In this document: positions 1 to 26,024 of the stretch, piece after piece
Layout: the number at the start of each line of letters is the position of its first letter
Position numbering within the stretch: position 1 is the stretch's first letter
Virus record (IMG/VR): IMGVR_UViG_3300049730_000183
Location: 1 to 26,024 of that record
Length of the DNA: 26,024 nucleotides
Source of the DNA: a virus
Lineage: Duplodnaviria; Caudoviricetes
Direction: 5' to 3' (one strand)
Notes under the pieces: model-generated
Seen by the model: the letters and a program-made list of their open reading frames with translations, nothing else
What the model was told of the DNA's origin: nothing
Databases searched by the model: none
Position numbers and translations under genes: made by a program

Positions 1-3000
1 GCAGGGTTTCCGCCACTCGCAGGGAATTTGCAGTGACTCAAATCGCAGCCCTGGGGCGCGTCGACGCCGGTCAAACTTCCTGACTCGACGAATTCGCATT
101 TGGTTTCTTCAGGCGGGAACTCACCAATCCATTTGTAGTAGTTCACGCCGTCGAAGAACGGGCGGAATGAGAGGTTCGAGAAATCGCAGACCTCGCTGTC
201 CTCTTGGGAGGCAGCAACGACGCGCTCGGTGCAGGCCGCATCCTTGAACGTGCGATAACCAAAAGCGCCCGTGAACCCGCCTGACAACAATGCCAGGAGG
301 TCGGGCGAGAGCGCGCAATCCGATCCATCGTCTGCGGGCGCAATCTCCCAATCGAGCTGGTCGCGCCACCCATAAAGTCGGCACGGCGGATCGTTCATGA
401 TCGCGTAGCCTGCGGTGACCGAGCCACCGATGTTCCCTGATCCTGGTGCCCACTCGGACCATTCCGGCGTTCCCTCGACGGTCCCGCCCTGGGTCGCCTG
501 GACGTTGTCGAACCAGTTCCCGCCGATCGCATCGCAATCTTCCTGGCCACCCGTGGGCGCGATCGGTTGCGTGTTGGAGGACGTTGAGAGTTTGTATCGG
601 CTTTTGATGGGCAACTCCAGGCGCGCGATGAACAGCAGGTTCACGGCGTTGGCCAGGAGGTTGTAAGCATCGGCGTAACAGATCGTGTTCGGCAGCAGAC
701 CAACCGATCCGACGCCACGGCTGTCCGCGCGCGCAGTGTCGGGCAGCATTGGGAACTCGCTGTAGCGCTCGTCCGATGCCTGGAACATCAACTGTTCAAA
801 CGAGAAATCCACGGCGTTGGAACCGGTGTCGTCGCAGGCGAACTGGCCGGTCATCACCCGATCGACGTAGCCTTCACACATCACCCGCAGGTAGGTCGCG
901 CAGTCAGTCATGAAGTCCACGTCGAGCATCTGGTCCGCAGGATCAATCTCCTCGTTGTTGTCTTCGCTCACTTCCTCCAAGAGGCGCACGAAATTGAAGC
1001 GCGGGAAATAACTGCCGTAAGGGTTGTCGGGAATCTCGGGCACGCTCAATCCACGGTTCAAAGCGTAGTCGCCCAGGAGCACCGGGAAATTGATCCCGCT
1101 GGAAAGGTGGTAGAGATAGGTGATGACGGCGTTCTCGTCGGTGCGATAGCTGTCGATCTCGTATTGCGAAATCGGTCCCTGGGTCCAGGTCGCAACGTCT
1201 GGATTCGTCGGATACCAATCGCCAGTACGATTCGCCAAACGTCCCGTTAACGTCACACGCACGCGCTGTTCGGTCCCGACGACAACGGCCTCAATTTTCT
1301 CAACCTCAGTCGGCGGCGGATAGATCTTGCAGGCACAATAATATTTGCGGCGCACCACATCGTCGGCGTGATTTGGTTTGAGACCCTTCGCGTAGGTGTG
1401 CCCAGGGGTTGCCTCGCTCCAGAGGGTGTTCGGCGTTTGGCCATATGCGAAATGCCAGTTGAGTTCAGACGACGCAGGAATGTCCTCGCTGTAAAGGTGG
1501 CAGCGGTTGTTCAGCCGAATCGAGATATCGTAGTTGTCCGGTTTCCACAGACTCGATTCGCTGGGATGATAAACGTTGGTCGAAAGCGTGAGCGTCCAGC
1601 GGTTCGTCTTTCCGCCCAGCGGTGGCGTGCGAACGATCAACTGGTTTTCCATCGCGACGCCAGGACCAGCGTATTCCTTCCCGTTGGCCCAGGTGGCCGT
1701 GAATTTCGCATCAACGGGATACGTGGCGCCTCCATAATCGATCGACCCACCAAAGGCTTTGTATTCGCGCCCGAAGACGAGTTGGCCACTGCCGATCGCG
1801 TTATCCAGTTCCGGCGCCATACCATCCCACACATCCATGTCCTGGGTCTGGAGCACGGTGTAGCGCGCGAATTCCAAGACCGATTTTCCCTCGGCGTTGA
1901 CGTGGTACGTCCGCAGGAGATTGCGACCGGCCAACCGGTAATTGCGGCGCAGCACCTTGCGCGCGGCCTCGTGCATCACGCTGCGCTGGATGTGATCGAC
2001 CACCGTCAACCCGCTGCCCGAGAGACAACCATCCGTGAAATATTTGTCGCTGACTCTTTTGGCGCGATCGAACCACTCGCCAAAATCATCGCCATCGTCG
2101 GGCGCGCGCCCTGTGCCCGACATGATCCGCAGCAGGAAGTAGGCGTCCTGGATCTGTGGGCGGTAAGCGACCAGCTCCGCGATCTCCACCTTGAGCGTGC
2201 CATCGGTGACGAGCGTGAGATCCGTAGCGAGACGCGCCGTGATAGTCCCGCCGAGATCCGGATTTGGAAACCAGTCCACGCGCGACCATGATTCTGGCGT
2301 GACCTCGCGCCGAGCAACCACCACGCCATCGCGCAGGAGTTCAACAGTGACCGGCGCCGCGATTCCGCTGCCGTTGATGATCCAACCCGCCATGATCATG
2401 TTGGAATTGATGACGTGCGGTGGACCGGTGAGCAGCGTGCCTGCGGGCGAGTTCGCGGTCAGTTCCCAGGATGGATAAACCACATCAACATCCTGGGTCG
2501 TGGAATTGTAGGTGCCGCGCGCTGGCGCCAGGAGATAAGGGCGGTCGAGGAATTGCTGGAAATCAAAGCCGATCTCCTGGATCTCGAACTCGCCATCGGC
2601 AGGCCGCTGGTAATCCGCGCCGCGAAAGGACTTCGACCATTCGTGGATCATCGCGTCCTGCTGGCGCCCATCGTCGCGCGCGAGGTAACCGCCGCTGGAA
2701 TATGGTCCCTCGATATAGACGCTTCGGGAAAGCACCTCGCAGACGAATGGATACCAGACGCCGTCGATGTCCTGGGTCCACATCAGCAGCAGGAACCAAT
2801 CGCGCGTCTTGCTGTAGCCAGCGAGAACCGTGTTGTCAGGGATCGGTCCAGAGGCAGGGCACCCGCCCGCAGGGATCAAAGGCGAACGCTCGGAACAGCA
2901 GCACTGGAATGTCCGCACTGGATGGGTTCCTGCGAACTGCGCCAGGGGCGTGAAGCGGATCGTAAACAGCGGATTGGGTCCAACCGACGAAGTGCTGTCC

Positions 3001-3620
3001 TGGCAATCCTGTCCTGGAACCGGATCGGGTTGCTGAAAGAACCCGCCATAGGTTTTGAGATAATAGGAACGCCCAGGATAACCGATGTTGTAGAGGCTGA
3101 TCGCCGCATCGATGGATGGCGCGCTGGCAAAACCGTTGTTGGGATCGTAACCGCCACGATGCACCTTGCCGTTCTGCCATGCATCAATGGGATCGAGGTC
3201 TGTCGCCAGCGGGTTGTAGCTGCCGACCGGATCATCGACACGCGTAACCTCGTCGAAGAGATCGGCCCAGCGTGCGCCAAAGACGAATGCGCCCAGAGGA
3301 TTGCTTAGCGAAACGCCTTCCTCCGCGCCTGGAGGAATATCGTCGGGCCAGATGACTGTGTCGTTCGACCACGGGATATGGCTGTAAACCTGAAGCCATT
3401 CGTCGACCGGTGGCCACAGGAGCGCGCCTTCAACTCCTGTTTCCTTCGGGTTGCGGATCTGGCTGACGAGGTTTGCTGTCCACAACGAAAAGCGCCATGT
3501 GAAGTCTCCGATTCCACTGAGGATTCGCGCGTTGAAGGCGGCTGCGAGTTTGTTGTGTTGGGTCGAGGTGATTGGATCGTCGACCGCGATCGTGGGCACC
3601 CTGGGGAACTGAATCGCCAT
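1..3620 (-). CDS. Large putative virion/tail-tip protein, >=1206 aa, 3' end outside window
   Basis: ATG at 3620 lies 3 nt after the TGA of 3624..3827 and reads MAIQFPRVPTIAVDDPITSTQHNKLAAAFNARILSGIGDFTWR. I found no stop in this frame over 1-1380 and 3240-3620. The track lists no terminated ORF in this frame, consistent with an open frame to the edge. Function is inferred from context only. Confidence 0.85.
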   Translation of the reverse strand, partial: MAIQFPRVPTIAVDDPITSTQHNKLAAAFNARILSGIGDFTWRFSLWTANLVSQIRNPKETGVEGALLWPPVDEWLQVYSHIPWSNDTVIWPDDIPPGAEEGVSLSNPLGAFVFGARWADLFDEVTRVDDPVGSYNPLATDLDPIDAWQNGKVHRGGYDPNNGFASAPSIDAAISLYNIGYPGRSYYLKTYGGFFQQPDPVPGQDCQDSTSSVGPNPLFTIRFTPLAQFAGTHPVRTFQCCCSERSPLIPAGGCPASGPIPDNTVLAGYSKTRDWFLLLMWTQDIDGVWYPFVCEVLSRSVYIEGPYSSGGYLARDDGRQQDAMIHEWSKSFRGADYQRPADGEFEIQEIGFDFQQFLDRPYLLAPARGTYNSTTQDVDVVYPSWELTANSPAGTLLTGPPHVINSNMIMAGWIINGSGIAAPVTVELLRDGVVVARREVTPESWSRVDWFPNPDLGGTITARLATDLTLVTDGTLKVEIAELVAYRPQIQDAYFLLRIMSGTGRAPDDGDDFGEWFDRAKRVSDKYFTDGCLSGSGLTVVDHIQRSVMHEAARKVLRRNYRLAGRNLLRTYHVNAEGKSVLEFARYTVLQTQDMDVWDGMAPELDNAIGSGQLVFGREYKAFGGSIDYGGATYPVDAKFTATWANGKEYAGPGVAMENQLIVRTPPLGGKTNRWTLTLSTNVYHPSESSLWKPDNYDISIRLNNRCHLYSEDIPASSELNWHFAYGQTPNTLWSEATPGHTYAKGLKPNHADDVVRRKYYCACKIYPPPTEVEKIEAVVVGTEQRVRVTLTGRLANRTGDWYPTNPDVATWTQGPISQYEIDSYRTDENAVITYLYHLSSGINFPVLLGDYALNRGLSVPEIPDNPYGSYFPRFNFVRLLEEVSEDNNEEIDPADQMLDVDFMTDCATYLRVMCEGYVDRVMTGQFACDDTGSNAVDFSFEQLMFQASDERYSEFPMLPDTARADSRGVGSVGLLPNTICYADAYNLLANAVNLLFIARLELPIKSRYKLSTSSNTQPIAPTGGQEDCDAIGGNWFDNVQATQGGTVEGTPEWSEWAPGSGNIGGSVTAGYAIMNDPPCRLYGWRDQLDWEIAPADDGSDCALSPDLLALLSGGFTGAFGYRTFKDAACTERVVAASQEDSEVCDFSNLSFRPFFDGVNYYKWIGEFPPEETKCEFVESGSLTGVDAPQGCDLSHCKFPASGGNP

Positions 3621-3623
3621 CGT

Positions 3624-3827
3624 TCATGCCCATCGTGCGACGGTCGTCGATGGCGCAACACCACGTCGGCCAGCGGTGTATGCGCGGCGCATCGTTCCAC
3701 GACTGGTTACACTGGTGAGCGTGCCTGCGGATCGCTGTGGCTCCAGGCGTTCGACAGCTTTGATCAAACTGTTGATCCGCTGCGCCAGACCGCTTCTACC
3801 GGTGTAAGGACGAATCTGGATGGTCAT
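3624..3827 (-). CDS. Hypothetical phage protein (67 aa, basic)
   Basis: ATGA overlap with the upstream ORF; it fills the gap exactly before the large ORF. Confidence 0.7.
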   Translation of the reverse strand: MTIQIRPYTGRSGLAQRINSLIKAVERLEPQRSAGTLTSVTSRGTMRRAYTAGRRGVAPSTTVARWA

Positions 3828-4201
3828 TTGGCTGGTGCAGCTTGGTCGGGATATTCAGTGAGAAAGGTATCCTCTAAGGTTCCGCCGAGTTGATCATCGG
3901 TCGCCCAGATCGTCTTGATGAAGAGAAGGCGCGATGTATTCAGCGTGTTCGGATCGATCATGTATTGCGCCTCGGTGGAGATGATCGGCATGTCCTCGTC
4001 TTTATCGAAGCGGACGATTCGCCCGTAGAGAACATCATCGCCACCGGAACCTGATGGCAGCGGTTTGCCGTCGCGCAGGCGCCAGAATTCCTGGCTATTT
4101 TCAGCGACCAATTTCTGCGGCCAACCCTTTCGCCACGTGTTGGGCGGGCATCGTTGACCGGTCACATTGACGTAGATAGGTGCGGAGGATTCGTCTGGCA
4201 T
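3824..4201 (-). CDS. Hypothetical phage protein (125 aa)
   Basis: ATG 1 nt after the upstream stop, globular-like composition, coupled to the next gene. Confidence 0.75.
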   Translation of the reverse strand: MPDESSAPIYVNVTGQRCPPNTWRKGWPQKLVAENSQEFWRLRDGKPLPSGSGGDDVLYGRIVRFDKDEDMPIISTEAQYMIDPNTLNTSRLLFIKTIWATDDQLGGTLEDTFLTEYPDQAAPAK

Positions 4202-4202
4202 A

Positions 4203-4439
4203 TCATTTTCCTATTTTGATTTTGCTGATGCGATTTGTGCCGTGGGTCTCTTCCTCTTCGCTGGCGTCTGCGCTTGCGCTCCCGCTGCCGATGTTCATCG
4301 CGCAGCCGCTCACGAGCAGCCACAGAATGAACAATCCCGCTGAGATATAGAACGCCCACCAGAATGTGCGTTCGCTCAGTCGTAGGGTGTTGCGGTGAAC
4401 GTGCAACTGCCCTGGTGCTGGTTGTCGTTTGGAATCCAC
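4203..4439 (-). CDS. Small putative lipoprotein (possible spanin-like/lysis accessory); start uncertain
   Basis: Hydrophobic stretch FWWAFYISAGLFILWLL followed by a lipobox-like LVSG|C. The real start may lie near 4379 (CTGA overlap with the upstream stop). Confidence 0.55.
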   Translation of the reverse strand: MDSKRQPAPGQLHVHRNTLRLSERTFWWAFYISAGLFILWLLVSGCAMNIGSGSASADASEEEETHGTNRISKIKIGK

Positions 4440-4744
4440 AATGAAATTCCATCAGGATTGATTTTCACGGGTGGTGGCGTCGGCGGGCCTGGATCGTAGG
4501 CGCGCTGATATCGCGCGACTGCCCCTGTGGATGGCACTGCCTGGGTGTAGAGCAGATACCAGTTGCGCGCGCCATCTGTGTGGACGCCTGCAATCCACGT
4601 TGGCCAACCTTCCTCCGCACGCGATGTTGGCAAGGGCGCGGTTCCAGGACCAGGAGATGGAGGTGGAGGTTCAGGTGCTGGCATCGCGGCTTTCGGCACG
4701 AACAACACGACGCCTGGACCATCGACAGCAAGGGCATTGTGCAT
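4376..4744 (-). CDS. Hypothetical proline-rich protein (122 aa)
   Basis: ATG 2 nt after the membrane-protein stop; Pro-rich linkers flank a small domain (WPTWIAGVHTDGARNWYLLY). Confidence 0.6.
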   Translation of the reverse strand: MHNALAVDGPGVVLFVPKAAMPAPEPPPPSPGPGTAPLPTSRAEEGWPTWIAGVHTDGARNWYLLYTQAVPSTGAVARYQRAYDPGPPTPPPVKINPDGISLWIPNDNQHQGSCTFTATPYD

Positions 4745-4746
4745 AA

Positions 4747-4941
4747 TCAGATTTTGGGAACACGAACCGATTTCAATTCGTCGATCAGACCGAAAACATA
4801 CAAAAGCCAGAGGATCACCACGATCAGCGCGACGATGTTGATGATCCGCTTGATCTTCGCATCGATGAACTCCAACCCGTTGATCAGCCAGAGCACGAGG
4901 CCGACCAAAGCGAGAACGATGATCAGGGCAATGAGGCTCAT
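4747..4941 (-). CDS. Two-TM small membrane protein, Thivi_2564-like, holin candidate
   Basis: 64 aa, two hydrophobic helices separated by EFIDAKIKRIIN, basic C-terminus; located after the tailspike genes. Confidence 0.75.
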   Translation of the reverse strand: MSLIALIIVLALVGLVLWLINGLEFIDAKIKRIINIVALIVVILWLLYVFGLIDELKSVRVPKI

Positions 4942-4945
4942 GGTT

Positions 4946-5383
4946 TTATCCTAGAGGTGATGGCAAAACCGGACGTTCCGGTTCAAATGGCGCACTGGCC
5001 GGTTGTGGAGGTGGTGCTGGCGGATCGATCAGGGCCGCACGTTCTGCTGCAAGCTTGTCGTGCGCTGCTTCGGCCAATGCATCGAGAAACGCCTGTGCGC
5101 CAGGAAGGGCCAGCAATTCCTCGGTGGTGATCTTCACGACGCCAGCGGTGACCGTGCTGGACTGCACCAGTTCAGGGTCTATGTCCGTGATGACGGTCGT
5201 GTTGATCAGCACCTCGGTATCGATGAATGGTTGCGTCGCGTGAAACTGCATCGTCACGCGATCCACGTATTCGACCGGCGCAGATGCGCTTTCCTCCAGG
5301 GCGGTTGCCTTCGGCTGCGGTGCGGTATGAGTGAAGGCGAGAATCTTCGCCACCAGTTCGGCTATCGTCGTGCTCAGTGCCAT
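4946..5383 (-). CDS. Hypothetical protein, possible tail fibre/spike assembly factor
   Basis: 145 aa acidic ORF starting 3 nt after the tailspike stop; role inferred from position. Confidence 0.7.
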   Translation of the reverse strand: MALSTTIAELVAKILAFTHTAPQPKATALEESASAPVEYVDRVTMQFHATQPFIDTEVLINTTVITDIDPELVQSSTVTAGVVKITTEELLALPGAQAFLDALAEAAHDKLAAERAALIDPPAPPPQPASAPFEPERPVLPSPLG

Positions 5384-5386
5384 AGG

Positions 5387-8300
5387 TCAAACTGTGTTGT
5401 CGATGAAGAGCGCCCGTCCTACACCGCCTGGGCCACTGTTGTTTGGTCCTACCTTAACGACATGCATCACGCCATTATTCCTGGCCAGGATTCCGGTGAC
5501 GGTTGCGTCCGCTCCTGCATTTGTATTTGTCCCGACGACCTGAAAGTTCTGAAAACCGCCCAGGGAGAAATCAACGGTCTGCGTATTGGATGCACAAAAG
5601 ATGCACCAGCCAGCAGATCCGGTGGTTGCATTAAGGATTCCACGATCTCTCCACGCTGGCGTGGCGTGTGCCACATTGCAGGCAGAAATTCGCACTGATC
5701 CTGCTCCAGAGGTCAGAACAAGACCCATTTCAGATGCGAACGTCGTGTTGGTGTTTTCAATGCGGAACCAACGATTGATCGCACCTGTAGCAGCGATTGA
5801 GTAAAGCAGAGGGTATGATGCGCTGGGCGATCCACCAGCGCCGATCGCAATGCAGTTATCCCAGTTGTTGGCGCCACCCGAGAACCTGGAGATCCCTGCG
5901 CCAACGCGCGACCAGATGACGTCCAGTGGATTCGTGCCGTCTCCAAAGGACACCGATTGCTTGTTGACTCGCGTCTGCGGGTTGGCGTCGGTCGCATTCT
6001 TCAGATCGAGCACCTGGAACGCCTGACTCCAGACGATGAACACGCCAGCAGAAGTGCGGAGGACGAGTTCAATCACACCTGCATTGCTCCGCAGATAGAG
6101 CCTGCCACGATCGGTCTGTGGCGTCGCTGGATTGGCAACGACACCGAATTCGATGAACCCGCCGTCCAGGAGATCTTCCTGAAAGGATGTAGCTTCGATG
6201 AACGTTCCGAAACCGCCACCCGAGGTATCGTTCCGTTTGAGGACGAGTTTGGCCACGCCACCCGAAGTGATGTTCCCACCACCATTTCGGTTGGTCACGA
6301 TGTTCCCGGTGATCACTGCCGTGGGCACGCTCTTGATCTGAATCCCGTAATATCCCTGGCTGCGCGCATAAATCAGATTGTCCGCCACGACCCAACCGGA
6401 ATTCCCAACCCCAGGCGCAGTGATGCCACTGTAGCCAGCATCGATGAGGTTACGGTTAACGACCCGACATCCAGCTACTGAACCCGCCGCGATCCCATCA
6501 GAAAACACGGTCCCGAAATCGTTGTCCTCGACGATGATGTTACCGTCCATGTTACTGGACGTCAGCCCATAGAGCGCATTGCGAACGCAGTTCCTCCGCA
6601 CCCAGATCTCGCCTGCGAAATCTCCCTGGATCGCGGTCATCACAATGCCGGTTCCCATGCGGCCAGGACTCGCGAGACCAGCCTCCAGCACCCACGCATT
6701 ATTTTCAGTGGTCAAAACAAGATCGCCACCCGCGTGCAAATAAGTGAAGGTGGTCGAATTGACGATCGAGTTGATGTAGCAATCGCCCTTCCGCAGCGAT
6801 CCATCGTGGGTGTTAACCACAGAAACGATCTGCCCGTTATTCAGTCCGTGTGGAGTCTCGGTAACGATGGTGACCGTGCCTCCTTGTGCGCTCGTGCGCT
6901 GGGTCGAAGCGATCTTGACCCGAATCCTGCTATTCTTGAAACACATCAGAACGAGGCCATAAGGATTGGCCGTCGTCGCCTCGTCCGTTCCAGGGCTATC
7001 GTAGGTAAATTGCGTGGGTAACGGAGTGCCCGTTACAATTTTCCATGCATCATTGATCAATGCAGGAGAGAGATATTCCGTCGGCGTGCCGCAAATCTGG
7101 ATGAGATCACCAGCCACAAGCCCGTGATTGCTGGCCGTGGTGATCGTCGCTACATCGGCGGTGCGCGATCGCTGCGTCGTTGCCAGGGTCGTCCATGCGG
7201 GTGCGAGATCGATCTGGTTGTTTTCAATGGTGACTCGACGCTGCCCTGTGAATTTCGGATCAGTTTCGTAACGCCAACCGAGCTGGACCTCGATGCCGGC
7301 GTTATACATGCCCCTGGAACTGCGAATCGTGTTCCCGCGCACGATCACATCGGAATCGGTCGCCACCCTGATCTGGTCGAACTCGGTTTCCTCAAAGACA
7401 TTGTTCTCGACCAATGATGCGTGGCACGCTTGATAGAGATCGATGGCACCGATCTCATTGGAGGAGTTCACCTGCCCGACCCTGAAGAAACAGCAATCCC
7501 TGACGGTCACCTTGATCGAGCCAGGATTGCCTGGAACAAGTGAACCTGCGATGATCCCGCCAGGATTCCGCCCTGGTTGGTAGGTGATATTGGAATTGTT
7601 GAACACGCATCGCTGGATGATCACCTCACACCATCGCTGGCTGCTTGCCGCCTGTTCGTTATAGCCAATGGCATAGGATGAACCCCAGTTCGGCGCGATC
7701 CCTGCGTGCGGCTGGCCATCGAGGAAGTAGCAGTCCTGGATGGTGCCGACCGAGTTGTTCAGTTTGCGAACGTAAATGCAGGTGTTGGAATAATAGCGGA
7801 AGGTGACGTTCTCGATCAGCCCGTTGAACCCTTCCTGGAAATCCAGACAATGCTGAATGAAATCATTCGTGGTGTTGGGCGCGCCCTGGAAATTGCCGTC
7901 GAAGATCCCGCCGCTGATGCGACCGGACCATTTGGCCGTCATCTTGAAGACGCATGTCTTGGAGCCATCGGGCACTTTCAGGATCGCATTCTTGTCGAGG
8001 CGAATGTCGATGTCCTTAGTCAGGCTGACCCCACCGACTTTGTATGTGCCAGGAGGGATCTCCAGGATCGCGCCCGCTGGCATCGCGGCAAAGCAGTTGG
8101 TGAATTTGGTCGAATCATCGTTCGTCCAGTTTCCTTTCGCGCCCCACTGCCGGATGTTGAAAACAAGCGCGTGCGCCGGTTTCCAACGCCTGCCCACTGC
8201 GTCGACGAGAACCGTGGCGCCATTGTCGGCAGAGGTTGAATCGAAACTGTCATAGAAGTATTGCCCGCCCGCGCCATCATTTGGATCTGTGTTCGCCGTG

Positions 8301-8851
8301 GTCAGAATCGACGTGAAGGGAACGATGATGAAAGAAGCGTCGAGTTGACGGATCTGTCCTGTGAACGCCAGAGCAACCTGTTGCGGCTCATAGATCTTCT
8401 GCCACCTCTGGCCCTTCGTATCGACGACCACGTCACCGGAACCATCGTCGGGTGTAGTGGTGTCTTCAGGATTGTAGCGGTAATGCTGCGGTAGATTGTC
8501 GGCGGGATCATCAGAACCAGCAGTCCAGGCTTGGGAACCTTCGACGGCAGTCTGTGTGTTCAACCGCAGATCTGCCACGGTTGCTGGTGCGAGAACGCCA
8601 GTGCCACCGGTCGTAAACGGATTCCACGTGGTGAGATCGCTGCCAAGCTGCCAGAGGCTACCACCACCTTCCTTTACGTAGACCAGCATCCCGACCTCGC
8701 GCCTGGGCGTCGCGATGCCATTGCGCTCCACGATTGTTTCAACGGTGCGCAGACCGCCCTTGCCGTAGAGCGCCTGATGCGATGCATAGGTGTCGACGGC
8801 ACTTAAAGGTGCGATGGAGGAACTGACGGGAACTGTTCCAGGGATGGCCAT
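5387..8851 (-). CDS. Tailspike/receptor-binding protein with pectate-lyase-like right-handed beta-helix (putative depolymerase)
   Basis: Classic beta-helix entry FNIRQWGAKGNWTNDDS...LEIPPGTY and many IENN/IxGN-type rungs. Tailspike N-terminal modules (DDGSGDVVVDTKGQRW; DNGATVLVDAVGRRW) and a fibre-like C-terminus. Confidence 0.88.
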   Translation of the reverse strand: MAIPGTVPVSSSIAPLSAVDTYASHQALYGKGGLRTVETIVERNGIATPRREVGMLVYVKEGGGSLWQLGSDLTTWNPFTTGGTGVLAPATVADLRLNTQTAVEGSQAWTAGSDDPADNLPQHYRYNPEDTTTPDDGSGDVVVDTKGQRWQKIYEPQQVALAFTGQIRQLDASFIIVPFTSILTTANTDPNDGAGGQYFYDSFDSTSADNGATVLVDAVGRRWKPAHALVFNIRQWGAKGNWTNDDSTKFTNCFAAMPAGAILEIPPGTYKVGGVSLTKDIDIRLDKNAILKVPDGSKTCVFKMTAKWSGRISGGIFDGNFQGAPNTTNDFIQHCLDFQEGFNGLIENVTFRYYSNTCIYVRKLNNSVGTIQDCYFLDGQPHAGIAPNWGSSYAIGYNEQAASSQRWCEVIIQRCVFNNSNITYQPGRNPGGIIAGSLVPGNPGSIKVTVRDCCFFRVGQVNSSNEIGAIDLYQACHASLVENNVFEETEFDQIRVATDSDVIVRGNTIRSSRGMYNAGIEVQLGWRYETDPKFTGQRRVTIENNQIDLAPAWTTLATTQRSRTADVATITTASNHGLVAGDLIQICGTPTEYLSPALINDAWKIVTGTPLPTQFTYDSPGTDEATTANPYGLVLMCFKNSRIRVKIASTQRTSAQGGTVTIVTETPHGLNNGQIVSVVNTHDGSLRKGDCYINSIVNSTTFTYLHAGGDLVLTTENNAWVLEAGLASPGRMGTGIVMTAIQGDFAGEIWVRRNCVRNALYGLTSSNMDGNIIVEDNDFGTVFSDGIAAGSVAGCRVVNRNLIDAGYSGITAPGVGNSGWVVADNLIYARSQGYYGIQIKSVPTAVITGNIVTNRNGGGNITSGGVAKLVLKRNDTSGGGFGTFIEATSFQEDLLDGGFIEFGVVANPATPQTDRGRLYLRSNAGVIELVLRTSAGVFIVWSQAFQVLDLKNATDANPQTRVNKQSVSFGDGTNPLDVIWSRVGAGISRFSGGANNWDNCIAIGAGGSPSASYPLLYSIAATGAINRWFRIENTNTTFASEMGLVLTSGAGSVRISACNVAHATPAWRDRGILNATTGSAGWCIFCASNTQTVDFSLGGFQNFQVVGTNTNAGADATVTGILARNNGVMHVVKVGPNNSGPGGVGRALFIDNTV

Positions 8852-8856
8852 AGGAA

Positions 8857-9840
8857 TTAGTTGGCGATGAGTGTGAAGGAACCCGCCGTCTGGTTATACA
8901 ACCTGTAAACGAGATAGGTTTCGCCACCCACACTGATCTCGTCTGCGGAATAACCGTTCAGGGCCGTGGTGCCGTAATTGTCGATGGTGCTGTCGGCCAT
9001 CGAGGCCGGGAAAGTATCGATCATGAATCCGTTTGGCGCGGTCGGCCCACCGTAGGACTGCGGCTGTGCGACAAAACAATAGTTGGGCGTGCCGACGCTC
9101 GTGAATGCTGCATTGCCTCTGTAGTCCGCATCCTGGCGCGTCGATCCAAGGGCCTGCACTTCCGTTCCCGTGGTGAGACGAGGTGAATTGCTGCGGCCCC
9201 AGTAGATCGTTTTGGTCACGATCTGTGCCGTGATCCCCAGCGCTGCCTGGAGGTTCGTGGCGCCATACGTGGCGGTAATCGTTGCGGTCTTGTTCGCACC
9301 GACGGATGTCGTGTTGATCGTGAACGCTGCGACTGTGGCGCCCTGTGCGATCGTGACCGTTGGTGGCACGATTGCCTCGGCAGCATTGCTGGTGAGATTA
9401 ATGATGACGCCTCCAGCGGGCGCAGCGCTGGTGACCTGAACGGTGCCCGTGGCGTTGGCGCCTCCCTGAACCGACGTGGGCGAGATGGTGAAAACGGAAA
9501 GCACAGGCGCGGGTGGTTCTGGTCCAGGCGGTTGTTGAGGAAGCCATTCATCGCCATCCCAAACAGGAATGTCACCGACCACGTTCCCTGGAGGCAGCGC
9601 GCCCTGAATCAAATCTGCGACTAGAGTTTTGCGGGTGCCGAGATCGGTGGAATCGATGGCGAGGAAATCGTCGTCTGGTCGAGGATTGGCTTCGTAAGGT
9701 TGATCGAGGATCTTCTGCTTTTGCAGCGGAGGCACGACGGTCGGCACCCACTCGGTTCCGTTCCAGACGTTCATCAGGAGATCGCCCACAGCATTGCCCG
9801 GTGGCAATTCCTCGGCCTGGACTGAAATAAACGTCGCCAT
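8857..9840 (-). CDS. Virion protein with Ig-like domain (327 aa)
   Basis: ATG at 9840, 2 nt after the upstream TGA, preferred to the track's TTG at 9897. Central Thr/Ala/Val-rich beta-sandwich (TISPTSVQGG...GTVQVTSAAPAGG...VTIAQGATVAAFTINT...TITATYG). Confidence 0.8.
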   Translation of the reverse strand: MATFISVQAEELPPGNAVGDLLMNVWNGTEWVPTVVPPLQKQKILDQPYEANPRPDDDFLAIDSTDLGTRKTLVADLIQGALPPGNVVGDIPVWDGDEWLPQQPPGPEPPAPVLSVFTISPTSVQGGANATGTVQVTSAAPAGGVIINLTSNAAEAIVPPTVTIAQGATVAAFTINTTSVGANKTATITATYGATNLQAALGITAQIVTKTIYWGRSNSPRLTTGTEVQALGSTRQDADYRGNAAFTSVGTPNYCFVAQPQSYGGPTAPNGFMIDTFPASMADSTIDNYGTTALNGYSADEISVGGETYLVYRLYNQTAGSFTLIAN

Positions 9841-9842
9841 GT

Positions 9843-10721
9843 TCAGGAGGTCACTGTCATCGCCTGTGGCAGGCCAGGGAACCGGATCTTCAGCCAATCC
9901 TCAAAGCGCAGCATGATCCCGTTCATCTGCGCGATCAGTTCATCCGACAACGGCGGGACCGGGAAATGCGGGTAGATCCAGGCGTCCCATTTCTTCGCAT
10001 ATTCCCATTCCAAGGTGTTGTTGCGATATCCTGCCGAATCACGTTGGTAGTCCTGGCGAGTCAACAACCATTCGCCCTGGGGCAGCACCGACAAAACGTC
10101 AGCGGGCGCGTGAAAGACGTCACTGAGATCCTGATTTTTGTAGACGGTCGAAACGGTGCCTAGGTACGGCCAGAAGGTCGTCGCAGGTGTGAAACGCATA
10201 TTCTCCACCAGCGTGGCCTGGGGCACGTAGAAGGTATCGATGCCTCTGATGATCTTGTTTGCCATCGCGTTAATGTCGGCATCGGCCAGAGCAGATGGAG
10301 AAACCGGCGCGCTCGGCTTGCCTGCATCGATCATCTCATTGATCCATTTCCGCAGATTGAATTGGTCCGTTTGGGTGAGCGCTGCGATTTTTTCAATGAC
10401 CTTTGGATGTTCCCACAAGGGCCGCTCGAGCCTGTTCGATGAGAAATTCCACTCGATCGAGATCGGCGTGTTCGGATTGTAATCGGGATCGTTGGGATCT
10501 TGCGTGTCGCCAGCGCCCAGGGTGACCTTCGCCGTGCAAAGACCACCTTCATCAGCACTAATCGTATATGGAAAATTCTGGAGCTGAAGGGCGACCAGAT
10601 AGGCTTCAACATCTGCGCGACGACCTCGGAAGGTGCGGACGCGCGTGTCACCCTTGATCGGTTCAAAATCGCGATCGTCCTGCAACTCAACAACAGGTGG
10701 CCCGTAAATGGTCGATGGCAT
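9843..10721 (-). CDS. Putative distal tail/baseplate protein (292 aa)
   Basis: ATG at 10721 (MPSTIYGPP), 1 nt after the upstream stop; position directly after the tape-measure-like gene. Confidence 0.7.
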   Translation of the reverse strand: MPSTIYGPPVVELQDDRDFEPIKGDTRVRTFRGRRADVEAYLVALQLQNFPYTISADEGGLCTAKVTLGAGDTQDPNDPDYNPNTPISIEWNFSSNRLERPLWEHPKVIEKIAALTQTDQFNLRKWINEMIDAGKPSAPVSPSALADADINAMANKIIRGIDTFYVPQATLVENMRFTPATTFWPYLGTVSTVYKNQDLSDVFHAPADVLSVLPQGEWLLTRQDYQRDSAGYRNNTLEWEYAKKWDAWIYPHFPVPPLSDELIAQMNGIMLRFEDWLKIRFPGLPQAMTVTS

Positions 10722-10722
10722 T

Positions 10723-11631
10723 TCAGTTCGACAGTTGACCGGTGATCGAGGTTTTGATTTCGACGAGGCGCGCCTCGATCTTCTCCAACTGTCGGTTCTG
10801 TCGGCCCATGAGAACCTGCGCGGGCGATCCGAAGATGTAACCGCCGACGCGCTGGAGCGCATCGACCTGGGCTTTGTAGAGGTTGTGGCGATCCTCTTTT
10901 TCAGGGAGGACGAGTTTGCGCGGTTTATCTTTGCCCTGGGACGCTTTCAGGGCCGCTTCAGAATCCTTCCAGAATTTGAGAAGGTCATCGAGATAGCCCA
11001 ACCCGCCTGGGAACAATGCTTCAGCCTTTCCCGTCAGGAATTTATACATCCCGACGATGTCCATGTTCTTCGCCAGCGTAATGAGTTGCTTGACCTGGGC
11101 GACGGCATCCTTCGCGACGTTCTTTAGAACATCGATGACACGAATCAGGAAGGTCATCCCGGTCGCAATCATGGGTGCCAACTGCACGAATAGTCGCTGG
11201 AAAACATCATAGAGGTGCGCCAGTTCATCAATCTTGGCCGCATCAATGACCGACCCTGATTTCTTGATGTCATCGATCATCTCCAGCAGTTCACGTTTCT
11301 GCTGCGCGGTCGCATTGCTGTTTCGCAGAATCTTTTCTGTGAGATCATCGACCGAATGCCCGTAGCGCTGGCTGATCTGTTGCAGGGCCTGATACGTCTC
11401 GACGTCCATGTCGAGTTTCGCGGCCTCGCGCCGGATCTCGGCGGCGTCGCGAATGCTCTTCTGCGCGACCGCGATCACGGCGCCGGCGCCAAAGAACCGC
11501 AGGAAACCCGATTTGAACTGGCGCCCGATGAACGCACCCGCAGGCTCGGCAACACCGCGCAACCGGCGCAGGCCTGCGAGGAACGGATTGATGTCCAACC
11601 CGACTTTGCCCTGGAGTTCAGCGTTGGGCAT
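10723..11631 (-). CDS. Short tape-measure-like protein (302 aa)
   Basis: N-terminus ELQGKVGLDINPFLAGL resembles TMP starts; helical and Ala/Leu-rich with hydrophobic patches; follows the tail tube and chaperone genes. Confidence 0.7.
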   Translation of the reverse strand: MPNAELQGKVGLDINPFLAGLRRLRGVAEPAGAFIGRQFKSGFLRFFGAGAVIAVAQKSIRDAAEIRREAAKLDMDVETYQALQQISQRYGHSVDDLTEKILRNSNATAQQKRELLEMIDDIKKSGSVIDAAKIDELAHLYDVFQRLFVQLAPMIATGMTFLIRVIDVLKNVAKDAVAQVKQLITLAKNMDIVGMYKFLTGKAEALFPGGLGYLDDLLKFWKDSEAALKASQGKDKPRKLVLPEKEDRHNLYKAQVDALQRVGGYIFGSPAQVLMGRQNRQLEKIEARLVEIKTSITGQLSN

Positions 11632-11633
11632 TT

Positions 11634-12179
11634 TCAGTTGCTGGCCGCGCGGACCAGTTCCTCACGTTCAGAAGGCGAGAAGGGCATCACACGTCCCATG
11701 CCTTCCTGTTCCATCCAGCCGTAATAATCCCACAGCGCCTGCGCGTAGCCGACGTCGTCGACCGTCTCGGGCGAATAATTGAGGCGCGCCAGGAGCACCG
11801 ATCGCAGATGCTGGCTGAACGGCGTTGGCGTCTGGCGCGGTTTCTTGGTTTCCAGGACGACCTCGGGCGGTTCGGTGTGATAATCCATGAAGGCAATCCA
11901 CACCGAGAGTTCCTCGGCAAACTTGAGGCGACGAATGCGCCGCGCGCTGATCAGTGTTCGCAGACCAAGGGAGAGAGATCGAAGGCGCCGCGCGAAAACC
12001 TGATGTGGCCGACTGCAAATGAGCGCAGCCATCCACAGTTCTTCGAGATGCGGTGGCGCGATCAGTTCCAGGGATTCGAGCAATCGAACATGGCCCAGGG
12101 TAAGTGTGCGCAGCTTGAATCCGCAGCACCGAAACACCATCGGCAGAACGCATCGATCGCTTAGATCTTTGAATGTCAT
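11634..12179 (-). CDS. Putative tail assembly chaperone
   Basis: ATGA-coupled to the tail tube gene and precedes the TMP-like gene; FKLRTLTLGH-type N-terminal motif. Confidence 0.65.
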   Translation of the reverse strand: MTFKDLSDRCVLPMVFRCCGFKLRTLTLGHVRLLESLELIAPPHLEELWMAALICSRPHQVFARRLRSLSLGLRTLISARRIRRLKFAEELSVWIAFMDYHTEPPEVVLETKKPRQTPTPFSQHLRSVLLARLNYSPETVDDVGYAQALWDYYGWMEQEGMGRVMPFSPSEREELVRAASN

Positions 12180-12595
12180 TCCGTTCCAGTAAGCGCGCGC
12201 ACCAATTCAAATGTGTGAACACTCTGGCTCGTGTTGGTGACACCGTCCTCCACGTTGGTCACCTCCCACAAACCCATTCCAGGATGACCGGCGTTCGCGA
12301 ACACCAGATTAACGACGGTCCCACATGGAGGGATGTTATTGGCCAGATCGGCAACCCCTGGCGTGCTGCTGGCCGGATAGCAGACAAGCCGCGCGGTTTC
12401 TTCTTTGCCGTGATAGACGTGCGTGGTGATGTCGCCCACGCCATTCTTCAATTTCTCGAGTTCGCTTTGATTCGTGATCGTGAACTCGGTCGGCACCAGA
12501 TCTTTGGTCGCACCATCCCACATGATTTGCGTAGGCAAGGTCGACCATGCGGTCTGTTTGCCGGTCTGCGTGACGCCTCTTGCGGTGGCTGGCAT
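12176..12595 (-). CDS. Putative major tail tube protein (139 aa)
   Basis: Thr/Gly-rich beta-type protein in the canonical position between the terminator-like and chaperone genes. Confidence 0.65.
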   Translation of the reverse strand: MPATARGVTQTGKQTAWSTLPTQIMWDGATKDLVPTEFTITNQSELEKLKNGVGDITTHVYHGKEETARLVCYPASSTPGVADLANNIPPCGTVVNLVFANAGHPGMGLWEVTNVEDGVTNTSQSVHTFELVRALTGTE

Positions 12596-12602
12596 AGGAA
12601 AA

Positions 12603-13151
12603 TCAGGTCAGTTGTTCTTCTGGCTCTTCATCAAAATCGCGCGCGCAAACCTGGACCTTCAACGTCAGTGTGTAGATCCGCACGCGCCCATCGCGATCGC
12701 GCGTCTGCTGTCGTTCTGGCTGGATGGCGAGACATGTGAAATTCTCCACTTGTTCAGTCAGCCGCTCGGGAAGATCGGACCGGTAGAGCGCGCGGTAGAC
12801 GTTGACAGCCGTATCCTCAAGCACGGCGAGGACGTCGGGTTGATCGGTCCATTTGTCGCCTGGGATTTTGATAACGACGTGCGCCTCGCCAACGTGGTTG
12901 CCAATCGGGAAAAGGCCTTCTGGCTCGGTGACCTGGGTGCAACTGGCGATGATGACGGGCAACTCAACGTCAGCAACATCGCCTTCATCGGTGAGGACGT
13001 TGAATTGCAGTTTGAAACCGCGATGGAACTCGATGTGGAAACCCTGATCATTGACGACATACTTTCCGTGGCTGGTATACCACAGCGTGACGTTCTGACC
13101 GCTGCGCAGCCATCGCGCGAGAGCCTGTTCGGTTTGAAGGCATAAACTCAC
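12603..13151 (-). CDS. Putative tail terminator/completion protein
   Basis: GTGA overlap with the upstream stop; LPVIIASC motif and position before the tube gene. Confidence 0.6.
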   Translation of the reverse strand: MSLCLQTEQALARWLRSGQNVTLWYTSHGKYVVNDQGFHIEFHRGFKLQFNVLTDEGDVADVELPVIIASCTQVTEPEGLFPIGNHVGEAHVVIKIPGDKWTDQPDVLAVLEDTAVNVYRALYRSDLPERLTEQVENFTCLAIQPERQQTRDRDGRVRIYTLTLKVQVCARDFDEEPEEQLT

Positions 13152-13948
13152 GCGGCACGTTTCCAGGCGTTTTTACTGCGGGTTCCAAGCACCACCAGTT
13201 CCTGCTCCAGATTCTTGAGAATCTTCCGGTGGCTTTTCCGCATGATGTTCAGGCTGCGACCGGCGCGTTGGATGTAGCCCACGAGGTTTCCGAAAATGAT
13301 GAACGGATGAAATCCAGAGAGACGTCCCTGGTATTTCCCTCGGCCACTGTGACGCGATGCCCATGCCGGGAAATGGCGCGGGCGCACCTTGAGATTGATC
13401 GCAGCCTCTTTCCATCCCGACCGAGCGAACCCGATCTTCTTCTGCACCTCGCGAATGTAGGTCTGGATGCGTCCTGCATTCGTGACGAGGTGCCGTTGTG
13501 GCGTTCTCATCACACGCCCGTTAACACGCCTGCGCTGGCGCTTGTGAAATGCCGGATCAACTGTTCGCGTCACTGCTGCGTATTCCAGGCCGTTCGCCTT
13601 CAGGATCTTGTTGGCCTCATCCATGCGACCACGGCGTGCAGCTCGCCAGAATGCTTTACCAACATCACTGGCGGGCGAGGCCTGCGGACCGATCATCTCC
13701 AGGATTTCCGCAGGAACAAACACGCGCTCGATGTCACGTTTGATGGCCTCCCGACCCACTTCGAGCGCGGCGCCTGGAGTCTCGGAAAACGGATTTTTCC
13801 CAACCGGTGGTGTTAATCGAATGCACATCTCGACCCATTGGCGGGCGACACGCCGGATGATCTCGGGCGGTTCCTTTTTGAGCGCACCGTTCAACGCAAC
13901 GATGCGCTTTCTCAAAACGGAATTGTCGAATTCGATGTGCGGGTTCAC
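13148..13948 (-). CDS. Basic neck/tail-completion protein (gpZ/HK97 gp10-like position)
   Basis: GTG at 13948 overlaps the upstream TGA; very Arg/Lys-rich, with RLTPP and GFARSGW motifs. Confidence 0.7.
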   Translation of the reverse strand: MNPHIEFDNSVLRKRIVALNGALKKEPPEIIRRVARQWVEMCIRLTPPVGKNPFSETPGAALEVGREAIKRDIERVFVPAEILEMIGPQASPASDVGKAFWRAARRGRMDEANKILKANGLEYAAVTRTVDPAFHKRQRRRVNGRVMRTPQRHLVTNAGRIQTYIREVQKKIGFARSGWKEAAINLKVRPRHFPAWASRHSGRGKYQGRLSGFHPFIIFGNLVGYIQRAGRSLNIMRKSHRKILKNLEQELVVLGTRSKNAWKRAA

Positions 13949-14283
13949 TGGTTTGGACTCGCCAGACTGAAAATCCACATCGCGGGCTGCGGATCGATAT
14001 CGCGGATCTGGAATTCGCGCAGTTTCTTCGGCAGATAGACGGTGACACGCACGCCTTCGCCCAGTGGCAATCCAGCGGCTGCGATCTTGTCCATTTCCGC
14101 AGGAGTCACGCGGATCTCGCCACTGAAATCCTGGCTGAACCCGCCCATGTCCAGGTTGTTTCCCTGGCGCCCTTCAAACAGGCAACGATAGCGCGTCTTC
14201 GATCCATCGATGGTGAATTCGACGTGGAGTTCATCGACGAGCAGGCCCATCGCTGCCTCGATGCGCTGATGCAACGGTCCCAT
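13945..14283 (-). CDS. Putative head-tail joining (stopper, gpFII-like) protein (112 aa)
   Basis: ATG at 14283 (MGPLHQ); small beta-rich protein with LDMGGF; canonical position after the capsid genes. Confidence 0.65.
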   Translation of the reverse strand: MGPLHQRIEAAMGLLVDELHVEFTIDGSKTRYRCLFEGRQGNNLDMGGFSQDFSGEIRVTPAEMDKIAAAGLPLGEGVRVTVYLPKKLREFQIRDIDPQPAMWIFSLASPNQ

Positions 14284-14291
14284 CAGCCATT

Positions 14292-14552
14292 TTACTTTTT
14301 GGCCGTGTGTTTCTGCGCAGGCTCGCTCTGGACCGGTTCGGTCACAGGAACAACAGGAACGACGGTCAACTGGCCCAGATCGAGTTCCTTCACCAATGCA
14401 TTGGCACCCGCTACGCCAGCAGCCGGTTTGCCCTGTTGTTTGAGAGCGCCCAGGCATTGGCCTTCGACATAACGGCGCGCAGCGTCATCAGCATCCCAGG
14501 CCTGGATAAAGTAACCTGGGCCATGAGTGGTAACGCAGTAGAACTCTTTCAT
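14292..14552 (-). CDS. Hypothetical protein after major capsid (86 aa)
   Basis: ATG at 14552 (MKEFYCV), 5 nt after the capsid stop; the track's longer start overlaps the capsid gene. Confidence 0.65.
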   Translation of the reverse strand: MKEFYCVTTHGPGYFIQAWDADDAARRYVEGQCLGALKQQGKPAAGVAGANALVKELDLGQLTVVPVVPVTEPVQSEPAQKHTAKK

Positions 14553-14557
14553 AGAGT

Positions 14558-15457
14558 TTATGCGGTCGCGACGCGAACGAGCGCAGCATTGACCTTCGCT
14601 GCACCACAAAGCGCCTCGAACGAGAACCACATCTTGCCGCTCTTGCTCGAATACCAGCGCCGATAGGTCATGCCGATATCGGTTTCGTCATCGGTCACGA
14701 CATCGGAGGCCTCCATCACGCGGTTGCTTTGCGGCAGAAGCGTGCGAACCGCCACGGCCAGGGATGAACGGTGCGCGAAGAATCCTTTGAGCGCGCCAGC
14801 GTCGACAGTGCCAATACCTGTCGTCTCGTAAACCGCGCTGAAGCCGTAAAGCCCAGGAATCTGGCCACCGCGCACGGCTTCTGTCCCGCCGAAGTTCTGT
14901 GCGAAGAAAACAGCATCATTCAGGAGATTCGTGAAATAAGCCGAATCGAGAACACCGGCCGATTCATCTGGTCGCGCGCCCTTTGCCGTGAGTTTCCCGC
15001 GCGCATCCAGGACATCGTCCTTCGTAAAATCGGTTGCGGTCGCTGCGACGGTTTTGTCGCCTGCGGCATTGCCGAAACTGGCTGCGGTCACCAGACCGCA
15101 AACGTAACCAAAAACGCCCGCAGCGACGGCCTTACCCAACTGCCCGCCGATGCCCATGAACATATCGGCGCTCGATTCCATGAACTCGCGATCGCTGATA
15201 TGCGCCGAAGCGTAGAGATGCTTTGTCAATGAGACAGGCACGCCAGCATCGGTGGAATCGGTCGTCTCATAGTCGCCCGCGAAGTCAACTGCGGTGCGCG
15301 TTTTCCAGTTCGGGACGTTGATCGTGTCGCCCTTTTTCGCTGCCTCCGCAGAGATGTTCGTCGAGAACGCGTAGAGCGGCGCGAGGATCTTGTTGAGCTG
15401 GGCGATGCCTTCGCGGGCGATGATCTTGTCCTGAATTTGTGTAAATGCATTAGCCAT
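14558..15457 (-). CDS. Major capsid protein (HK97 fold, 299 aa)
   Basis: Follows the protease/scaffold; MANAF start, KKGDTINVP, and GGQIPGLYGF..YET motifs typical of P22/N4-like coat proteins. Confidence 0.88.
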   Translation of the reverse strand: MANAFTQIQDKIIAREGIAQLNKILAPLYAFSTNISAEAAKKGDTINVPNWKTRTAVDFAGDYETTDSTDAGVPVSLTKHLYASAHISDREFMESSADMFMGIGGQLGKAVAAGVFGYVCGLVTAASFGNAAGDKTVAATATDFTKDDVLDARGKLTAKGARPDESAGVLDSAYFTNLLNDAVFFAQNFGGTEAVRGGQIPGLYGFSAVYETTGIGTVDAGALKGFFAHRSSLAVAVRTLLPQSNRVMEASDVVTDDETDIGMTYRRWYSSKSGKMWFSFEALCGAAKVNAALVRVATA

Positions 15458-15483
15458 ACGTCAGAGGTGTTGGATGTGATCGG

Positions 15484-16605
15484 TTATCGGGTTTGGCGCA
15501 GGCGTTGGAGGCGTAGCAGTGCGTGCCGGTTCTCGTTGAGGAACTGATCCTTCGCTTTGCCCTCAGGCATCGCGTTGTATTGATCCAGGATATCGTCGCT
15601 GGTGGCGCCACCCTCGGCCTCGGCTTTGAGATTCAGCGGCTCACCAGAATTGGACGGCGGTGCTGTGCGCGCGGCTTTCCCCTGAGGTGGCGTGACCGCG
15701 ATGCTGCCCAGCATCTTCTGCGCTTCCTCCTGGTCCTTGAGGAACAAACTCGTCCAGAGCGCAATCGACTGCTCATCGTTCTTGATGCGACCGGCAGCGA
15801 TGGCATCTGAAACGGCGCGATTGGCGACCTGTTGGCGCAATTGCTGGTTGGATTCGTTTGCGGTCTTGAGATCGCCCTTAAGCGTTTCGAGAACCCTGCG
15901 GTGCGCCGTCACAGAGGCATCGATTTGATCGAGCATGTCCTTTTCGGGCGCGTCGACAGCGGTGATAAGCTTTAAAGCGACTAGCTTTTCGAGCACGGCA
16001 TTCATGACTGGTGTCTTGGTTTTGATTATGGGTGGATGTTTGAACTTCGAGAGGTCGACCGAGGCAGTTATGGTGATCGCCTCGGTCACTTCATCAGCGA
16101 AACCAAAGTCCTCGGCTTCTTCAGCCGTGAACCAGCGCTCATCGCGCATCGAATCTTCGATTTCCTTTCGTGGTTTCCCGCATTTCGCCTCGTAAATTGG
16201 CACGATGAGATCGCGGAATTTGTCGAGGACTTCGGCCTGCTTGCGCATATCATCTGCATCACCCAAGACGAATCCCTGAGGATTGTGGATCATGAGCATC
16301 GTGTTCTCGGGCATCACGAGACGCCGACCGGCCATTGCGATGAAACTGGCGGCGCTTGCTGCCCAACCATCAACGCGCGCCGTCAGGTGTTCACGCCGCT
16401 CCGCAAGCTTCGTATAGATGGCCAAGGCATGCGTGACGTCTCCACCTTGAGAATTGATGGCCAAATCGATCTCCTGTCCCTTCGGGATCTGTTTAAGTGC
16501 GCTGATGAAGTCCTTGTCGGTCACGCCGAAGCCACCAATCTCGCCGTAGATGCTGATCTCTGCGACGTCAGCCTGATTCCGAATGGTGAACCACGTCTTA
16601 TTCAT
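15484..16605 (-). CDS. ClpP-type (S14) prohead protease fused to C-terminal scaffold-like region (373 aa)
   Basis: ATG at 16605 (MNKTWFTIRNQ). Motifs IYGEIG, INSQGGDV, GWAASAAS (catalytic Ser), LMIHNP (His) and ERWFTAEEA..FGFAD; coiled-coil C-terminal half. Confidence 0.93.
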   Translation of the reverse strand: MNKTWFTIRNQADVAEISIYGEIGGFGVTDKDFISALKQIPKGQEIDLAINSQGGDVTHALAIYTKLAERREHLTARVDGWAASAASFIAMAGRRLVMPENTMLMIHNPQGFVLGDADDMRKQAEVLDKFRDLIVPIYEAKCGKPRKEIEDSMRDERWFTAEEAEDFGFADEVTEAITITASVDLSKFKHPPIIKTKTPVMNAVLEKLVALKLITAVDAPEKDMLDQIDASVTAHRRVLETLKGDLKTANESNQQLRQQVANRAVSDAIAAGRIKNDEQSIALWTSLFLKDQEEAQKMLGSIAVTPPQGKAARTAPPSNSGEPLNLKAEAEGGATSDDILDQYNAMPEGKAKDQFLNENRHALLRLQRLRQTR

Positions 16606-18133
16606 CGCTGGCGAGGACTGGTTCTCGGGTTTCTTCTTCATCCTCTTGCTCTTCTTCTTGCTTCGAGGATGATCGGATGGATGAATTCGGCGGCATCGAT
16701 GGGAGAGAATTCGGGTTTCCGAAACCAATATATTGAGGCGGGATTCCTCGCTCTTCAGCCCCTTTGAGTATATCAGCAACTTCGTCCAGGAATTGGTTTG
16801 TTTCCCTCTTTGCGACGAGTTGAAATCGCCCGAAATATTCGCGTCGGGTCATCAGGCCCATCTTCACATCTTCCCGGTCCTGGGCAGCCTCGCGCCCAGC
16901 GTCGACTGTGAGATCTTTCGGCATTTGCCAAGAGACTTGGCGCCAATCCACGGGCGGATCGGTGAGATCTCCCGATTCAATCGCGGCCTGAATGACAAAT
17001 TCATAATGACGCTGGAATTGAGAGGCGAAGTCCTGCTGCCAATTACCGGTGACACGTTGAGCCATGGCCAGATCACGCCGCGTATCGGCCCCACCAACCT
17101 TCATCTGGAGCAGAACAGAGGGAGGCAGGTTGGTTGAGAGGCAAATGGTGTTGGCCAGGAAATCCATGAATCCCTCCCATGTGGGCGAAGGTCGTTTGGG
17201 TTCCCAGGGCACAACATCATCGCCGTGCGCCAGAACGATCGTTTCAGGACCAGCGATCTTCTTGTAATATTCGATCTTCTGGTCAGTCGTTGCGGTGGCC
17301 GGCGCGGCACCATCGTAGATGGCCTGCGACACATCGAGTTCCCCAGCCGCATTCTTGATGACATCTTTGCGCGCACTGAGGGATTTCACCGCCGATTTCT
17401 CGAGTGCGAGGATATCCTGGATGTCATGCGCGGTGTTGATCGCAGTGGCCAGGACGCTTGCGCCACGGTACTGGCGCGCTCGCTCGTAATTGAGATGTTG
17501 GATGAGCAGTCTCGCGGGAATCTTTTGGAATGCGGATTTGTCCTCGGACGATTCCCACACCGTGAACGAGATCGGGCGCCCGATCCGATCGAGGTTCACG
17601 CCATCGGGCGTGCGGTTCTTCGTGCTCTCGGGTGAACGCACCAGATGTGATTCGACGAGCTGAATTGCAGGCCGACCTGTCTCTGGAACCGCCGTCTGGT
17701 AGCTGAAGATGTCGCCATCGAGGAAAACGGAGCGCGCGACGACCCGCTGCATCTGCCACCAATTCATCGCCGTCTGAAGATCGGGCGATTTCGCCCAATC
17801 CAGGAACGCAGTGAATGCAGCAGTGTTCCATTCCTCGCTGGCTGAAGCAGGAACAGGGATGAGTCCAGGGCCGATCGTGAGCGTGACGAGGCGCTCGATC
17901 AGCGCGCGTGTGACCGGCGAGTTGCGATAAAGATGGCGCGCCCTTCGCAGCAGTTCCCGACGCGTGCATTCGTCGAGATCAAACCGCGCTTCGGTGATGC
18001 TCGCCCATAGCGTTGAGCGAGTGGGGTTCGGGAGCGCGCCATCGTAAGCGCCCGTGGAATAGTTCCTGAAGCGCAGCCGCGCAGGCGAACCTCCTGGATC
18101 GAGAATGGCTTTTACGCCGTTACGCGCATGCAT
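16598..18133 (-). CDS. Portal protein, lambda family
   Basis: RRARHLYRNSP, DGDIF, QYRGASVL and WQMP..LTVDAGREA motifs; 511 aa; located before the protease. Confidence 0.92.
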   Translation of the reverse strand: MHARNGVKAILDPGGSPARLRFRNYSTGAYDGALPNPTRSTLWASITEARFDLDECTRRELLRRARHLYRNSPVTRALIERLVTLTIGPGLIPVPASASEEWNTAAFTAFLDWAKSPDLQTAMNWWQMQRVVARSVFLDGDIFSYQTAVPETGRPAIQLVESHLVRSPESTKNRTPDGVNLDRIGRPISFTVWESSEDKSAFQKIPARLLIQHLNYERARQYRGASVLATAINTAHDIQDILALEKSAVKSLSARKDVIKNAAGELDVSQAIYDGAAPATATTDQKIEYYKKIAGPETIVLAHGDDVVPWEPKRPSPTWEGFMDFLANTICLSTNLPPSVLLQMKVGGADTRRDLAMAQRVTGNWQQDFASQFQRHYEFVIQAAIESGDLTDPPVDWRQVSWQMPKDLTVDAGREAAQDREDVKMGLMTRREYFGRFQLVAKRETNQFLDEVADILKGAEERGIPPQYIGFGNPNSLPSMPPNSSIRSSSKQEEEQEDEEETREPVLASDE

Positions 18134-18543
18134 TGGAAATCATCCATGAAGCACGTGATGCCAAAGACGGCGCAGACCTTGGTCTTCATGCATTCCAGGA
18201 CGTTCTCGTCGGTGAACGTCGGCACGGGACCAGCAATGAGAGGATTAACGAGCAGCGGCGGGTTCTCCGTCAGCGATTTCTGACACGCCTTGCAGGCCTG
18301 ATACGCCCAGGCAGCGAACTGGCCTTTGAAAGCGGGATCGATCGGTTGATTGCTGCGGTCGAAGTAGCTCACCGAGTGCCCGCCACTCGCTGCGCTGGAA
18401 ACACCGCCTCCGGATTCACCGCCACTCAAAGAAGCGCAGGCCTCCTGGGCGAGTTTTTCGCACAGAGTGATGCCTTCGGCCTGGGCTTCTGCATACCAGC
18501 AATCCAACTGTGTGAGGCGTTGATCCTGGGTCAACGTTGGCAC
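18112..18543 (-). CDS. Putative head-completion/adaptor protein (gpW-like position), Cys-rich
   Basis: GTG start; VSSAASGGHSVSY beta-hairpin motif as in gpW-like adaptors; directly before the portal. Confidence 0.65.
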   Translation of the reverse strand: MPTLTQDQRLTQLDCWYAEAQAEGITLCEKLAQEACASLSGGESGGGVSSAASGGHSVSYFDRSNQPIDPAFKGQFAAWAYQACKACQKSLTENPPLLVNPLIAGPVPTFTDENVLECMKTKVCAVFGITCFMDDFQCMRVTA

Positions 18544-18548
18544 GACAA

Positions 18549-18579
18549 ATCATCGCCACGCGCCCAACGTTCAGGGCAA
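18549..18579 (-). promoter_or_regulatory. Possible activator-dependent promoter for the head operon
   Basis: On the minus strand, TTGCCC (18579-18574), 19 nt, GATGAT (18554-18549), then 5 nt to the GTG start; weak match to consensus. Confidence 0.3.
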
Positions 18580-18625
18580 GAGGACGGCTGTGGACCAAAG
18601 TGGACGCACGTGGACGTCCGTGGAC
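18580..18625. repeat. Direct-repeat array with 10-bp period (GTGGAC x4 plus GAGGAC)
   Basis: gaggac at 18580 and gtggac at 18590, 18600, 18610 and 18620, with variable 4-nt spacers, in an intergenic gap. Confidence 0.9.
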
Positions 18626-18631
18626 GCAGAC

Positions 18632-18808
18632 CTAATGACGGGCGCGTGGGCGTGGATGCTTACTCAGCCAGTTCGCAGAGCGCTGAAGCTCATAACGACC
18701 AGCAATATTCGGCATGCCGCGCTTGGTCGCAGCGTAGACGTACTTCGGATGACGACTGAGATGGGCAGCGAGTTCCTTCGCGCTGAGAAGTCGCTGATCT
18801 TGCTTCAT
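18632..18808 (-). CDS. Small winged-helix DNA-binding protein (Nu1-DBD/Xis/MerR-like, 58 aa)
   Basis: LLSAKELAAHLSRHPKYVY...KRGMP...RYE....WL; ATG at 18808, with an alternative start at 18853. Confidence 0.75.
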   Translation of the reverse strand: MKQDQRLLSAKELAAHLSRHPKYVYAATKRGMPNIAGRYELQRSANWLSKHPRPRARH

Positions 18809-18833
18809 GTGGCCGCTCTGCCAACTACCTTTA

Positions 18834-19142
18834 TCAAGAACGATCACCTCCATAAATCAATTTCTCACCCGTCTCCTTTTCATATTCCGCGCGAAACTTT
18901 TCAACCCTGACGCGGTGTTCCTCATCAGTGAGATCGCGACGAAAGATGATTTTGGCACCCAGCGGGTCGATCTCGCGAAACGTAAACTCATCCAGTTCGA
19001 CGGGCATCTCGACTGACCATGTGCTGTCGGGTCGCCACCGCAATGTTACTGTGACGTCCTGCGGTCTCTCCGGCCGGTGCCGGTGAGAAAACTGCATAAG
19101 ATCGGAGGGTTGAATATAAATGGTGATTTTGATCGGCATCAT
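18834..19142 (-). CDS. Hypothetical protein (102 aa)
   Basis: ATG at 19142 (MMPIKITIY), 1 nt after the upstream TAA. Confidence 0.65.
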   Translation of the reverse strand: MMPIKITIYIQPSDLMQFSHRHRPERPQDVTVTLRWRPDSTWSVEMPVELDEFTFREIDPLGAKIIFRRDLTDEEHRVRVEKFRAEYEKETGEKLIYGGDRS

Positions 19143-19143
19143 T

Positions 19144-19401
19144 TTATTGAGTCTCCCGTTTAAAGTTGGGTTGGCCGCGCCGAAGCATGTCGCGCAAAAT
19201 GCGATCGAACGCCAAGCGGCGGAGATCCGGGTCACCGATAGCAGCAGTGGCCTCCTCGGCGTTCTTCACAAAGGCCGGATAAGCGCGCAGGCGCGGCAGA
19301 TTTGGGGTCGGAATGACGATTATGAGCACCAGGATTGTCGCCAGGAACAATCCGGCGCCCGCTGGAAGAAGCGCGCTGAATAGGTCAAATGGACGTTTCA
19401 T
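19144..19401 (-). CDS. Small single-pass membrane protein (85 aa)
   Basis: ATG 3 nt after the MTase stop; hydrophobic segment AGAGLFLATILVLIIVI. Confidence 0.6.
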   Translation of the reverse strand: MKRPFDLFSALLPAGAGLFLATILVLIIVIPTPNLPRLRAYPAFVKNAEEATAAIGDPDLRRLAFDRILRDMLRRGQPNFKRETQ

Positions 19402-19404
19402 GGG

Positions 19405-20415
19405 TTATTTTGATGAATTCGCGGAATTCCTTGTTTTAGGGAGTTTGATCTCGACGCCGATATAATGGCGTCCGAGGGCATTGGCTGCATACCCGGTGGT
19501 GCCGGAACCGTGAAATGGATCGAGGATCGTATCGCCGGCATGACTCGTGGCCTTAACGATTTTCTCGAAGCCCAAAACGGATTGCTGCCATGGATGCTGA
19601 TCCTGGGCTTGATCGCCGTTTTCGATTACGAGCGTGTCATTCAGCGATTCATGCAATCGCGCAAGAGGGGGCTTCTGATAGAGAAGGACCAGCTTCGACG
19701 ATTGATGAACTCCGAGATGATGAAGGAAACGCGTCGCACCGCCGCGCATGTACCAAATCAAGGCGCCACGCCAGCATAACGCGGAATCGGGCATCAGTTT
19801 CAAGAGGCGCGGCAGATAGAAAGTTCCGGCGAGGACAGCCAGCCAGGCTCCCGGTTTCAGAACCCGGACGGCGAGCGCATAAAGCTGTTCATGGAGGTCA
19901 AGATTTTTCGACTGATATGGCGGATCGGTGATTAGAGCGGCGATCGATTCAGATGGAACATCGGATTCATCGAGATCGCGCATGTCCATATGCAGGATGC
20001 GGGAATCGACGTGATTATTAGCGACTGCTTCCTTTGCGCGGGCTTCAACCTTGGCACGAGCGGCATTCTCGCGCTTCAGCCGACGCAAATCATGGCGAAT
20101 TTGCGTTGGATGAAGCTGCTTTAGTTCTGGAACTAAAGGAGAAACATCGGACCATGATTCTGCAAGCCATTTGGCATTGGATCGATCTACAGTGTGCAGA
20201 CGTTTCCCATTCAGAACGTCAAGCTCATTCTCGATAATCCATTGGCCGAAGAGCTTATCTGACAGGAATTGATTTCTACCTTCAGCAAGCAACTCTCCAT
20301 ATCGACGCCAGTTTTCCAAGGCATCGCTCATCCCGGATTCAATCCGATGGAGCGCCGCCCTCATCTCGACGGCGATTTCGCTAAGAGGCCGTTCAACGAT
20401 TACGAGAGACGACAT
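19405..20415 (-). CDS. Amino-DNA methyltransferase (N6/N4, beta-class order) with N-terminal helical domain
   Basis: Motif IV ITDPPY, RVLKPGA, motif I ILDPFHGSGTTG, and HYIGVEI. The N-terminal YGELLAEGR...FGQWI resembles DUF3102-like phage domains. Confidence 0.9.
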   Translation of the reverse strand: MSSLVIVERPLSEIAVEMRAALHRIESGMSDALENWRRYGELLAEGRNQFLSDKLFGQWIIENELDVLNGKRLHTVDRSNAKWLAESWSDVSPLVPELKQLHPTQIRHDLRRLKRENAARAKVEARAKEAVANNHVDSRILHMDMRDLDESDVPSESIAALITDPPYQSKNLDLHEQLYALAVRVLKPGAWLAVLAGTFYLPRLLKLMPDSALCWRGALIWYMRGGATRFLHHLGVHQSSKLVLLYQKPPLARLHESLNDTLVIENGDQAQDQHPWQQSVLGFEKIVKATSHAGDTILDPFHGSGTTGYAANALGRHYIGVEIKLPKTRNSANSSK

Positions 20416-21935
20416 GGCGAGAGGAGCATGCGAGAACGCATCAGAGACGGTACACCAAACAGGTCCAGCAGCATTTCGCCAGGACGGAGCGTCTGCGCTT
20501 CGTTCTCGACATCGAATCGGACAGTCGGCAGCGCTTCCTTCAAGACCTTCGGGTGCTTGTGTCGCCCAGCCATGAAGGAATTGAGGTTATGACGAATTTC
20601 CTGCGGAATATCGCCCGCATTCTGCACCGACACGACGAACGCAATTCCACGGGAGCGCCCCTTACGGATATGCTCATTCAAACTCGATACCGCACGTGAG
20701 CGAAAATCTCTGTTGGGATGGCAGAAGATGTCGGCAGCCTCATCAACGAGATTCAACAATTTGGGAGAGCACGCCGCCCTTAATCTCAGTTCGGCCTGGC
20801 GTCGCAGGAAGTTGTCCAGGAAGAGGGCATAGGACCTGGGATCAGCGTCGGCAATCCGTATCACGACGTTGCCTCCGGCCCTCAGGTCATCAAGCGGGTC
20901 GCGCGTGATTGCGGCGGGCCTAGCGCCCGCCAGAGGCCCTCGCCTACGAGTGGCAGGATTCCTGATCCAATCGAAGATACGGCCCGGCATGTGCAGTTTC
21001 CGATGGACCGCTTCCCATGTCCGAGGATTGATATTTACCCTGATAGTCAGTCTCGCCTCCATAGCTGGCGCTTCCGGCAGAATCCAGTCCATGAAGTCCT
21101 CGATGTGCCAGTTCGGGTCTGGTCTGCTGTTCGCAAAATCGAGAAGAACAAACTCAGCAATCTCAGCCTGCCTTTCTTCGCCGTTGCGATGGAAGATTGC
21201 CCACGCGAGGAGGCTTGGGTCCAACTGCCCGGCCGGAATGTAAATTGGTGATCCACGCCCTCCCTCGCCCAGACTATAGAAACTCACATGGGCAAGACCG
21301 GAAGGATCAGCTACAGCCAGTGACGAGGCCTCATCAACAGATTGATAATCCGGCTTGAGATCATAAATGATGTTGGCTCTTCCGAGATCGTTCGAGACTT
21401 TGAGCAGGCGGCCACAGCTTTGCGTCTTCCCTGAACCGGTTGAACCGGCGACCCCGATATGATGATCGAGTTGCCAATCATCCAGAGTTACCGGTATCGG
21501 CGTCCCTGGATTATCAAGGACTCCAATGGGATGCGTGCCCCTCATGTCGAGGGCATCGTGGACAGTGTGAGCATCTGCAACTCTGGCACGCGAGCCAGCC
21601 AATGGTCGCGTAAGGGCCGATTGCAACCCGTTCTCACCGATTACGCCAAGCACCTGAGCCCGATAGCATCCAAGCTGCGAAAGGTGTGAATCCAGGGCAT
21701 AATCGCCATCGAGTGTTTTAATCATACACTGAAGCGATTGCGCATCCGTAGGGGCTTCTGCGCTTGGATTGATATTCAATTGGGGGCTCAAGGTTTGAGC
21801 GAAGTACCGCTTGGAGTTATCTTGAATCACGAGATAACTCAGCGACGGAATCTCCTGGCATCTGGCAAGCAATCGAACATCAGTAGAGTTGCTCTTTGCG
21901 TCATCAGCCAGTTGGATCAATTCTGTATTATTCAT
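20400..21935 (-). CDS. herA: HerA/FtsK-superfamily ATPase (DUF87) with N-terminal HAS-barrel-like region
   Basis: HHIGVAGSTGSGKT (Walker A), IIYDLKPDY, LVDEA (Walker B), RKGRSRGI (Arg finger), SVQ sensor and LRPGE; ATGA-coupled to the NurA-like gene. Confidence 0.92.
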   Translation of the reverse strand: MNNTELIQLADDAKSNSTDVRLLARCQEIPSLSYLVIQDNSKRYFAQTLSPQLNINPSAEAPTDAQSLQCMIKTLDGDYALDSHLSQLGCYRAQVLGVIGENGLQSALTRPLAGSRARVADAHTVHDALDMRGTHPIGVLDNPGTPIPVTLDDWQLDHHIGVAGSTGSGKTQSCGRLLKVSNDLGRANIIYDLKPDYQSVDEASSLAVADPSGLAHVSFYSLGEGGRGSPIYIPAGQLDPSLLAWAIFHRNGEERQAEIAEFVLLDFANSRPDPNWHIEDFMDWILPEAPAMEARLTIRVNINPRTWEAVHRKLHMPGRIFDWIRNPATRRRGPLAGARPAAITRDPLDDLRAGGNVVIRIADADPRSYALFLDNFLRRQAELRLRAACSPKLLNLVDEAADIFCHPNRDFRSRAVSSLNEHIRKGRSRGIAFVVSVQNAGDIPQEIRHNLNSFMAGRHKHPKVLKEALPTVRFDVENEAQTLRPGEMLLDLFGVPSLMRSRMLLSPCRLS

Positions 21936-23020
21936 CGGCAGTCCCTTTCATCGCGCGTAGCGCAGTAGATGTCGGTTTCGTTCTGGAAAATTGCCGCACG
22001 TATCGGCTCGGTGATCTGGTGGGGAAAACTCATTCCGCGCACTTTGCTGTCCGCCAATTGTGCTAAAGCTGGAATCTCATGGTCCTGGATCATTGAGGGA
22101 TCGTGCAGGAGGATCGCCAACGCCGTAGGGATATAATCTTCACCACATTCAATAACGTGATGACGGGCTTTTAACCGATACACGACGCGGACCCACGAAT
22201 CGCTTGCATTGATCCAATTTATGGCACCACCGCCGCTTTTACTCCCTTGGAAACGCTCCGCCATCAGGCCTCGCCAATCCCTGCATACCCAAAACTCGCC
22301 AGGGATTAAGGAGAGACCGACCATATCGAGAATGGAACTTGTACGGTCGTTTTTGATGAACCCGATGAGTTGATGGAGTCGATCCATCATCGCATCGAGC
22401 ATTTTCGCCGCAGGGTATTGACCGGAATCCGGATCCTTGTTCCCAGCCTGGGTCAGAAGATTTTGCGTGAATAACGGACCATCGATGAGGACAATGTCTG
22501 CCCGTTGCGCGTCGATCAGCTCGAGTGCCTTCTGGCGTTCAAGGTATTCCCGGAAGGTCCGTGTCCAACTGTCCTCGGTTTGCCGTACCGCATCGAGGTG
22601 CTTCGCGAGATCGAGAAGGTTGTCACGATCAATCCATAGCCGATCTGTAATATCGTGACTTAAAGTCTGGGTTTGATGGGTTTCTACGGGTTCCTGTTGC
22701 CGCGCACATACTGCGGCAATCGTGCACGCATAGACTGATGACGCGGCAAGATGCACCTCATAGGCTTTAGAGCCATCAACAGCCCAGACGCGTCCCGCAC
22801 GATAGAGCTCTGCAACATGTTCGCGGAACGGGGCTGCAGTAACCTCGATTCTCGCGATGGGATATTCTGCTTCGGCCAAACGCCGTATCTCCGCCAACAG
22901 TTCGGTCCGAACCCTTTGGTTCTCCGGGATCGTGGCCGCGATTAATCCTGGTGCCGGATAGATCTCGGTGATGTCTCTGGCATGACTTAATGACTCAATG
23001 AATGGAGATTTGGTTCTCAT
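21932..23020 (-). CDS. nurA: NurA-family nuclease (RNase H-like fold)
   Basis: VWAVDGS, REYLE, IVLIDGPL, IGFIK and C-terminal IPALAQLAD motifs in NurA order; directly upstream of herA. Confidence 0.85.
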   Translation of the reverse strand: MRTKSPFIESLSHARDITEIYPAPGLIAATIPENQRVRTELLAEIRRLAEAEYPIARIEVTAAPFREHVAELYRAGRVWAVDGSKAYEVHLAASSVYACTIAAVCARQQEPVETHQTQTLSHDITDRLWIDRDNLLDLAKHLDAVRQTEDSWTRTFREYLERQKALELIDAQRADIVLIDGPLFTQNLLTQAGNKDPDSGQYPAAKMLDAMMDRLHQLIGFIKNDRTSSILDMVGLSLIPGEFWVCRDWRGLMAERFQGSKSGGGAINWINASDSWVRVVYRLKARHHVIECGEDYIPTALAILLHDPSMIQDHEIPALAQLADSKVRGMSFPHQITEPIRAAIFQNETDIYCATRDERDCR

Positions 23021-23111
23021 ACTGTAGGCGACGAAAGAAGGGACCTACAGTGAGATGAATGAGAGCTATTCTAGAAGTATTCATCGGTGCTGGACCCTTC
23101 ACAGGTCGTGG
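23021..23111 (-). promoter_or_regulatory. Structured 5' leader of the nurA-herA-MTase operon
   Basis: Inverted repeats at 23021-23028/23044-23051 (8 bp), 23054-23060/23079-23085 (7 bp) and 23093-23096/23104-23107, plus alternative pairing 23037-23045/23092-23100. Confidence 0.5.
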
Positions 23112-23117
23112 GACGGG

Positions 23118-23160
23118 CTAATAGTCGACGCTGCCTTCATTGTCAAGGAACTTTTTCTTA
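23118..23160 (-). promoter_or_regulatory. Sigma70-like promoter for the accessory operon
   Basis: Perfect TTGACA (23146-23141), 17-nt spacer, TATTAG (23123-23118, 4/6 match), with an upstream A-tract TAAGAAAAAG. Confidence 0.6.
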
Positions 23161-23198
23161 AATGGTTGCAGGGCGCAGAGCCGGCGCAATCACTTCGC

Positions 23199-25040
23199 TC
23201 ATTCCGTCTGCCCGCGCTTCCACGCCAGGCGCCGGTGCGCCATCGCCCAGGGCAGCTGCATGATCTCGCAGTCCAGGATGTGGTCGGGCCATTTGCTGGA
23301 GCGCAAAACCCAGCGATGTTCGACGCGACCGGTGCGCGGCGATGAGAACGGCTTGAGCACTTTGGCGTCCATCTGCCGCCGATATTCATCCTCAGAAACC
23401 AGAACCGCCCCTGGGGTTTTTGTTCCGATCGGGAATTCCTGGAGTTCCCACCGTTCACCGGTCATCCGACGCCGCAGCCGCCAGAGAATATCGAGGAAGT
23501 AATCGGAGGCGAACTCGAGGAGCGGCAGGTGGATGCGTCGGTTCGGCGGGACGGCAGCGCTGCCATAGAAGAAGGGTGAATGCTGGCCCGTACGTCTGTC
23601 GATCCATTGCATCGCCCGATCGCGGCCCTTGCCTGGAATCCAGCCGATGGAGGTGGGAAGTCCAACATTTCGGTTCGTCGGCTTCCCCCAGCGGAGGCAG
23701 TGTTCGTAAACGTCGGCGGTGCGGTGTCCGGAATCGATGAGAACGTGGTGATCCAAAACACCGTGGACTTCCTGGAGGCGCCTAATTGTTTCCCAATCGT
23801 CGGCGTGTGCTGCAGCGATAAGGCGCGAATCCCCCATTTTGCTCCATGACCGGATGACGATCCAGAAGTATGGACTCACGGCCTGGACATCGACCGTCAT
23901 CAACGGAACGGATTCTGGAAGCGCCGGCGCGTCGGGTGGTGAGATGAGTTCCACGCGTTCCTGTCTGCTTTCCTGGTTTTCCCAGGGTTCAGCAAGGTAA
24001 CCGTTGATCCAGGATTGCAGGCCCAGGAGGGAATCTTTGTCCTGGAGGAACCGCACGCAAAGGGAACCCCAGAAACATTTGCGGTCGGGAGAATAAAGGC
24101 TGGAGAGCTGGTAACTGCGTTCGCCCTGGAGCGCGCCTTGATTGGTGGCGCGCCATTCGCCTCTGCGCATCATCAACAATTTCTGCGAATCGTTGATCGC
24201 CGTCTTGCAGTGCTGACATTCATAGCGCGCGCTTGCGCGCACGCGTGCCATGTCCCAGGTGCCGTCAGAAAGCTTCGCGCCCTGGTCCCACTTCACGTTC
24301 GCCCAATCAAGCGTGATGAATGTTCTGCAGTGAATGCAGGGCAGAAAGAAGCGGCGCCGGTCGCCACGCAGGTAGCGCTGCCAGATTTCGCCTTCAACTA
24401 TCGTGGGCGATGAGGATCGGAATATCTTCGACGAAGAATAGGCCTTGGTTCGTTGTTCCGCCAGATCCAGGGCCGCAGCCTCGCGCTCGGTCGCGCGCGC
24501 GAACTTGTCGATCTCATCGGCCACGAGGATGCGAACCGGTCTGCTGGAGAGTTGCGCGGGACTGTTCGAACCCGAGAAATTGATCGTCGCGCGAAGGAAA
24601 TGCTGCTCGAGGTTGGTAAACTTCTGACTGCGATCCGGCAGTTCCGCCCGCAACGCTGCGGAATCCTGAACAAAAGGTTGCCACCGGGTTTTAGAGAAAC
24701 TGCGCGCCAGATCCGTGTTCGGCAGAATCCAGAGGCAAGGCGAAGGCGCATTGACCAGGGACCAACCGACACCAGCCATAAAAAGTGTCGTTTTCCCGGT
24801 CTGCGTCCCGAAGCAGAGTGTGACCTCATCGACGCCCGGTTGTTTGAACCCTTCCAGGGGTTCGCGCATGTAAGGACGTTGTCCAACGGAAAATGGTCCA
24901 GCCTGTTCGCTTTGCCGTTCGCCCAACCACAGATTGCCCTCGCACCAATCGGTGACCGTTTCATCCGGGAGCGGGGCGTAAAGAGACCGGCGAAATTCGA
25001 GGACGGCTTCCTGCTCTGCGGTCAGGAGCTCAGTCACCAT
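23199..25040 (-). CDS. terL: Terminase large subunit, lambda GpA family
   Basis: PYMREP, GTQTGKT (Walker A), LVADEID (Walker B), SSPT, two CxxC pairs (PCIHC, YECQHC), and nuclease motifs TVDVQ, IDSGH and DHILDC. Confidence 0.96.
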   Translation of the reverse strand: MVTELLTAEQEAVLEFRRSLYAPLPDETVTDWCEGNLWLGERQSEQAGPFSVGQRPYMREPLEGFKQPGVDEVTLCFGTQTGKTTLFMAGVGWSLVNAPSPCLWILPNTDLARSFSKTRWQPFVQDSAALRAELPDRSQKFTNLEQHFLRATINFSGSNSPAQLSSRPVRILVADEIDKFARATEREAAALDLAEQRTKAYSSSKIFRSSSPTIVEGEIWQRYLRGDRRRFFLPCIHCRTFITLDWANVKWDQGAKLSDGTWDMARVRASARYECQHCKTAINDSQKLLMMRRGEWRATNQGALQGERSYQLSSLYSPDRKCFWGSLCVRFLQDKDSLLGLQSWINGYLAEPWENQESRQERVELISPPDAPALPESVPLMTVDVQAVSPYFWIVIRSWSKMGDSRLIAAAHADDWETIRRLQEVHGVLDHHVLIDSGHRTADVYEHCLRWGKPTNRNVGLPTSIGWIPGKGRDRAMQWIDRRTGQHSPFFYGSAAVPPNRRIHLPLLEFASDYFLDILWRLRRRMTGERWELQEFPIGTKTPGAVLVSEDEYRRQMDAKVLKPFSSPRTGRVEHRWVLRSSKWPDHILDCEIMQLPWAMAHRRLAWKRGQTE

Positions 25041-25324
25041 TCGGTTCTAACGCTTGCGGTGATGCCTTTGGCCTCCAATTCCCCCCTGATGAAACTGTGA
25101 AGGATGGTGTCATCCGGTGCGGCTTCTTCGATCCAGACTTCCCATTGTTCCCACCGCCCCCGCCCATCACTGCAGACACACCAGGAAACGTTAAGACAGT
25201 GCAGATCCGCAAGATTGGCGCAGCAAGCTAAACGCTCAGCCGTCGCCTTTTGGCAGGCGGCCTCTGCTGCTTCCTGGATGCGGGTAAACTCGGACGCGTC
25301 AGGGCTCATTTCCGTTGGTGGCAT
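25034..25324 (-). CDS. Hypothetical protein between terminase subunits (96 aa)
   Basis: Overlaps both the terS stop and the terL start; WEVWIEEAAPD...ITASVRTEW looks like a real globular domain. Confidence 0.65.
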   Translation of the reverse strand: MPPTEMSPDASEFTRIQEAAEAACQKATAERLACCANLADLHCLNVSWCVCSDGRGRWEQWEVWIEEAAPDDTILHSFIRGELEAKGITASVRTEW

Positions 25325-25952
25325 GCAGGGTCTTGAGGAATTGGTCGCTCCAGATACTCAATTCGCGTTCGACCTGGTCGATAGGCTGATCCGCGACCCG
25401 CGCAGCCAGCCGGCGCGGCATGGCGCGGATCTCGTTGGCCAGGATGCTGTCATGTTCGGCCATCTGCCGGCGAACCCATGCACCGGGCAGTAACTTGCGC
25501 TCCCGTTCGGCGGCCGCCAGGTAGATGACACGTGCGTCCAGGAGATTGCGGGCGGCATCCTTGTGCACGCGGAGGATCGATTGGGCTCCACCAGGATCCT
25601 TCTCGAGCGCGGCATTGAGCTGCTGACGGGCCAGACGCTCGATCTGGTCGAACGCCAGGAAGAGCTCGTCCGGCGTGCTTCCAGGAACGATTTCCGCGAT
25701 GGCCGGTTTTTCAGATACGCCGGCAGGAATGGCCCGCGCTGGAGCTACGCCAGCGGTAGGCGCGTTTTCTTGAGGTAGGTGGGCAGAGACAGCGGGGCCA
25801 GAATTCCGCGGCCGGTGGGGCGCACGGCGATTTTGCAGAAGCCAAGCCCTGGCGGCATCCACCCCCTGATCCGTCGGCATTCCCCGCCGCTTATGCTTCA
25901 GGACGATCGGGGCCGATAGGCCAAGCAATTGCCCCAGAGCTTTCAGGGTCAT
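25299..25952 (-). CDS. terS: Terminase small subunit (Nu1-like)
   Basis: N-terminal HTH (TLKALGQLLGLS...RRGMP...ARAWL) and a C-terminal helical region (ERERKLLP...IRAMPRRLA); located upstream of the GpA-type terL. Confidence 0.8.
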   Translation of the reverse strand: MTLKALGQLLGLSAPIVLKHKRRGMPTDQGVDAARAWLLQNRRAPHRPRNSGPAVSAHLPQENAPTAGVAPARAIPAGVSEKPAIAEIVPGSTPDELFLAFDQIERLARQQLNAALEKDPGGAQSILRVHKDAARNLLDARVIYLAAAERERKLLPGAWVRRQMAEHDSILANEIRAMPRRLAARVADQPIDQVERELSIWSDQFLKTLHATNGNEP

Positions 25953-26024
25953 CTTACGTCCACGTTAGTGCTAACGAGCTGCCCATGGCAAACTATTGAG
26001 AAATTGCAGCCGCGCGCGCGCACC

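Follow-up and report, generated by a model that had tools for sequence, protein, structure and literature searches.

The 26,024-nucleotide stretch of viral DNA analysed here (the window) carries three overlapping genes, nurA, herA and a methyltransferase (MTase) gene, which form a mobile cassette inserted in the head module of a soil phage. From the sequence, we are inclined to read this cassette as a stand-alone, methylation-guarded, restriction-like degrader of foreign DNA ends.

The inserted cassette and its surroundings

The window comes from a fragmentary record, estimated to be 24% complete. The features of interest, listed from the terminase towards the portal gene, were the following.

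23199..25040, minus strand: terL, gpA-type terminase large subunit, flanking the insert (Pfam GpA_ATPase, 204 bits)
18854..23198, no strand assigned: inserted stretch (cargo slot), from terL to a 73-aa HTH gene, delimited by gap size and GC3
23118..23146, minus strand: candidate sigma70-type promoter TTGACA-17-TATTAG, proposed from the sequence, in the 178-bp gap after terL
23020-21932, minus strand: nurA, 362 aa (ORF call)
21935-20400, minus strand: herA, 511 aa (ORF call)
20415-19405, minus strand: MTase gene, 336 aa (ORF call)
19144..19401, minus strand: 85-aa ORF within the insert, beginning 3 nt past the MTase stop
16598..18133, minus strand: lambda-family portal protein, flanking the insert (Pfam Phage_portal_2, 143 bits)

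Of 76 related phage contigs, 75 had 510-536 bp between terL and the portal gene and the other (L056) had 2,223 bp; in the window this gap measured 5,069 bp. The first-pass annotation had called the trio phage-borne, and this comparison supports its carriage as inserted cargo: the insert occupies 4.3 kb between terminase and portal, and in the nearest relative the 73-aa HTH gene directly follows terL. The GC3 values were 0.54-0.58 in the insert versus 0.61-0.72 in the structural genes. No meaningful repeats and no target-site duplication were found at the insert edges. Contig X9 (22972-23392), which comes from a run without a possible-source flag, spanned the end of terL, the promoter and the start of nurA with zero differences.

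The ORF coordinates confirmed the overlaps reported earlier, an ATGA junction of 4 nt between nurA and herA and 16 nt between herA and the MTase gene. The start of the latter is uncertain, as a 319-aa form exists in the protein collection, consistent with translation from Met18, and the overlap would then be zero. The 85-aa ORF had no family match and no homologue in loci L001-L055, and was not conserved with the trio. No Mre11 or Rad50 match was present among the 29 proteins scanned from this fragment, in agreement with the first-pass annotation; unlike in archaeal repair operons, which contain both partners, the flanking genes here are terL and small ORFs, and neither partner was seen in the subset of neighbours scanned at other loci.

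The cassette had also been credited with its own promoter. The TTGACA-17-TATTAG motif does exist, matching the consensus at 10 of 12 bases and lying 97 nt ahead of the nurA ATG, and is a plausible candidate promoter of the cassette. A consensus scan omitted the site because the -10 box lacks the last T, and returned 4 sites versus 3.2 +/- 1.9 in shuffled sequences. In one RNA run, short scattered contigs covered the cassette and the structural genes alike, and are uninformative on expression. A hairpin over the nurA start gave a z of -4.7 in a 55-nt stretch picked after seeing the hairpin, and over 105 nt the same region gave a z of -1.7 with a different fold; the hairpin was not common to relatives, and the Rfam search returned no match.

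The orientation and transcription of the cassette bear on the possibility of a lytic weapon acting late in infection: NurA-HerA would break down the host chromosome or co-infecting DNA, and the MTase would shield the DNA of the progeny phages. All three genes run in the same direction as the head genes, which makes read-through from the late operon possible, and about eight other copies are found in phage-like contexts. However, a promoter-like site belongs to the cassette itself, many intact copies lie on chromosomes (of cyanobacteria, Chloroflexota and others) with non-phage genes as neighbours, and an end-dependent nuclease is ill-suited to a circular chromosome. We regard this explanation as improbable.

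Products of the three genes

The 362-aa protein is a NurA-family nuclease with the RNase H-like NurA fold. It matched Pfam PF09376 with 31.7 bits (cut-off 21), and its predicted model (pLDDT 90.8) was aligned by fold search with Sulfolobus solfataricus NurA 2ygk_A (Z 16.7, rmsd 4.2, 274 residues aligned) and with the TdpAB chain 8wfd_G (Z 14.6, rmsd 6.3, 286 aligned), the latter indicating a common fold only. Sequence searches of the PDB gave no real match, and the structural placement comes from the fold search only. Across 45 aligned sequences, residues D82, E158 and D180 did not vary and H314 was nearly invariant; we take these to correspond to the known catalytic set of acidic residues and a C-terminal histidine.

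The 511-aa protein is identified, by profile matches and motifs, as a HerA-type ring ATPase/translocase. It matched Pfam DUF87 (33.8 bits, above the cut-off), and its top PDB profile match was archaeal HerA 4d2i (E 1e-20); no Tdp chain was present among the nine PDB matches of this profile, in a sequence-profile search only. The Walker A motif G164-K170 (G164, G169 and K170), the Walker B residues D398/E399, the arginine finger R424-x-G-R427 and the sensor Q438 were all invariant in 23 sequences. Neither NurA nor HerA has an evident sequence-reading domain, which weighs against the degrader reading.

The window MTase, with a Pfam PF01555 (N6_N4_Mtase) match of 67.3 bits and PDB profile matches to DpnA, CcrM, RsrI and MboIIA, is assigned from its motifs to the beta class of N6/N4 amino-methyltransferases, in which DPPY precedes the SAM-binding motif. 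DPPY (164-167) and DPF-G-GTT (DPFHGSGTT, 299-307) were invariant in six sequences. The N-terminal extension of about 135 aa matched no named family, and the label DUF3102, considered for this region, was unsupported by Pfam. In the window GATC was not depleted (z -0.6) and GTAC was (z -3.2), a depletion that cannot be tied to the MTase. The gene identities and intact catalytic motifs proposed in the first-pass annotation are thus borne out by family, structure and alignment searches.

Zero matches were obtained in IMG/VR with single NurA or HerA sequences, or with a 10-sequence NurA alignment, and in the GenBank phages and plasmids by tblastn of NurA and HerA. PADLOC v2.0.0 contained no model matching all components: none of 45 NurA-family members matched at E 0.01, and HerA gave weak partial matches only.

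Linkage, methylase exchange and spread

The proposed linkage of the three genes was found well beyond the window. The herA gene followed nurA in all 51 informative loci (those with enough sequence), with the -4 overlap in 38 of them, and an MTase came third in 37 of 41 informative loci. These counts are inflated by cyanobacterial near-copies; the loci with a following MTase covered 11 of the 12 other NurA clusters at 50% identity, the twelfth being cut by a contig end. In L144 all three genes were kept in a changed order. The distribution of the cassette was patchy, extending over phages and bacteria of no fewer than four phyla; it was found in 8 of 79 Microcoleus genomes and 6 of 301 genomes of the class of the Dehalococcoidia locus.

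Two kinds of MTase occupied the third slot: the beta type in three loci, and a permuted type, in which D[PIVL]PY comes after the SAM motif, in 34. With the window protein as query, the two types had no BLAST match at 1e-3. With two differently permuted MTases in the slot, the presence of a methylase is conserved there but the gene itself is exchanged. A single clade of beta-MTase cassettes was rejected on the HerA tree (p-AU 0.00017). It was not rejected on the NurA tree (p-AU 0.083, or 0.052 without the window row), a result that weighs against the degrader reading, as does the expectation that an MTase swap should alter the marked site unless both enzymes share a motif or act broadly. The permuted MTase, in a model of pLDDT 65 whose N-terminus is unreliable, matched class I SAM methyltransferases of a generic kind, among them the tRNA enzymes Trm11, Trm14 and TrmN, and its assignment to DNA therefore rests on weak-to-moderate PF01555 matches and the motif.

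Beta MTases of a generic kind often occur in phages as orphans (nurA or herA near 0 of the best 80 viral loci), another observation that counts against the degrader reading. That the MTase is here such an incidental orphan was ruled out by the 37/41 linkage, by the permuted MTase being confirmed in only two IMG/VR contigs, the same two with HerA and both with nurA, and by the three nearest relatives of the window MTase among those compared, which were the three cassette-linked ones.

Some copies had decayed, herA being split or truncated in L002, L004, L007 and L041. The truncated genes of L002 (cut before an IS66 gene) and L041 accounted for two of the four MTase-less loci; L018 and L048 are one locus with full-length nurA, a two-piece herA and no own MTase, although it follows a Type I restriction-modification (R-M) operon. 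This locus speaks against the degrader reading. Frequent decay, together with tight coupling, patchy spread and residence on mobile elements, would be expected of a selfish addiction module, in which loss of the methylase would expose a cell to killing by NurA-HerA and any defence would be a by-product. Against this, L018 has no MTase of its own, and the TTC1880 methylase mutant of a similar Thermus operon is viable (PMC5365140, PMC7767461). We consider an addiction module very improbable.

The neighbours of the other copies were of several kinds. In a raw tally made without background control, defence-type neighbours included Shedu (L005), an Mrr-type nuclease (L017), AAA_21 with HNH and Panacea (L019), the Type I R-M genes (L018), Schlafen AlbA_2 (six scanned loci) and TniB/transposase (L015). 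Most phage-like copies (L001, L024, L025, L026/27, L037, L042, L043 and L149) lay near replication or recombination genes, encoding NinB, RecT, Sak4-like, RusA, DnaB or O-like initiator proteins. This also fits the phage's own DNA metabolism and weighs against the degrader reading. The pair might process ends for recombination or replication of the phage itself (RecT/Erf-type annealing or initiation of rolling-circle replication), the MTase being a passenger used in anti-restriction or regulation; NurA-HerA is a textbook end-resection pair, and beta MTases are often phage orphans. However, the window copy lies in the head module, where 75 of the 76 related contigs have no room for it, the chromosomal copies sit among non-phage genes, and a passenger MTase would hardly be expected to persist in so many loci while its gene was exchanged and the gene order altered. 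Moreover, Thermococcus kodakarensis HerA-NurA destroys both strands and leaves no 3' tails (PMC12977600). This explanation appears unlikely.

Proposed function and relation to known systems

We propose the following scheme. Transcription would start at the cassette's own candidate promoter, the methylase would label resident DNA, and the HerA ring would thread unlabelled ends into NurA, where they are degraded. The self-marking and degradation mechanism inferred in the first-pass annotation is compatible with the linkage and with carriage as phage cargo. HerA-NurA attacks dsDNA at an end and degrades both strands, and circular dsDNA is not cut by NurA (PMC12977600); end dependence and the sparing of circles would therefore make linear DNA the natural substrate, for example an injected phage genome. 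Methylation may stall the motor, release it or prevent its loading, so that host and resident-phage DNA would be spared, and the benefit would lie in keeping out rival phages or other DNA that enters the cell. The linkage, the replacement within the slot, the changed order in L144, the patchy presence and the defence-type neighbours favour this degrader. A more specific version is possible but doubtful: restriction without a site-specific endonuclease, in which HerA-NurA destroys any end it meets and base methylation is a brake read by the motor, the cassette being cargo that phages spread and direct against other phages, with an interchangeable methylase recruited in two permuted forms.

The first-pass annotation knew of no description of this arrangement in a phage. 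The literature likewise yielded no paper on the three genes by themselves, or on their presence in phages. However, the implied novelty is overstated, as the trio has a precedent: according to a 2017 report (PMC5365140), the same order ends the tdtA operon of Thermus thermophilus HB27 ICEth1, composed of TTC1877 (Tth111II/TthHB27I), TTC1878 (NurA-like), TdtA (HerA-like) and TTC1880 (N4/N6 methylase), with a -4 overlap. Matched by gene order and description, the two share nurA, a HerA/FtsK ATPase and a PF01555 methylase, tight or overlapping junctions, a G+C content below that of the surroundings and carriage by mobile elements. The function shown for the ICEth1 operon is DNA donation, transjugation requiring nurA and tdtA and loss of the methylase having minor effects (PMC7767461); this counts against the degrader reading. 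The ICEth1 operon is also the one case with this order and overlap that has been tested (PMC5365140), and the cassette might accordingly be a TdtA-like donation or mobilisation module, chopping and pumping DNA for transfer with a nearly dispensable methylase. Unlike in ICEth1, the Type IIG enzyme required for transjugation was missing from the window, where terL lies upstream, and from all 29 loci offering 2.5 kb or more of upstream sequence, whose long upstream ORFs were WD40, MgsA, HsdR and one unscanned 669-aa ORF. Furthermore, a tailed phage already has its own transfer route, and a donation module seems distinctly unlikely. The described ICEth1 is integrated at a tRNA gene, whereas the cassette occurs in phages and at variable chromosomal sites, with two MTase types swapping in its slot. 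The HB27 plasmid pTT27, the only Thermus replicon searched, had no match to the cassette.

The archaeal and Deinococcus HerA-NurA pairs (2ygk, 3taz, 9x1m, 7f6d, 4d2i) share folds and catalytic residues with the cassette, at 12-16% identity in structural alignments. The cassette differs in being accessory and patchy rather than core, in its coupling to an MTase and in that mre11/rad50 were not seen alongside. PMC12977600 argues for a putative anti-viral shredding role of HerA-NurA. For deciding between a repair machine and such a shredder the three-gene version is the simplest test case, because it is stand-alone, without a restriction enzyme or Mre11/Rad50, and has a plain methylase; its two natural MTase types permit a swap test of what the motor reads.

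The Sir2-HerA (Nezha) and DUF4297-HerA systems likewise combine a HerA ring with an effector in mobile or defence contexts, and their HerA models matched weakly (19.8 versus the 850-bit cut-off); their effector is not NurA and, unlike the cassette, they have no methylase. In TdpABC, TdpA is HerA-like and the mark blocks degradation. Two sources list TdpABC as a phosphorothioate R-M system (PMC12914056, PMC13223576), and its subunit with a NurA fold (8wfd_G) favours the degrader reading. Like the cassette, TdpABC consists of three genes with one modifying enzyme; the modifier of the cassette is instead a predicted SAM-dependent MTase (in the window and 37/41 loci), the phosphorothioate synthase gene tdpC is missing, and the window NurA is no nearer to the Tdp chain (Z 14.6) than to archaeal NurA (Z 16.7). 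If methylation gates the cassette, the methylase of the Thermus tdtA operon would be recast, and the cassette would represent a methyl-based counterpart of TdpABC, a type of defence missed by PADLOC 2.0.

The cassette as an insert in the head module

The window, found in soil metagenome runs, spans an entire virus record of 26,024 bases, whose completeness was estimated at 24%. Genes for a gpA terminase, a portal, a Clp-type protease and a major head protein form a head module of the lambda type on its minus strand, with three open reading frames between terL and portal:

23020–21932, minus strand: nurA, 362 aa
21935–20400, minus strand: herA, 511 aa
20415–19405, minus strand: beta-class methyltransferase (MTase), 336 aa

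The frames overlap as the first-pass annotation had described, and the identities and intact catalytic motifs that it proposed were borne out. All three scored above the Pfam cut-offs (NurA, DUF87 for HerA, and N6_N4_Mtase), and the catalytic residues showed no variation in the family alignments. In a fold search with the NurA structure model (pLDDT 90.8), the top named match was S. solfataricus NurA (Z 16.7), ahead of the NurA proteins of P. furiosus type and of T. kodakarensis (Z 16.4–13.0), the TdpAB chain 8wfd_G (14.6) and the Deinococcus NurA (12.7). RNase H folds outside the family all lay below 11. The promoter claimed for the operon corresponds to an existing site before nurA with 10 of the 12 consensus bases, but this site lacks the final T and does not constitute independent evidence.

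The trio is an insert in the phage head module. The terL–portal gap measures 5,069 bp in the window. Among the best 80 of 151 matching phage contigs, many of them near-copies, both genes were present in 76, with a gap of 510–536 bp in 75 of these. In L056, the closest of the 80, the gap was 2,223 bp and a homologue of the window's 73-aa gene directly followed terL. GC3 was 0.54–0.58 in the cassette genes compared to 0.61–0.72 in the structural genes, and the terL–nurA junction was spanned without differences by a contig of a run that carried no possible-source flag.

Several other features were visible. The terL–portal interval of L056 contains a different 1.4-kb insert (2750–4050) with a 214-aa ORF lacking a Pfam match. 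In the window, a hairpin at 23012–23066 spans the nurA start codon (z -4.7, for a stretch picked after the hairpin was seen); it could damp translation of the nuclease, and relatives do not have it. A clear Shine-Dalgarno motif was present at few of 17 minus-strand gene starts inspected, which hints at a host relying little on such motifs. GTAC, GGATCC and CCGCGG were rarer than expected in the whole window (z -5.4, -4.0 and -3.3, both strands), possibly reflecting avoidance of host restriction sites.

Gene linkage and methyltransferase replacement

The conserved nurA-herA-MTase linkage raised in the first-pass annotation is real: herA immediately followed nurA in all 51 informative loci, and an MTase immediately followed herA in 37 of 41. 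A two-sequence NurA profile run against 1.84 billion representatives gave 81 relatives; 43 of these, all of nearly full length, were aligned with the window protein and P0002 to give a NurA alignment of 45 rows. Fifty-five loci were fetched (1 viral, 21 from genomes, 33 from metagenomes); four were excluded from the herA count, their sequence ending too soon past nurA, and 14 from the MTase count, theirs ending 1.3 kb or less past herA, or sooner. The four MTase-less loci were L002 and L041, with truncated herA, and L018/L048, a single locus preceded by a Type I R-M operon. Being redundant, the loci collapse, window aside, into 31 groups at 90% and 12 at 50%, and 11 of these 12 include a member with an MTase. 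Six further loci came from another profile search, run on whole genomes: an MTase was present in the two strongest, L143 and L144 (the latter in the order herA-MTase-nurA), and in the distant L148, and none was seen in the distant L145–L147. Not every member is caught by the pattern scan: L149 was recovered only via HerA.

In a Stenomitos assembly (L016:7950–10466), which is counted among the 51, NurA and HerA share a single 838-aa open frame, through either a genuine gene fusion or an artefact of assembly. In a cyanobacterial subgroup (L018, L020–L022, L049–L052), a 178–200-aa ORF and then an ATPase of about 390 aa lie between nurA and the MTase position, apparently a conserved two-piece HerA.

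Two MTase types occupy the same slot. Three loci have a beta type resembling that of the window, and 34 a permuted type, in which the SAM motif precedes D[PIVL]PY and to which BLAST with the window MTase gave no match. In its structure model the permuted type folds as a class I SAM-MTase; it has weak to moderate PF01555 matches and was confirmed in just two IMG/VR contigs, both with nurA-herA. Orphan relatives of the beta type are numerous among phages, and nurA or herA was near none of the best 80 viral loci (scan of 11 of 64 parts); the three cassette-linked beta enzymes nonetheless gave the highest scores against the window MTase (125, 116 and 112 bits, the others reaching at most 98). The trees require at least two changes of type. 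As judged from these phylogenies, one replacement is certain and a second likely, since a single beta clade was rejected on the HerA tree (p-AU 0.00017, 18 rows) but not on the NurA tree (p-AU 0.083; 0.052 without the window).

Distribution and surroundings

Carriers that could be named belong to the cyanobacteria, Chloroflexota, Latescibacterota and Thiomargarita. The cassette was found in 8 of 79 Microcoleus genomes and in 6 of 301 genomes (completeness not given) sampled from the class to which the Dehalococcoidia locus belongs. Phage-like contexts (L001, L149, L024, L025, L026/27, L037, L042, L043) mostly adjoin replication or recombination genes; a phage recombination role for NurA-HerA, with the MTase as a passenger, is rather unlikely in our judgement. 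Several chromosomal copies lie near Shedu, Mrr-type, AAA_21-HNH, Panacea, Type I R-M, Schlafen AlbA_2 or transposon genes, in a raw listing without background control, and the genes scanned around L003, L006, L013 and L016 included no defence-type or transposon neighbour.

Individual loci showed further particularities. Two cassette subfamilies occupy what seems to be one Microcoleus chromosomal site (L006, L012, L020–L022) with flanking ORFs of similar size, in L006 alpha-amylase, phosphoesterase, DUF4079 and ankyrin genes, which suggests a hotspot of cassette swapping. The cassette adjoins a 640-aa ORF without Pfam match in L018 (11165–13087), which presumably resembles Cas12k, and TniB/transposase genes in L015 (4630–7185); cyanobacterial Tn7-like elements may thus carry it as cargo. 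In the viral contig L001 (5173–15951), the cassette has PAPS-reductase-type genes and a Cas6 gene nearby. In L017 (378–3088), the cassette is preceded by a TGT-like gene and an AAA_15 ATPase and directly followed by an Mrr-type nuclease, likely a defence island.

Possible function and relation to known systems

For T. kodakarensis HerA-NurA, end-dependent degradation of both strands has been reported, circular dsDNA remaining uncut, and the authors proposed an antiviral role (PMC12977600). The cassette machine would likewise degrade DNA from ends; that it does so to host DNA during lysis is quite improbable. Because a methylase stays beside HerA-NurA across phyla, gene swaps and reordering, the simplest reading, towards which we lean slightly, is that methylation would mark self DNA and so spare it. 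Against this reading, no reader domain is visible, L018 has no MTase after herA, and the Thermus methylase mutant is viable. An addiction module seems very improbable.

In Thermus, the co-transcribed ICEth1 operon Tth111II-nurA-tdtA-N4/N6 methylase is described as required for DNA donation (Blesa et al. 2017, PMC5365140), and its methylase as having minor effects (PMC7767461). A TdtA-like donation role for the cassette is unlikely. TdpABC is classed as a phosphorothioate R-M system in which tdpC alone is needed for the mark (PMC12914056, PMC13223576). PADLOC has no model for the cassette NurA, and the accessible text of PMC10853773, PMC12839542, PMC12948488, PMC3417536 and PMC7693054 does not describe the trio. 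The first-pass annotation knew of no description of this three-gene arrangement in a phage. No description of a stand-alone or phage-borne nurA-herA-MTase was found in the literature searched, although subscription papers or supplements might contain one, but the order itself has its precedent in Thermus. The feature is real and its parts are known; the family as such, which is phage-borne, lacks the Type IIG enzyme and can exchange its methylase, seems not to have been described. The ICEth1 tdtA operon shares with the window the combination of nurA, a HerA-type ATPase and a methylase, and differs in having a Type IIG enzyme, absent from the window and from 29 of 29 loci with at least 2.5 kb of upstream sequence.
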